Shown here in pieces: positions 1 through 64,000 of a stretch of 64,000 nucleotides of DNA (position 1 is the stretch's first letter; each line of letters starts with the position of its first letter). Source of the stretch: Candidatus Latescibacterota bacterium (GTDB lineage: Bacteria > Latescibacterota > UBA2968 > UBA8231); NCBI GenBank assembly GCA_965215195.1, contig CBDCDC010000002.1:3584001-3648000 (forward strand), in the 5' to 3' direction. A model generated the notes under the pieces. The model had not been told where the DNA came from and did not search any database. It saw only the letters and a list, made by a program, of their open reading frames with translations. Made by a program: the position numbers and the translations under genes.

Positions 1-2075
1 TCCTTCGCGATTCTGAAATTCTCGTAAATCTTCAGCCTTCCAAGACCCGGATAGTCCCGTTCTAGGGTGAAGAGCACGTAATTAGTCGTGTTCTCCCCGT
101 CGCCTGCAATCAGTCTCTCATCCGTTCGTCCGACGGTCAGCCTAATGCTCGGAAGCAGGTCGACGCCGCCGTAGATGTTGTATCCTTTGTGGTCCCTCGG
201 GTAGGGAAAATCCGGCTCATCGTCGTTTTCGAACCGATCTACCCAGATGTTGTTGTTCATGTCTAATCCGAACAAGTACTCCGGCCGGTCTGTTCCGTAT
301 CTCAAGAACGGCTCGTCGTAGTCCGGGACGAGATTGGGAAGGTCTTCGCTGTCGTTCTGGTTGAAATCGGATATGAAGTCGAGGTTTTCGTCGTACCCGG
401 GAAACACCTCAATGTCTATGTTTTGGAATATCCTCTGCCAGTCGGGGAATCTGTCCTGATCGTCGTTGTCGTCGACGAGCTCGTAGAAGAACCTCCCCTC
501 GTCCGAGTAGTCTATGTTGGTCTCGCCCCTAGCCAGTATGGCGCTGGTGTTGTAGTTGTGGGCCATTCTGTAGGCTTCGCTGAAAAAGAAGAAAGGATGG
601 GCGATCTTCGACAAATTCAACATCCAGCCATCGCCTTGGTCAGAGGCCCCTAGGTGCTTGGTGTGCGCCCTGTTGGGGTACTTCCTGTAACTCACGCTGC
701 GGTCCCATTCTCCGTACAAGTCGAATCCCCAGAGGCGGGTCGCCTCCAGCGTAAATCCGAATATCTCGGTGGCTGTCGGCAGACCATACGGGATCTTCAG
801 GACTGTCAGGTTGGAGCCATCCTTGACGTTTTCATCGGCCCTCGCAGCCAGCAGATAGACGTTGGCCAACTGCCTGTCGAACTGGCGGTCCGAGGTCATC
901 TCGATTCTGTAGTCGTTGGCGACTATCAGCTCGAATGTCACCATTCTTATCTCTGACGGATCCGGGCCTGTGTACGTCGCCACCGAGAAGTCGTAGACCA
1001 GTTCGATCTGCTCGGAGCCGTTCGCCTCCCAGAACCCCAGCCTCTGAAAGCCGCCTTGGGGCGCGGGAATCAGCCCGACTTCGCTGGCCCGGACGGTCTC
1101 CCTCTCGAAACTCACATCCCCCGCTTCATCGATCGCTTCGACGTCGGCCTCTATGATCATGTCCCACGCGAACAGCGTGGCACCGCCTTCGTTGTCCTCT
1201 GGCGAGTCGTCCGAGAGTCGCACGAAGACCTGAGTGACGTTCTCTGCGTTCTGACTGGAGGCGATCGAACCGCTTCGCGGGCTGCCCTCGAAGGCGTCGA
1301 GGAGCTGAGAGGAGTTGTGGGCGCTCACGTGGTTGACACCGAGTTTGAGATAATCTCCAACTTGGGCTGTCGCGCGTCGGCCGGTCAGAGTCGTCGAGTT
1401 CGTCTGCTGGTTATTGGGGCTTCGCGAGCCGGCGGCACCCGGCGAGCTGATCCGCGAGAGGAGAGCCGTTACTTCGTACTTGTCGGACTGATAGTCCACC
1501 TGAATGCCGTCGAACGCCGGCTTAGAGAAGGTCATCGGGGTCAGGGTCGATCGGATCTCGTCGCCTATGGTGATGGCCAGATTGTGCTGTCCCTTCTGAT
1601 CGGAGGCTATGACCAGATTGCTGAAGAAACTCTGGAACCGTGCGGTCTTGAACAGGTTGCTTCCCCCTTGCTGGGGCTGGGTCTGGCTCCAGTCGTAGAT
1701 CAGCCATCCTCTGGTGATGTACGAACCGTAGATGTCGTAGAAGTAGTCTCCCTCGAGATTGGTCGATACATAGCGCTGGTAGTGATCTCTCGCGTAGTTG
1801 CTGTACTCCGACTGCTTCCACTGATATTCGCGAAACAGCTCCTGTGGGACGTACCACTTTTTGACCGCGGGGTCTAGAGCGCCGAACAGGACGCCGGGCC
1901 CTGTCGGTTCGAACGTGAGCTCGCCGCCGCGGCGAAACCCCTTTATCCGATCTCGATCGGGACCTTGGGCTTCCGAGCGAGTACTGTGCAGCAGAATTGC
2001 CGAGACGATGGTGCATCCTATGGCCAGCGCACCGATTAGGCGCATCGCGGCTCTGAATGTATGACCGGTCACCAT
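1..2075 (-). CDS. Large secreted hypothetical protein (3' end runs off the window), acidic Ca-binding-like motifs
   Basis: Open minus frame from ATG 2075 (GGGGAG SD upstream) to the edge; absent from the ORF track because no stop lies in the window. Reads MVTGHTFRAAMRLIGALAIGCTIVSAILLHSTRSEAQ (signal-peptide-like) ... DDNDDQDRFPD ... DENLDFISDFNQND ... DMNNNIWVDRFEND. Confidence 0.8.
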   Translation of the reverse strand, partial: MVTGHTFRAAMRLIGALAIGCTIVSAILLHSTRSEAQGPDRDRIKGFRRGGELTFEPTGPGVLFGALDPAVKKWYVPQELFREYQWKQSEYSNYARDHYQRYVSTNLEGDYFYDIYGSYITRGWLIYDWSQTQPQQGGSNLFKTARFQSFFSNLVIASDQKGQHNLAITIGDEIRSTLTPMTFSKPAFDGIQVDYQSDKYEVTALLSRISSPGAAGSRSPNNQQTNSTTLTGRRATAQVGDYLKLGVNHVSAHNSSQLLDAFEGSPRSGSIASSQNAENVTQVFVRLSDDSPEDNEGGATLFAWDMIIEADVEAIDEAGDVSFERETVRASEVGLIPAPQGGFQRLGFWEANGSEQIELVYDFSVATYTGPDPSEIRMVTFELIVANDYRIEMTSDRQFDRQLANVYLLAARADENVKDGSNLTVLKIPYGLPTATEIFGFTLEATRLWGFDLYGEWDRSVSYRKYPNRAHTKHLGASDQGDGWMLNLSKIAHPFFFFSEAYRMAHNYNTSAILARGETNIDYSDEGRFFYELVDDNDDQDRFPDWQRIFQNIDIEVFPGYDENLDFISDFNQNDSEDLPNLVPDYDEPFLRYGTDRPEYLFGLDMNNNIWVDRFENDDEPDFPYPRDHKGYNIYGGVDLLPSIRLTVGRTDERLIAGDGENTTNYVLFTLERDYPGLGRLKIYENFRIAK

Positions 2076-2102
2076 GTGACTCCCCCTATCCTTCGCGAAA
2101 AA

Positions 2103-3845
2103 TCAATAGACCAAAGGCACGACCGCAGTCTTGCTCTCTTCACCTTTATCTGTAGCGACTTCCACGCGCACGAGATAGACGCCCGGCGATAGCATTTGTC
2201 CGTTGTCGTCCACGCCGTCCCACACTCTCTGATATCTTCCACCGATGTCGAGGTCGGAGTAGAGCACCCTTCTGAGGCCTCCGGCGAGATCGTAGACTTG
2301 TACCGACACCGGAGAGCCACCCGTCAGGTTGACGATATCGTAGATGACGATGGCTTGGTCGTTAACTCCATCGCCATTGGGCGTAAACGGAGCCGGGGCA
2401 ACCTCGAGGAAGTGGATGCGGTTGTCGGCGACCCGGGTGGTGACCGACAGGTCGTCGCCCGCGGCGACGGGGTCAGCGTCCACGTCTCCCGGGACGAGCG
2501 TCTGCGGCAGGTTATGCGGTCTCTGGGTGTCGAAGATCCTGCCGACGAAGACGGTGTTGTAGTGCAGCGCGATACTCTCGAACACGACGCGCAGCAGCCG
2601 GTCGTCACCGGTGATCCTCGGGAAGCTGATCCGGACGCCGACGATGTCGCCGTCGTCTTCGGTGTCCTCCTTGTCCCACGCCACGTCGGTCCCGTCGATC
2701 TGGACGGATCGGATGACCTCCACCGGTGCCTGCGTCTTGATGTCGAGCTGGTCGAAGCCGCTGCTGTTGTAGCTGCGCACCCAGTAAGTCAGTTCGGTCG
2801 CCTGCCCGAGCACGGCGTCTTGGGGCCACACCTCCCCCACCACGGAATCGGCCAGTGCTGGCGAGACCTCCACGGCGATCGAATCGACCGTCGCTGCCGA
2901 GAGGATGTCGCTGCTGTGGAACAGAACGCGAAACTGCCAGTACCGGCGGGGTACAGGTGATGCGATCGGTGTACGGACTCCGGCCGGATAGGGAGGAGAC
3001 CATCCGCTCCACTTTAGGCTATCGCTCGGGTCCGGCGTACTGCCTCTGCGGGTGGAGACGGTAGCAGATACCTTGGTAGGCTCTCCTATCGTCTCCTTTG
3101 CCCACGTTATACCGCCGAAGACAGCGGGCTGACCCTCATCGAACACATTCGAAGTGTACGCAGCAGCAGATGGGAAACCTTCGCCGAAGATCTCAAACTC
3201 GTCGATCTCCCATTCCCCTCGAACGAGCTGTCTCACCTCTATGAAACGCACGAATTGCAGCGGCACAGCTATGTCGACGACCGGGTCGAGATTGCGCTCA
3301 ACGGTCTTGAAGAGCCTGAGATCGGGATTGCCGGAAACGGTCTTCTGCTCCTCGCTGCCGTCGTTCAGCCTCACCTCGTAACCCTTCAGGAAGAACTCCT
3401 CAAACCCTTCGCGGGGAAAAAATCTGATCCTGTTGACTCCGAAACGCTCGCCCAGATCAAACCTGAATATGATCCCTGTGGCCTTTGGGATCTTGACTTC
3501 GAAGGCCGTGTTCCTGCCATCCACCATGTTGTCCAACAAGTCCTCGAATTCACTCTGGGTGACTGCGAGGACCGTGCGCGCATTTGGCGACGTTATTTGC
3601 CCCCCCCTTTCGATCAACTTCAGGGAAATATTCTCTTCAGGATCATTCTGTAACGGTTGAATGAAACCGGGATTGGCTTCGAAATCGATGACCGTTATGT
3701 CAGAATGTGCCTGATCCCAGGCGCGGGAACCCGGGCCACCTCCGAAGACGATCGTCTCTCCATTGCCTGCCGCCGCAAGTCCGAGGAGAGCTACGGACAG
3801 AACGGGCAGGGCCACTGCTCTATGAGGTGACGTTCCAGTTATCAC
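2103..3845 (-). CDS. Secreted protein with discoidin-like domain, WSGWS motif and C-terminal CHU_C/FlgD-Ig domain
   Basis: ORF 2103..4013, probable GTG start about 3845 ahead of a hydrophobic signal; C-terminus FTPNGDGVND...VQVYDLAG...WDGVDDNGQMLSPGVYLVRV. Confidence 0.8.
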   Translation of the reverse strand: MITGTSPHRAVALPVLSVALLGLAAAGNGETIVFGGGPGSRAWDQAHSDITVIDFEANPGFIQPLQNDPEENISLKLIERGGQITSPNARTVLAVTQSEFEDLLDNMVDGRNTAFEVKIPKATGIIFRFDLGERFGVNRIRFFPREGFEEFFLKGYEVRLNDGSEEQKTVSGNPDLRLFKTVERNLDPVVDIAVPLQFVRFIEVRQLVRGEWEIDEFEIFGEGFPSAAAYTSNVFDEGQPAVFGGITWAKETIGEPTKVSATVSTRRGSTPDPSDSLKWSGWSPPYPAGVRTPIASPVPRRYWQFRVLFHSSDILSAATVDSIAVEVSPALADSVVGEVWPQDAVLGQATELTYWVRSYNSSGFDQLDIKTQAPVEVIRSVQIDGTDVAWDKEDTEDDGDIVGVRISFPRITGDDRLLRVVFESIALHYNTVFVGRIFDTQRPHNLPQTLVPGDVDADPVAAGDDLSVTTRVADNRIHFLEVAPAPFTPNGDGVNDQAIVIYDIVNLTGGSPVSVQVYDLAGGLRRVLYSDLDIGGRYQRVWDGVDDNGQMLSPGVYLVRVEVATDKGEESKTAVVPLVY

Positions 3846-3883
3846 TTGCTGAACACGGACTCCTTGGTGTCCTGTCGCGGAGA

Positions 3884-6652
3884 CTAGTAGGCGACGCGCA
3901 CCAATCGATGGACCGAGGTTTCCTTCTCGGATGTCGAATCCACTTTCAGGTCGATGCGCATCAGATAGATCCCCGGTGGCACGACCGCTCCCGACTGGTC
4001 GACGCCCGTCCACGCCACCGTATGACGGCCTGCCATTATGGTCGTCTCGGCTATACGCGCCACCGGCCGGCCAGCCAGATCGTACACGTCCACTTGGACC
4101 GGTGCCGAACTGAGCACCCGCATCAGCGAAAAACGGACCTCCAGCTCGTCGTTGACGCCATCTCCATTGGGCGTGAAAACGCGATCGACCTGTAGATCCC
4201 CCAGCAACTCGCCGCGCTCCAGCGCCAACACCACCGTCGTCTCGCTGTCCACAACCCCGTTGGCATCGCCGTCATCCACCCGCTGCCACGAATTTTCGAA
4301 CGCCGAGTTCCCCGTGGAGCCGATGAAAAACGTGTTGAACCCGAATAGGGTCGTCTCGAACTGGAGCTCCACCAGCGCGGATCCCCTTGTCGTCTTGATC
4401 GGGGCCGGCAGACGCACCCACAGCGAATCCGTCTCCATCACCACCTCGAACTCCTCGCTCTCCGCCGTATACGTCACGGCGTCCTGCCCGGTCACGTCCA
4501 CACTCACCTGTTTCAGCTTCATGTCGGTGCCGTCGGGCGCCTCAATGAGGATCTCGTCGAACCCCCTGCTGCCCGACTCAAAGGTTGAGCGAATGAAATA
4601 CGACAGCAGCAGCTTCGTGCCGATCTTCTCCAGACGCGAGGGCAGCACCTCGCCGACGATCGCGCCGGCCACCGGCGTCACGAAGTTCAGTGCCACCGAA
4701 CGCAGCGTGGCCGCCGCCTTGGGGTCTTCTGTCAGGAAGATCGCCCTGATGGCGACGAACCGTCTGGGACTGGGCGAGGTAATTTTTGCGCCTGAATCGA
4801 AGTAGGGCTGACTCCAGCCGCTCCAGTCATTGCCCGGGCGCGTCTCGGTTAAGACCGGCCCTACCGAAGCATCCCCGAAGAACTTTTTGTCCGTCTCCCA
4901 GGCCTTGGCCGCCTCCTCTTCGGTGCCCGGGTACAAATCCCCGTTCTTCTTGTAATAACGGGTTATGCTCTCGACCGTATCGCCAGTCCGGGTTTGCAAA
5001 ATTAGATCCGTACCCGGCGGTACATCGGCCTCCCATTCAATGGTGGCTAGGTTCTGAGGGATCCGCGCCACCTCTATGAACGGGGCCTCCCCTCCGAACT
5101 CAGACGAGATCTGCGACTCCGGCAGGAACCCTTCCCCGAAAAATTGGACCTCCGACACCCCGTGGCTCCCTTGCCCGGGCTCGTACGTGGAGCGGTCGTG
5201 GAGCCTATAGGTAAAGGCAAAATGCTCGACCTTCGTGAGCGGGAACTTGAAGTCGTGGAAATTCTGCCCCCGCACGATGTCGCTGAGCAACCCCACTGTC
5301 TTCCAAGCCAGTTCGCCGCCGGCATTGGTGGAGCCGTCCGAGAGCTGAATGCGGTAGGCTCTGAACGGAGGTGGGTTGGGGAGGGCGTGGAGTACTCTGA
5401 TATTGTCCACAAAATAGGAGCCTCCGAGATCTATGAACATTGAGCGCTCCGCATCCCGCGGATCCGCAATCGGCAACCTGTTGGGATCGTAACTCCCGTT
5501 GGCAGACCAGAACACGAGCTCGCCGAAGAGGTCCCCATCTACCACGGCCGCCCCCTTGTTGACATTCTCTCGGGCGGTCACCCTGCCGCCCCGCTCCAGT
5601 ACGCCCGTGCCGATGTTGTCGCCGATGGTCCAGACCTCGATCTCGGCCAGCCTCGGTGTTTCGCGGCGGTAGTAAACTACCGGCCCCTGCCGCTCCGTGC
5701 CCGCCAGAGCTTCCCAATCCTCTTTCCCATCCAGCAACCTCACCGCCCCCGACACTTCTCGCCGGAAGTACTCTATCTCTCCCTGTTGGTCGGCTGGCAG
5801 GCTATCGTATTCGGACTGAGAAACCTGCCTCGCCTTGTCGAAGTCGCTGTCCTGGATCCCCACTCCGACGTATTGGATGACGTCGCCGGTGAAGTCGCCC
5901 AGTGCATCGGGCCACTTCGTCGGTAGCTGTCCGGTCAGGTCGATCTCGAAAACCCGCTCGTTCTTGTTCGGTCCGTCCGTGGTGAAGCGCGTCCGGAAAA
6001 GGAGCTGATCGAGGGTTTTCTGTCCTTGTGAGGTGGTCACCTTGAACTGTAGAAAAGGGTCTCCCAGATCTTCACCGACAAACTTGAGGACGATCCTGGT
6101 GGCCGATACCGTCCGCCCCAGATCGATCTGCACCCACCAATCCTGCAACAGGTCGGCCGTGTCCGGTTCCCAGAAGGTGTCCATCCTGCCATCCATGAGG
6201 TTGATGGCGCTCGAGCGATTGGATCCGGCATCGAATACACCGCCGCCGAAATCGTCGGCATTGAGGACGGCGTTGATGCCGGGAACGACGACTTCCTCAT
6301 CTTCTATTTTTAGTCTCGTGTGCTTGCGGATGAAGGCGGGCTTCACTCCCTCATCGCTGATCTGGACCGTGTTGGCAGTGGAGTGCCAGCGTTCCCAATG
6401 CTCCTTGGAATCGACGACCACCCTGCCTGACTGTAGCGAATACCCCTCCTGTCCCCAGCATGGACTTACCGCCGACAACGTCAACGCGGAACAGACGAGT
6501 GCCGTGCGGAGGGGGTCCGTTAGCCGTTGAGCGCCGACCCATCCCCGCTCGCGGTGCTCCCTACCTACACCGCGAGGCACTCGGGTTCTCGTCGAGTTCA
6601 GCAATAGTGCCGTTGAGCGCACTTCTTTCTCCTTATCTTGCTCCCTGCTCAT
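3884..6652 (-). CDS. Secreted paralogue with discoidin-like domains, WSGWS motif and C-terminal CHU_C/FlgD-Ig domain
   Basis: 930-aa ORF (exact start uncertain); LMDGRMDTFWEP..WWVQIDLGR F5/8-type-C-like; FTPNGDGVND..VDVYDLAGR..WTGVDQSGAVVPPGIYL. Confidence 0.8.
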   Translation of the reverse strand: MSREQDKEKEVRSTALLLNSTRTRVPRGVGREHRERGWVGAQRLTDPLRTALVCSALTLSAVSPCWGQEGYSLQSGRVVVDSKEHWERWHSTANTVQISDEGVKPAFIRKHTRLKIEDEEVVVPGINAVLNADDFGGGVFDAGSNRSSAINLMDGRMDTFWEPDTADLLQDWWVQIDLGRTVSATRIVLKFVGEDLGDPFLQFKVTTSQGQKTLDQLLFRTRFTTDGPNKNERVFEIDLTGQLPTKWPDALGDFTGDVIQYVGVGIQDSDFDKARQVSQSEYDSLPADQQGEIEYFRREVSGAVRLLDGKEDWEALAGTERQGPVVYYRRETPRLAEIEVWTIGDNIGTGVLERGGRVTARENVNKGAAVVDGDLFGELVFWSANGSYDPNRLPIADPRDAERSMFIDLGGSYFVDNIRVLHALPNPPPFRAYRIQLSDGSTNAGGELAWKTVGLLSDIVRGQNFHDFKFPLTKVEHFAFTYRLHDRSTYEPGQGSHGVSEVQFFGEGFLPESQISSEFGGEAPFIEVARIPQNLATIEWEADVPPGTDLILQTRTGDTVESITRYYKKNGDLYPGTEEEAAKAWETDKKFFGDASVGPVLTETRPGNDWSGWSQPYFDSGAKITSPSPRRFVAIRAIFLTEDPKAAATLRSVALNFVTPVAGAIVGEVLPSRLEKIGTKLLLSYFIRSTFESGSRGFDEILIEAPDGTDMKLKQVSVDVTGQDAVTYTAESEEFEVVMETDSLWVRLPAPIKTTRGSALVELQFETTLFGFNTFFIGSTGNSAFENSWQRVDDGDANGVVDSETTVVLALERGELLGDLQVDRVFTPNGDGVNDELEVRFSLMRVLSSAPVQVDVYDLAGRPVARIAETTIMAGRHTVAWTGVDQSGAVVPPGIYLMRIDLKVDSTSEKETSVHRLVRVAY

Positions 6653-6674
6653 GTCGGAAACGCCGTTGAGTGCC

Positions 6675-6715
6675 AAAAAAAGGGGGGGCGAGGATCAACG
6701 ATCTCGCCCCCCCTT
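6675..6715 (-). terminator. Rho-independent terminator after the 311-aa gene
   Basis: GGGGGGGCGAG/CTCGCCCCCCC stem with A7 on the plus strand (U-tract on minus). Confidence 0.75.
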
Positions 6716-6756
6716 CAACAACACCTGTCTTGGGTCCTTACAGCCGACCTTTCTTC

Positions 6757-7674
6757 CTATTTGGAGAAGCTCGCCTTAATGCGGCCCCAGCTATCGTCCT
6801 CGACCGCTGTGGCGTCGGTGTCGGACACCCAGTTGTTGGCGTCAAAACCAAGTAGCACGTAGTCTACCAAGGAGTCGGCGTGGAAGTACATGTTGATGTC
6901 GCCAGTGGAGACCCAGTAGCCGTTGTACGAATCGCCTGGGCCGTTGTCATCGTCCTGAATGGCCATGCCGATGCCCATGACCTGGCCTTCCTCCAAGTCA
7001 TGGATAATCAGGTCGGGATCGTCGGGACCGGTCGAACTGGCAGGCAAGTCGTCGAAAGTGGTGAACCAACTCTCCTGAAAGAGGGTGGCGGGTCCACCGG
7101 CCTCGCCCTCGACGTTCCATCTGATACCGGCGTAAGGCTCCACGGAAGCCCATACTCCGCCGCCCCATAACCACAGGTTGTTGTCCTCGTTATTGAGCGA
7201 CTGCTGCCAGTCCTGCGCGGTGGCCCCGGCCCATCGTTCCGGATCTAGGTCGATAGATTCCACGCCTTGGAACTGTTGGCCGCTGTGGTCGGCATCAATC
7301 ACGAGCTCGAGCTTGTCGTTGGTATCGTCGAGGGTGCCGTACCAGACGTCGTCGAACCTTTCCTCCATGACGTACACAAGGTTAGTCTCTGGGTTCCAGC
7401 CGACGATGATGCGCTCGGCGAGATTGCCCGGATCCGGGTCCCCTTGGGTGCCCGTGACGACCTCAATTAGGTCATCTTGGGTTACCCAGAAGACAGACGG
7501 TACGTTGTCCCAATCGCTGAGATCACCATCCATTACGACATCCCTGATTCCATCGACGTCAATGGGCACCTGTACCGCTGCCCAGTTCCGGTCTGTCCGC
7601 TGGTGGGCCGAACTCGGAGTAAAGGAGGCGAGAACGAGGCCCAAAACGGCAGCTATGATGATAATCTTCTTCAC
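6757..7674 (-). CDS. Secreted CBM9/DOMON-like sugar-binding protein with C-terminal TAVEDDSWGRIK tail
   Basis: GTG 7674 after AAAGGAG SD; signal KKIIIIAAVLGLVLASFTPSSA; MDGDLSDW, LELVIDAD, IQDDDN motifs. Confidence 0.75.
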   Translation of the reverse strand: MKKIIIIAAVLGLVLASFTPSSAHQRTDRNWAAVQVPIDVDGIRDVVMDGDLSDWDNVPSVFWVTQDDLIEVVTGTQGDPDPGNLAERIIVGWNPETNLVYVMEERFDDVWYGTLDDTNDKLELVIDADHSGQQFQGVESIDLDPERWAGATAQDWQQSLNNEDNNLWLWGGGVWASVEPYAGIRWNVEGEAGGPATLFQESWFTTFDDLPASSTGPDDPDLIIHDLEEGQVMGIGMAIQDDDNGPGDSYNGYWVSTGDINMYFHADSLVDYVLLGFDANNWVSDTDATAVEDDSWGRIKASFSK

Positions 7675-8059
7675 TGTTGCTTCTCCTTTCATCTGTAGAA
7701 AGATGACTATTGTTACTGCGTTGATTCTGAAATGCGGGCTTTTCCCTTGAACACCTCCTTTCAGCGCACCATTTGCTCAGCGAGCGAGAGCAAACAGGAA
7801 CTGGTGATTTTGTGCAAAAATGGCTCTAAGCGCTTCTTTATTAGCCACTGTGAATAAGTAACTTACGGTCTTTATGGATGAGTGACCGGCGTTCGTCTCT
7901 CTGCATTGAATCACACAGTTAGGAAGTTGTAAAAGCAATTTGGCGTTAAATATGGGGAATTATGCCCGAAAATCCAAAGAAAATTTCCAGCATGTTAATG
8001 CCCCAAGCAAGATAGACATCGCCCGTGTACGCGCCACCCATAACGGCAAAGACGTCGTG

Positions 8060-8190
8060 ATCGAGGTTGCCGAAGGAATCGTCCCTTGCGGCGGGCCAAT
8101 TCCTGCTCCAGTTCGGCGATTCGCGTCGTCTGTTGTTCCACGATCTGCTCGAACTGGACAATGCGCTTTCGGAAATCGCAATCTCAGCAG
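8060..8190 (-). pseudogene. Possible IS66-type transposase N-terminal remnant
   Basis: Minus frame DCDFRKRIVQFEQIVEQQTTRIAELEQELARRK resembles the coiled-coil N-termini of IS66 TnpC; preceded by an in-frame stop. Confidence 0.3.
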
Positions 8191-8356
8191 GTCTTTTCAC
8201 GAGGGTTTGCCCGTATCCGGAGAATTGCAACACACAACCGGACCCGAAGACCGGATAGTACTAGCTTTAGGAATCTCTGATTTAGTATCCTGAAAAGGCT
8301 TTCCTACTTGGCGATTACCTTACTACTATAAAGGAAGACAAGCGGAGGTAATAGCG

Positions 8357-8575
8357 ATGGATCAGCTCAGTTTTTCCGATGCCGCCTACCCCCACAAAAA
8401 GAAGACCATTCGCAAAGAACGCTTCCTTTCGGAGATAGACGACCTGTTGCCGTGGAAACTCTTACTCAAGCTCATTGTGCGAAAGTATCCAAAACCGGGT
8501 CAAGGGGCCGGCCGGTTCCCCCCGAGGTGGTGTTACGCATCTATTTCATGCAACAGTGGTATGGCCTCAGCGTCA
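8357..8575 (+). pseudogene. IS5-family transposase N-terminal fragment, frameshifted and truncated
   Basis: MDQLSFSDAAYPHKKKTIRKERFLSEIDDLLPW..YPKPG, continues in another frame as EVVLRIYFMQQWYGLS; no DDE domain follows. Confidence 0.8.
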
Positions 8576-8834
8576 GCAGAAGGCCCAATCCGACGGGGTA
8601 GAGTGGCGCGTTCTTCGCAAGATCGCTCCTTTAATAACCCCTCCAAACCGCTAAAAATTTCACTTGGGTAGAAGCTGTTTCAAAACTAGCGTCGGGTCGC
8701 ATCAAGGATCGTCAAGTGCCTTCGCATGGAGCGTTTTTCATAGGGCGAGACGCTTTTGAGCCGACGCTTTTTCTTTACACAAGGAACCGAATCCGGAGTT
8801 TTGGGACCACTTCTAGTTCTTTCGCAAGGCGTAG

Positions 8835-10313
8835 ATGATGCAGACAAAAACGGGACAAACTATTAAACGGCCTGGAAAAACCATCATTTTCATTAAAATC
8901 CTTTTGGTTCTCATCCCGTTTCTACCGCTTATAGGACTAGAAATCTATTTGCGGCATACTCATTACGGCCTTGATGATAGGCTATTTATCCCCATGCGTG
9001 ATCCTCAGTATGGCCTTGAGGATAGGTCATACATCCCTCAAAGATCCTCTTTTACTTATCAACTTAACCAGGAGTTGTACCGAAAATATTATTCAATTAA
9101 TAATCCAATGCTTAAACATCTAATTCCCAAGATAAGTATGAAACAGCGAAAGTCCGAAAAGGATTTTCGCATATTTTGTCTTGGGGGATCAACGACAAGA
9201 GGGCCGTTTCCCATGCTACTTCACGAATTATTAAAACGATCCAAAGTGGATAAAACGGTAGAAGTGGTTAACTTGGGCATAGATACCTTTAATAGTTATC
9301 AGATTCTCGACATTACGAAAAAACTTCCTCAGTATGATCCAGATCTTTTGGTTATTTATATGGGACATAACGAAATTTATGGACCAGTTGGCGTAGCATC
9401 GAATGTGGCATTGGGCACGTCTCGCGAAGTAATCAATCTGATTTTACAATTACGCGAGATTAAGATATTTCAGCTAGCAAACAGCTTTTACTCAAAATTA
9501 AGAGCACCGTCTAGTCAATTTGAAAGGAAAAGATCGCCATATAAAATGATGGTGAACAGTTCTCTTGCCCCTCATCATCCTCTACGGGAGCAAGCCATTG
9601 AGAATTTCAGGGGAAATCTCCATGAAATTATCTCTATTGCAAAGCGTCATCAAATCCCTGTGATTTTAGGGACGATCGTTTCCAATCTCCGAGATTGGCA
9701 CCCATTTGATTCACAACCACCGCCATATTCTCTCGATGTTACCCAATGGCAACAGTTATTAAAGAATGGTAAGGCTGCATTTGAACAAAATCATCTGGAA
9801 GAGGCGGAGCGTATCTACCAGACAGCAATTGAACTTTTCCCAGATCATGCCCAAACTCATTTTGATCTGGGTCATGTTTACCTTGCCCAAGGACATCAAG
9901 ATAAAGCTAAACGAGCCTTCACAAGAGCAAGAGACTTGGATATTTTACCGATCAGAGCCCCATCAGAGGTAAACGAAACTATAAAAAGTGTTGCCAAGGA
10001 AACAGACATCATATTAGCAGACCTTGAAACCGCATTCCAAGATTACGATCCCAAGAGTGTGATTGGCAAACCTATCATTGTTGAACACCTGCATCCTTCA
10101 AATGAAGGATATTATTTAATCGCAAGCCACCTAACCCACATCATTCTTAAAGAAGGGTTTTTGACCGCGAGTAAAAGATTGGATTTTGATGATCCATCCT
10201 TAAAAAGGGAACTGGATATAGGGGAACTAGATAAAGGTGACCTTATTCGACTCAGACATATGTTGAAGATATGGCCATTTAATATCAACAATGAAGGTTA
10301 TCATTATCCTTGA
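8835..10313 (+). CDS. SGNH/GDSL-hydrolase-like protein with TPR repeats, N-terminal membrane anchor
   Basis: FCLGGSTT, VVNLG, YMGHNE, EHLHPS blocks; TPR segment (GKAAFEQ..AQTHFDLGHVY); AT-rich. Confidence 0.8.
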   Translation: MMQTKTGQTIKRPGKTIIFIKILLVLIPFLPLIGLEIYLRHTHYGLDDRLFIPMRDPQYGLEDRSYIPQRSSFTYQLNQELYRKYYSINNPMLKHLIPKISMKQRKSEKDFRIFCLGGSTTRGPFPMLLHELLKRSKVDKTVEVVNLGIDTFNSYQILDITKKLPQYDPDLLVIYMGHNEIYGPVGVASNVALGTSREVINLILQLREIKIFQLANSFYSKLRAPSSQFERKRSPYKMMVNSSLAPHHPLREQAIENFRGNLHEIISIAKRHQIPVILGTIVSNLRDWHPFDSQPPPYSLDVTQWQQLLKNGKAAFEQNHLEEAERIYQTAIELFPDHAQTHFDLGHVYLAQGHQDKAKRAFTRARDLDILPIRAPSEVNETIKSVAKETDIILADLETAFQDYDPKSVIGKPIIVEHLHPSNEGYYLIASHLTHIILKEGFLTASKRLDFDDPSLKRELDIGELDKGDLIRLRHMLKIWPFNINNEGYHYP

Positions 10314-10336
10314 ACTTAAAAGAAAAACTCCGATAG

Positions 10337-10367
10337 AGCTGTCTCCCACATCGGGATGGCTTTTTTT
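10337..10367 (+). terminator. Possible weak rho-independent terminator
   Basis: AGCTGTCTC..GGGATGGCT imperfect stem followed by T7. Confidence 0.35.
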
Positions 10368-10570
10368 AAGGCATCACCGGCCTCTTGCTCCCTTCTTGCA
10401 AGAGATTCTCTTTACCTTCATCAGTTTGCTCGTCCTTTCGGCATAGACGACCGTCCCCGGCTGTAGGACCACTGTCGGGCACGAGTACCGCATTGCATCG
10501 CCACAGAAGATCTGCATCTCCGCTGATTCAGCGCCTGCGGCATCATGTTGGGGCATTAGATTGCCCTTTC

Positions 10571-12025
10571 TCAGACAGGCAGCGGCGTGAACTGTAGGCT
10601 GTACAGGTCGGCGTCGCTGAGGGCGAAGCGCAGGCTCACCGGTCTGCCGGCTAGGCCGCTGATGTCGGCGGTGCCCTTCCAAGTGACCGTATGTTCTAGA
10701 TAGTCGCCGTAGATCTCGTCGCAGTCGCTTAGGGTGTGTCCCTTCAACGCCTTGCCGTCGCAGTCCTGGATCTCGACGCGCACGGAGCCGGCGGCGGAGG
10801 TGCTTGTGTTCAGGCTCAGGGCACCGCCAGCGAAGGTGAAGGGCCGCGTGATCAGCTCGCCTCCCTTCAGCGGCGCATTGGCGGCCACAAAGCCGTCCAC
10901 GCGCAGCGTGAAGCGCCGCAGCCGGGAGGCCTCGCCGCGGTAGTATCCCTCGCTGATGAAAATCGACAACTCCTTCGGTGCCGTGGGAAGATCGTTAGCC
11001 GTCTCCAGAATGCCCCAGGCGATCATGTTGTTGCGGGTTTCCCAGCGCTCCGGCTGTAGGCCGGGCCGCACGAAGGCCTCGCCCCAGCGCTTGAAGTGCA
11101 GGCCGTCGCGGCTGATCATGTACACGCCATCCGATACACCGCCGGCCCGATTGCCGGATATGCGGCGATCCGGCGACAGGCGCTTTGGGAAGCCCATGTA
11201 GATGTGCGGGGCCCGGTGGTAGGGCGTCACCGCGTTCGTGTAGAGGTGCTCGAGGGGCGCGTCTCCGAAGTCGAGCAATTGCGGCTTCGTCCACTGGCGG
11301 AAGTCCGTTGAGGTGCAGGTCATGATCTGGCGGAAGCGCACACCGTCGGGGTAGATGGAGTCGCGGTGGTACTCGACGTAGCAGCCGCGCTGCGGGTCGT
11401 AGAAGGCGAGGTTCTGCGAGTCGAAGACATTGGTGCCCACGGTGTGATCCATCACCGGCTTCTCCGACAGCAGACTCCAATGCACGCCGTCCGCCGACTT
11501 GAAGGCATAGAGGGCCTGCTCCTCATGCGTGTTTGCGGACGGGCTGCCGAGGGCCTTGTACTGCTCGCCCTCGCGGCAGTCCGGGTTGCGGTCGCGGAAG
11601 GGCGTGAAGTTGAGCGAGCCGGGGCCGTCCCAGATGATGTTGTTGCGCGTCGAGCCCTTATAGTTCACTAGGCCCAGCTCCGGGCGGTACCACTCGATAC
11701 CGTCACGGCTCTCGGCGTAGCACACGACCGGCCTGTAATCACCGGACGGGTCGTAGTGGGAGCCGCGGTAGTAGGCCCGGAACAACTTGCCGTCTTGGAA
11801 CACCGTGTGGTAGCCGCTGGTGTTTCCCTCCCACGGCGCGTCGTGGTCGATAGCCACGTTCCGCGGCACCGGCTTTTGCAGGCGCAGCTCGACGCCGCGC
11901 AGCCGCTCGATCAGGTAGTCGTCGACGAACAGTTCGCGCCTGTCGCCCAGCTCGATGACGCCCGCCGGGGCACCGCTGGCGGTCTTTCTCTTCGTCGTCG
12001 GCTTCGCTCTCTTGTTCTTGGCCAT
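10571..12025 (-). CDS. Five-bladed beta-propeller glycosidase-like protein (GH32/GH43 superfamily-like)
   Basis: ATG 12025 MAKNK; RRELFVDD, YAESRDGIEW.RPELG, SADGVHW, SRDGLHF Asp-box-like motifs; LRVDGF C-terminal domain. Confidence 0.7.
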   Translation of the reverse strand: MAKNKRAKPTTKRKTASGAPAGVIELGDRRELFVDDYLIERLRGVELRLQKPVPRNVAIDHDAPWEGNTSGYHTVFQDGKLFRAYYRGSHYDPSGDYRPVVCYAESRDGIEWYRPELGLVNYKGSTRNNIIWDGPGSLNFTPFRDRNPDCREGEQYKALGSPSANTHEEQALYAFKSADGVHWSLLSEKPVMDHTVGTNVFDSQNLAFYDPQRGCYVEYHRDSIYPDGVRFRQIMTCTSTDFRQWTKPQLLDFGDAPLEHLYTNAVTPYHRAPHIYMGFPKRLSPDRRISGNRAGGVSDGVYMISRDGLHFKRWGEAFVRPGLQPERWETRNNMIAWGILETANDLPTAPKELSIFISEGYYRGEASRLRRFTLRVDGFVAANAPLKGGELITRPFTFAGGALSLNTSTSAAGSVRVEIQDCDGKALKGHTLSDCDEIYGDYLEHTVTWKGTADISGLAGRPVSLRFALSDADLYSLQFTPLPV

Positions 12026-12077
12026 CTCCGGTTCCCTTTCTGTACTACGGGCTATCTGCGCCAGTGTCAACCATAGC

Positions 12078-12465
12078 TCAATATCCCCACGGGCAATGCC
12101 CCGTCGCCCTGCGCTGCCATGAAAAGAACAGGGGGTTGAGGTTGATGCCGCCGTGCCCGTAAGCCATGACCAAGGTGACGTAGGAGGAACCCGCCAAGCT
12201 GACCAAGATGGCGAGGACAATCGCCGGGAACAGCCGACGCTTCTGGCCGCGGATCATCTCATTCATCTTCAGCCCGTTGGCGACCGAGGCCATCACGAAG
12301 GAGCGGACCTCGGCGTACCAGCCGTAGGAGAAGCCGAGCGCCACTAGGCCTTGGGTGCCGATGGAGGAGGTGCCGACCGCGGAGATCACGAAGGTTGAGG
12401 TCATTAGGGGAGGACGCATGGCCGGGATGCCGCCCTCGGCGACCACCCCCTGCGGAGGTGCTGTC
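12078..12465 (-). pseudogene. Internal fragment of a DUF6785-like polytopic membrane protein
   Basis: VAEGGIP...AY.HGGINL hydrophobic segment with no credible start and a truncated end. Confidence 0.5.
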
Positions 12466-12466
12466 G

Positions 12467-13525
12467 TCATTGAGACCAAGCCTGAGGGTCTAGCCCGAGG
12501 CTTTGAGCGGCCTCGACGATGTGGCCCCAAGTCGTGTCGTCGATGGGAATACCCTCTTCTTGACGCCGGCGTCCCGTGCGGTATTCGGGGTCGCCGGGCA
12601 GCAGTATCTCGCCGATGTGCGGATCGACGCGGCTGGTGGACACATGGCGGATTAGGCTTTCAAGTTCGTCGAAGTAGTAGGACATTTCGACGAAGTGCTC
12701 AATGTTGTAAACCGTCAGGTGCAGCCCGTTGCTCTGCATGACGGTCTCGCCGTTGGCACAGCCCTGACCGCTGAGGGCTCCGCCTAGGATCTCTACTACC
12801 ATACTCAGGCAGTATCCCTTATAGGCCACCGGGCCGCCGAAAGGCAGGATCGCACCGGGCGGATCGCCGACAAATGCCTGCGGATCAGTAGAGGGGTTGC
12901 CATCGTGGTCGATGATTCGGCCCTCGGGTAGCTGTTCTCCGCGGTTATGGGCGACGCGGACCTTGCCCTCGGCGCAGACCGAGGTGGTCATATCGACCAA
13001 GAGCGGATCGGCGTTGCGCCGAGGCGCAGCGCAGGATATGGGGTTGGTGCTGAGCTTGCCGTCGATCCCACCGTAGGGAGCAATTTGGCGTCCGAGATGC
13101 CCGGCGTTGCAAAAGGCTAGACCAATCATGCCTTGACGGGCGGCCTGTAGCGGATAAGCCCCCACCCGGCCAACGTGCCCGCAGTTGCGCAGGGTGGCGG
13201 TAGCAACCCCGTGCTGAGCGGCCTTGTCGATGGCTAACTGGGTGGCGAAGGTCCCGCCGATCTGGCCCATGGTCCCGCCGCCATCGACGACCACCGTGCA
13301 GGGTCTTTCGCTGACAATAGAAGGCTGGCCCTTGGGATCAAAGATGCCGTCTTGGATCTGTTGGATGTATTCGTAGAGACGCAGGCTGCCGTGCGAGTCG
13401 TGCCCGTAGAGAGAGGACTCGACTAGGTGATCGGTCACGGCGCGGGCGCTTGCGGAAGGGCAGCCGGCCGTCTCGAAAAGCTGGTAGCCGATCTGGCGCA
13501 GGTCGTCGGGTTTGATGTGCGGCAT
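12467..13525 (-). CDS. Ldh_2 family (malate/L-lactate/ureidoglycolate) oxidoreductase
   Basis: GHDSHG, GHVGRVG, LSTNP, DMTTS..AEGKV, YKGY.L motifs. Confidence 0.9.
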   Translation of the reverse strand: MPHIKPDDLRQIGYQLFETAGCPSASARAVTDHLVESSLYGHDSHGSLRLYEYIQQIQDGIFDPKGQPSIVSERPCTVVVDGGGTMGQIGGTFATQLAIDKAAQHGVATATLRNCGHVGRVGAYPLQAARQGMIGLAFCNAGHLGRQIAPYGGIDGKLSTNPISCAAPRRNADPLLVDMTTSVCAEGKVRVAHNRGEQLPEGRIIDHDGNPSTDPQAFVGDPPGAILPFGGPVAYKGYCLSMVVEILGGALSGQGCANGETVMQSNGLHLTVYNIEHFVEMSYYFDELESLIRHVSTSRVDPHIGEILLPGDPEYRTGRRRQEEGIPIDDTTWGHIVEAAQSLGLDPQAWSQ

Positions 13526-14340
13526 TAGTTGGTGGCTTCCTCGAGGACGCGCTCGATTTCCCGTTCCCAAGCCCCAGTGACTTGTACGCCGTGTTCGGCT
13601 TTGCCACCAGTGGCTTCCGGCCCCACCAAGATGGGCTGGCCGCGTCTTGCGCCGATGAGGTTGGCGCGATCGACGCAGGCGGTGTGCAGGAAGTGGAAGG
13701 CGAGCCCGGCGCGCTCGCGATGGGTAGTGTTTGCCTTGGTAGCGTGGGCAGTGCCGTAGCAGAAGAAGACGACGCCACCGGCCTTTAGCTCAATGGGCAC
13801 GGCGCGTTCTTCGGGCACTTGGCAGTGGATGTGGTGATCGGAGTAGGGATCGCGGTCGTGTGGGTATTCCTCCTTAAAGGAGTCATGCACGACGTGGATG
13901 GTACCATTTTCGATGGTTGCGTCGTGAACGGCAACCCACATGGCAGTGCCCTTTAATGGGTCGTCTATTTTGAAATAGGCGTTGTCTTGGTGCCAATCCG
14001 TGCCAATGCCGTGCCCGGCCGGCTTGAGAAACATCTGGTCTAGGTGTAGGATGAAGGGAGTGCCGATGAGTTGTGAGACAGCGACGGTGATTTTTTCGTC
14101 AAAGGGCAGGGCGCGAATGAGGTCGCTTTTGTCGTACAGAGGAATCAGTTGCAAGTTGACCTTGACGGTGGAAGGGGTCTTACCGTCGCCCTCGGTGGCG
14201 ACATTGCGGACCAAGCCCTCGCGTTTGAAGCGCTCGACTTCGGCTTGCATGGCTCGGACTTCGCGGGAGTCAAAAAAATCGGGAACCGCAGTGTAGCCGT
14301 GGTCTTTGAAGTGGGTTACTTGGGCGTGGGAAAGAGACAC
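13525..14340 (-). CDS. Phytanoyl-CoA dioxygenase (PhyH) family protein
   Basis: WHQDNAY (HxD), WVAVHDATIENG, HATKAN..R. Confidence 0.9.
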   Translation of the reverse strand: MSLSHAQVTHFKDHGYTAVPDFFDSREVRAMQAEVERFKREGLVRNVATEGDGKTPSTVKVNLQLIPLYDKSDLIRALPFDEKITVAVSQLIGTPFILHLDQMFLKPAGHGIGTDWHQDNAYFKIDDPLKGTAMWVAVHDATIENGTIHVVHDSFKEEYPHDRDPYSDHHIHCQVPEERAVPIELKAGGVVFFCYGTAHATKANTTHRERAGLAFHFLHTACVDRANLIGARRGQPILVGPEATGGKAEHGVQVTGAWEREIERVLEEATN

Positions 14341-14373
14341 GGGTGGCTCCTTGCCTTGTGCAGGGTGGCAGGA

Positions 14374-15789
14374 CTACGTTGTGCGCTGAGATGCTCGCGC
14401 CAACTCGCATAAGAGCGCGGCCGAAGTGCGGATGCCGCAGTGAAAATCGCGCGTGGAAAAGCGCTCGTTGGGGCCGTGCCAATTGTCGGTGATTTGCCCT
14501 AGACCGATGAGCAGGACTGGTGCCCCTGTCGCGGCGGCAAAATCGACGACGATGGGGATGGCGCCGCCCTCGCGGGTAAACACCGGCTCGACCCCGAATC
14601 CCTTGCGCATGGCCTCGAGTGCCGGCTCGACTAGTGGGTGATCTAGGTCCAAGCAGTAGGCCGGTGAGCAATGCTGGTTTTTGAACTCGACGCGGGTGCC
14701 TGCGGGCAGCCGAGCGCGGATGTGCCCTTCGAGGGCGGCTTGGATGCGTGCGGGATTCTGGTCGGGCACTAATCGGCAGGAGACGGCAGCTCGGGCTACA
14801 GCCGGAACGACGGTGCGTGGACTGCCGCCGCTGAGGAGGTTGATGTCGAGCGTGGGACGAGTCCAGCGCCTTTCGAGGACGGAGTACTCCTGCTCTCCCG
14901 CCAGTGAGGTCACGCCCAAGGTGCGGCAATAGGCATCCTCGTCAACCGTGAGGGCGGCGTAGAGGCTTTTTTCGCGGGCCGAAAGCGGCTGCACCCCCTC
15001 GTAGAAACCGGGCACAGCAATGTGCCCTTCGGCGTTGATGAGGCCGGCCAAGGCGTTGACGAGAAGTTGATTGGGGTTGTGAACAATGCCGCCGAAAAGG
15101 CCGGAATGCACGTCCTGCACCGGCCCAAAAACCTCGACCTCGGTATAGACAATGCCGCGCAAACCCAAAGTCAGGGAGGGCTGGTCCGGCCCGTACATGC
15201 TGGTATCGGAAATCACCGTACAGAGCACCGGGGCAAATTCGTCAAGCCCGTCCTCGGCCACAAACTGGCTCAACGCAGCGCTGCCGCACTCCTCCTCGCC
15301 TTCGATCAGGAAGACCAAATCGAACGGAAGCTGATTTCCACTGGCGAGAACGGCTTCGGCTGCCTTCAGATGTGCAAAGCAGGGTCCCTTATTGTCGCTG
15401 GCTCCCCGGGCGATGAGAAAGCCGCCCCGCTCCTCGCCAGCAAAGGGATCCACCTCCCAAGCCGAGCGCGGGTTATCTACTCCTTGCACGTCGTAATGGC
15501 CATAGATCAAGACGGTGGAGCGGTCCGGCGAGAACGCGGGACTGCGGGCGAGGACTAGGGGGTTGGTAGCGGCCCTCACTTGGATCTTCTCGACCCCAAA
15601 CCCCATTTGCTTGAATTGGCCGACGAGGAAATCGGCCGCTTGAGCAAGGCCGTCGCCTGTGTCGCCATCGGCACCAGCACTGACGCTGGGGATGCGGACA
15701 AAGGCTTTCAGTTGTTCGATATAGGCCCGCTGCTGCTCGTCGATGCACAGCAGAGCGTTTTCCAAGGCTATGCCTTCCTCTCGCATCAC
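14374..15789 (-). CDS. M20 family metallo-dipeptidase
   Basis: YGHYDVQ, RGASDNKG, EGEEECGS, DVHSG, WHGPNE. Confidence 0.9.
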   Translation of the reverse strand: MMREEGIALENALLCIDEQQRAYIEQLKAFVRIPSVSAGADGDTGDGLAQAADFLVGQFKQMGFGVEKIQVRAATNPLVLARSPAFSPDRSTVLIYGHYDVQGVDNPRSAWEVDPFAGEERGGFLIARGASDNKGPCFAHLKAAEAVLASGNQLPFDLVFLIEGEEECGSAALSQFVAEDGLDEFAPVLCTVISDTSMYGPDQPSLTLGLRGIVYTEVEVFGPVQDVHSGLFGGIVHNPNQLLVNALAGLINAEGHIAVPGFYEGVQPLSAREKSLYAALTVDEDAYCRTLGVTSLAGEQEYSVLERRWTRPTLDINLLSGGSPRTVVPAVARAAVSCRLVPDQNPARIQAALEGHIRARLPAGTRVEFKNQHCSPAYCLDLDHPLVEPALEAMRKGFGVEPVFTREGGAIPIVVDFAAATGAPVLLIGLGQITDNWHGPNERFSTRDFHCGIRTSAALLCELARASQRTT

Positions 15790-16061
15790 TCCTCTGTTCT
15801 TTGATCGTCCTCCCCGCCCTTCAGCCTAGCCCGCCATCGCGCATCTCGGCCAGTGGTAGTGCTCTTGCTGAGGTTGGATTTATTCATTAGGTTGTTGCAA
15901 CGCAAAAGTTGAAAATTGAGAATCAAATCCGACTTGCCCGCCTCGTACGCTTCCCGCGACTGTGCAATATACGTTTTTACAGCGGGCTGTAAAGTTCCGT
16001 TCATCCGTTTGGTACTATATCCCTTTGGATAGCCGCATAGCCCGCAGAGATGCGCGGTTGA

Positions 16062-17114
<1,053 letters not shown>

Positions 17115-17165
17115 CTCAATACGAGGCCCTGCGCCGCCTTAGGCGGAGGCAGAAAGGCGAAACGC

Positions 17166-17711
17166 ATGTTTGAGGAAGTCTGGAGAGCCTACGAAGAAAA
17201 CGAACTAAGCCACAGCGCTGCGCATCACCTGATGGCCATCCACGAGTTGCGCGAGATGCACGGCTACGCCCGCGTCTCGGATATCGCCAAGCACCTGAGC
17301 ATCACCAAAGGCAGCGTCTCGACGGCAATGAAGCACCTCAAGGAGCGCGGCTATGTGCAAGAGGACCTCAACCGCTTCCTCAAACTTACCGAACAGGGTT
17401 TGAAAGTGGTGCAGGAGGTTGAGGCCACGCGCTTGGTTGTGCAGCGGTTCCTCAGAGACGCCCTCGGCATGGACGAGGACGACGCCATGATCGACGCCTG
17501 CAAGGTTGAGCACCTCATCAGCAATGAGGCGCGGGCGCGGCTAGTTTGCTTTTTGCGCATGTTGTTTTCGGAAAAACCTTCGGCCAATGAGTTTCTCCAC
17601 ATGTTCCGCGAAGGTGCCCAAGAGTGCCGCGATGGCGATGTGGAATCGTGCAACCTCTGTGAGGACATCTGTTACGGCTACCCCATAGTTGCTATAGCAG
17701 AGAGCGAGTAA
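17166..17711 (+). CDS. DtxR/MntR family metal-dependent regulator with Cys-rich tail
   Basis: ARVSDIAKHL..SVSTAMKHL wHTH; DACKVEH dimerisation motif. Confidence 0.85.
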   Translation: MFEEVWRAYEENELSHSAAHHLMAIHELREMHGYARVSDIAKHLSITKGSVSTAMKHLKERGYVQEDLNRFLKLTEQGLKVVQEVEATRLVVQRFLRDALGMDEDDAMIDACKVEHLISNEARARLVCFLRMLFSEKPSANEFLHMFREGAQECRDGDVESCNLCEDICYGYPIVAIAESE

Positions 17712-17738
17712 GGGTCAGATCGCAAAACTGCACAGATC

Positions 17739-17766
17739 GGGTCGGACATCGTCCGGCCCTTTTTTT
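17739..17766 (+). terminator. Rho-independent terminator after gap-mntR
   Basis: GGGTCGGAC-ATC-GTCCGGCCC followed by T7. Confidence 0.7.
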
Positions 17767-18735
17767 ATGGCGAAAATCACGCTGGGTTTACTACAAAGTC
17801 AGTTTCTCCCCATCGGTCTGGTGACCGCGGCCGTGGTCGGCGTCTTCTTTCCAGCGCCGGGCCAGTACATGGCCGAATTGCCCACTCAGTACATCGCCGT
17901 CAGCTTTATCTTTTTTCTAGCCGGGCTGATGTTGAAGACCGACGAAGTCCACGCTGCCCTTGCCGCGTGGAAGGCGACGTCTTGGGGGTGTGTTTCGATT
18001 CTCTTCGCGACGCCCGTTCTCGGTGCAGCAATCGCGTTCCAACTCCCGATGCAGCCCGCCTTCCAATTCGGTTTGGCCCTGTTCTGCTGTATGCCCACGA
18101 CTCTGACTTCGGGCGTGGCGTTGACGGCGCAGGCCCGAGGCAACGTAGCCTTAGCCCTGCTTTTGACGGTGCTGACCAATATCGCCGGTATCGTCACGGT
18201 GCCCTTTGTGCTAGCGCATCTTCTGAGTGCCCTAGGCCAAGTTGAGCTTTCGGCCGGCGATCTGTTCGCCAAACTCTGTCTTTCGATCTTGCTGCCCTTG
18301 GGCATCGGCAAGTACCTGCGGCGCTTCGCCGCCGATTGGATCAACGCCCAGCGCTCGCGGCTGACTTTGGCCAGCAACGCGGCGCTGATCTCGATTCCGT
18401 GGATGAAATTCAGCGAGTCTGCTGGACGGCTGGCCGAGGTAGAACCGGCGAGCTTGTTGATTCTGGCGTTGTCTGGCTTGGCAATCCACGCGCTCTACCT
18501 GCTGCTCAACGGCGGTGCTTGCGTGCTGTTGCAGCTCGAAGCCGCGGCGCGCAAGGCCGTTGTGCTGATGGCCAGCCAAAAGACCCTGCCGGTGGCAATG
18601 ACGGTGCTGGCGTTTTTGCCGGAGTCGGCGGTGTCGCCCGAGCTGAAGGGGCTAATAGCAATACCTTGTATTGTGTTTCACCTAGGGCAGATTTTCATGG
18701 ATGCAGTTATCGCGACGCGGTGGGGAAACGTTTAG
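17767..18735 (+). CDS. Bile acid:sodium symporter family (SBF-like) transporter
   Basis: CMPTTLTSGV, GNVALAL, SQKTLP, FHLGQ motifs; multiple TM segments. Confidence 0.85.
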   Translation: MAKITLGLLQSQFLPIGLVTAAVVGVFFPAPGQYMAELPTQYIAVSFIFFLAGLMLKTDEVHAALAAWKATSWGCVSILFATPVLGAAIAFQLPMQPAFQFGLALFCCMPTTLTSGVALTAQARGNVALALLLTVLTNIAGIVTVPFVLAHLLSALGQVELSAGDLFAKLCLSILLPLGIGKYLRRFAADWINAQRSRLTLASNAALISIPWMKFSESAGRLAEVEPASLLILALSGLAIHALYLLLNGGACVLLQLEAAARKAVVLMASQKTLPVAMTVLAFLPESAVSPELKGLIAIPCIVFHLGQIFMDAVIATRWGNV

Positions 18736-19832
18736 TTCTTTGCTCGAAAGATCCCCGCCCGACGCAGCGCCTCGACGCCGGATTCGGCGAGCGAGACCGG
18801 GAAGTGAACGGGGCGGTTGCCCTCTAGCTGCGACTGGTAGATGGCCATGACCATTTCCAACGAGCGGCGACCCACTGCGCCGTCGCTGCGCAAGGTGCCG
18901 CGGCCTTCGAGGGCGTCAATCAACTCGGACAGTGCTGCGACGTACGTAGAGACCGGGGTCGGCCGTTCGACCTCGACTTCTTCGAGGCTGCTCCACTCAA
19001 AGCCGCTGTCCGGCTCAGAAAGCGAAACCTTGGACTGAAAGAGGCGGACTTGTTCGAGGTCCATGCGGATCAGGCCGGTCGTGCCGCGCAGTTCAAAGGC
19101 GTTGTCGTTATACTGCGTCAGTTCGGCACCGCAGATCAGCCCAGTGCCCCCCCCTTTGAACTTGAGCATCGCAGCCGAAAAATCCTCGACCGCCCAAGGA
19201 CGCATGCGCTGCTCAGCCATGCCGCACAGCCACTCCACTTCGCCGGCGTAGAGATCCATCAGGTCGAAATAGTGGGTGAAGTCGTGCAGTAAGGGGCCTT
19301 CGTTGTCGCTGCGCCACCAAGGGGCCGGCTTGCCCCCGTCCATGTAGCAATAGATGTGGTTGAGCTCGCCGATAGCTCCCTCGCCGAGGAGTGTTTTGGC
19401 GAGAACCCACTCGGAGTGCCAGCGGCGGTTGTGGTTGATCTGCAATAGCACACCCTCCGCTTGGCAGGCCGCGATCATCTGGTCGCATTCCTCCAGCGAA
19501 AGGGCCATTGGCTTCTCGCAGATGATGGCGCGCGTTGAGGAGGCTTGGGCGCAGCCGGTGACCATTTCGGCGTGGAGTTCGGGGTGGGTGGCGACGATGC
19601 AGATGTCGGGCTGGACCTCGGCGAGCATTTGCCGATAGTCGCGGTAGAGTGCCTCCACGCCGAAGCGCTCGCCGAAGGCATTGAGCTTGTCGCGCCCTCG
19701 GTTGACGCCGGCGACCAGCGCACAGGATGGGTGTTGAGCGACAGCGGCGGCGTGGTTGTCGGGCAAGTCGGAGAAACTGAACTGATAGCCGACGCGACCC
19801 GTGCCGATAATAGCAACGCGATAAGTCTTCAT
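18732..19832 (-). CDS. Gfo/Idh/MocA oxidoreductase
   Basis: ATG 19832 with GGAGG SD; VAIIGTGRVG, ICEKPMA, NHNRRW. Confidence 0.9.
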   Translation of the reverse strand: MKTYRVAIIGTGRVGYQFSFSDLPDNHAAAVAQHPSCALVAGVNRGRDKLNAFGERFGVEALYRDYRQMLAEVQPDICIVATHPELHAEMVTGCAQASSTRAIICEKPMALSLEECDQMIAACQAEGVLLQINHNRRWHSEWVLAKTLLGEGAIGELNHIYCYMDGGKPAPWWRSDNEGPLLHDFTHYFDLMDLYAGEVEWLCGMAEQRMRPWAVEDFSAAMLKFKGGGTGLICGAELTQYNDNAFELRGTTGLIRMDLEQVRLFQSKVSLSEPDSGFEWSSLEEVEVERPTPVSTYVAALSELIDALEGRGTLRSDGAVGRRSLEMVMAIYQSQLEGNRPVHFPVSLAESGVEALRRAGIFRAKN

Positions 19833-19845
19833 GGGACCTCCAGCC

Positions 19846-20346
19846 TTAAAAGAGATCGAGTTGAGGAGCAAGCGCACCTTCGAGGGCGAGCAACGCTCTT
19901 TTGATCGGCAGCCCTCCGGCGTAGCCGACCAGTGCGCCATTGCTGCCAATGACGCGGTGACAAGGCACGACAATGGGCAGAGGGTTCCTGCCGTTGGCCA
20001 AGCCGACGGCGCGGACCGAGCTCGGGTTGCCGATGCGGCGCGCTAGCTCCGAGTAGGAGATCGTCTCGCCGTAGGGAATCTCCGCGAGTGCGGCCCAGAC
20101 TTTGCGCTGAAACGCCGTTCCTTGGGGATGGAGCGGTAGATCAAAGCCGCGCAAGTGCCCGGCGAAGTAGGAATCGAGCTGTTCGGCGACCGGATAGGGC
20201 AGAGCCGCCACGGCCTGCCAATCCGGCGGCGGGGTAAAGTCGCGGCCCTTGAACTGGATGTGCCGCAAGCCCGTGCGGTCGCCGGCTAGGACCAGCTCGC
20301 CGATGAGGCTATATATAGTAGTATAGAGCAGGCCTTCAGCAGGCAT
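19846..20346 (-). CDS. ogt: Methylated-DNA-protein-cysteine methyltransferase
   Basis: GTAFQRKVW, IPYGETISY, RAVG, VPCHRV active site. Confidence 0.95.
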   Translation of the reverse strand: MPAEGLLYTTIYSLIGELVLAGDRTGLRHIQFKGRDFTPPPDWQAVAALPYPVAEQLDSYFAGHLRGFDLPLHPQGTAFQRKVWAALAEIPYGETISYSELARRIGNPSSVRAVGLANGRNPLPIVVPCHRVIGSNGALVGYAGGLPIKRALLALEGALAPQLDLF

Positions 20347-20374
20347 AGTGCTCCTTCGATTTTCTCTTAATTGC

Positions 20375-20506
20375 CTTAGTACACGACACCTAAAGTAGGC
20401 GATACTTACTTTGAGTACGCATTTTCTGCGGTTTCCGCTGGGTCCGGGATCGAGGGCGGGACGCCCTCGATCCTTGGCAGGCTGAGGGCTGGTGTCGTGT
20501 AGTAAG
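20375..20506. mobile_element. MITE copy 1 (132 bp)
   Basis: TIRs CTTAGTACACGACACC / GGTGTCGTGTAGTAAG; 9-bp TSD CTTAATTGC at 20366-20374 and 20507-20515; internal hairpin GGATCGAGGGCG-GGA-CGCCCTCGATCC. Confidence 0.85.
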
Positions 20507-20548
20507 CTTAATTGCTGACGTTAGGCGTTGTCTAGCGATCGTTATTTC

Positions 20549-21799
20549 CTACTGCGATATCCCCAGTGCCCGAAAGTCCGTCCCAGTCGGCTCCTGAAAA
20601 ACCCGCAGATCAAAGGCGGGCACAATGGCGAAGATGTGGTCGAAAATGTCGGCCTGAATCGCCTCGTAGTTGGCCCAGACTATATCCTTGCAGAAGACAT
20701 AGATTTCGAGGGGTAGCCCCTTGGAGGTCGGAGCTAGCTGGCGCACCAGAAAGGTCATCTCTTGGTTGATCTGCGGATGGTTTTGCAGATAGGCCCGCAC
20801 ATAGGCGCGGAAGGTGCCGATATTGGTCATGCGCCGGCCATTTACCAGATGCGAAAGGTCCACTTGGTTGAGCTTGTTGTATTCGGCTAGCTCTTGCTTC
20901 TTGCGCTCAATGTGGGCGGTGATGTACTGGATTTTGGCGAAGCGTGCGAGCATTTCCTCGTCGCAAAACTTGATGGTGCTGACATCGAGGTGGATTGCCC
21001 GCTTGATCCGTCGCCCGCCCGAGTCCTGCATTCCGCGCCAGTTTTTGAACGACTCGCTGATCAGCGCGTACGTGGGAATGGTCGTGATGGTCTTGTCCCA
21101 GTTTTGGACCTTGACCGTCGTCAGCGTTATGTCGAGCACGTCGCCATCGGCCCCGTATTGGGGCATTTCAATCCAGTCGCCATAGGCGACCATGCGGTTT
21201 ACCGAGATCTGGATGCCGGCGACCAACCCGAGGATTGAGTCGCGGAAGATCAAGAGCAACACCGCGGTCATCGCCGTCAGGCCGCCGAGCAAGTAGAGTG
21301 GCGATTGGCCGATTAGGATTGCGACGACGATGACGCTGCCGAGCAAATAGAGGATGATCTTGAGAAACTGCACCAGCCCCTTGATAGAGACTTCGTGCGA
21401 GTCCTTCATGCCGTGGTAGATGCGGACGCCCGCGCTTATCAACGCATCGATGGCCAGTAAGCCGGAGAGCACTAGGTAAACATGCGCCGCGGTCTGGATG
21501 ATTTTGACGGAAACGGGGTGGCCCTCTAAGGCTAGCGGCCCTAGATGGTAGAAGATGAGGCCGGGCACTAGATGGGCCAGCCGGTGCAGGACCCGGCATT
21601 CGATTAGGGCGTCGTCCCAAGGGATATCGGTGCGGCGAATGATGGCGTTGAGGCCGCGGAGTAGCGGCCCTCTGGCTAAGCGATGGGCGAGCAAGGCCAC
21701 GAAGGCGACTAAGGCCAAGGCGACCAGTGCGGCGAGGTCTTCGCTGAGGTCCCTGCTGAGGCCCCATTCGAGAAATTGGCGGCGCAGTGAGTTGAGCAT
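20549..21799 (-). CDS. MscS-family mechanosensitive channel (YbdG-like)
   Basis: FRDSILGLVAGIQ, GDWIEMP.YGADGDV, NWDKTITTIP, GGRRIKR. Confidence 0.92.
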   Translation of the reverse strand: MLNSLRRQFLEWGLSRDLSEDLAALVALALVAFVALLAHRLARGPLLRGLNAIIRRTDIPWDDALIECRVLHRLAHLVPGLIFYHLGPLALEGHPVSVKIIQTAAHVYLVLSGLLAIDALISAGVRIYHGMKDSHEVSIKGLVQFLKIILYLLGSVIVVAILIGQSPLYLLGGLTAMTAVLLLIFRDSILGLVAGIQISVNRMVAYGDWIEMPQYGADGDVLDITLTTVKVQNWDKTITTIPTYALISESFKNWRGMQDSGGRRIKRAIHLDVSTIKFCDEEMLARFAKIQYITAHIERKKQELAEYNKLNQVDLSHLVNGRRMTNIGTFRAYVRAYLQNHPQINQEMTFLVRQLAPTSKGLPLEIYVFCKDIVWANYEAIQADIFDHIFAIVPAFDLRVFQEPTGTDFRALGISQ

Positions 21800-21834
21800 T
21801 GGTTGTTTGCGGGAAAGGGGATTCCGCTAGAAGG

Positions 21835-22317
21835 TTACGCTGGAACCGCTAGGGCAGAGGGAAAGGCGGCGAACAGGGTCGATTGCTCTTGTTCACCGCC
21901 ATAAGAGTAAAAGCGCAGGCGACCTTCTTCATTGACGAGCCAGAATTCTTGGGCACCGCGAGCCAAGTACAGGTCCTTCTTGGCCAGCATCTCGCCGATG
22001 GAGTTGGAGGGCGAGCGGATTTCGACGCATAGTTCCGGTGCTTGGCGATAGGGCGTATCCATCCCGTGGCGGGCGAAGAATGCGTCCGAACCCCAAGCTA
22101 CATCGGCGACTTTGACGCCTTGGCTGGTCTGGATTGAGCACTCGGTCAGGACGCGCCCGGCTGTTTTCTGCTGCATCAAGGTGAAGGCGATGAGGACTTG
22201 GATGTGGCCGTGTTTATTGGAGGCCGGCGTCATGGTTATTTGCCCCCATTCGTTTAGTTCGATCTTGAAGGGCAGGTCCTGCAGGGCCTTGTTTTGGCAC
22301 ACTTCAATCCAGTCCAT
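21835..22317 (-). CDS. Uma2 family endonuclease
   Basis: KVADVAW, APELCVEIRSPSN, Y..RGAQEFWLV. Confidence 0.9.
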   Translation of the reverse strand: MDWIEVCQNKALQDLPFKIELNEWGQITMTPASNKHGHIQVLIAFTLMQQKTAGRVLTECSIQTSQGVKVADVAWGSDAFFARHGMDTPYRQAPELCVEIRSPSNSIGEMLAKKDLYLARGAQEFWLVNEEGRLRFYSYGGEQEQSTLFAAFPSALAVPA

Positions 22318-22456
22318 GGACGCGGTTCTCCTATTGAGCTAGTATCATAGAGGGAAGATAGCCTACTCCCGCAGCGAACTCAAATGAGGCGACAATCACT
22401 TGGAGGAACTATGGAACCCGATCATGGTTGATCAATGGGAAGCGGAAGAACAGTGA

Positions 22457-22699
22457 ATGGCTGAGTACGAGTTCACAGAATATTTTGAGCAGCAAGTCCT
22501 GCGTAAGCGGTCTTATTTGAAGAAAGAGTGGTGCATCTATGTCATTGAGAACGCTGTTCGTTCCGAGCCACAGGAGCATAACAGATTCCGTTTTTGGGCT
22601 GCAATTCCCGAATTCGGGGGTCGCTATCTAAGAGTCATTACGCTCGACGATAAAATGACTATTCACAACGCTTTTCCAGATCGAGGGTTCAAGCCATGA
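22457..22699 (+). CDS. Putative RelE/BrnT-like toxin
   Basis: 80 aa ending GRYLRVITLDD..IHNAFPDR; ATGA-coupled to a DUF2283 gene. Confidence 0.65.
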   Translation: MAEYEFTEYFEQQVLRKRSYLKKEWCIYVIENAVRSEPQEHNRFRFWAAIPEFGGRYLRVITLDDKMTIHNAFPDRGFKP

Positions 22700-22914
22700 A
22701 GCTCAACTACTACCCGGAAACGGACTCACTGTACATTGACTTGTCCGAGCAGTCTAGCGTAGAGAGTCGGGAAATCTCGGAAGGTATCATTCTTGATTAT
22801 GATGCCGACGGTAGGCTTGTTGGTATTGATATCGATAATGCTAGCAACAAAGTTGAAATGGAAAAACTGATTCTCAGTAAACTCCCCGGCAAGGTTGAAA
22901 TGACTAGTGCATAG
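22696..22914 (+). CDS. DUF2283 putative antitoxin
   Basis: YYPETDSLYIDL..ILDYDADGRLVGIDI. Confidence 0.85.
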   Translation: MKLNYYPETDSLYIDLSEQSSVESREISEGIILDYDADGRLVGIDIDNASNKVEMEKLILSKLPGKVEMTSA

Positions 22915-22997
22915 CGCGGCGGGGGGACGCACCTTGCTGCGAACAGGTCGCGGTCTCTCTCACGAGCCTATATTCCCAATGGAAAGGATCTGTTTGC

Positions 22998-23557
22998 ATG
23001 AGTACGCGAGTCTTGCTGGTGGACGCTCACGAAATTACGCGCCAAGGGGTGCGGTCGCTGTGTGAGAAAGAAAACGATATTGAGATGGTCGCCGAGGCCG
23101 GGGACGGCCACACGGCCGTCGCCTTGGTCTCCGAGCACCTACCCGACTTGTGGTCATGGATATTGCCCTGCTCAACTTGAATGGCATTGAGGCGACGCGG
23201 CAGATACGGGATAGGGAACCGAGCGTGAAAGTGGTGGCACTGTTGTGCTATGACCGGCAGGGCGTCTACCTAAACAACGTAAAGATGAACGCTCTAGTCA
23301 TGCGGGGTACCCCAAATGGTGACCTACTGATCGTAGTGGACCATTGGTCCAATAAGACCGTTTTTTTTCAAAAAGTAAACCCAAAAAATGGACAGATAAA
23401 ATACAGTGTGGGACTTTCTACAAGGGAATTCGATCTTACTGTCCATAATCAGGTATGGCTGCCTTATCATAGCACCTTGAATCGTGCCTATTATGTAGGA
23501 GCGATGGAGTACATGATAAAAGAAATCGACGTGACTACACGCAAGATCCTCCGTTGA
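22998..23557 (+). pseudogene. Frameshifted NarL-type receiver-domain fragment fused to an unrelated AT-rich fragment
   Basis: RVLLVDAHEITRQG..VAEAGDG..PDL then a frameshift to VMDIAL..NGIEATRQI; REC-like sequence stops near 23250 and the composition changes. Confidence 0.6.
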
Positions 23558-23693
23558 TTTGGTTGGGAGCCATCCGAATTCATCCCGCTTGCAGAGAAAT
23601 ACTACACTGAATTCAATAGTATTGATGAACTGCGCCTCCCTCCTCGCCGACCAATCGCCCTCCGCTGCTCAGGCGTGGTGAGGGGGTGAAGGA

Positions 23694-24986
23694 GTGATAG
23701 TGCAATCTCTGTCCGAGTCTTTCCGATTTCTCCGTGGCAATGTCCTCGTGCTCACCGTGTCGGGAAGTCTGGGCATGTTCTGCCGGGCCATGGTATTCCC
23801 ATACGTCCCTCTCTACATCTTGGCCCTCGGCGGCGAGCCAGAGCAAATCGGGATCGTTTATGCCCTAGGGCCTCTCGGCGGGCTGATCGCGTTTCCGATC
23901 GCCGGCTATCTAGCCGACCACATGAACCGGGCTTGGTTGATCGCGGGGGCCGGCTATTTCTCAGCTATAGCCGTGCTGGTAAACGCCGTAGCGCCGAGTT
24001 GGGAATGGGTGGCCGCGGCAATGCTGATACGGGGCTTTGCCGTGTTCCACTTTCCAGCCTCATCGGCCATCGTCGCCGACTCTCTGCCCTCTAGAAACCG
24101 GGGTCGTGGGATGGCGACGATGGCCGGCCTGACCGGGGGCTTGGCGCTGTCCGCTCCGTTTGTCGCCGGCGTGGCTATCGACGCTTGGGGAACTGAGAAG
24201 GGGATGCGGATCCTCTACGTGGTGATGGGCTCGGCCTACGCCGCGGGTGCTACGATCAACCTGATCTTCATCCGCGAGACCCGGGAGCCTCCAGCGGAAG
24301 CAGTGAGTGTCGTCAACCTCGGACAGACGCTACGCCGCTCCTACACTGGGATTCCGGCGCTGCTGCGGGGTTTCCCGCGCTCTCTGCGGGCCGTGACCGC
24401 AGTGATCATTCTGTGTTTCATCGCCAATGGCGTGGCCAGCCCCTTCTGGGTGGTGTACGCGAAGACCCACCTTGGGCTGACGGCTGCGCAGTGGGGGCTG
24501 ATCTTGCTGGTAGAATTCGGCTTGCGGAACCTGACGACGGTTCCCGCGGGGTTTCTCATTGACCGCTTTGGACGTACGCGGTTTCTCATCGCTGCCTTGC
24601 TGATCTCGGCTGCGACTCCATTGTATCTGCTGGCTAGCTCCTTTGGGTTCGCGCTGGCGATCCGCTGTACCATCGCCGTGGCCGCGGCCTTTTTCAGCCC
24701 GGCTATGGGTGCCCTGTTAGCCGACACCGTGCCCAGCGCAATCCGCGGCCGCGTGATGGCCGCCATTGGCCGAGGATCCGTGTCGATCGGCAGTGCCTCT
24801 GGCGGGACGGGCGGCCCTGCAACCGGGCTCTTGACCACCTTGCCGCTGATGGCGGCGGCGCTCTGTGGCGGATTCCTCTACGCTTGGAGCCCGGCGGTTC
24901 CGTTTCTGCTCGTCTTTGGACTGACCGTCGTTGCCTTGCTCGTGTCGGTCGCGTTCGTGCGCGATCCAAAAACGGCGCAGGAATAG
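23694..24986 (+). CDS. MFS transporter
   Basis: About 12 TM segments; GYLADHMNR and GFLIDRFGR motif-A repeats. Confidence 0.9.
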   Translation: MIVQSLSESFRFLRGNVLVLTVSGSLGMFCRAMVFPYVPLYILALGGEPEQIGIVYALGPLGGLIAFPIAGYLADHMNRAWLIAGAGYFSAIAVLVNAVAPSWEWVAAAMLIRGFAVFHFPASSAIVADSLPSRNRGRGMATMAGLTGGLALSAPFVAGVAIDAWGTEKGMRILYVVMGSAYAAGATINLIFIRETREPPAEAVSVVNLGQTLRRSYTGIPALLRGFPRSLRAVTAVIILCFIANGVASPFWVVYAKTHLGLTAAQWGLILLVEFGLRNLTTVPAGFLIDRFGRTRFLIAALLISAATPLYLLASSFGFALAIRCTIAVAAAFFSPAMGALLADTVPSAIRGRVMAAIGRGSVSIGSASGGTGGPATGLLTTLPLMAAALCGGFLYAWSPAVPFLLVFGLTVVALLVSVAFVRDPKTAQE

Positions 24987-25075
24987 CTACTAAGTCGCGG
25001 TTGACCCGTTGTAGTAGCGGGCGTACTATCTCCGACCAACCCGCATTCCGCATAGCTAGCAGGTGGTGAGCCATT

Positions 25076-25618
25076 ATGTCGAGGAAGGGAAGCACTATAT
25101 TCGAGCGGCCCGACTGGGACGAGTACTACATGCGCATCGCCATGGCCGTCCGGGCGCGTGCCAACTGCACGGGCAACCGCGTTGGCGCCATCTTGGTGCA
25201 GAACGACCGGATCATTTCGACTGGCTACAACGGCACCCCGCACAACATGGCCAACTGCCTCGACGGGGGGTGCGACCGCTGCAACCGCCGCGACCAGTAC
25301 GCTTCGGGCAAGGGCTACGATTTGTGTATCTGCGTCCACGCCGAGCAAAACGCGCTGTTGTCGGCGGCCCGCTTTGGGATCGCCACCGAAGGAGCGGTGA
25401 TGTATTCGACTATGCGGCCTTGTTTTGGCTGTGCCAAAGAAATCCTCCAAGCCAAGATACACGCGGTGTACTACTTGCACGATTGGATCTATCCCAACGC
25501 CGAGCGGCAGGCCAGCTACGAGGAGCTGTTGTCCTTTGTGCCCGGAGGCGTACGGGCCGTGGCCATGGACGATCCGGACGCGGCTTGGGCCGTTTCCTCC
25601 TTGCGCCAAGAGGGGTGA
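25076..25618 (+). CDS. dCMP deaminase (ComEB-like)
   Basis: RPDWDEYYM, TGYNG, HAEQNA, PCFGC. Confidence 0.92.
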   Translation: MSRKGSTIFERPDWDEYYMRIAMAVRARANCTGNRVGAILVQNDRIISTGYNGTPHNMANCLDGGCDRCNRRDQYASGKGYDLCICVHAEQNALLSAARFGIATEGAVMYSTMRPCFGCAKEILQAKIHAVYYLHDWIYPNAERQASYEELLSFVPGGVRAVAMDDPDAAWAVSSLRQEG

Positions 25619-25619
25619 G

Positions 25620-27062
25620 ATGAGGTGCGCGGCTTGGGCCGCGTGGGCGAGCCTAATGGCCGCGGGGGCCGGCGGCGCAGAGCCAGTCGCCGCAGTGCCG
25701 GCCGGCCACAAGCCAACGCTCGACGGCATCTTGGTAGAGTGGGGAGCGCCTGAGCGCATCGGCCTAGTCCCCGGGGGCGTGCGCGTGGGTGTGCGCGGGG
25801 CCTTTGCCGGCTCAGCCGATCACGAGGCCGACCTCTACCTCATGTGGGACGCCGACTACCTGTACGTGGCGGCCGCGGTAGTTGACGACACCGTAGATGC
25901 CCAACAGATTCCCCCGGGCAAAAGCGAATGGCGCGGCCCATCCGGGGAGCGCAAGGACGCGATGTTTTACTACGATCACTTGAAAATTTTCTTGCGCGGC
26001 CCAGAGCAGCCCTTGGGGCATACCATCTGGCTGAGTCCGGCCGACGGTGCGCCCTATCTGTGGGGGGGCATGCAGCGCGAGAAGCCTACCGAGCGCGTGC
26101 CCGTACAGGCCGGAGGGGTGCTGCGCGCTCAGCTCTACACCTTTGAAGTGGGCATTCCCTGGGGCTGGTTGGGCCTCTCTCCCCAGCCCGACATGGTGCT
26201 TGACGCGCTCTTTCTGCTGCCGGATTCCGACCGGCCCACCGAGGCCCTGCGCAACAAGGTGCGGCAGAGCAACAAGTGGATCTGGTGGCAGGGCAAGGTG
26301 CAGCTCAAGGGGCGACCACCCGGGTTGCGCCAACCGCCCAAGGCGCAGGTCATTGCCGAGATCGCGGCGATGACGCGAAAAATTAGCGTACCGAAGCTGG
26401 ACCGGGATGGGGAGAATGAAAAGCTGGACCGGGATGGACAGGATTCGGTTGGCGTTGGCGCAAGTCTGGGTGGACAGAGGAAAATTCCGGCTGAGGTGGA
26501 CAGCGGCGATGCTGGCACAGGAAGGGCACAAAAGGCCGTGCAAGCTGCGGCCGTGCCGGCGCTTAGGTCGCGGCTAAACAGGTCGTTGTTGGCCAAGACA
26601 AAGCCAGCACCGGCTTGGGTGCGGGCACTCAATGACGACGAGGGGGTATCGCCGGGCCAAGTCGATTCTCTCTATTATAGATTGACCCACTCGCTGGTGC
26701 GCCTGACCGCGGACCGCATTAATGCCCGCAGCGACGGGATTGTCATGGACCTAGCTGAATACGCAGGGACTTGGCGGGCGCAGGCGCGGCACTTCTTGCA
26801 AAAACTGCTGGCCAAGACGCTCGCCGACCTAGAGCAGGGGCGGCTGCAAGAGCAGATCGCCGCTACAGCCGCAGAGGTTGGCGTGGATGGCGACAAAGCT
26901 GCCCGCTTAGTGCAATCGCTCTGCCGCGAAGCCCTAAAGATATATACTGAGGGCAAGGTCGCTAGTTCCGAAACCCTAATCGACAGGGCGCGGCGGCGGG
27001 CCAAACTCTCCGAGGAGCAGGCGCGCCACCTGCTGGCGGTGCTGGCAGCTATACCCCGATAA
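25620..27062 (+). CDS. Secreted hypothetical protein with N-terminal CBM9-like domain and helical C-terminus
   Basis: ATG 25620; PTLDGILVEW, LMWDADYLYVAA.V.DD, YTFEVGIPW. Confidence 0.7.
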   Translation: MRCAAWAAWASLMAAGAGGAEPVAAVPAGHKPTLDGILVEWGAPERIGLVPGGVRVGVRGAFAGSADHEADLYLMWDADYLYVAAAVVDDTVDAQQIPPGKSEWRGPSGERKDAMFYYDHLKIFLRGPEQPLGHTIWLSPADGAPYLWGGMQREKPTERVPVQAGGVLRAQLYTFEVGIPWGWLGLSPQPDMVLDALFLLPDSDRPTEALRNKVRQSNKWIWWQGKVQLKGRPPGLRQPPKAQVIAEIAAMTRKISVPKLDRDGENEKLDRDGQDSVGVGASLGGQRKIPAEVDSGDAGTGRAQKAVQAAAVPALRSRLNRSLLAKTKPAPAWVRALNDDEGVSPGQVDSLYYRLTHSLVRLTADRINARSDGIVMDLAEYAGTWRAQARHFLQKLLAKTLADLEQGRLQEQIAATAAEVGVDGDKAARLVQSLCREALKIYTEGKVASSETLIDRARRRAKLSEEQARHLLAVLAAIPR

Positions 27063-27064
27063 TT

Positions 27065-28135
27065 ATGCCCGTATTTTCCATCGAACACTTGCGCCAAGTC
27101 GGCGCAGCCATTTTCGCGGCCGCCGGTGCGCCACCCGCAGCCGCCGACGTCGTCGCCAAGCTGCTGGCCGACGCCAATGCCGTGGGGCACGATTCGCACG
27201 GCGTCATCCGCATTCCCCAATACATAAGCACCATCGAAAAGGGGGAGATCGTGCCCCACGCCGAGGTCGAAGTCGTGCGCCAGACCGCTGCAGCGGCCGT
27301 GCTCGACGGGCACTGGGGATTTGGCCAAGTCGCAATGAATCAAGCGGTGGAGATGGCTCTAGAGTGCGCCGGCCACTGCGGGGTCGCGGCCATAACCGTC
27401 AAGAACGCCAACCACATCGGTCGCCTCGGCAGCTACGTGGAGCGCATTGCCGAGGAGAACATGATCGGCCTGCTCTGCGCCAACTCGCACGGCGGCGGGG
27501 CCAGCGTGGCCCCTTGGGGCGGCATGGCCGGGCGTTTGGGCACCAACCCGCTGGCGGGCGGCTGGCCCGATGGCGAGGGCGGCGCACTCGTGCTGGACAT
27601 CACCACCAGCGTAGTGGCCGAGGGCAAGGTGCGGGTCAAGCGCAACCGCGGCGAGCCGGTCCCCGAGGGATGGATCATGGACGCGGCTGGCCGGCCATCG
27701 ACCGATCCCGCGGACTTTTACGACGAGCCGCGCGGCAGCCTCTTGCCCTTTGGCGGCGTCATGGGCCACAAGGGCTACGGACTCGGAGTAGTGGTGGAGC
27801 TGTTGGGCGGGGCGCTGAGCGGGGCGGGTTGTGCGCGGGGCCGGAAGGCGCGGATCGGCAACGGCTGCTTCTTGCTGGTCATCGACATTGGCCGCTTTCA
27901 GCCGCTCGCCGAGTACGCGGCCCAAGTGCGGGCGTACGCGGCCTATCTGCGGGCCTCGCCCAAGGCCGCGGGCGTTGAGGCCATCCTGCTGCCCGGCGAT
28001 CTGGAAAAGCGCGAGCGACAGGGGCGACAGTCCGGCGTGGTCGTCGAGGAAGAGACTTGGCGGCAAATTCTAGATTGCGCTCACCGGGTCGGTGCGGCAT
28101 TGCCGGCGCACGAGTCCGATCCTTGCACCCAATGA
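27065..28135 (+). CDS. Ldh_2 family oxidoreductase (second paralogue)
   Basis: GHDSHG, HIGRLG, LGTNP, DITTS..AEGKV, HKGYGL. Confidence 0.9.
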   Translation: MPVFSIEHLRQVGAAIFAAAGAPPAAADVVAKLLADANAVGHDSHGVIRIPQYISTIEKGEIVPHAEVEVVRQTAAAAVLDGHWGFGQVAMNQAVEMALECAGHCGVAAITVKNANHIGRLGSYVERIAEENMIGLLCANSHGGGASVAPWGGMAGRLGTNPLAGGWPDGEGGALVLDITTSVVAEGKVRVKRNRGEPVPEGWIMDAAGRPSTDPADFYDEPRGSLLPFGGVMGHKGYGLGVVVELLGGALSGAGCARGRKARIGNGCFLLVIDIGRFQPLAEYAAQVRAYAAYLRASPKAAGVEAILLPGDLEKRERQGRQSGVVVEEETWRQILDCAHRVGAALPAHESDPCTQ

Positions 28136-28141
28136 GAACCC

Positions 28142-29023
28142 ATGATGCAGGAACCGCAAATCGCTCAACACCCAACGGAGATATTCGGCTATTCTTTTGT
28201 GGATTTTTCCGCCGAGGCCCAAGCGGCAAGACAAGAACAGTTTTGTCCTTTTCTATGTGGCGAATGCAAGAAGCCTCGAAAGAGCCAACCAGAAATAAAA
28301 ATAGGCGTCTGCTCAGTGGGCTATAAGGGGAGGTTCCTCGAGAAAATATCCCCGATTATCATCTGTCCCTATAGAATAGGGCAAAAAATTGTCTATAACA
28401 CCATTGAAGAATTGTATTTCCCAGCGAGCTCGTCAGAAGATGAAGTACGGTGGGCTTCAGAAGTATCGTGTGGTGTCGCAGGTAGTATAGATTTTGTAGC
28501 TGCAAAAATTGGCGATAGAGGGATTGAAGATTTTATCTGTGTCGAATTTCAAGCAGCCGGCACGACGGGAACTCCTTGGGAAGCAGTTTTAGACTTTCAA
28601 CGCAGAGCCACATTCAGCAAAGAAGCTTATGGATATGGAATAAATTGGGCGAATGAATTTGCGAAAACGATGATGCAGCAGGTGTACAAGAAGGGAATGG
28701 TCGTCGAGTCTTGGGGGACAAAAATAGTATTCGTTCTTCAAGATGTCGGCCTTGATTATATTCAGTGTACCACTGATGCCAGCGATTTACATGAAGCAAC
28801 CGATGGGGATCCTATCCACTTTTGTACGTTCAAGATGGTCTGGAGCGAGAGCCGATCTACGTGGAAATTGGCTTTTGATAAGAGGGTTGGAACAAATACC
28901 GAGGGAATACGAAAGATTCTAGGAGGCGCACATGAAGATACATTTCCAACAATTGATGAATTCAAAAATAACATAAATTATAGACTGGAGCTAAATTCGG
29001 AGGCTCAAAGGAGTCTTTTCTAA
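28142..29023 (+). CDS. NotI-family type II restriction endonuclease
   Basis: N-terminal CPF..C.K..GVCS..ICPYR metal-binding Cys set; IDFV..VEFQA catalytic motif; AT-rich. Confidence 0.8.
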   Translation: MMQEPQIAQHPTEIFGYSFVDFSAEAQAARQEQFCPFLCGECKKPRKSQPEIKIGVCSVGYKGRFLEKISPIIICPYRIGQKIVYNTIEELYFPASSSEDEVRWASEVSCGVAGSIDFVAAKIGDRGIEDFICVEFQAAGTTGTPWEAVLDFQRRATFSKEAYGYGINWANEFAKTMMQQVYKKGMVVESWGTKIVFVLQDVGLDYIQCTTDASDLHEATDGDPIHFCTFKMVWSESRSTWKLAFDKRVGTNTEGIRKILGGAHEDTFPTIDEFKNNINYRLELNSEAQRSLF

Positions 29024-30061
29024 TCGTCGTCGGGCGATTTTTATATAATTTCCGCTCAATTCGATCCCCATACCGCGTCTATGTAATAGGTTGGCCGCTA
29101 CTAACGTGCTACCTGTTCCCATAAATGGATCGAGTACTATACCGTTCTCTCTACTAGTTGCCTTAATCGGAATTTGCAACAGCTCAATGGGAAACACCGC
29201 GTAATGCGCGTCTTTTCTCCACTCATCTTCCGGGACTATGTTCCACACGTCGGAAGGAATATAGCCCTTAGCCTTACTCGTCAAAATGAAGTACCCTTTT
29301 TTTTGCAACTCTTTGGCTCTTCCGCTTACGTTGCCATCATTGCTGTGATACGTGCGTTGTGTACCTCTAATCGTCATTCTGAAATCGACGAGTTCGCCGG
29401 CGCGAATTTTTTTTAGCGTCTCGTCGAGAGCGTTTATCGCTGCTTCTTTTTCGCTCTGATTCAAGGCATCCGAGTTGAGAATTTGCTGGCGATATTTTTT
29501 TCCACTTACGCCGGTCGCAGATACTACCTCTTTGCCGTTCACTTTGGGGAGTTTAGTAGGTTTGATTCTTATACTATCTGCATCGTAATAGTATCTCTTG
29601 TTTTTTACAAAGTGAAAGACATGCTCATACATATCTCTCAGTCTATCTTTAGCACTTTGCGTTCCCTTTAGCTGGTGCCATATTACGTCGTTGCGCAGAA
29701 TCCATCCATCCTCCTGCATCGCGATGGCAACGCGCCAAGGCATTCCCATCAAGTTCTTATTATGATATTTATCGCCAAGGTTCAGCCATACTGAACCCGT
29801 CTTTTTTAAGATTCGTTTAATTTGTTTAAAAATACCTGCAATGGTATCGACGTATTCTTTAGGGGTCTTTTCCGCACCAATTAACGCGCCTAGATTTTCG
29901 CTTAGGTCGTAATCTCTTAACTGCCAGTAGGGAGGCGACGTCACTACGCAGTCAATACTTTCATCGGGTATCCGTTCAATTATCTCTATACAATTGCCTT
30001 GCAATAGGCCAGCGTCCCGCTCGCCATCAATAATCTGCCGAATGATGTGATCGTTATCCAT
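28991..30061 (-). CDS. Beta-class N4/N6 DNA methyltransferase (cognate, convergent)
   Basis: VTSPPYW motif IV first, HYAVFP and LDPFMGTGST motif I last. Confidence 0.9.
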   Translation of the reverse strand: MDNDHIIRQIIDGERDAGLLQGNCIEIIERIPDESIDCVVTSPPYWQLRDYDLSENLGALIGAEKTPKEYVDTIAGIFKQIKRILKKTGSVWLNLGDKYHNKNLMGMPWRVAIAMQEDGWILRNDVIWHQLKGTQSAKDRLRDMYEHVFHFVKNKRYYYDADSIRIKPTKLPKVNGKEVVSATGVSGKKYRQQILNSDALNQSEKEAAINALDETLKKIRAGELVDFRMTIRGTQRTYHSNDGNVSGRAKELQKKGYFILTSKAKGYIPSDVWNIVPEDEWRKDAHYAVFPIELLQIPIKATSRENGIVLDPFMGTGSTLVAANLLHRRGMGIELSGNYIKIARRRLEKTPLSLRI

Positions 30062-30238
30062 AATAGCTTATTACCGCGTCGTTTCTGTGAGGCCAGAGTA
30101 TGCAACCAAATTGATGCAGGACGGGAACTGTGTCAAGGCAAGACGTCCCCTGCCCCACGGGCGATCACACCGCAAAGGTGCTTGCGCTCTTTACGCTTCT
30201 CACATTGACTTAGATAGACCAGAAAGGCCATCCTACCA

Positions 30239-31873
<1,635 letters not shown>

Positions 31874-31884
31874 CGGCTCCCGGC

Positions 31885-33096
31885 TCAGTGGACAATCTGC
31901 ATCAGCCGCTGCGTCATGGACCCCTCTTGGGTCAGGGCGTAGATCACGGTGTTGATTGCAAACTGTAGGATGCGGGTCGAATCGCGGCCACTGGCAAAGC
32001 CTAGATAGCCCCCGATACCCGAGTTGGCTCGGGGCACCGCCACCAGCCGCCCCTTGACGAACAAGCCCTTCACCACATTCCAATAGTACGGGTCGTCAAA
32101 ACGCGAAGCACCCTGTGCGACGCCGTCCCCCAAGTCAAAATAGGCCGTGAATATCGGATGGTCTTCCCGCAGGCGTTCGGTGTAGAAATCGCGCCCTTTG
32201 ATCAGCCCCCCGTATTTTTCTAGGGCCTCGGTCCAGAATCCGTCGAAGTCGAATTGCTCGGCCATGACAAAGCCCCCGGCCAGCAGGTAGTGCGCCAGAT
32301 TCTCCAACTCGTTTTCGTTGGGTTCGCCTTGGGGGATGATGATCGGCACCGTTAGAAAGCGGTTGTCATCAAAGGTAAAGCTGCCGACGAACTCGGCTCG
32401 CAAGCCGGTCCACTCGTTGAGCACATCGCGCAGAATGTCGATTTCCCGATTGTTGAGCCCACCATCGACGACATTGGTCTGGGTTTCGGCCATATACGTG
32501 GCCGAAACCACGCGGGCGAATTTGACAAAGCCCTTGAGTCCCTGCTTGTCGTTGGGATCCTGTATCACCAAGGCGCGGTAGCGGCCGGTGTCCATGGCAT
32601 CGACATCCAGCATCTCCAAGCCCATGTCGATTTTATGCTCGGGCATGCGGCTGATCCTCACGTTCGCTGTTACCCTCACGACCGGTTCCAGCGTCGCCCG
32701 GAACGCCTGTGAGTTGTCCTGTCCGATTTGGAGCATATTCGCTATGCCGGTCGAACGAGCGATGATGGCGCGCGTGGAGAACGCTGCGGTAGCTTGCACC
32801 TGATCCATGCGGGCGGCAGCAGCGCGCACTTGGCGGCGGATCATCGGGCGTTTGCGTTGGGGAATTTTGCGCAGCTCCAGCGCCTTGGTCAGGCGCGGTT
32901 GGCGTTTGACGAATTTGGTGGTTAGCGGCCGGGGCGCTTTTTCCGCCTGCTGCTGGAAGGGGTTGAGCAAGACCAAGATCGCGTTCAGCAGCACGGCGAG
33001 CCCCAAGGACAGCCAAAAAAATTTGCGCAGCGGGCTGAGCAGAGCATTGAGGTCCAAGTTAGCGGTGATGCGCACAAAACGCGACGGTCGGTTCAT
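31885..33096 (-). CDS. DUF4159-like domain protein with N-terminal membrane anchor
   Basis: ELENLAHYLLAGGFV, LREDHPIF..YF, INTVIYALTQEG. Confidence 0.65.
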   Translation of the reverse strand: MNRPSRFVRITANLDLNALLSPLRKFFWLSLGLAVLLNAILVLLNPFQQQAEKAPRPLTTKFVKRQPRLTKALELRKIPQRKRPMIRRQVRAAAARMDQVQATAAFSTRAIIARSTGIANMLQIGQDNSQAFRATLEPVVRVTANVRISRMPEHKIDMGLEMLDVDAMDTGRYRALVIQDPNDKQGLKGFVKFARVVSATYMAETQTNVVDGGLNNREIDILRDVLNEWTGLRAEFVGSFTFDDNRFLTVPIIIPQGEPNENELENLAHYLLAGGFVMAEQFDFDGFWTEALEKYGGLIKGRDFYTERLREDHPIFTAYFDLGDGVAQGASRFDDPYYWNVVKGLFVKGRLVAVPRANSGIGGYLGFASGRDSTRILQFAINTVIYALTQEGSMTQRLMQIVH

Positions 33097-33187
33097 AGGT
33101 CGTTATCCGGCCTGCTCATCCGCACGAGGCAGCCCTGCGGTTGGGGCTGCCCGTTGAGTCGCTCTGCCAGCGGGGTTTTCCTAATAA

Positions 33188-33392
33188 CTAAGTACACGAC
33201 ACCTCCTGTGGGTACGTTCGTGCTTGATGGTAGGACGCCCTTGAATGCGAATGAGGTATTAATTTTTTTAATTATAGTATTAATTTTATTGAATTATATG
33301 GCCGTAAAAATTGATAAATTTGATAAACAATCGCCCCTGTTGGCGGGCAGGCTGTCCGCGCACCCGGCGGAACCTTAGCGTCGTGTACTAAG
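33188..33392. mobile_element. MITE copy 2 (205 bp)
   Basis: TIRs CTAAGTACACGACAC / GCGTCGTGTACTAAG; 8-bp TSD CCTAATAA at 33180-33187 and 33393-33400. Confidence 0.8.
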
Positions 33393-33552
33393 CCTAATAA
33401 TAAAGTTCTCAACGAGGTACTGATAGATGAATACCGGGAAGCACTTGTTGGTAGGTGATCACATCGTGCGGCGCGAAATCGTGCGGCTGGCCAAGTACAT
33501 GCCGTGGCGAGACGGGCCGGAAGAGCCAGTGCGCTGGGACTAGATGTCGAGG

Positions 33553-34047
33553 CTACCCAAGGGCTTCCACGAACCGCTGAATCACGCGCTCGTTGATGTG
33601 GAGTGGATTCGACGCTTGGATCTGACGTGCGACAGCCATGGCTCGCCGCCGCGTGAGGGCACCGCCAGCGACCAGATCCACCATGAGGCCAAGTCCGAAT
33701 CGCGTTGCCACGCCGTGGCGTTCGCAGAGTCGTCGGAGCGCACCATCGTTTGTGACGCATGTCCAGCCCTCCTCGCGACATGCAACCAAGCAGAGGCGAT
33801 CATTGAAGGACACGCGGGACTCGACCTCCGTAGCCCGTACCAACTGCTCTGTCTCGACCTCGACAACCTCAATGCCGAGTTGTGCGCATTGCGTTGGCGT
33901 TACGCCCTGCACCTCATCAAGTACGGGTGCCAAGACGACCACTCGCCCTATATGCTGCACCACGAGTTCAAGGATCTTGATCTCCGAATCGCGGTAGTCA
34001 ATGAGCACATCGGCGTCGGCGAGAAGCACGGTCTGGGCCATCGCCAT
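33553..34047 (-). CDS. PIN-domain-like protein
   Basis: LLADADVLID, SFND..CL, VTNDGALRR PIN acidic motifs; abuts the HTH-ImmA gene. Confidence 0.75.
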   Translation of the reverse strand: MAMAQTVLLADADVLIDYRDSEIKILELVVQHIGRVVVLAPVLDEVQGVTPTQCAQLGIEVVEVETEQLVRATEVESRVSFNDRLCLVACREEGWTCVTNDGALRRLCERHGVATRFGLGLMVDLVAGGALTRRRAMAVARQIQASNPLHINERVIQRFVEALG

Positions 34048-35181
34048 CTACCCCACCCACTCACGTGCCTGCCTCCTCATCTCCTCCCGAGGCAGCCCCA
34101 GAATCTCGGCGGCGCGCCCGAGTGAGATGTGCTCCTGTTCGAGTGCCTGTCTCACGAGCCGCGAGAGGCGATCCTCGACAAAGTCGTGCCGGGAGAGGCC
34201 CTCTGGCTCACCGGAGCGACTCCAGTTCCAAGCAAACTCGCTTCTTTTAAGTGCTTCGGGTTCTTCAGTTCTGCGAAGTGTCTTGCCGAAGTAACTGCGA
34301 TGCTGGCGCTGGAATGCACGCCAAATATCCGAGGTTGCACGGCCCGACTCGACTAGCCGATAGAGCACGGTTTTGTAACTCACTCGGAAGATGCGCTTGA
34401 CCTTGAGGACGCGGACGAGGAGCGGGAGTCCTCGGGTCTCGTCCCACTCGGACGCAAACGCGGCTTCTGGCATTAGGAAATGGCTTGCAAAGGCGTCGGC
34501 CTCGCGCTCTGTCTGCACGGGGAGTTCGGTGGCGTCGCGCCGATACTCAGCGGGGTGGAGCAACAGATGGCCGAGTTCGTGTACCGCGGTGAAGATCCAG
34601 CGCTCCACCGAGATACGATCCCAAGTATTGACCACCACGGCAGGGCCGCCGTCCCCTGCACCGACGCTCAACCCGAAGAAGGAGTCGCTCTTCTTGTCGA
34701 GCAGCAGGAGCTTCACTCCGTTGCTTTCGAGCAACCCGCAGATGTCGCGCACTGGCTCTTCTGGCCCGAGCCCGATGGCTTTGCGTGCGGCCTGTGCGGT
34801 TTTCATAGGGCTCCCGTGCCGAATGCGAACAGCCTTGAACCGGAAGGGACACGACTGGCCGAGATCGGCTTCGACTTGGGTATAGGCGTCAATCCACTTT
34901 GCGATCTCGGCCAAGATCTGCGCCCGAGCGTGGACCCGTGCCTGGGCGCGGAATCGCACGGTTTCAAGGGGCCGAACAGGCGTCACGAGATCGCCGAGTG
35001 GAACGCCTAGCGCGTCCCCTAGAGCGACGAGGGTCCGGGCGCGTGGGACGACGATGCCTCGCTCGATCTTTCCGAGCGCGACCCGCGAGAGTCCCGCCCT
35101 GCGGGCGAGTTCCTCTTGGGTCAACTGCCGGTCCAGCCGCAGCCGGGCGATATTCGCGGCAATGTGCTCTTCACCAGCCAT
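34048..35181 (-). CDS. XRE-HTH + ImmA/IrrE metallopeptidase fusion
   Basis: ATG 35181 (AGGAG SD); LTQEELARRAGLSR..KIERG HTH; FTAVHELGH (HExxH); EREADAFAS.FLMP. Confidence 0.9.
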   Translation of the reverse strand: MAGEEHIAANIARLRLDRQLTQEELARRAGLSRVALGKIERGIVVPRARTLVALGDALGVPLGDLVTPVRPLETVRFRAQARVHARAQILAEIAKWIDAYTQVEADLGQSCPFRFKAVRIRHGSPMKTAQAARKAIGLGPEEPVRDICGLLESNGVKLLLLDKKSDSFFGLSVGAGDGGPAVVVNTWDRISVERWIFTAVHELGHLLLHPAEYRRDATELPVQTEREADAFASHFLMPEAAFASEWDETRGLPLLVRVLKVKRIFRVSYKTVLYRLVESGRATSDIWRAFQRQHRSYFGKTLRRTEEPEALKRSEFAWNWSRSGEPEGLSRHDFVEDRLSRLVRQALEQEHISLGRAAEILGLPREEMRRQAREWVG

Positions 35182-35344
35182 TGTTTCTCCTCGTAGGGTA
35201 TTTGAGCAACTCTTGACAAAATTATCATCTTTTCTCATTTTTAACAAATGATACTTTATTGGTCAGTCCTGGAGAGACTAGGATTGAGGCCAGTAGAGTT
35301 CCGCCGATGAACAAAGAATCAAATATGATAAGGGAGAACAAGAG

Positions 35345-36451
35345 ATGACACCAAAATTAACATCTTATCCGCTCGGTAATGCCGACTGCTGTCTAGTCAA
35401 ACTAACCGACGGCCGCGTTATCGTTATGGATTTCGCGGCAACCAGAGGAGATGAGGAAAATGATCTCCGTATCGACCTTCCGAAAGCCCTTCGCGAAGAC
35501 CTTGGCACACGTGATGATGTCGACGTGCTGGCCATTTCGCACCTCGATGAAGATCATTATAAGGGGGTCAGCGACGTTTTCTTTCTAAACCATGCCACCA
35601 AGTATCAGAGCGATGACCGCATCAAGATCGGAGAACTTTGGGTCCCCGCCGCCGTTATCGTAGAGGAGTCGCTCGAAGCGAAGGAGGCCAAGATCATCCG
35701 GGCCGAGGCACGTCACAGGCTCAAGGAGGGTAAGGGTATCCGCGTCTTTTCACGTCCTGAAGCCCTTGAGGAATGGCTCAACCAGCAGGGCTTGAGGCTC
35801 AGGGATCGAGCGCACCTCATCACCGACGCAGGGTGCCTCGTACCGGGGTTCTCGTTCGCATCCGGTGGAGTAGAGCTCTTTGTTCACTCGCCGTTTGCGG
35901 AGTCGGCCTCTGACGGCCGCGAGATCGTGAGAAATTCTACTTCGCTTGCGCTGCAAGCAATGTTCAAGGTTGGCGGGCGATTGACCCGTGTCTTCTTTGG
36001 TGCCGACCTAGACCACGAAGCTCTCGCTGGAATCGTCACCGTGACCAAAGCACGCGGAAACGAGAGCCGCCTAGAATACGATGTCGTGAAGTTGCCCCAT
36101 CATTGCAGCTATCTCTCACTCGGACCTGAGAAGGGAAAGACCTCGACGGAGCCTGTTCCAGAGGTCGAATGGCTCTACGAGAACCAAGGTCAATCTAGAG
36201 CAATCTTGGTGTCGTCCAGCGACCCCATTCCGCCCACGGAGACGAATGATCCTCCTCACCGACAGGCAGCCAATTACTATAAAAAAGTCGCCGACAATCT
36301 CCGGGGAGAGTTTGTCGTGACGATGGAGCACCCCAAAAAGAGCGTCCCAGAGCGACTGATCATTGAGATCGGGAGTTCGGGCGCGTCCCTAAAGAAGAAA
36401 GTCATGGTGGGTGCTCCGCTCGTAAACCGCCCAGCACGGCGAGCGGGCTGA
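35345..36451 (+). CDS. MBL-fold (ComEC-like) hydrolase with C-terminal Gly, 6A-MBL-type effector
   Basis: LGNADC, SHLDEDH (HxDxDH), FGADL, KLPHHCS; ends PARRAG-stop. Confidence 0.85.
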   Translation: MTPKLTSYPLGNADCCLVKLTDGRVIVMDFAATRGDEENDLRIDLPKALREDLGTRDDVDVLAISHLDEDHYKGVSDVFFLNHATKYQSDDRIKIGELWVPAAVIVEESLEAKEAKIIRAEARHRLKEGKGIRVFSRPEALEEWLNQQGLRLRDRAHLITDAGCLVPGFSFASGGVELFVHSPFAESASDGREIVRNSTSLALQAMFKVGGRLTRVFFGADLDHEALAGIVTVTKARGNESRLEYDVVKLPHHCSYLSLGPEKGKTSTEPVPEVEWLYENQGQSRAILVSSSDPIPPTETNDPPHRQAANYYKKVADNLRGEFVVTMEHPKKSVPERLIIEIGSSGASLKKKVMVGAPLVNRPARRAG

Positions 36452-38664
36452 TGAAGGGGGATAGCTGGGTCGTGGCAAGAGGCGAGCCGTGCGACGACAG
36501 CACCTCGTTTGCTCCCCGTGCTCGCAAGTTGGCCGAACTTCTGCGAGCAAGCGAGATTCCTTTTGCCCGTCTCGTATCCCTCTCCAAGACCGAAGATACA
36601 GATATCGTTACGCTTGAGGTCGACGTTGAGCTTGCCCAAGATCGCATTCACGATATCCGTCTGCAAGAGCGGATAGCGGCCGAATTCCCGCATGATGACG
36701 CACGAGCACCGGAGGTACTTGCCCTACGCCGTTCCTTCCCTCTTGTACCGCATCTGAATTTATGCGATGCGGAAATCCCTCGTAGTCTTTGTCTCTTTGA
36801 AGATTCTTGGCATGAAACCCAGCTCTGGTGGACGCCTGGACGCTTCGTAGAAGCCCTTCGCAATTGGCTCGCCGCAACTGCGCGAGATGAGTTGCATGCC
36901 GACGATCAGCCCTTGGAGCCACTGCTGCTGGGTACAGGTATTCCGCTTATCGTGCCAGCGAATATCGGGGAGGAAAACGGACCTGTCCGTCTCGACGTGA
37001 TCCACATCCAAACGCCTGAGATGAAACGGCCCGTTCTGGTGGCTCGGCGTCCGGAGGACATCGAGGATATTGGGCAAGAGCACGTCATATACTCCGTAGC
37101 GACGGTCCTCGTCGGTAAAGAGCAAAAGCATGGCATCATCTCACGTACGCCACGTACGCTCGCAGACCTCCGCGATCTGCTTTCGGCCGCAGAAATCGAC
37201 CTCGTTACAGAACTTGTATCTCGACTCGAGAAGTGGAGAGAGAACAAGGAACTCCTGGGCCGAAAACCGATCCTAATCACGGTTCTGCCCAAGCTCCGAA
37301 AGAGCGGCGGAGCCGTAGAGGCGACGGACATTTTTGCGTTCTCTATCGACGAGACAGTCGCGACACTTGGAGAAAAGCTCGGTCTATGGCAAATGAGAGA
37401 GGGACACGCCTGCATTCTGATTCCTCAAGAAAATCCAAACCCTGACGCAGTCAGGCTAGTATGCCTTCACCCGGTATCTGAGCTCTCGATGCGAATAGCA
37501 GCCCGTGCTGCTGGACGAGATCCAGATCTGCGTAAGGCAGTGGCAGTTGGACAAGGGGCCCTCGGTTCGCAAGTTGTGTCCAACCTGAAACGGACGGGGT
37601 TTGGTTTATGGACGCTTATTGATCACGATGTGCTTTTGCCTCATAATCTCGCACGACACGCGTTGTTCGGTTGGAAGCGGGGCTTCCCGAAGGCCCAGTG
37701 TATGGCAGCGGAGCTAGCGGCCACGGTCCAAGACTCGAAGGTACAGGCCCTCGTCTGCGATGTGCTCAAGCCAGGAGATAAGGAGACAGATCTCGCCGTG
37801 GCTCTTAATGAGGCGGAGATTGTCTTCGATTTCTCCGCGTCCACCGCAGTGGCGCGGTATCTCGCAGATGATACTTTCTCGAAGGCACGGCGAATATCGG
37901 TTTTTTTGAGTCCAAGCGGCAGATACCTCGTGATGCTTGTCGAAGATACCGCCCGAGCAGTCACGATTTATGAACTGGAAGCTCAGTTCCATCGGCTTCT
38001 TATTCGAACGAAAGACCTCCAAGAGTTCTACCAAGAAAATCCCGCATCACTTCGATACGGCGGCTCGTGCGCCGATATCTCGATGCACATACCCCAAGAT
38101 CGCGTGGCGCTCCATGCGGCAATCACGGCAGGCGCAGTGCAGCGACTCACAGCAGGAGCGCTCGTCTCAGTTTGGCATTTGACGGACGAGCTCACAGTAG
38201 AGCACCACTGCTCACAGGGGGCAGCCTGCCGGTGGTTCGAAGGATCGGGATGGAAGGTGGGCATTGATGCACATCTTGTGACCGACCTTATCGCTCGTCG
38301 ATCTCAAGGTTCGCCATCTGAGACGGGTGGCGTCCTCGTCGGTACGGTGGACGCACATCGCAAGAGTATTCTTCTTGTGGATGCGTTACCGGCTCCCCCC
38401 GATAGCGAAAAATGGCCAACGGCATTCATCCGAGGCTCAGTGGGACTTTGCAAGGACGTAGAGAAAATCGAAAAATGGACAGGTCAAGCCGTACACTACA
38501 TAGGGGAATGGCACTCACATCCTTCAGGTATATCGTTGGAAATGAGTTCTGACGATAAGCAGGTTCTAGAGTTCGTCGCCAAGCACATGCGGTCGGAGGG
38601 ACTTCCGGGAATTGTACTGATCGTTGGGGAGACAGAGATTCAGTGTCACATCAAAGCTCATTAA
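36451..38664 (+). CDS. Prokaryotic E2-E1(ThiF)-JAB fusion (Cap2/Cap3-like)
   Basis: E2: PHLN..PRSLCLF; E1: VGQGALGS, IDHD.L.PHNLARH, GGSCADIS; JAB: ETGGVLVG..YIGEWHSHP..S..D. Confidence 0.9.
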   Translation: MKGDSWVVARGEPCDDSTSFAPRARKLAELLRASEIPFARLVSLSKTEDTDIVTLEVDVELAQDRIHDIRLQERIAAEFPHDDARAPEVLALRRSFPLVPHLNLCDAEIPRSLCLFEDSWHETQLWWTPGRFVEALRNWLAATARDELHADDQPLEPLLLGTGIPLIVPANIGEENGPVRLDVIHIQTPEMKRPVLVARRPEDIEDIGQEHVIYSVATVLVGKEQKHGIISRTPRTLADLRDLLSAAEIDLVTELVSRLEKWRENKELLGRKPILITVLPKLRKSGGAVEATDIFAFSIDETVATLGEKLGLWQMREGHACILIPQENPNPDAVRLVCLHPVSELSMRIAARAAGRDPDLRKAVAVGQGALGSQVVSNLKRTGFGLWTLIDHDVLLPHNLARHALFGWKRGFPKAQCMAAELAATVQDSKVQALVCDVLKPGDKETDLAVALNEAEIVFDFSASTAVARYLADDTFSKARRISVFLSPSGRYLVMLVEDTARAVTIYELEAQFHRLLIRTKDLQEFYQENPASLRYGGSCADISMHIPQDRVALHAAITAGAVQRLTAGALVSVWHLTDELTVEHHCSQGAACRWFEGSGWKVGIDAHLVTDLIARRSQGSPSETGGVLVGTVDAHRKSILLVDALPAPPDSEKWPTAFIRGSVGLCKDVEKIEKWTGQAVHYIGEWHSHPSGISLEMSSDDKQVLEFVAKHMRSEGLPGIVLIVGETEIQCHIKAH

Positions 38665-38685
38665 AGGGTCCATCGGTAAGTGCTC

Positions 38686-40020
38686 ATGTACGATCTCGGA
38701 CTTGCGTTGTCTGGAGGTGGGTCTCGCGCCGCAGCATTTCATTGTGGAACGATCTCTGCGCTTTCGGAACTGCATCTAATTGACAAGATAGATGTTGTTT
38801 CTACGGTATCTGGCGGATCGCTCTTTGGTGCTGCTTGGGTGGCAGCAAAGGTAGATGGACAGAGTGTAAGAGAGTTCACTGATAGTATTCAGGAAGAACT
38901 TTCGTGCGGGTTCATTGCTAGGTCGCTCAGGCCGTCTCTGCTCCGCGTGCTGATTCCTAAAGCACCGTACTCGCGAACTCATTTGCTCGCGGATACCTTT
39001 GCTCGCGTTTTGTTACAGGGACTTACGCTAGGGCATCTGCCCGAACGCCCGGCTTTGTGTATAAACACGACGGTATTGAACAACGGCCAGATAGCTAAGT
39101 TTTCACGGGACGGATTCTCGGCCTGGGGAATTACTGTCCCCGGAGCCAAACCATCCCATGTAGTGCCTTGGAGCAACTTTTCCTTAGCGCGTGCTGTCGC
39201 TGCCTCCGCTGCGTTCCCAATCGGCCTTCCACCGCTAACTTTGCGGCTGAGAGACTTCCCACCCGGAACGCAATTTAGTGGCTCATTGGCTGGGGTGAAG
39301 AAAATTTACCTTACTGACGGTGGTGTGCTTGAGAACCTCGGCATTCAGACTCTTTTGAAGAGCCGACGCTATGCCTCATGGAACCTTGTTGTGAGCGATG
39401 CGGGTGTCCATGACCGACCTTGGCAGAATCGAGGGCTTGTTGGTTCGGTCAAGGGTTTCTGCATGTGGCTCTTAAGCGGACGGACCCTTGATCGGCTCAT
39501 GCTAGTGATGAACGACAAGCAGAACCGCTGGGCAAGACAGGAGATTCACGATCAATTGATTCACTCTTGGCTCGCCGAAGAGTTGCGACATGGCTCAACC
39601 GTGCCGAACAAGGGGATAGCGAGCTATTTGGACCAAGAGCCGAAACGCAGACGGCGTGCACTCTTGTTTGTTCGCGTGGCACAGAGTTGGAACTCCTTCT
39701 TTCGTTCAATCCCAAGATGGAGGCTCGTAGAGCTCGGCGGGCATGCTGGGGAGTCCGAAGCCGCGATACCTTCGAATGACGATCCCGCACGTATCGTCGC
39801 CTACTTGGAAGGAGTTGGTTGCGACCTCACTACTGCAAAAGAGTACCACGCGCAACTAGGAGGAGATAATGCTGCTCACAGGATGAACACAGTGAAGACT
39901 GGATTCACTGCCTTATCCCCGGAGACTGTGCAGCGTCTTGCAGCACATGCAGCTTGGCAAGTTCACGCTGCGCACTCCATCTACATGCCCCTCCAAGACG
40001 GCAAGATTATGTTTACCTGA
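38686..40020 (+). CDS. Patatin-like phospholipase
   Basis: LALSGGGSRAA oxyanion loop, STVSGGS nucleophile elbow, ASAAFP, TDGGV.ENLG. Confidence 0.88.
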   Translation: MYDLGLALSGGGSRAAAFHCGTISALSELHLIDKIDVVSTVSGGSLFGAAWVAAKVDGQSVREFTDSIQEELSCGFIARSLRPSLLRVLIPKAPYSRTHLLADTFARVLLQGLTLGHLPERPALCINTTVLNNGQIAKFSRDGFSAWGITVPGAKPSHVVPWSNFSLARAVAASAAFPIGLPPLTLRLRDFPPGTQFSGSLAGVKKIYLTDGGVLENLGIQTLLKSRRYASWNLVVSDAGVHDRPWQNRGLVGSVKGFCMWLLSGRTLDRLMLVMNDKQNRWARQEIHDQLIHSWLAEELRHGSTVPNKGIASYLDQEPKRRRRALLFVRVAQSWNSFFRSIPRWRLVELGGHAGESEAAIPSNDDPARIVAYLEGVGCDLTTAKEYHAQLGGDNAAHRMNTVKTGFTALSPETVQRLAAHAAWQVHAAHSIYMPLQDGKIMFT

Positions 40021-40153
40021 GACAGTACCATTCGACAATTGGACGCTCCTTTAACCGACAATCGGACGCTGGACGCTCCCTGTTTCCCCGCTCGCTGGCA
40101 CCCGTCCTACGGGAGGCTTTAGTGTAGTCCTTACCCAAGGCCGAAAGACTTAG

Positions 40154-40336
40154 GGTATTGAGGTCAAAGTCGCCAGTGCGCTCACCTCCAAAGACGGGCA
40201 AGGACTTGTGCGGCTGGCCGATCGCTGCGGCGAGGATTTTGAGCTTGGAGTGCTGCTCTACGCCGGCCGCGACCGGCTCCCGTTGGCCGACGAGCGCATA
40301 CTCTCCGTGCCGCTGAGCGAATTGTGGGAGCGGTAG
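40154..40336 (+). pseudogene. 3' remnant of an AAA+ ATPase/DUF4143 gene
   Basis: GIEVKVASALTSKDGQGLVRLADRCGEDFELGVLLYAG..VPLSELWER*, preceded by an in-frame TAG. Confidence 0.7.
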
Positions 40337-40448
40337 GGTGTGCGGCTCTCCCAAAGGGGCCGTTGACTGGGAGAAGACTCTAGGCGTAACTAAACACGGT
40401 CGGCTGATCGATGGCCGCCATGCATACCAGATTGTGAACCGAGGAGAC

Positions 40449-42398
40449 GTGAAAAAACTCATCGCCAACGCCCCAGAGACGCGCTCGGCCGATGTCATCG
40501 CCGGGAACATCGAACATCTGAAGGCCCTGTTCCCCGAAGCGTTCACCGAGGGCAAGATCGACTTCGAGGTGCTCAAGCAGCTTCTCGGCGGCGTGGTTGA
40601 CGAGCGCGAGGAGAAGTACGGTCTCAACTGGCACGGCAAGCGCCAAGCGCGGCAGCTTGCCCTGACGCCGAGCACCGGAACTTTGCGCCCGTGCCCCGAG
40701 GAGAGCGTCGACTGGGATACGACTCAAAACCTGATGATTGAGGGCGATAACCTAGAGGTGCTCAAGCTCTTGCAGAAGAGCTACGCCGGGAAGGTGAAGC
40801 TGATTTATATTGATCCGCCGTACAACACGGGAAAGGACTTCGTCTATCCCGACGACTACCGGGACAACATGCAGAATTATCTGGAGTTGACGAGACAGAC
40901 TGACGGCGAGAACCAAAAGCTGTCGTCGAATACAGAGGCATCGGGGCGATTCCACACAGACTGGTTGAACATGATGTATCCACGGTTGAAGGTCTCAAGG
41001 AATTTGCTGGCAGGTGACGGTGTAATACTCATTTCCATAGGTGACGAGGAAATACATAATCTGAGAGTAGTATGTGACGACATTTTCGGCTACGAAAATT
41101 TCTGCGGTATCTTCATATGGGAGAAGAAAAAGAAGCCTTCTTTCCTTGATCGAAACATGGGCACCGTCACAGATTACATCGTCTCCTATGCAAAAGACCG
41201 CTCACAATCTCCCGCCTTCACAACCGGATCAGTGGAAGAAGAAAAAAAGTATCCCTTTAACAATGCGGGAAACAACATGGCAGTACTGGAGTTTCCAGCA
41301 GGAAGCGCGACCTTCGGCCTAAGTGATCAAACCATTACAGCTCAGGACATGTCGGAAGGGAACATCAAGACAGAATTGCTCGATGATGTTCGCATTGTGA
41401 AAGGAAGGAACAGCGACGCGTTTCGACTGCGTGGGGAATGGCGGTACTCGCAGTCCAAACTCAACGAGTTCGTAGCCTCCGGTGCGGATATTATGATCAG
41501 CAAAGTTCCTTTCCGTCCCAACTACGTGAACCGATCGGGTGAACAGAAGAAGACAGCGAACCTTCTTTCCTACAGAATCAACGCCATGCAGACCAATGAA
41601 GATGCCACGCAGCAGGCACGAAAAATCTTCGGCGAGGATGTCGTCTCCTATCCTAAGCCCGAGGGCTTGCTCAAGTATCTGATAGGAGCCGTATCACGAG
41701 AAAACGACATTATTTTGGATTTTTTCTCCGGATCAGGCACCACGGCTTCAGGCGTCTGGCGGCAAAATGCCGAGGATTCATGCTCTCGACGATTCATCCT
41801 AGTGCAGTTGCCCCAATCGCTCGACACGAAAAACAAGACTCATCGGGCTGCGGCCGACTTTTGCGATCAAATTGGAAGACCTCGCAATTTGGTGGAGTTG
41901 ACGAAAGAGTGGCTGCGTAGATCCGCGGAACAGATCAGGCAGGAAACACCGCTCTTCACGGGCGATTTTGGTTTCTTGGTTCTCAAGCTCGACACTTCGA
42001 ACATTCGATCTTGGATCGCGAAACCTGACAATCTTGAGCAATCTATCCTTGAACATGTTGAAAACATCAAGGAAGATCGTACCGATCAGGACATTCTTTT
42101 TGAGCTCATGTTGAAGATGGGCTTTGATCTCTGCATGTCCTTCGAATCGCGAATGATCGCAGGCAGAGTTGTGTACTCAGTCGGCACTGGGACGCTGTTT
42201 GCATGTCTCGACCAGCATATCGTCCGGGAGAAGGTCGATTCGCTGGCCCTCGGTATTGCCGAGTGGCACAAGCAACTCGAATCCGAGGGCGACGCCACGG
42301 TGATTTTTCGAGATAGTGCCTTTGAGGATGACATGGCTAAGACGAACATGGCAGCCATTTTGGAGCAACACGAACTCGGGAATGTGCGGAGCTTGTAG
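40449..42398 (+). CDS. mod: Type III R-M methyltransferase subunit
   Basis: IEGDNLEVLKLL, YIDPPYNTG, YPKPEGL, DFFSGSGTT. Confidence 0.93.
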   Translation: MKKLIANAPETRSADVIAGNIEHLKALFPEAFTEGKIDFEVLKQLLGGVVDEREEKYGLNWHGKRQARQLALTPSTGTLRPCPEESVDWDTTQNLMIEGDNLEVLKLLQKSYAGKVKLIYIDPPYNTGKDFVYPDDYRDNMQNYLELTRQTDGENQKLSSNTEASGRFHTDWLNMMYPRLKVSRNLLAGDGVILISIGDEEIHNLRVVCDDIFGYENFCGIFIWEKKKKPSFLDRNMGTVTDYIVSYAKDRSQSPAFTTGSVEEEKKYPFNNAGNNMAVLEFPAGSATFGLSDQTITAQDMSEGNIKTELLDDVRIVKGRNSDAFRLRGEWRYSQSKLNEFVASGADIMISKVPFRPNYVNRSGEQKKTANLLSYRINAMQTNEDATQQARKIFGEDVVSYPKPEGLLKYLIGAVSRENDIILDFFSGSGTTASGVWRQNAEDSCSRRFILVQLPQSLDTKNKTHRAAADFCDQIGRPRNLVELTKEWLRRSAEQIRQETPLFTGDFGFLVLKLDTSNIRSWIAKPDNLEQSILEHVENIKEDRTDQDILFELMLKMGFDLCMSFESRMIAGRVVYSVGTGTLFACLDQHIVREKVDSLALGIAEWHKQLESEGDATVIFRDSAFEDDMAKTNMAAILEQHELGNVRSL

Positions 42399-42425
42399 GC
42401 ACGACGGGTTGGACGGAGCTTACGT

Positions 42426-42680
42426 ATGAGCCAACATAAGAAGCTTCTGCAAAAAATTCTCAGCGGTCGCTCGGATGCGAATATCCGCTTCGGCGACTTG
42501 CGTGGTCTGCTCCGGAATCTGGGCTTCGCCGAGCGAGTGCAGGGAAGCCACCATATATTCAGAAAGAATGGCGTTGCGGAGAGAATCAATCTATAGCGCG
42601 ACGACGGCCATGCTAAGCCCTATCAGGTACAGCAGGTCCGTAAAGTGATCCTGAAGTACGAACTAGGAGTAGAAGACTGA
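42426..42680 (+). pseudogene. hicA: HicA toxin with internal amber stop
   Basis: MSQHKKLLQKIL..GSHHIF..INL*(TAG 42594-42596)RDDGHAKPYQVQQVR. Confidence 0.85.
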
Positions 42681-42892
42681 TGTACAAATACGAGATTATC
42701 CTCTATTGGAGTAACGACGACGACGCTTTCGTGGCTGAAGTGCCTGAGCTTCCTGGATGCATGGCTCATGGTGACACGCAAGAAGCCGCTCTCAGACACG
42801 TCAATCAAGCGATGGCTCTCTGGATTGATACAGCGAAAGAGTTCGGCGATCCAATACCAGAACCCAAAGGTGAGCGGCTGATGCTGGCGTAA
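42680..42892 (+). CDS. hicB: HicB antitoxin
   Basis: FVAEVPELPGCMAHGDT.E.AL..GDPIPEPKG. Confidence 0.9.
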   Translation: MYKYEIILYWSNDDDAFVAEVPELPGCMAHGDTQEAALRHVNQAMALWIDTAKEFGDPIPEPKGERLMLA

Positions 42893-42947
42893 CGAAGGTG
42901 TTCCGACTCAAGAGCATCTACGAATTGAACGGTTTTCTGAGTACCAC

Positions 42948-45911
42948 ATGAAATTCCACTTTGAACCCAACCTCGACTACCAACTCCAAGCCATCGAAAC
43001 AGTCTGCGACCTGTTTCGCGGCCAAGAGATCTGCCGTACTGAATTCACGGTCACGCGCAATGCGGCGAATGCTCAGGCTGGCCTCGGCTTTGCGGAAAGC
43101 GATCTGGGCACCGGCAATCGGCTGAGCCTGCCCGACGATGAGGTGCTCGCAAACCTAAACGATGTCCAACTCCGCAACGGCTTGCCTCCCTCGGCGGCCT
43201 TGAACTCGGGCGATTTCACCGTGGAGATGGAGACTGGCACCGGCAAGACCTATGTGTACCTGCGCACCATCTTCGAGCTAAACAAACGTTACGGCTTCAC
43301 CAAGTTCGTCATCGTCGTGCCGTCGGTCGCCATCAAGGAAGGCGTGTACAAGTCGCTCCAGATCACCGACGACCACTTCCGCGCACTCTACTCGGGTACG
43401 CCTTTCGAGTACTTTCTCTACGACTCGGCCAAGCTCGGCCAAGTGCGAAACTTTGCCACCAGCCCGCAGATTCAGATCATGGTGGTGACGGTTGGTGCTA
43501 TTAACAAAAGGGACGTCAACAACCTCTATAAGGACAGCGAGAAGACGGGCGGCGAAAAGCCGATTGATCTGATCCGAGCCACGCGGCCCATCCTCGTCGT
43601 TGATGAGCCACAAAGCGTGGATGGCGGTTTGCGGGGGCGCGGCAAAGAAGCCCTCGCCTCCATGAATCCTCTCTGCACGCTGCGCTACTCGGCGACACAC
43701 GCAGACCAGCACCACATGGTCTATCGGCTTGATGCGGTAGATGCTTACGAGCGCAAGCTAGTCAAGCAGATCGAAGTAGCATCGGCGACGGTCAAGGACG
43801 CCCACAACAAGCCCTACGTCCGCTTGGTCTCAACGCGCAACCAGCGCGGCACGATCAGTGCCAAGATCGAACTTGACGTCGAAATAGCGACTGGAGTACG
43901 ACGGCGAGAGATCAATGTCCAAGATGGCGACGATCTCGAACAAACCACCGGACGTGCGACTTACCGCGACTGCCGCATTGGCGAAATCCGCGTCGAAAAA
44001 GGCAACGAATTCGTCGAGTTGCGCGTACCCGGCGGTGAGCACTTTCTCCGGTTGGGAGAAGCCTACGGCGACGTAGATCATCTCGCTGTCCAGCGCGAGA
44101 TGATCCGCTGCACCATCCACGAGCATCTCGACAAAGAGAAACGCCTGCGCCCACAGGGGATCAAAGTGCTCAGCCTGTTTTTCGTCGATGCGGTAGAACA
44201 CTATCGGCAGTACGACGACGAGGGCAATTCTGCTAAAGGGGAATATGCCCGAATTTTTGAGGAGGAGTATCGGCGTCTGGCGAGGCATCCAGACTTTGGT
44301 GACGTGGCTCTCGACGTGCCCGCAGAAGATGTCCACAACGGCTACTTCTCCATCGACAAAAAGGGCGGCTGGACAGATACCGCCGAGAACAATCAGTCCA
44401 ACCGCGACAACGCCGAACGAGCCTACAACCTGATCATGCGAGACAAGGAGAGACTCCTGAGCCTAGAGACGCCGCTCAAGTTCATTTTTTCGCACTCGGC
44501 CTTGCGCGAAGGCTGGGACAATCCCAACGTCTTTCAGATCTGCACCCTGCGCGACATTCGCACCGAGCGCGAGCGACGGCAGACCATTGGGCGCGGCCTG
44601 CGCTTGTGCGTCAATCAAGAGGGCCAGCGTCTGCGCGGCTTCGAGGTCAACACGCTCACGGTCGTTGCCACGGAGAGCTACGAGGAATTTGCCGAGAACC
44701 TCCAGCGGGAAATCGAGACCGACACCGGCATCCGCTTCGGCGTCGTGGAGGCGCATCAGTTTGCGGCCATTCCGGTCGTTGGCACAGACGAACAGACGAT
44801 GGCTCTCGGTTCCGAAGCGTCGCAGCATTTGTGGGAACATCTGCAAGCAGAGGGGTATATAGACGCGGCAGGGAAAATCCAAGACTCCCTCCGAGTGGCA
44901 CTCGAGACCGACACCCTCATCTTGCCCGATAAATTCGCCGATCAGTGCGAAGACATCGGCAAGGTGCTACGCAAGTTCGCCGGGCGTCTAACAATCAAAA
45001 ACGCCGACGAGCGCCGCCCAATCCGCCCGCGCCGAGCCGTCCTCCAAAGCCCGGAGTTCAAGGCACTGTGGGACCGCATCAAGCACAAGACCACGTACCG
45101 CGTCGAGTTCGACAACGAGGCGCTGCTCGCACACTGCATCCAAGCACTTGGCGATGCGCCGCCGATCCCAAAGGCCCGGCTCCAGTGGCGCAAAGCCGAC
45201 ATCGCCATCGGCCAAGCAGGAGTCGGGGCGACCGAACGCGAGGGGACGGCAACCGTGGTGCTGGACGAGGCCGATGTAGAGCTACCCGACGTGCTTACCG
45301 AGCTTCAGGACCGCACGCAACTCACGCGCCGCAGCATCCACCGCATCCTCTCGGAGAGCGGACGCCTCGCCGACTTCAAGCGCAATCCACAGCAATTCAT
45401 CGCTCTCGCCGCGCAAGCCATCAACCGCTGCAAGTGCCTCGCCTTGGTGGACGGCGTCAAGTACCAGCGCCTCGGAGACGAGTACTACTATGCACAGGAA
45501 CTCTTTGAGAACGAAGAATTAACCGGCTATCTGAAGAACATGCGTCCGGGAACCGAGAAATCGGTGTACGATCAGGTCGTGTACGACTCCGAAATTGAGA
45601 AATCCTTTGCCGGCCAGTTGGAGAAAAACACTGCGGTCAAGGTGTACGCCAAGCTGCCGGGATGGTTCACGGTGTCGACGCCGCTTGGAAGTTATAACCC
45701 GGACTGGGCCGTGCTGATTGAGCGCGACGAAGACGAGCAGCTATACTTTGTGATTGAAACGAAGGCCAGCCTGTTCGCCAGCGATCTGCGCGATGCCGAA
45801 AGCGCCAAGATCAAATGCGGTGAGGCGCACTTCGCCGCGCTCAAAGTGAGCGAATCGCCGGCGGAGTACCGAACGGCTCGCTCCCTAGACGACGTATTGG
45901 CTAGCAGCTAA
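42948..45911 (+). CDS. res: Type III R-M restriction subunit
   Basis: EMETGTGKT, VDEPQ, RYSATH, ALREGWDNPNVF, QTIGRGLR, YNPDWA..IETK. Confidence 0.93.
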   Translation: MKFHFEPNLDYQLQAIETVCDLFRGQEICRTEFTVTRNAANAQAGLGFAESDLGTGNRLSLPDDEVLANLNDVQLRNGLPPSAALNSGDFTVEMETGTGKTYVYLRTIFELNKRYGFTKFVIVVPSVAIKEGVYKSLQITDDHFRALYSGTPFEYFLYDSAKLGQVRNFATSPQIQIMVVTVGAINKRDVNNLYKDSEKTGGEKPIDLIRATRPILVVDEPQSVDGGLRGRGKEALASMNPLCTLRYSATHADQHHMVYRLDAVDAYERKLVKQIEVASATVKDAHNKPYVRLVSTRNQRGTISAKIELDVEIATGVRRREINVQDGDDLEQTTGRATYRDCRIGEIRVEKGNEFVELRVPGGEHFLRLGEAYGDVDHLAVQREMIRCTIHEHLDKEKRLRPQGIKVLSLFFVDAVEHYRQYDDEGNSAKGEYARIFEEEYRRLARHPDFGDVALDVPAEDVHNGYFSIDKKGGWTDTAENNQSNRDNAERAYNLIMRDKERLLSLETPLKFIFSHSALREGWDNPNVFQICTLRDIRTERERRQTIGRGLRLCVNQEGQRLRGFEVNTLTVVATESYEEFAENLQREIETDTGIRFGVVEAHQFAAIPVVGTDEQTMALGSEASQHLWEHLQAEGYIDAAGKIQDSLRVALETDTLILPDKFADQCEDIGKVLRKFAGRLTIKNADERRPIRPRRAVLQSPEFKALWDRIKHKTTYRVEFDNEALLAHCIQALGDAPPIPKARLQWRKADIAIGQAGVGATEREGTATVVLDEADVELPDVLTELQDRTQLTRRSIHRILSESGRLADFKRNPQQFIALAAQAINRCKCLALVDGVKYQRLGDEYYYAQELFENEELTGYLKNMRPGTEKSVYDQVVYDSEIEKSFAGQLEKNTAVKVYAKLPGWFTVSTPLGSYNPDWAVLIERDEDEQLYFVIETKASLFASDLRDAESAKIKCGEAHFAALKVSESPAEYRTARSLDDVLASS

Positions 45912-46155
45912 GTACACGACAGTAGGGCCTTACCCTCGGATTGAGGGCATCTTACCCTCGCCGAGGGCGATCTTTTACTGCGACCGCTTCTCGCCGAACC
46001 AAGTGACCTTGCTGCGGGATACGTGTATCCACTCGTCGAGGGCGATCTTTTACTGCGGCCGCTTCTCGGGTCGTTGCCTACCCTCGGCGAGGGCGGGACG
46101 CCCTCGATCCCGGGATCATCGCCATCAACGACATTTATTGGTGTCGTGTACTTAG
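45908..46155. mobile_element. MITE copy 3 (248 bp) with internal direct repeats
   Basis: TIRs CTAAGTACACGACA / TGTCGTGTACTTAG; 9-bp TSD GGCTAGCAG at 45899-45907 and 46156-46164; CGAGGGCGATCTTTTACTGCG present twice. Confidence 0.88.
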
Positions 46156-46210
46156 GGCTAGCAGTTAAGCCTGTTGCCTAATGCACGCACCTTGTACAAA
46201 GGAACCCACC

Positions 46211-47701
46211 ATGACCGACCGCCCCAACATCCTCGTCATAATGACCGACCAGCAGCGCGCCACGGCCAGCCACCTCTACGGCAACACCTTTTGCCAAACC
46301 CCGGCCATGGAACGCCTAGCCGCCGACGGAGTGCTCTTTGAGAACGCAATCACCCCGCACCCGCTCTGCGTGCCGGCGCGCATCTCGTTTTGGACCTCCC
46401 AGTTTCCCCACTCGCACGGCGGCCGCCGCAACCAGACCTTGATGCCGGCCGGTGCCACGCACACTTGGCAGCTTTGGAAAAAGGCCGGCTACGCCACGGG
46501 TCTGATCGGCAAAAACCACTGCTTCGAGCGGGAAGAGGATTTGGCGCTTTTCGACGTGTGGAACGCCTTTACCCACGGCGGGCGCGACGAGGGGCCACAG
46601 ACGCGGGGCATGGACTGGTTCCGGCCGGAAGAAGGTCGCCGCAAGGTCGCGGCCGAGCATCGCCAACTCACCCATCAGAACCCCCGCTTTAGCTACGGCA
46701 CCTCCGAGTTGCCGTTAGAGGACCACTCCACCGGGCTAATCGCCGGGCAGACGACGCGCTTTCTCGAAAAGTACCAAGACCAGCCCTTTGCCCTGTGGGT
46801 TTCCTTTCCCGATCCGCACGAGCCGTGGCTGTGCCCAGCCGAGTACGCGGCCTTGTTCCCGCCCACGGCCATTGACCTGCCTCCTTGGCGCGATGGCGAG
46901 TTCGACGATGAGCGCGCCCCCGAGCGCAATCGGGTGCTCTACCAAATGCTGGGGGTGCGCCGCGATCCGTCCGAAGACCTCTACGGCGTCATGGCCTCGT
47001 ACTTTGGCATGGTGCGCTTTATCGACGACGCGCTCGGCCAAATACTCGACAAGCTCGACGAACTGGGGCTGCGGGAGCAGACGATTGTGGTATTTTGTTC
47101 GGACCACGGCGACTTCATGGGCGAACACGCCATGCAGTGCAAAGGCGGCGTTTTCTACGACAGCCTGACGCGGGTGCCGCTGATCGTCTCTTGGCCCGGA
47201 CAGGTCGCCGCTGGCGTCCGCGACCAGAGCATGGCCAATCTAATTGACGTGGTGCCGACGCTGTTGCACTTGCAGGGGCTGGCGCAGCCGCGCTCAATGC
47301 ACGGAGCACCGCTACCCACCGCGACCGAGGCCGCACCTCGGGAGGCGACCTTTTCCGAATACGGCAGCGGGGGGCCGCTCTTTACCATGGCCGATCTGGA
47401 AAAACTGCCGCAACCTTGGGGCCGCAAGACCCTGATCGACACCTTGCAGTGGCGCGAGGCGGCTGGCCGGTGCAAGATGGTCCGCACCCGTCAGTGGAAG
47501 TACGTCCACGACCCCATGGGCGACCGCGACGAACTCTACGACCTCGTCGCCGATCCCGGCGAGTTGGTCAATGTGATCGACGAGGAGCAACATTGCGACG
47601 CCCTCGCCGCCATGCGCCTGCGGTTAGCCGACTGGAGCATCAACACCGAGGACGCCCGGCCAGTGCCCCTGCCTGACCGCGCCCACTACGAGCTGGCCTG
47701 A
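46211..47701 (+). CDS. Sulfatase (Cys-type)
   Basis: RPNILVIMTDQQR, CVPAR (CxPxR), GKNH, SDHGD. Confidence 0.92.
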   Translation: MTDRPNILVIMTDQQRATASHLYGNTFCQTPAMERLAADGVLFENAITPHPLCVPARISFWTSQFPHSHGGRRNQTLMPAGATHTWQLWKKAGYATGLIGKNHCFEREEDLALFDVWNAFTHGGRDEGPQTRGMDWFRPEEGRRKVAAEHRQLTHQNPRFSYGTSELPLEDHSTGLIAGQTTRFLEKYQDQPFALWVSFPDPHEPWLCPAEYAALFPPTAIDLPPWRDGEFDDERAPERNRVLYQMLGVRRDPSEDLYGVMASYFGMVRFIDDALGQILDKLDELGLREQTIVVFCSDHGDFMGEHAMQCKGGVFYDSLTRVPLIVSWPGQVAAGVRDQSMANLIDVVPTLLHLQGLAQPRSMHGAPLPTATEAAPREATFSEYGSGGPLFTMADLEKLPQPWGRKTLIDTLQWREAAGRCKMVRTRQWKYVHDPMGDRDELYDLVADPGELVNVIDEEQHCDALAAMRLRLADWSINTEDARPVPLPDRAHYELA

Positions 47702-47758
47702 ATTTGACACTAGGGCAACGTTGGCCAATCGTTTGTAGGTCAGCGAAAGGATAAAGTG

Positions 47759-47989
47759 ATGACATCAATTCAAGGATTGCCAACTCCCCAAAGTGTAGAA
47801 ACCGAACGCGAAGACGATGGTTGATGGATTGCTGAAATCGTCGAGATTCCCGGTGCTATGACCTATGGCTTGACCGTTGAGGAGGCCACCGCAAAGGTGC
47901 AAGCACTTGCCCTGCGCGTCTTGGCCGAACGCCTTGAACATGGAGAAATTGGGCCGGAATGTTTCAGGCAGCATGAACAGGTGGCCTAG
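47759..47989 (+). pseudogene. hicB: HicB-like antitoxin with internal stop
   Basis: EREDDG*(TGA 47822-47824)WIAEIVEIPGAMTYGLTVEEA..LAERLEHGE. Confidence 0.75.
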
Positions 47990-48185
47990 CACTCGTGCCA
48001 GAAGGGTTCTGGCGGCTCTGCTGCGTTCGGGATGGAGCGTGAAAAGCCAATCAGGCTCTCACAGGACTTTGGCAAAAGAAGGCTGGCCCGACTAAACTTT
48101 TGCTTTCCATGACTACCAAGAAATTGGTCCTCGAATGTTGGCGCGTCTTGCCAAGCGCACCGGACTTAGACCGGAACATTTGTAG
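47973..48185 (+). pseudogene. hicA: HicA toxin with internal stop
   Basis: MNRWPSTRARRVLAALLRSGW..SGSHRTL..GWPD*(TAA 48093-48095)TFAFHD..EIGPRML..TGL. Confidence 0.8.
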
Positions 48186-48192
48186 CTGACGC

Positions 48193-48222
48193 TTGACACA
48201 ATCGGCGCTCTGCCGGTATCTT
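48193..48222 (+). promoter_or_regulatory. Sigma70-type promoter for the thrS leader
   Basis: TTGACA (48193-48198), 18-nt spacer, TATCTT (48217-48222); leader ATG 7 nt downstream. Confidence 0.6.
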
Positions 48223-48229
48223 ATGCGGC

Positions 48230-48334
48230 ATGATTTCTGCTCTGCTTACAGTCGCGTCCGCATCGTGCCCCAGCCGTTTCCCGTCGGGGCTGACCCCTAC
48301 CACCACTACGACTACGACTATATGCGCCGGATAG
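48230..48334 (+). CDS. Thr-rich leader peptide (34 aa) of the thrS attenuator
   Basis: MISALLTVASASCPSRFPSGLTPTTTTTTTICAG*, seven consecutive Thr codons directly upstream of thrS. Confidence 0.8.
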   Translation: MISALLTVASASCPSRFPSGLTPTTTTTTTICAG

Positions 48335-48365
48335 CGACGGACTAAAGCTCATTTTGCAACCTCTC

Positions 48366-48398
48366 CCCGCTGTCGGCTACGATGACAGCGGGTTTTTT
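48366..48398 (+). terminator. Attenuator terminator upstream of thrS
   Basis: CCCGCTGTC/GACAGCGGG stem plus T6; its 5' arm can pair alternatively with GCCGGATAGCG (48326-48336). Confidence 0.8.
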
Positions 48399-48416
48399 CA
48401 TGCCAAGGAGCACGTC

Positions 48417-50330
48417 ATGCTGATCAAGGTCCCCCAAGGACAGGCCATCGAATACCCCGGCGAGGGTACGCTCAAGGAGATCCTCGCCCAAGAGAACAAG
48501 GCACTTTTGAAGCAATACATTGCCGCCCGCGCCGGCGACGAGCGCATCGACTTTCACACCCGGCTCGGCAGCGAGGCGGAAGTCGAGCTCATTCCCTGGG
48601 ATGCGGACGAAGCGGCTTGGATCTACCGCCACAGCATGTCGCACGTGTTGGCGCAGGCCGTGCTGCGCCTCTTCCCGGACGCACAACTGGCGATCGGCCC
48701 GGCCATTGACGATGGCTTCTACTACGACTTCGACGTGGCCGCGCCTTTTACGCCCTCGGACTTGCAGAAGATCGAGCGCGAGATGAAGCGGGTCGTCAAG
48801 CAAAACCACCGGTTCGAGCGCATTGATGTCGAGCGCCAAGAAGCGGAAGAGATGGTCGCCAACGCTCCCTACAAACAGGAGATCCTCGCCGACTTGGAAG
48901 AAGGCCAGCCCTTGTCCTTTTACAAAGACGGCGAGTTCATCGACTTGTGCCGGGGGCCGCACATGCTCGGCACCGGGCAAATCAGGCACTTCAAGCTCCT
49001 GAGCGTAGCCGGGGCCTATTGGCGCGGCGACGAGAGCCGCAAGATGTTGCAGCGCATCTACGGCACAGCCTTTGCCACCCGCGAGGAGCTCAACCACCAT
49101 CTGGCCATGCTGGAGGAGGCCAAAAAGCGCGACCATCGCACGCTGGGCAAGCAACTGGAGTTGTTCACCTTTGACGACGAAGTGGGGCCGGGTTTGCCGC
49201 TGTGGCTCCCCAAGGGGGCGGTGCTCATCGACGAGCTGGAGGACTTAGCCCGCAAGACCGAGCGCGAGGCCGGCTATCGGCGGGTGCGTACGCCGCACAT
49301 CTGCAAGGAATCCATGTACAAGCGCAGCGGTCACTTGCCCTACTATGCCGCGTCCATGTTCCCGCCCATGGAGTTGGAGGGGGTCAAGTACTACCTCAAG
49401 CCCATGAACTGTCCCCACCACCACAAAATTTTTGCCGCTGCCCGGCACTCGTACCGCGACCTACCTCTGCGCTTGGCCGAATATGGCACGTGCTATCGCT
49501 ACGAGCAGTCGGGCGAGTTGTTCGGCTTGATGCGGGTGCGCTCGTTGCAGATGAACGACGCGCACATCTACTGCACCCTCGACCAGTTCGAGGAGGAATT
49601 CCTCGCCGTCTGCCAGATGTACTTGCGCTATTTTGAGCTGTTCGGCTTGGAGAATTACCTGATGCGCTTGAGCACCCACGCGCCCTCGGGGCTGGGCGCA
49701 AAGTACGTGGATGACCGCGAGAAGTGGCTCCGCACTGAGGACATGGTGCGCGGTGCCATGGCGAGGGGAGGAATCAACTACGAAGAGGTGCCCGACGAAG
49801 CCGCCTTCTACGGCCCCAAGATCGACGTCGAGGTCTGGAGCGCCATCGGGCGGCAGTTTACAATCGCCACCAACCAAGTCGATTTCGCCCAGCCCGGCCG
49901 CTTCGGCTTGACGTACACCAACGCGGCCGGCCAAGAGGAGACCCCCATCTGCATCCACCGTGCGCCGCTGGGTACGCACGAGCGCTTCATCGGCTTCTTG
50001 ATCGAACACTACGCCGGGGCTTTCCCGGTGTGGCTAGCACCCGTGCAAGCGGTCGTTTTGCCCATTGCCGAGCGCCACGCCAAGTACGGGAGCCAGCTCC
50101 ACCAGCAGCTTCTCGCCGCCGGGATCCGCGCCGAACTCGACGCGGCCAGCGAGACCCTCAACAAGCGCATCCGCCAAGCGCAGACGCAGAAGGTGCCCTA
50201 TATGCTAATCGCCGGGGACCGCGAAGTTGAAGAGGGCAAGGTGGCGATCCGGCAGCGATCCGGCGAACAGCTCGACCCGCTCTCTGTAGCCGAGGCCGTC
50301 GCCCTGATCGGTGCTGAGATTAGTAGCTAG
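48417..50330 (+). CDS. thrS: Threonine--tRNA ligase
   Basis: ATG 48417 after AAGGAG; RHSMSH, GP.IDDGFYYDF, DLCRGPH, RDHR, KPMNCP, AAFYGPKID. Confidence 0.97.
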   Translation: MLIKVPQGQAIEYPGEGTLKEILAQENKALLKQYIAARAGDERIDFHTRLGSEAEVELIPWDADEAAWIYRHSMSHVLAQAVLRLFPDAQLAIGPAIDDGFYYDFDVAAPFTPSDLQKIEREMKRVVKQNHRFERIDVERQEAEEMVANAPYKQEILADLEEGQPLSFYKDGEFIDLCRGPHMLGTGQIRHFKLLSVAGAYWRGDESRKMLQRIYGTAFATREELNHHLAMLEEAKKRDHRTLGKQLELFTFDDEVGPGLPLWLPKGAVLIDELEDLARKTEREAGYRRVRTPHICKESMYKRSGHLPYYAASMFPPMELEGVKYYLKPMNCPHHHKIFAAARHSYRDLPLRLAEYGTCYRYEQSGELFGLMRVRSLQMNDAHIYCTLDQFEEEFLAVCQMYLRYFELFGLENYLMRLSTHAPSGLGAKYVDDREKWLRTEDMVRGAMARGGINYEEVPDEAAFYGPKIDVEVWSAIGRQFTIATNQVDFAQPGRFGLTYTNAAGQEETPICIHRAPLGTHERFIGFLIEHYAGAFPVWLAPVQAVVLPIAERHAKYGSQLHQQLLAAGIRAELDAASETLNKRIRQAQTQKVPYMLIAGDREVEEGKVAIRQRSGEQLDPLSVAEAVALIGAEISS

Positions 50331-50336
50331 TGCGCT

Positions 50337-51038
50337 ATGTTCCGCCGCACCCGCTACATCGCCGGAATCTTCTGGCAATTCCGCTACTATCTCCTTTGCA
50401 CTGGGCTGGCGCTGGCCTTTTGGGACACCGCCCTGATCAAGCCGTTCCGCATCTTTGTGGTGCTGGTGCACGAGGTCAATCACGCAGCCGCAGCCCTGCT
50501 CACCGGCGGCGAGGTCCTCGAAATCCGCACCCATTGGAACGAGTCCGGGCACACCCTGACCAAGGGGGGCTTCTTCCCGCTGATTAGTGCGGCCGGCTAC
50601 GTAGGGTCGGCGCTGTGGGGGGCGTTGCTGATGTACACCGCGCTTTATCCGCAGGCGCAGCGGTTGGTGTTGCTGTGCATTGGCGCGACCTGCGCGGGGA
50701 TGACCCTGATCTACACGCCGCTAGAGGCGGGGGGGATTGACTTCGCATTGGGGATCGGCGGCGGGCTGATCTTGTGCGTCATGGCCTGCAAGTCGCGGCG
50801 GATGGCGAGCATCGGTGCGGTGTGGATGGGGATAATGCTGTGCCTGTACAGTCTCTACGACTTCCGCACGGACCTGTGGTACTATCCAGAGCGGACGGAC
50901 GCCGGGATATTGTCGGCCTATTGGGGGCTGGATCCGTTGCAGGTGCCCTATCTGGCGTATCTGATTGCCTTCAGTTGGGTGCTGGTGTCGCTGGTGTGCA
51001 TGTATCGGGCGATGCGCGCCGTGGTTGTCAAGCGATGA
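50337..51038 (+). CDS. M50B family membrane metallopeptidase
   Basis: VHEVNH (HExxH), SAAGY.G, TDA motif; multiple TM segments. Confidence 0.8.
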   Translation: MFRRTRYIAGIFWQFRYYLLCTGLALAFWDTALIKPFRIFVVLVHEVNHAAAALLTGGEVLEIRTHWNESGHTLTKGGFFPLISAAGYVGSALWGALLMYTALYPQAQRLVLLCIGATCAGMTLIYTPLEAGGIDFALGIGGGLILCVMACKSRRMASIGAVWMGIMLCLYSLYDFRTDLWYYPERTDAGILSAYWGLDPLQVPYLAYLIAFSWVLVSLVCMYRAMRAVVVKR

Positions 51039-51129
51039 CAATACCACCCTGCTGGCGGCGGATTTCTTATTGCGAACAGCTTGCAATTGAGTGCAACGGC
51101 CCGATATCGACAGAGAGGAATGTAAAATC

Positions 51130-52899
51130 ATGCGAATGAGTCGGCTTTTCAGTCAGACCTTGCGCGACGTTACCGCCGACGCGGAGGTCGCTAGTCATCA
51201 ACTTTTGCTACGAGCGGGCTTTATCCGCCCGTTGGCCAGCGGCATCTTCAGCTATTTGCCCCTCGCACAGCGGGCGATGCGCAAGATTGAGGACATTATC
51301 CGCCGCGAGATGGACGCCATCGGCGGGCAGGAGATCACCATGCCAGTGGTGCATCCGGCCGAGCTCTGGCAGCGGAGCGGGCGTTGGTACGCGGTCGGCG
51401 CGGAGATGGGTCGCTTTAAGGACAAAAACGACCGCGACATGGTGCTGGCCATGACCCACGAAGAAGTCGTAGCCGACTTGGTCAGCCGCGAGATCAAGTC
51501 CTACAGGCAACTGCCCCAGTTAGTCTATCAGATCCAGACCAAGTGGCGCGACGATCCCCGCCCCCGCTCGGGCCTCATCCGGGTCCGCGAGTTCACCATG
51601 AAGGACTCCTACAGCCTCGACGCCGACTGGGAGGGCCTCGACAGGCAGTACCGCGCCCATTACCAGCGCTATTTCAACATCTTCCATTGCTGCGGCCTCG
51701 ACGTGCTCGCGGTGCGCTCGGACACCGGGATGATGGGCGGCGAACTGGCCCACGAATACATGTACCTGACGCCGATCGGCGAAGACACCCTGCTCTTGTG
51801 CGACGGCTGCGGGTACGCGGCCAATCGCCAGATCGCCACCTTTGCCAAACAGGCCAATCCCGCCGAAGCGCCCGCCGCACCCGAGAAGATCGCCACGCCC
51901 AATACCAAGACCATTGAGGAGCTGACCGCGCTGCTCGACATCCCCGCGCACAAGACCGCTAAGGCGCTCTTTGCGATGGCCACGGTCGGCGACGGTCCAG
52001 ACAAGGAGGATGCGTTTGTGCTGGCGGTCGTGCGCGGCGACATGGAAGTCAACGAGACCAAGCTGGCCAACGCGGTCGGCGCGCTCGAGATGTGGCCGGC
52101 GCGGGACGAGGAAATACGCGCCATCGGCGCGGAGCCAGGCTATGGATCGCCCATTGGCGTCGAGGGAGCGCTGGTCGTCGTCGATGACGCAGTGGCGTCT
52201 TCGCCCAATTTGGTGGCCGGTGCCAACGAGCCGGGCTACCACCTCGCCAATGTAAACCACGGCCGCGACTACAAGGCCGACGTGGTCGCCGATATCGCCG
52301 CCGCCCGGCAGGGCGATGGCTGCTCTAACTGCGGCGCAGTGCTGCGCGAATCGCGCGGGGTGGAAGTGGGCAACATCTTCCAGCTAGGCACCAAGTTCAC
52401 CGAGGCTCTGGGCGGTGATTTCCTCGACGCCGAGGGCCGGGCGCAGCCGGTCGTCATGGGGTCTTACGGGATCGGCGTGGGGCGGTTGCTGGCCTGTATC
52501 GCCGAGGAGCACCGCGACGAAAACGGCTTGATGTGGCCCATTGCCGTTGCGCCCTATCAGGTACACATCGTCCTCCTCGCCAAAGGCGCAGGCGCAGCGC
52601 AAGACGCGGCCGAGCAGCTCTACGCCGATCTGGCGGAGCGCGGTATTGAAGTTCTCCTCGACGACCGCCGAGAAAGCGCCGGGGTCAAGTTCAACGACGC
52701 CGACTTGATTGGCCTACCGGTGCGGGTGACGGTAGGGGATCGCGGTTTGCAGCGGGGAATTGTCGAGGTCAAGTTGCGGCGCGAAAAAGATCGACGAGAA
52801 ACGCCGGTGGATCAGGTGGTAGAGTACGTGGTAGAACAGGTGGAGAAGTTGCAACGCGAGTTGGACGAGCGGGTGGTAGAAGTGGAGTACCAAGAGTAG
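51130..52899 (+). CDS. proS: Proline--tRNA ligase (with INS editing domain)
   Basis: MRMSRLFSQTLR, THEE, QIQTKWRD, REFTMKDSYS, GANE, EVGNIFQLG, MGSYGIGVGR. Confidence 0.97.
   Translation: MRMSRLFSQTLRDVTADAEVASHQLLLRAGFIRPLASGIFSYLPLAQRAMRKIEDIIRREMDAIGGQEITMPVVHPAELWQRSGRWYAVGAEMGRFKDKNDRDMVLAMTHEEVVADLVSREIKSYRQLPQLVYQIQTKWRDDPRPRSGLIRVREFTMKDSYSLDADWEGLDRQYRAHYQRYFNIFHCCGLDVLAVRSDTGMMGGELAHEYMYLTPIGEDTLLLCDGCGYAANRQIATFAKQANPAEAPAAPEKIATPNTKTIEELTALLDIPAHKTAKALFAMATVGDGPDKEDAFVLAVVRGDMEVNETKLANAVGALEMWPARDEEIRAIGAEPGYGSPIGVEGALVVVDDAVASSPNLVAGANEPGYHLANVNHGRDYKADVVADIAAARQGDGCSNCGAVLRESRGVEVGNIFQLGTKFTEALGGDFLDAEGRAQPVVMGSYGIGVGRLLACIAEEHRDENGLMWPIAVAPYQVHIVLLAKGAGAAQDAAEQLYADLAERGIEVLLDDRRESAGVKFNDADLIGLPVRVTVGDRGLQRGIVEVKLRREKDRRETPVDQVVEYVVEQVEKLQRELDERVVEVEYQE
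52875..52890 (+). repeat. 16-bp direct repeat, left copy (proS 3' end)
   Basis: GGTAGAAGTGGAGTAC, identical to 58332-58347. Confidence 0.75.
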
Positions 52900-52906
52900 T
52901 AAGGGG

Positions 52907-52978
52907 CTAACTACACGACACCAATAATTTGTCGTTGATGGGCGATCCGAGGTTTAGGCCCTACGGTCGTGTACTTAG
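52907..52978. mobile_element. MITE copy 4 (72 bp, internally deleted, inverted relative to copy 3)
   Basis: CTAACTACACGACACCAATAATTTGTCGTTGATG matches the reverse complement of copy 3's right end; TAGGCCCTACGGTCGTGTACTTAG matches its left end; no TSD visible. Confidence 0.7.
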
Positions 52979-53767
52979 GTCGGGTGGATACGCCCTCGGT
53001 TGGGAGTTGTTGACCTCAAGCGACATAAACTCTACTCTTTGGCATGGGTAGGGTCCCTTTTTTGTTTCTATCTCTGCCTTTTTCCATCACACATTATCTA
53101 GGGGACGAATAGCCGCCAACGCCGCACCGGAGGTTTTTGCTATGCCTACGCTGGATTTCAAGGGAAAGCAGCATATCTATGCCCATCACCTCACCGTGCC
53201 TTACCGCCCGCTGATACCCGACGCAGGCCGGTCGGTGAACGCAGCGGACGCTGACGGCAACCTCATCATTCACGGCGATAACCTAAAGGCACTGAAAGCA
53301 CTGCTGCCCCGCTACGCCGGCCGCGTCAAGTGCATCTACATCGACCCGCCTTACAACACTGGCAACGAGGGTTGGGTCTATAACGACAAAGTCAACAGCC
53401 CGTTGATGCGCCAATGGCTGAAAGACAACGGCCCGGTTGACAACGAAGATTTGGAGCGACACGACAAATGGCTGTGCATGATGTGGCCGCGGTTGCAGCT
53501 ATTGCGGGAGTTGCTTTCAGACGACGGCGTGATCTTTGTGTCCATTGACGATAACGAACAGCATCACCTGCGGATGCTGATGGATGAGATTTTTGGCGAG
53601 AAGAATTTTATCGCACAAATAATTGCACAGACAAATCCCCGTGGTCGTTCTCTAAGGCAAGATGTCGCGCAAACTCACGAATATATACTGATGTACGCTA
53701 AAGACAGCACATTGTCAGCGATTCATAAAATCGCAAAACCTAAGCGATCTACTGATGAATATAGTAA

Positions 53768-54710
53768 GAGCCTATACGGAAATCATGTCAACCGTTCGAC
53801 GATTTGAAAAATGATAAGCACCGAAGCGACCTGAATGAATGCTTCGTAATGGGTACTCTTTTTCTCCCATCGGACCAACAGACGACGGAATCGATTATGC
53901 CAAGCATGGGTTCGTTCAACCACCCATCGACGAGCCGGATGTTTCTTTTGCGCGGGTATAGAGGCCTTGTCGGCTTGACTTTTCGCCAAGTGTAGGTGAT
54001 AGTCGCGTTCCTCGACTCCTTCAATAACCTCGGCGTAGTCATAGCCTTTGTCCAGACACAGATGGTGCAGCCGATAGACGACTTTCTTGGGTCTTTCCAC
54101 GACGAGGCCATCCAACGTCGCCAGTGCTACCGTTTTGTCATGCGTATTGGCTGCGGTTACTTCCACGGCCAGCGGTGCGCCTCGCTGGTCGGTCAACACC
54201 GACCGTTTAGTGCCCTTTTTACCCCGATCGACCGGCGACGGACCGGTCGCTTCGCCGCCCAACGGCGCTTTGGTGATCACCCCATCGAGGGCTTGCCATT
54301 TCCAAGCAATGCCCACTTGCTTATCATAGTAGTGTAGCAGCGTCTGCCAAGCTCGGAGAAACACGCCTTGTTTCACCCACTGGCGGAACCGACCGTGGAC
54401 GGTCGAGCCGGGTGCATAGGCTGCCCGCGGAATGGCCTGCCATTGGCAGCCGCTGCGCAACACAAAGATCATGGCGTCAAAAAGGACACGGTGGGGTGTG
54501 GGCGGACGTCCGACGGTGCCGGGTTGTTTTTCCGGACCCAGAATCGGGGCGATTAGATTCCACAAGGCATCCGGGGTATGCCAGATCGTGTCCGGCGAAT
54601 CGGTCTTGGTGGCCATGGCTTTCTTCCTCTTGGTTGAGGGTCAAATGGTACGGAAAGCGTAGGTCGCCAAGACCTTTGTATCAACAAAAAATCAATTTTC
54701 GTATAGGCTC
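53768..54710 (-). mobile_element. IS5-family insertion sequence (IS1031-like), 943 bp
   Basis: TIRs GAGCCTATACGGAAAT / ATTTTCGTATAGGCTC; 3-bp TAA duplication (53765-53767, 54711-54713). Confidence 0.93.
53783..54616 (-). CDS. IS5-family DDE transposase
   Basis: LRSGCQW, STVHGRF..W, LDG, DKGYD, RWVVERTHAW..RFRRL. Confidence 0.93.
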   Translation of the reverse strand: MATKTDSPDTIWHTPDALWNLIAPILGPEKQPGTVGRPPTPHRVLFDAMIFVLRSGCQWQAIPRAAYAPGSTVHGRFRQWVKQGVFLRAWQTLLHYYDKQVGIAWKWQALDGVITKAPLGGEATGPSPVDRGKKGTKRSVLTDQRGAPLAVEVTAANTHDKTVALATLDGLVVERPKKVVYRLHHLCLDKGYDYAEVIEGVEERDYHLHLAKSQADKASIPAQKKHPARRWVVERTHAWHNRFRRLLVRWEKKSTHYEAFIQVASVLIIFQIVERLT

Positions 54711-55788
54711 TAAGATTGATAAAGGCGGTTCTTACCGTCTTTTGCGTTTGAGAAACACGGGGATCCAAGAATTTAATCGGGAGACTCGTCCCAACTTGTT
54801 CTTCCCGATTTATGTCGATCCAGAGAATGGGACTATTTCTCTTTCTTCAAGCACAAGTTTTTCTGTTGAAGTTCTACCGATAAATGGGGACGGAGTAGAG
54901 GGATGCTGGACTTGGAGTAGAGAAAAGATCCAAAAAAATCCTGAATTGGTTGTAGGACAAAGTGTCCGTGGTGGTGAATGGCGTATTTATCGTAAGGACT
55001 ATCTGGAAGGCGAAAGTTTGCTTACGCTACCAAAGTCTATTTGGATAGAAAAAGAAATAAACCACGAAGTCGGTAAGGAAACACTAACAAAGTTATTCTC
55101 TAGTGCTCCTTTCAATCACCCAAAGTCGCCCGCACTCGTGACAAATTTGATTAGACTTGTCGGTCAGAACGGAGACATCATCCTCGACTCCTTCGCCGGC
55201 AGCGGCACCACTGCCCACGCTGTCCTTGCGCTCAATAGAGAGGACGGCGGCAACCGCAAGTTCATTCTCGTTGAGTGCGAAGATTACGCCGACACCACTA
55301 CCGCCGAGCGAGTGCGCCGTGTCATCAACGGCGTTCCCGACGCCAAAGATGACGCCTTGCGCGAAGGACTGGGCGGCTCTTTCACCTACTGCACACTAGG
55401 TCCGCCTATTGAACTGGAGGGAATGCTGACGGGCGATGCTTTGCCGGATTACGCCACACTGGCGGCTTATCTGTTGTACACAGCCTCTGGTATCTCCGCT
55501 GGCGCAGGTGCCTTGTTGCCCCTGAATAATGACGGTCTGTTCCACAGCAACCATATCACCGATTACTATCTGTTGTACGAACCCAACTTGGATTATCTGC
55601 GCGGTGATGCGGCGATACTGAACTTAGAGCGAGCGCGGCGCATCAGCACCGCTAGCCAGCAAAACAGTAGAAAAGCCCTCGTTTTTGGGCCGGGTAAGTA
55701 CATAGGCCAATCGGAACTTACGAGAATAGGCATCACATTTTGCCAGTTGCCCTACGAACTACACCGGGGACTGTAAAAGGGCGATGGA

Positions 55789-58323
55789 ATGGAACTGAAA
55801 GAGTATCAATCTGTCGCTTTAGACACCTTTGTCCGCTGGTGGAATGAACTGGCAGCGGCGCGGGCGCAATCGGAAACTGCCATCGCCGCGTTGCGGGAAG
55901 CTGGCGTTGGTATTCCCGCTGATCTCCACAACTATCCCAAGACAGCTTGGCAGCAACTGGCCCAATCGGGCGGCGTAGCCGACGGCAATGTCCCCTACGT
56001 CGATCGCACAGACGACACCGGACGACCCATCCCACATATCTGTTTCAAAGTCCCGACCGGCGGAGGCAAGACACTGCTTGCCGCTGCCGCACTGCAACGG
56101 CTCAACCGCCAAACCGGCCTAACGCTGTGGGTAATCCCAACCCGCGCCATTTACCAGCAGACCAAAGCCGCCCTCCGCAGCCGAGAGCATCCCTACCGGC
56201 AAATGCTGGAAATCGGCAGCGGCGGACGGGTCAAGTTGCTGGAAAAGGACGACCTGTTCACGGCGGCGGATGTGGCGAACTATCTGTGCGTGATGCTATT
56301 GATGCTGCCGGCTGCTAATCGGCGAAGGGGGCGAGACTTTCTGCGGATGTTCCGCGATTCCGGACGCTATCCCACGCTTTTTCCGGATAGCGACGATGCG
56401 CGGGGCGATGCTAAATTGCTGGCTGACTATCCCGATTTGGAACGCAACGAGGACAACGGACCGGTCAAGCATAGTCTGTTCAACGTGTTCAAGATGCTGC
56501 GTCCGGTAGTGGTACTGGACGAGGCGCACAAGGCTTATGGGGCCAAGAAGCGGGAATCTAACGAAGAGTTCGCACGCTCGGTCAACCGCCTCGACCCCAG
56601 CCTCGTGATTGAATTGTCGGCAACGCCCAACCAAGGCATCAGCAACCTGCTGGTGGACATCACCGGCGTTGAACTAAAAAAAGAGGAGATGATAAAGCTG
56701 CCGGTGCAGATCACGTCGTTCACCAACGCCGATTGGCATTATACTTTGTCGCAGGCGCATGACGCACTAGAGCGACTGGACGCCGAAGCGCAGTCCTTGC
56801 AAATGAGCGAGGACCGCTATATCCGCCCCATCGCAGTGGTTCGGGTGGAGCGCACGGGCAAAGACCAGCGCGATGGCGAGCGCGTCCACGCCGAGGATGT
56901 GCGGGAATATCTGACGCAGAAGCTGGGGGTGCCGGCGAATGCCGTCGCCGTCAAGTCATCGGAAAAAGACGAACTAGCCGGTATCGACCTGTTGTCCGAG
57001 TTTTCGCCGCTGCGCTGGATAATCACCAAGGCGGCACTGATGGAGGGCTGGGATTGCCCCTTCGCATATCTGTTGGTGATGCTGGACAATACCAGCGCAC
57101 AGCGAGCCATCACCCAGTTGGTGGGGCGAGTAATGCGGCAGCCCCACGCACGGCGCACAGGGAGGGAGGCACTGGACCAGTGCTACGTCTATTGCTGGAA
57201 TACAAACGTGGGTCAGGCGGTAAGCCAAGTCAAAAATGGGCTGGAGTGCGAAGGGCTAAGCGGCCTAAGCGACGAGGTGCTAGGGTCGGGGGCGGATTTG
57301 CGGAGGGTTGCGGTGGAGCGGCGCGAGCCGTTTCGGAGCAAGGCCATCTTTTTGCCGCTGGTGTTACACAAAGACAGCGATGGCTGGCGCGAATTGGATT
57401 ACCAGCAGCACATTCTGCCCGGCATTGATTGGGCGGCCATTGACGCCCCCGACCCGCAGAGCAGTCTTCCCGACCACGCCAGAATGCAGTCGGCGTCTGT
57501 TGACCTTGGCGACGCACTGCCCGTGTTTCGCGCCGACCGGGAGTTGTTCATCGACAAGACGCTCAGAATATCTTACTTCGCCCGCCGCCTATCCGACATT
57601 GTGCCAAACACGTGGCAATCGGCCCGCATTGTGCAGCAGCTAGTGGAGAAGCTGCAAGCGAGCGATGACAGCGACGACGAAATCTATGATCGTCGATCCT
57701 ATCTGGCGTTTGCCTTGCGGGAACATGTGGCCAATGTGGTGGAAGAGCAGGCCGAAAGCGTCTTTCGCCATAAGTTGCTGGCCGGCAAAATCCGCTTTGA
57801 CTTAGAGGCCGGGCAGCCCAACTTTCGCCTACGGGACTCCTATGAAATTCCCATCACCGACAACTACGGGCTGCTGGCGGGCAATGACGGGCGGCCGGTG
57901 CAACTCAGCCTGTTTGAACCGGTGTACACTCAGCAGTTCGATTCCGCGCTAGAGCGCAGTTTCGCCCGCTACCTCGACGAGCAGAAAGCACTGAGCTGGT
58001 GGCATAGGGTGGCCGTGCAGCAAAGCAGCGAGTACTACCTACGGGGCTGGAAACAAGAACGCATCTGGCCCGATTTTGTCGCAATGGCCGGAGAAACTAT
58101 AGGTAAGCCGCACGTGCTGGTTTTCGAGACCAAGGGGGAACACCTGCGCGGCAACCCAGATACGGACTACAAACAACGCGTACTGGAAACCCTACAGAAT
58201 GCCTTCAACTGCGGAACGATGACCATCCGCGACGGACCGATGCAAGGAACATTTCGGCTTGTATTCACTGAGATGGAGTTCCCGGCGGCACTAGCCGAGG
58301 TGAACAAAACGCAACACGCCTGA
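55789..58323 (+). CDS. res: Type III restriction subunit (SF2 helicase + PD-(D/E)xK nuclease)
   Basis: VPTGGGKT, LDEAH, LSATP, ALMEGWD, QLVGRVMRQP, WPDFV..FETKG. Confidence 0.88.
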   Translation: MELKEYQSVALDTFVRWWNELAAARAQSETAIAALREAGVGIPADLHNYPKTAWQQLAQSGGVADGNVPYVDRTDDTGRPIPHICFKVPTGGGKTLLAAAALQRLNRQTGLTLWVIPTRAIYQQTKAALRSREHPYRQMLEIGSGGRVKLLEKDDLFTAADVANYLCVMLLMLPAANRRRGRDFLRMFRDSGRYPTLFPDSDDARGDAKLLADYPDLERNEDNGPVKHSLFNVFKMLRPVVVLDEAHKAYGAKKRESNEEFARSVNRLDPSLVIELSATPNQGISNLLVDITGVELKKEEMIKLPVQITSFTNADWHYTLSQAHDALERLDAEAQSLQMSEDRYIRPIAVVRVERTGKDQRDGERVHAEDVREYLTQKLGVPANAVAVKSSEKDELAGIDLLSEFSPLRWIITKAALMEGWDCPFAYLLVMLDNTSAQRAITQLVGRVMRQPHARRTGREALDQCYVYCWNTNVGQAVSQVKNGLECEGLSGLSDEVLGSGADLRRVAVERREPFRSKAIFLPLVLHKDSDGWRELDYQQHILPGIDWAAIDAPDPQSSLPDHARMQSASVDLGDALPVFRADRELFIDKTLRISYFARRLSDIVPNTWQSARIVQQLVEKLQASDDSDDEIYDRRSYLAFALREHVANVVEEQAESVFRHKLLAGKIRFDLEAGQPNFRLRDSYEIPITDNYGLLAGNDGRPVQLSLFEPVYTQQFDSALERSFARYLDEQKALSWWHRVAVQQSSEYYLRGWKQERIWPDFVAMAGETIGKPHVLVFETKGEHLRGNPDTDYKQRVLETLQNAFNCGTMTIRDGPMQGTFRLVFTEMEFPAALAEVNKTQHA

Positions 58324-58331
58324 CAAACAGG

Positions 58332-58347
58332 GGTAGAAGTGGAGTAC
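58332..58347 (+). repeat. 16-bp direct repeat, right copy of the proS 3' end
   Basis: GGTAGAAGTGGAGTAC followed by TTAGGATAATG. Confidence 0.75.
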
Positions 58348-58355
58348 TTAGGATA

Positions 58356-59684
58356 ATGTTCGTCGAAGGCTACACCGATCAGCTCAGCTACCGAGCCGGC
58401 GAACAAGTGCGTTTTCACGTAGCCACCAGCGCGGACGAGTACTCTTTAGAAGTGGCGCGGATCGGTGCCGAGCGCGCAGTCGTGTGGCGGCAAGATCAAC
58501 TGCCCGGGGCGACCCATCCGGTGCCAGAAGACGCTTCGTCCAATGGCTGCGGCTGGCCAGTTTCCTGCGAGTTGGAAGTGCCGACCGACTGGCGCAGTGG
58601 GTACTACGAGTTTGCGCTGCGCATCGAGGACCAAGGCGGCAAGTTCGTACGGCGGGGGCGGCGCACGGCCGAGAGCCGGGGCTTCTTCATCGTCCGCCCC
58701 GCAGGCCCCACGGACGCCCGCATCCTCCTCCAGTTAGCCACCAATACCTACAACGCCTACAACAACTGGGGCGGCTACAGTCTCTACGGCTATCACGGCC
58801 GCGGCGGCTTGCAGGGGCATCGCGTCTCCTTCGACCGTCCACTGGCCGGGCTGTTCGACCGCTGGGAACGCGACTTTGTCGAGTGGGCGGAGGCCGCTGG
58901 ATACGCGCTCTCCTACTGCGCCAATTCCGACCTCGAATGGCATCCCGAACTGTTGGACGACTACCGGCTCGTGCTGAGCGTGGGGCACGATGAATACTGG
59001 TCGGGTCCCATGCGCGACCACCTCGAAGCCTACATCGCTGCTGGGGGCAATGCCGCGTTTTTCAGCGGCAACTCGGTGTGCTGGCGAGTGCGCAGCGAGG
59101 ACGAGGGCCGGGCGCTGGTGTGCTGGAAGCAACAGTTCAACATGGACCCGGCCTACGCGGCCGGAGACTACGCAAACCTTTCGACCTTGTGGAGCCACCA
59201 CCTCGTAGATCGGCCGGAAAACGAGCTGACCGGCGTCGGTTTCCTCTATGGGGGCTATCACCTAAGTCACGGGCAATACATGGATGGGTCCGGGGCGTTT
59301 GCAGTCCATCGCCCGGAGCACTGGGTTTTTGCCGGGACGGGCTTGCAGCGCGGCGACAGCTTCGGGGGCGAGCACACCATCGTCGGCTATGAGTGCGACG
59401 GCTGCGAGTACGCGCTGGAAAATGGGCTGCCAGTAGCCAAGGGGAGCTATGGCACCCCGAAGGATTTTACCATCTTGTGTACCGCTCCGGCGCGATGGCA
59501 CCCAGACGACAGCGAGTGGTATGAGCGCTGGGAAAAAGGGCGGGAGGGCGCGGCCGTCATGGGTCTCTATACTCGCGGCGGCACGGTGTTCACGGCCGGG
59601 ACAACCGACTGGTCGCACGGGCTTAAAGGAGACCCAGCCGTCGCCCAGATCACCCGCAATGTCCTCGACCGCCTGAGCCAATAA
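58356..59684 (+). CDS. N,N-dimethylformamidase beta-subunit-family domain protein
   Basis: TYNAYNNWGG.SLY, VSFDRP, VGHDEYWS, FFSGN, GYECDG. Confidence 0.8.
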   Translation: MFVEGYTDQLSYRAGEQVRFHVATSADEYSLEVARIGAERAVVWRQDQLPGATHPVPEDASSNGCGWPVSCELEVPTDWRSGYYEFALRIEDQGGKFVRRGRRTAESRGFFIVRPAGPTDARILLQLATNTYNAYNNWGGYSLYGYHGRGGLQGHRVSFDRPLAGLFDRWERDFVEWAEAAGYALSYCANSDLEWHPELLDDYRLVLSVGHDEYWSGPMRDHLEAYIAAGGNAAFFSGNSVCWRVRSEDEGRALVCWKQQFNMDPAYAAGDYANLSTLWSHHLVDRPENELTGVGFLYGGYHLSHGQYMDGSGAFAVHRPEHWVFAGTGLQRGDSFGGEHTIVGYECDGCEYALENGLPVAKGSYGTPKDFTILCTAPARWHPDDSEWYERWEKGREGAAVMGLYTRGGTVFTAGTTDWSHGLKGDPAVAQITRNVLDRLSQ

Positions 59685-60557
59685 TCAGCCGTCCGGCACG
59701 TCCCACTTTTTCCGTTCCCACTGCTTTTGCCCAATCCGCTCGACGTATTCCTTCCCCTTGTGCGCGGTCAGCCAGCCCTTGAGCGGAACGTCCTCAGCGG
59801 TCGGCTGCCACCAGCCTTTGACATCCACCCCATCGCCGAGCAACTGCCGGCGTATGGGACTGCACTGGGCGAGGATTTCAGCGGGCATCAGGTTGTAGTC
59901 GAGGCCGCGCAGCCAGCGATAGCTGTACCCCAAAAACAGCACTTTCCGGGTCGTCTCCGAGGTATTAATTCCGCGTGCGTGCCACATCCGTCGGTCAAAC
60001 AGCACGGCCGTTCCCGCCTTCACCTGAACCTGCATGGCATCGGCAAAATCGGGCGGCTGGTCCCGCTTGTGGCTTTCGGGGACAATCCTAATCCCCCCCC
60101 TCTCCGGCTCGCTGATGTCGGTCAGCCAGAATCCGACCTTTAGCGACAATCTCGGTTGGGGACGCTCCATTTCGGGGACCGGCCGGCCGCCATCTTGGTG
60201 CCATCCTCCGGGCTTCAGATTGACGCTACTTGGGGATTCGGGCGGGTAGTAGATCAAATGCGAGATGTAGTGCTGGACGTTCCAGCCGAGAATATCCCAG
60301 ATCAGCGGAAACGTCTTGGGCCAATCGAGCAGTTCGAGAAAAACATCATCCTCGACAATAGTCCTGAACTTTGCCATCAAAGCATTGGGGGCTAAGCCAC
60401 GCGCTGCCCTTTCTTGGGCATCGACGCGGTCGCCAGCCTCCAGCAGCCTACCTAGCATGCCATCGTCGAGCGCATCCTCGACGATCAAGTATCCCTGCTG
60501 TTCAAAATGGTCGCGCTGTGCATCGGTCATGCAGTACTGCAAGCAGCTTGGGTCCAT
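59685..60557 (-). CDS. Phytanoyl-CoA dioxygenase (PhyH) family protein
   Basis: ATG 60557 after AGAGG; WHQDGG, VPESHK, FDRRMWHARG..R. Confidence 0.88.
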   Translation of the reverse strand: MDPSCLQYCMTDAQRDHFEQQGYLIVEDALDDGMLGRLLEAGDRVDAQERAARGLAPNALMAKFRTIVEDDVFLELLDWPKTFPLIWDILGWNVQHYISHLIYYPPESPSSVNLKPGGWHQDGGRPVPEMERPQPRLSLKVGFWLTDISEPERGGIRIVPESHKRDQPPDFADAMQVQVKAGTAVLFDRRMWHARGINTSETTRKVLFLGYSYRWLRGLDYNLMPAEILAQCSPIRRQLLGDGVDVKGWWQPTAEDVPLKGWLTAHKGKEYVERIGQKQWERKKWDVPDG

Positions 60558-60595
60558 GGGTATCACCTCTCTGAAGTACCGCCGATGTAGGAATC

Positions 60596-60810
60596 TCATG
60601 CCGCCATACCGAATTGCCGCCGCACCTCGCCGGTACCGACGAATTGCGACAGCAGGCGATGGTTCTGCCGTTCGTATCGGACCGTACCCGCAATGATCGC
60701 CGGATGCACCTGCAACACGTTCGCTAGATTCATCACCGCCATGGAGGTCGGACGATCGCGAACCGCGCTCGAGTGCCTCCTCTGCCCATTCATCGGCCTG
60801 CGTCTCTTTC
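60596..60810 (-). pseudogene. C-terminal remnant of an HigA/ImmA-type regulator
   Basis: ETQADEWAEEAL then a frameshift to VMNLANVLQVHPAIIAGTVRYERQNHRLLSQFVGTGEVRRQF*. Confidence 0.55.
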
Positions 60811-60825
60811 GGTCGTCCCGCGGCT

Positions 60826-61524
60826 CTACCGCCCCCACTCCTCTTCCGGCACCTCCGAATAATCCTGCGGCTCGTACCCAATCGCCCTTTTGCCGTGTTC
60901 GACGTCGTAGAGCGGCCAGTTGCTGCCCGACACGCCAAAGACGATTTCAAACTTTACGCCCGGATGGATCAGCGCCTGCTCAAAGACTCGTACGCAATCG
61001 CCGTGGCTGAGATGGTGCGGGTGTTGGGGCTGGTCGCGCTCGAGGTTGAAGTTGCCGATGCGCACGCAGACAAATTCCATGTCGTGCTGGTGGGCAAAAG
61101 AGTGGGCGAGGGCCTCGCCGAAAACCTTGCTGACCGTGTAGATGCCCACCGGCGTGGTAGTCATCTCGACCGTGCGGGGGATGCTGCGCGGATAGAGGGT
61201 CAAAACCCCGGCGCGGCTGGCATAGGCGACGCGCTTGACGCCGTTTTGGCGAGCGGCCTCAAAGACGTTGTACGTGCCGATGAAGTTGCCCTGCAACATG
61301 GTTTCCCACTCGTGGCCGCCGGGCAGGCCCCCAATGTGAGCAACTGCATCGACGCCACGAGTGGCCTCTAACATAGAGTCGAAGTCGGCGAGGTCGGAGA
61401 CGACGGTATCGGCGAGGTCGGGCATGGGTACGCGGTCGTGGCCGCGCACTTGGTGGCGCACTTGCAGGCCGCGGGCCACGGTGGAGCCGACGCGACCGGC
61501 CGCGCCGGTTACGAGAATGTGCAT
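60826..61524 (-). CDS. NAD-dependent epimerase/dehydratase (uronate dehydrogenase-like SDR)
   Basis: ILVTGAAGRVG, GTYNVFEAA, YTVSK (YxxxK), VRIG. Confidence 0.88.
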   Translation of the reverse strand: MHILVTGAAGRVGSTVARGLQVRHQVRGHDRVPMPDLADTVVSDLADFDSMLEATRGVDAVAHIGGLPGGHEWETMLQGNFIGTYNVFEAARQNGVKRVAYASRAGVLTLYPRSIPRTVEMTTTPVGIYTVSKVFGEALAHSFAHQHDMEFVCVRIGNFNLERDQPQHPHHLSHGDCVRVFEQALIHPGVKFEIVFGVSGSNWPLYDVEHGKRAIGYEPQDYSEVPEEEWGR

Positions 61525-61700
61525 GGTAGGTTCCTTTCTTTAAGCTCGGGGCTTCGGGCGGGCAGCCTAAACAGAAGGGCTGCCAGTAGAGCAGGCGGCA
61601 CCGCAGCGACCAAGGCCAGCGTTGTAAAATAGAGGGATGTGGCGACGATGAAGTTGCGCGGAATCCACGCCACTAGGTGCTCAGAAATAAGCTCCATCAT
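61509..61700 (-). CDS. Small hydrophobic hypothetical protein
   Basis: 63-aa ORF with one or two TM-like stretches filling the gap between co-oriented genes. Confidence 0.35.
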   Translation of the reverse strand: MMELISEHLVAWIPRNFIVATSLYFTTLALVAAVPPALLAALLFRLPARSPELKERNLPCTFS

Positions 61701-61707
61701 CCGCGTC

Positions 61708-64000
61708 TTAGGACGCCTCGCGCTGGGTGCCCAAGCGCCACCACAGGCAAAAGACGAGCACGAGAGCCAGCAGCAACAGGAGGCCGGCTTGCAACTGATA
61801 GGCCGGGGCGGACAGTGCGCCGAGGCTCTTGACCGCCGAGAGCACTGAGGCAAACCCCAATAGCGCGTACGCGAGGAGGTTGTTCCGCAAGACCAAGACG
61901 ATTGCGGCTACGGCGAAGCCAATGCTGGAGACAAACGTCAACAGTTCAAAGAGGAACTCGTCGAAGTGGACGGCGTTGCTGCCGGACATAATCAATCCCA
62001 CCGCCAAGCCCGCCACGATTGCGTAGAGCCTCTTTTTCACCACGACGCGGCTGTAGTAGAGCACCAAGCCCGCGAGAATCGGGACGAAGATGGCCCCCAT
62101 TACGCCTTCGGACAGGGAATTCCAAAAGGGCAGATACTGGTCCAATCCAGAAGGTAGCCCAAAGCCAAGGCTCGGGTCGGAGGCAATGAATCGGCTCTCT
62201 ACGTAGCCGCGCAAGTGCTGCCACGACTCTAGGGCGACGAGGACCAGCGCGACCCCGACGACAGCGTCGCGGAATTCGGGTACGCGCCGTGCGGCTCGCA
62301 GGCGCGCCGGCCAGTCTGGATAGAGGCTAGTGGCCAAGCCGAGGGCCGCGAGGATCAGCAAGCCGACCCCCAAGCTGCCCAAGACGACGCTGAGTATCTG
62401 AGTGATGGTAAAGATCGACAGCGTGAGGCGAGTGTCGTAGGAGCGTTCGACGACCGCTAGGCCATTGAGCTGGCTGAGGAGGAGGAAGGCCACGACCACC
62501 GCGGCGATTTTGACCAGCGGTGCCCAAGCGATGCCCTCGTCCCGCACGCGGCGCACCAGCAGCCACAGGCCGTGCAGCACCACGGCGGCAATTAAGACAA
62601 TGAGCAGGCCGAAAAGCGCGGTTTTGAGCGTGGTGCTCTCTTGGCGCGCACGCCGCCAATCCTCGGGCACTTTGAGGAAGCGATAGATAGAAACCGGCTC
62701 GTCGCCGGCCACTTCGACCCGCACTCGATAGCGCAGCTCATCGACGTTGCGCTCGTCGCCCTCCGCGGCCTCAAAGACGAAGCGGTGATCGCGGCGGTTG
62801 GGGAGCTTTTCCGACGAGGCTTCCTTGAGTTCGAGGTGATCGACGTCAAAACCGTAAGTACGCAGGTGTTCGACAGCTATTGCCTCGGCTCGTGCCTCTT
62901 CGAGGTCCGCGCCCTCGGCCTCTTCGGCCAGCAGGTGGTTTATGCTGTAGAGGGAACCATCTGCTGGATGGACGGCGACTCTGTATTCCTCCTTTTCTCC
63001 GTAGCGGAAAAATCGCGTCACCCACAAGCTGGCCAAAAGATCTTCTTGGTATAGGCGATTGACCACGGCCACTGAGTCGCGCTCCAAGATGTACCGGATC
63101 GCCATAGTATTCGGTTGGTTTTGATAGTAAGTGACCACTTCATACGTTGAGGCATCTGCGCCGGTCGCCGCTAGATGCTCAATGGCCTTGGCCTCGGCCT
63201 CGGCCCGGGTCAGGTGGACGTCGACAAAGTCGAGCGGCTTGTCGTAGGAGAGGGCGAAAAAGCCCAGCGAAGCCACGACCACCGCGGCAGCCCAACCCAT
63301 GCGCCGCTTAGACAGCGGAGTATAGGCAAACGCGGGGGCCGGGGCGGCGGGCGGTTGCGCTGTGAGCTCGTCCGCGCTGGCTTCTGAGGCGGCGGGCGCA
63401 GCGCTTTTGTTGAGCAAGGGAGTTGGGTCGGCGAAGCGGCGCTGCCGCAAGTAAAGGACGAGAGCCACCGCCAAGGGCAGGAGCATCAGGCCCGCGGACA
63501 AGGCCGCTGAAACTACGAAGTAGCTGTTGGACGAGCGGAAGAGGATTAGGGACGTGTACAGGGCGTCGATTGTGTAGTGCCATACGAGGGGGGCGAGTAT
63601 GCCAAAGCGGAGGAAAATATAGCCGACGACAATACCGCCGATGCCCACCTCAATGCCGCGGATGTAAAAGGGCTGTTGCGGGTAGCCGGCGTGGGCGAAC
63701 CCCCATATAAGGGCTGCGATAAAGACTGCGGCCCAGCGCGACTTGAGGTATTTGTGGAGGAAGGGAATCGAAAATGCCCGGGATATGAACTCCTCGGAGA
63801 CCGCGGGCATAAAGCCGATCAACAGCACCATGATCCACGGGATATACGTGTTGACCATCTCGCTGTAGGGAATGTCCGCCGGGCTCCAAGCACCGAACTG
63901 CTCGGCTGTGATGTAAAAGAGAACTTGGTAGGCCAAGAAGGCCGGGGTCATGGCCAAGCCGAGAATAGTGCCGAGGAGAAAGCGCTTCGTGCGCAGGCCC
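61708..64000 (-). CDS. Large CPBP (CAAX/Abi) intramembrane protease-domain protein (5' end off the window)
   Basis: SEEFISR, WGFAH, WHYTID CPBP motifs, then a soluble domain and further TM segments. Confidence 0.8.
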   Translation of the reverse strand, partial: GLRTKRFLLGTILGLAMTPAFLAYQVLFYITAEQFGAWSPADIPYSEMVNTYIPWIMVLLIGFMPAVSEEFISRAFSIPFLHKYLKSRWAAVFIAALIWGFAHAGYPQQPFYIRGIEVGIGGIVVGYIFLRFGILAPLVWHYTIDALYTSLILFRSSNSYFVVSAALSAGLMLLPLAVALVLYLRQRRFADPTPLLNKSAAPAASEASADELTAQPPAAPAPAFAYTPLSKRRMGWAAAVVVASLGFFALSYDKPLDFVDVHLTRAEAEAKAIEHLAATGADASTYEVVTYYQNQPNTMAIRYILERDSVAVVNRLYQEDLLASLWVTRFFRYGEKEEYRVAVHPADGSLYSINHLLAEEAEGADLEEARAEAIAVEHLRTYGFDVDHLELKEASSEKLPNRRDHRFVFEAAEGDERNVDELRYRVRVEVAGDEPVSIYRFLKVPEDWRRARQESTTLKTALFGLLIVLIAAVVLHGLWLLVRRVRDEGIAWAPLVKIAAVVVAFLLLSQLNGLAVVERSYDTRLTLSIFTITQILSVVLGSLGVGLLILAALGLATSLYPDWPARLRAARRVPEFRDAVVGVALVLVALESWQHLRGYVESRFIASDPSLGFGLPSGLDQYLPFWNSLSEGVMGAIFVPILAGLVLYYSRVVVKKRLYAIVAGLAVGLIMSGSNAVHFDEFLFELLTFVSSIGFAVAAIVLVLRNNLLAYALLGFASVLSAVKSLGALSAPAYQLQAGLLLLLALVLVFCLWWRLGTQREAS

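Follow-up and report, generated by a model that had tools for sequence, protein, structure and literature searches.

The gene thrS, encoding a threonine–tRNA ligase (ThrRS) of 637 aa (TIGR00418; 684.6 bits, cut-off 383.65), lies on the forward strand at positions 48417–50330 of the stretch of Candidatus Latescibacterota DNA analysed here (64 kb; the 'window'), with a Shine–Dalgarno (SD) sequence (AAGGAG, 48405–48410) 6 nt before its ATG that is invariant in the window and four close relatives. Upstream on the same strand stand, in classical order and spacing, a promoter-like site, a short leader ORF (uORF) and an intrinsic terminator, the whole element being compact at about 170 nt. The promoter-like site (48193–48222) comprises a −35 hexamer TTGACA (48193–48198), an 18-nt spacer and a −10 hexamer TATCTT (48217–48222); it matches 10 of the 12 consensus positions and was the better of two promoter-like sites between 47000 and 51500 (shuffle mean, 1.1) in a scan of the window sequence only, and we read it as a putative promoter. 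The leader ATG (48230) follows 7 nt after the −10 hexamer, and no purine-rich SD sequence precedes it. The synthetase gene proS, downstream of thrS, has no leader ORF.

The leader ORF (48230–48334; 34 codons plus UAG) encodes MISALLTVASASCPSRFPSGLTPTTTTTTTICAG and carries eight threonines within codons 22–30. These regulatory codons (48293–48319) comprise Thr22 (48293–48295), Pro23 and seven consecutive threonines (ACC ACC ACT ACG ACT ACG ACT, 48299–48319), so that a cluster of cognate codons stands in a short leader ORF directly before the gene for the cognate synthetase. The seven-threonine run is the sole run of at least five threonines in all six frames of the 64 kb and, jointly with its own antisense valine run, the longest of the 14 single-residue runs of at least five. 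The codon ACT, rare in this DNA (27 of 390 threonine codons, or 7%, in 11 long window ORFs), makes up 3 of the 8 threonine codons of the leader.

Four RNA segments around this ORF could form mutually exclusive helices. An intrinsic terminator lies between the leader ORF and thrS, with arms at 48366–48375 and 48383–48392 (10 pairs, 7 of them G–C), a 7-nt loop and T6 immediately after; its hairpin energy is −17.9 to −18.6 kcal/mol. Its 5′ side belongs to segment 3 (48364–48377), common to terminator and antiterminator, and its 3′ arm together with the U6 tract (48393–48398) makes up segment 4 (48383–48398). With just 18 nt between the U tract and the start codon of thrS, the gene can be transcribed only through the terminator. 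Segment 2 (48321–48341) contains the leader stop codon (48332–48334) and can pair either with the terminator 5′ arm (through 48326–48329, 48331–48336 and 48339–48341) or with segment 1 (through 48321–48338). Its core antiterminator strand, GCCGGATAGCG (48326–48336), spans the stop codon and pairs with 48368–48377 over 10 bp, with one bulged G and one G–U pair; the wider antiterminator (48326–48341 with 48364–48377) reaches −18.4 kcal/mol, a strength similar to that of the terminator. No other part of the leader forms as good a duplex with the terminator arm as segment 2 does (−15.7 kcal/mol), and 24 of 2,000 mononucleotide shuffles of 48312–48363 paired with that arm as fully and with an energy as low as the real sequence. 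The initial annotation had listed the promoter, the ATG 7 nt downstream lacking an SD sequence, the 34-aa uORF with its Thr7 run, a segment complementary to the terminator 5′ arm across the leader stop, and the thrS SD sequence and ATG downstream of the terminator; each is present as described.

Segment 1 (48251–48264) is the 5′ strand of a 14-pair helix with 48321–48338 in the RNAalifold consensus (helix 1:2) and is thus able to sequester segment 2, as an anti-antiterminator. This helix was not described in the initial annotation, and the position of segment 1 upstream of the regulatory codons is atypical for such attenuators. Just 5′ of the threonine run, a further inner hairpin (48267–48290; 9 pairs, with 93% of cells paired) may possibly serve as a pause hairpin for RNA polymerase.

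We compared relatives drawn from the best 80 of 596 genome matches (labelled L001 onward). The initial annotation had proposed looking for uORFs with threonine runs upstream of thrS in relatives, and these were found, with the run conserved, in L001–L004, Latescibacterota MAGs whose ThrS proteins are 94–96% identical to that of the window. All four have the same element, comprising the terminator, the uORF at the same distance from the −10 hexamer, the threonine run and a leader stop codon that falls within the antiterminator strand. Threonines fill 8 of 10, 11 of 12, 10 of 11 and 8 of 11 positions of the block in L001–L004, respectively, and across the five sequences the run measures about 7–11 residues, with changes that are synonymous or 3-nt indels; the block is only 80% identical in nucleotides, yet stays threonine. 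Relative to a background of 80–84% identity at thrS third codon positions, the stems of the terminator show no difference in any of the 10 pairwise comparisons (100% identity; loop, 69%), segment 2 with the linker is 92% identical and the inner hairpin likewise 92%; segment 2 is invariant in the five sequences except for a change of the bulged G to A in L004, and the gap from uORF to thrS is 82 nt in all five. The element is absent in the next relatives, L005 and L006 (74% ThrS identity), L007 (70%) and L008 (65%), such that the arrangement is kept in four of four relatives at 94–96% identity and in none of four at 65–74%. L005 has a similar promoter core and terminator, but without the threonine uORF.

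Covariation bears on helix 1:2, in which two compensatory changes from C–G to U–A were observed (L004, columns 82/161; window, columns 86/154). Pairing is possible in 95.8% of cells of this helix, compared with 32–49% when the partner strands are slid by 1–3 columns, and 19 of 500 shuffles scored as high for covariation; because the five sequences are all close relatives, this test, with its two compensatory pairs, has low power. The antiterminator and terminator stems never vary, so that covariation neither supports nor refutes those pairings. The minimum free energy (MFE) of the whole leader is not unusually stable relative to shuffles (z = −1.23), and overall leader stability is therefore not evidence here.

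We also folded the five leaders with a ribosome masked on the RNA; the initial annotation had suggested a folding check for two alternative structures. Allowing pairs to span the ribosome gave physically doubtful structures, and the results given here come from folds restricted to RNA on the 3′ side of the ribosome. When the A site held Thr22 or any other threonine of the block except the last two or three, 9 of the 10 nt of the terminator 5′ arm were already paired in the nascent RNA, and the nascent structure with a ribosome on the threonine block had an energy of −16 to −20 kcal/mol in all five sequences. With the A site on the stop codon, just −1.3 to −2.9 kcal/mol of alternative structure was left, again in all five. 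In these computations, the antiterminator was hence masked by a ribosome at the stop codon and free when the ribosome stood on the threonine codons, reproducing the classical switch. For full-length RNA with a ribosome on the threonine run, the terminator-containing fold was always the MFE structure (−23.2 versus −18.4 kcal/mol), which means that antitermination must be kinetic.

Taken together, conservation in four of four close relatives, the two compensatory changes in helix 1:2 and masked folding lend support to the proposal of the initial annotation that thrS is controlled by ribosome-mediated attenuation. The element is real and well supported, all of that support being computational, and we consider it probable that it is a leader-peptide transcription attenuator that sets thrS expression by the supply of charged tRNA-Thr, with a uORF that is probably leaderless. 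Translation of the 34-codon leader, as a leaderless mRNA, would begin on the emerging transcript. With ample Thr-tRNA, a ribosome would reach the UAG at 48332 and cover segment 2, the terminator (48366–48392 plus U6) would form and most transcripts would stop 18 nt short of the thrS start codon. With Thr-tRNA in short supply (from too little threonine or too little ThrRS), we infer that the ribosome stalls within the threonine codons (48293–48319); segment 2 would stay free and capture the 5′ arm of the terminator ahead of synthesis of the 3′ arm, and RNA polymerase would read into thrS. If the leader is not translated, segment 1 would sequester segment 2 and the terminator would form. The physiological response would most likely be an increase in ThrRS output when charged tRNA-Thr runs low.

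The position of segment 1, some 35 nt 5′ of the threonine run and beyond the footprint of a ribosome stalled on it, weighs somewhat against the model, as unconstrained folding lets helix 1:2 re-form around the masked ribosome, although such pairing is physically doubtful. On a reading that we think fairly unlikely, complete antitermination may for this reason depend on another ribosome waiting behind the stalled one, and a 5′-terminal AUG would readily load it; the element would then be a sensor of ribosome queuing.

A leader ATG 7 nt after the −10 hexamer, with no SD sequence, suggests that the ATG is probably the 5′ end of the transcript, and we infer that transcription most likely starts with the first nucleotide of this ATG (48230) or no more than one base away. 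For comparison, a mean distance of 6.3 nt from −10 hexamer to transcription start is given for Streptomyces lividans (PMC8079986). Alternatively, the same attenuator could act through a uORF that is not leaderless, the ATG being reached by SD-independent internal initiation on a longer transcript that arises by readthrough from upstream or from a promoter further 5′. The relatives give this some substance: in L001–L004 the −35 hexamer is only TTGCAC, far from consensus, a co-directional sulfatase gene ends about 10 nt before it with no terminator in between, and in L003 and L004 the uORF frame is open further upstream, to a TTG. However, the window and L001–L004 share one −10 hexamer, with CTGCCGG always before it, and the arrangement of TAT(C/T)TT, 7 nt and ATG is kept in five of five sequences even though identity within the spacer from −10 to ATG is just 58%; a deletion of 12 nt in L004 shifts the start to the next ATG and exactly restores the 7-nt spacing. 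No SD-like purine run precedes the leader ATG in any of the five sequences, and the window has an unrelated HicA-like insert upstream without any change to the element itself. We therefore regard a longer transcript as unlikely, and the leaderless reading offered by the initial annotation gains support from the kept 7-nt distance, the divergent spacer and the deletion in L004. Within the window, a search for TTGNNN-N16–19-TANNNT-N6–8-start returned six matches, four of which had an ORF of up to 70 aa and one of which had a terminator; the search yielded no candidate in the 64 kb for a leaderless uORF with a terminator other than the thrS leader.

Attenuation also accounts for features that an independent thrS promoter would not. 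It is conceivable that the hairpin is a terminator or insulator of the upstream gene, that thrS is transcribed from a promoter inside or after the hairpin and that the uORF is non-regulatory, and the window does contain a promoter-like TTGCAA (48353–48358) and TACGAT (48378–48383) separated by a 19-nt spacer. Yet this spacer is 19 nt long and the site was not returned by the promoter scan; its −10-like hexamer falls in the variable terminator loop, reading CGTGAT, TCCAAT, TACAAT and TCCAAT in L001–L004; and the gap between U tract and ATG is only 18 nt. Such a promoter would also leave unexplained a threonine run kept through synonymous change directly before the ThrRS gene, and the conservation of segment 2 beyond the synonymous background, and we consider this explanation very unlikely.

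More improbable still is a factor acting in trans on the leader RNA, either ThrRS bound to a mimic of the anticodon arm or uncharged tRNA-Thr bound as in a T-box. The ThrRS operator and the T-box are both established for thrS in other phyla, but no Rfam family, the T-box included, matches 47700–48900 at E values up to 10 (cmscan returned only a chance match to Prion_pknot on the minus strand, with 20.3 bits against a gathering score of 39), the sole candidate for an anticodon-loop mimic is the terminator loop, which varies at 4 of its 7 positions, and neither mechanism explains a translatable run of threonine codons. Least probable of all is a small peptide with a function of its own (a Thr/Cys-rich precursor, for instance) encoded before thrS by coincidence, as the regions that the five peptides have in common at either terminus coincide with RNA helices (those of segment 1, segment 2 and the inner hairpin), the codons between helices vary freely (SCP, QRL, PCL, HSL and QHR), the run varies in length (7–10), the peptide has no Pfam match and modification genes are absent nearby.

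An attenuator of this type would join several known solutions to the same regulatory problem. Expression of thrS rises when charging of tRNA-Thr falls or ThrRS is short, through a T-box in Firmicutes and a ThrRS operator in Escherichia coli; the T-box senses uncharged tRNA and the operator senses ThrRS, whereas here the sensor is proposed to be a translating ribosome. Control of thrS would have been reinvented, through an operator bound by protein in E. coli, through the T-box of Firmicutes and, as proposed, through a leader peptide here. Among leader peptides, the pheM leader of E. coli, rich in its cognate amino acid, controls a terminator before the synthetase operon pheST and senses charged tRNA; it differs in being SD-led, gammaproteobacterial and specific to another amino acid, and has no sequence relation to the window leader. 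The enterobacterial thrL leader of thrABC (Rfam Thr_leader) likewise has a run of threonine codons and alternative antiterminator and terminator hairpins, but it regulates biosynthesis genes, also contains isoleucine codons and is SD-led. In the scan of 47700–48900, the element matched neither Thr_leader, nor the T-box, nor any other Rfam family.

Closer precedents were missing from the initial annotation. Leaderless leader peptides of thrS and other synthetase genes have already been published (PMC4007540, PMC8079986), so that its list of precedents was incomplete and the novelty of the element overstated; this is a known kind of control and no new mechanism. Deinococcus deserti is reported to have a leaderless thrS leader peptide with a mapped transcription start, with such peptides annotated also for other synthetase genes, and the authors proposed the uORF as a transcription attenuator of thrS (PMC4007540, Tables S2, S8 and S9). 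Its uORF starts at the mapped site 186 nt before thrS (187 nt here) and has 33 codons (34 here), and reads numbered 20537 for the leader versus 755 for thrS (PMC4007540, Table S2). The D. deserti peptide as printed there has only two threonines (...VTRTLRA) and no run, whereas the threonine signal in the window is unambiguous; D. deserti belongs to a different phylum and the peptides were compared by eye only, and we make no claim of homology from the likeness. Similarly, thrL-thrS of S. lividans TK24 has a leaderless uORF that was read as a threonine-dependent attenuator (PMC8079986, Table 4), and leuS, trpS and alaS are listed there with leaderless leader peptides as well. As presented in that study, thrL has 18 codons with two threonines and a single hairpin lacking a U tract, and termination there is described as unclear, whereas the element analysed here has a canonical intrinsic terminator and a run of 7–10 threonines. 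A T-box upstream of a thrS homologue is given in Table 1 of PMC2836559. In the literature searched, no leader with a threonine run before thrS was described, nor was one for Latescibacterota; earlier thrS predictions may be contained in the work that PMC4833913 cites as Lopatovskaya et al. 2010 (Mol Biol 44:128). What the element would add is a textbook-quality, sequence-verifiable case of amino-acid-sensing attenuation of a synthetase gene in a candidate phylum without cultured members, usable as a seed for annotating similar uORFs missed by gene callers.

A broader reading is that this is the first thrS attenuator with an unmistakable run of threonine codons, that such an element had two or more independent origins (one in Latescibacterota, one in a Verrucomicrobiota MAG), that synthetase genes outside Firmicutes are widely controlled by leaderless leader peptides, as a counterpart of the T-box that has largely escaped annotation, and that the element senses ribosome queuing and not a single stalled ribosome; taken whole, we hold this only tentatively and think it fairly unlikely. 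Among the best 80 of 596 matches, a thrS ORF could be placed in every locus except L048 and L061, giving 78. Of the 75 with at least 150 nt of upstream sequence, five (L001–L004 and L024) had a small ORF with at least four threonines in seven codons; the same criterion found 12 loci for leucine and 5 each for isoleucine and serine, and threonine is therefore not enriched outside the clade, where 1 of 71 loci among the best 80 had a threonine-rich uORF. Runs of at least four ACN codons occurred only in L001–L004 and L024 among these 80. A nucleotide profile of the leader (nhmmer) recovered only its four training loci from the same 80, with the next E value at 0.22, and an Rfam scan of L005–L008 and L024 at the gathering threshold returned only a tRNA gene (L008). 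Terminator-like hairpins lay within 300 nt upstream of thrS in 12 of 72 loci among the best 80 (L024 was left out of this count, having too little upstream sequence), and directly before thrS only in L001–L005.

The Verrucomicrobiota MAG, L024, has an unrelated threonine-rich uORF before thrS, encoding MVMAEFTMTTTTGWR. Its last uORF codons and stop fall in an antiterminator strand, with 133–138 pairing with 165–170, and a terminator with a U8 tract precedes thrS. By its sequence, L024 is an independent case of the same predicted attenuator logic.

Ahead of thrS (plus strand throughout), every element listed in the initial annotation was found in place when the sequence was read directly. A promoter-like site matching 10 of 12 consensus positions (TTGACA at 48193–48198, an 18-nt spacer and TATCTT at 48217–48222), the better of two such sites in 47000–51500 (shuffle mean 1.1), is followed after 7 nt by the ATG (48230) of a 34-codon upstream open reading frame (uORF; MISALLTVASASCPSRFPSGLTPTTTTTTTICAG*) that ends at a UAG at 48332–48334. 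This leader ORF contains seven consecutive Thr codons (48299–48319) and, just upstream, an eighth, Thr22 (48293–48295). Beyond it lie a terminator (a 10-pair hairpin with 7 G–C pairs and a 7-nt loop, 48366–48375 with 48383–48392, then T6 at 48393–48398), the thrS Shine–Dalgarno sequence AAGGAG (48405–48410) and, 18 nt past the U tract, the thrS ATG (48417), which opens a 637-aa product scoring 684.6 bits against TIGR00418 (cut-off 383.65). Across six frames of the 64-kb window, the leader run was the sole Thr run of at least five residues, and it and its own antisense Val run were the longest of 14 single-residue runs of at least five. Similarly, this locus alone in the window combined a promoter-like site, a start codon 6–8 nt further on, a short ORF and a terminator; the pattern itself matched 6 times, in 4 cases with a short ORF and in 1 with a terminator. 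Of the 8 Thr codons in the leader, 3 are ACT, which this genome uses rarely (7% of Thr codons in 11 long ORFs, 27 of 390); rare-codon use is a hallmark of leader peptides (PMC2836559). A further promoter-like sequence inside the attenuator (TTGCAA, a 19-nt spacer and TACGAT, 48353–48383) has its −10-like hexamer in the variable loop of the terminator, and the four close relatives L001–L004 do not share this hexamer.

Relatives were taken as the best 80 of 596 loci from a genome scan with the ThrS query, and the Thr-run uORF was present ahead of thrS in all four close relatives (L001–L004; ThrS 94–96% identical to that of the window; titled as three Candidatus Latescibacterota metagenome-assembled genomes (MAGs) and one Gemmatimonadetes), each of which carries the same element. 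The Thr block reads TPTTTTTTT in the window (8 of 9 residues Thr), TPTTATTTTT in L001 (8 of 10), TATTTTTTTTTT in L002 (11 of 12), TATTTTTTTTT in L003 (10 of 11) and TASTTTMTTTT in L004 (8 of 11). In all five sequences, the leader stop codon sits within the same GCC(G/A)GAUAGCG segment, 82 nt from the thrS ATG. Pairwise nucleotide identity (10 pairs) was compared with a near-neutral yardstick, thrS third codon positions, which are 80–84% identical: the terminator stems were 100% identical (20 of 20 positions in all 10 pairs), the stretch from the U tract to the thrS ATG 96%, segment 2 (48321–48341, which holds the leader stop) with its linker 92%, the inner hairpin 92%, the Thr block 80%, the terminator loop 69% and the −10-to-ATG spacer 58%. 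The Thr block changes at a neutral nucleotide rate, yet Thr is kept through ACC/ACT/ACG exchanges and 3-nt indels, a signature of selection on codon meaning rather than on RNA structure or peptide. The conserved peptide parts (…TVASA…, …SGFPSGP…, …CAG*) overlap RNA helices, and the intervening codons vary freely.

RNAalifold on the five sequences predicted three helices: the terminator, a 14-pair helix of segment 1 (48251–48264) with segment 2 (48321–48338) and an inner hairpin (48267–48290) directly 5′ of the Thr run. The segment 1–segment 2 helix carries two compensatory CG-to-UA changes in different sequences (columns 82/161 in L004 and 86/154 in the window), and 95.8% of cells pair over the whole structure, compared with 32–49% when the partner strand is slid by 1–3 columns. 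The observed covariation was matched by 19 of 500 column shuffles and, coming from five close relatives, is supportive rather than conclusive. The predicted antiterminator (48326–48329 and 48331–48336 with 48368–48377; 48339–48341 with 48364–48366) has an energy of −18.4 kcal/mol, close to that of the terminator (−17.9 to −18.6 kcal/mol), and its strands are invariant save for a G-to-A change in L004 at a bulged position. No other part of the leader pairs as well with the terminator arm as segment 2 does (−15.7 kcal/mol), a fit equalled by 24 of 2,000 mononucleotide shuffles of 48312–48363. RNAalifold also pairs the U-rich stretch 48340–48358 with the thrS Shine–Dalgarno region (48401–48416), enclosing the terminator hairpin; this pairing shows one-sided changes and no compensatory ones among the five sequences, and could add a layer of translational control.

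The proposed switch was modelled by folding just the part of the transcript 3′ of the ribosome, with the ribosomal edge placed 13 nt past the first base of the A-site codon, and in all five sequences a stall was predicted to favour the antiterminator and arrival at the stop codon the terminator. When the A site holds Thr22 or a Thr codon of the block other than its final two or three, 9 of the 10 terminator 5′-arm bases are paired before the 3′ arm has been made, at −16 to −20 kcal/mol in all five sequences; for those final two or three codons, the pairing weakens to −11 to −14 kcal/mol. When the stop codon occupies the A site, a competing structure of just −1.3 to −2.9 kcal/mol is left, so the terminator can form. 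The minimum-energy fold of the naked full-length RNA is the terminated state, combining the segment 1–segment 2 helix with the terminator, and once the 3′ arm is present the thermodynamic minimum always contains the terminator, so that antitermination has to be under kinetic control, in line with the assumption of the classical attenuation model. The element departs from the textbook layout in that segment 1 lies ~35 nt 5′ of the stall site, beyond the stalled ribosome's footprint, and when pairs are allowed across the masked ribosome, the segment 1–segment 2 helix can re-form. Three possibilities may be considered: the stalled ribosome may sterically block this re-formation, segment 1 may be covered by a second ribosome in a queue, or the inner hairpin may serve as a pause site synchronizing the two machines.

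The upstream neighbourhood of the window (58% G+C) comprises a type III restriction endonuclease gene, a sulfatase gene (46181–47701) and a HicA_toxin-family ORF (47877–48185, plus strand; Pfam PF07927, 36.2 bits) broken by a single in-frame TAA at 48093–48095. The ~480-bp stretch that separates the sulfatase gene from the thrS promoter and holds the HicA-like ORF is missing from the four close relatives, in which the sulfatase gene ends ~10 nt upstream of the −35; the stretch is therefore a window-specific insertion and the regulatory element starts at the promoter. Downstream (window 50337–52899), a Peptidase_M50B-like membrane protein gene (50337–51038) begins 6 nt past thrS and is followed by proS (ATG 51131), which has its own Shine–Dalgarno sequence and no leader ORF. 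Two class II synthetase genes thus lie within 3 kb, with an attenuator on thrS only.

The transcript may begin at the leader ATG. The leader may instead be transcribed by readthrough from the sulfatase gene, and the relatives' −35, which is only TTGCAC, likewise speaks against a start at the ATG. On the other side, no purine-rich Shine–Dalgarno sequence precedes that codon, neither the −10 nor the CTGCCGG ahead of it varies among the five sequences, and the −10 lies exactly 7 nt from the ATG in all five, despite the spacer being the least conserved part; L004 has lost the first four codons through a 12-nt deletion, and its next ATG lands at the same distance. In Streptomyces lividans, the −10-to-transcription start site (TSS) distance averages 6.3 nt, with 88.7% of spacers at 5–7 nt (PMC8079986). 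On these geometric grounds, we lean towards a leaderless uORF.

The finding is real, and ribosome-mediated attenuation of thrS, the mechanism proposed in the initial annotation, explains it best, given the conservation, covariation and modelled energetics; that the element is a thrS attenuator we consider likely, and it is probably a leaderless leader-peptide attenuator of a synthetase gene. The pheM–pheST and thrL–thrABC attenuators share its logic. No Rfam model matched the window leader. Closer precedents are already published. In Deinococcus deserti, where TSSs were mapped, the leaderless leader peptides annotated ahead of synthetase and biosynthesis genes number 14, among them a 33-codon thrS leader with its TSS at the AUG, 186 nt upstream of thrS, and 20537 reads compared with 755 on thrS (De Groot et al. 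2014, PMC4007540, Tables S2, S8, S9 and S10), although it contains only two Thr, whereas the window leader has 8. In S. lividans TK24, reannotation assigned thrS a leaderless thrL (18 codons, two Thr, unclear terminator; PMC8079986, Table 4) and placed leaderless leader peptides before leuS, trpS and alaS too. The texts reached by a full-text literature search contained no Thr-run thrS leader and none for Latescibacterota; the survey of attenuation of amino-acid and aminoacyl-tRNA operons by Lopatovskaya et al. 2010 (cited in PMC4833913) could hold earlier predictions. Leader-peptide attenuation of synthetase genes is thus known as a kind, to which this element adds a member, notable for the clarity of its Thr signal, its host phylum and an apparent convergent twin in Verrucomicrobiota.

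An nhmmer leader profile searched against the best 80 of 596 relatives recovered only L001–L004 (next best E-value 0.22), so that within this set the element is clade-specific. Of the 75 loci retaining 150 nt or more of sequence ahead of thrS, 5 (L001–L004 and L024) had a small ORF with at least 4 Thr in 7 codons; the corresponding criterion scored 12 with Leu and 5 with either Ile or Ser, and Thr is therefore not generally enriched outside the clade. L024, a Verrucomicrobiota MAG (ThrS 61% identical), has an unrelated 15-codon uORF, MVMAEFTMTTTTGWR* (TMTTTT; region L024:60–225), whose last codons and stop (133–140) lie in the strand predicted to pair with the terminator 5′ arm. Its terminator (166–190, then U8) lies 24 nt ahead of thrS, its nascent antiterminator fold reaches −22.8 kcal/mol (z = −3.97) and a TTGCTT-N17-TAGGGT motif, identified by eye, ends 8 nt upstream of the uORF ATG. 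By these features, the device is apparently an independent invention. A further relative, L005 (ThrS 74% identical; L005:2640–3003), has a GC-rich leader of ~300 nt with no Thr-run ORF and no Rfam match; it retains a similar promoter core, CTGCCGGTA, and a terminator of similar sequence, 24 nt from the thrS ATG as in the window, and may carry a different sensor on the same expression platform.
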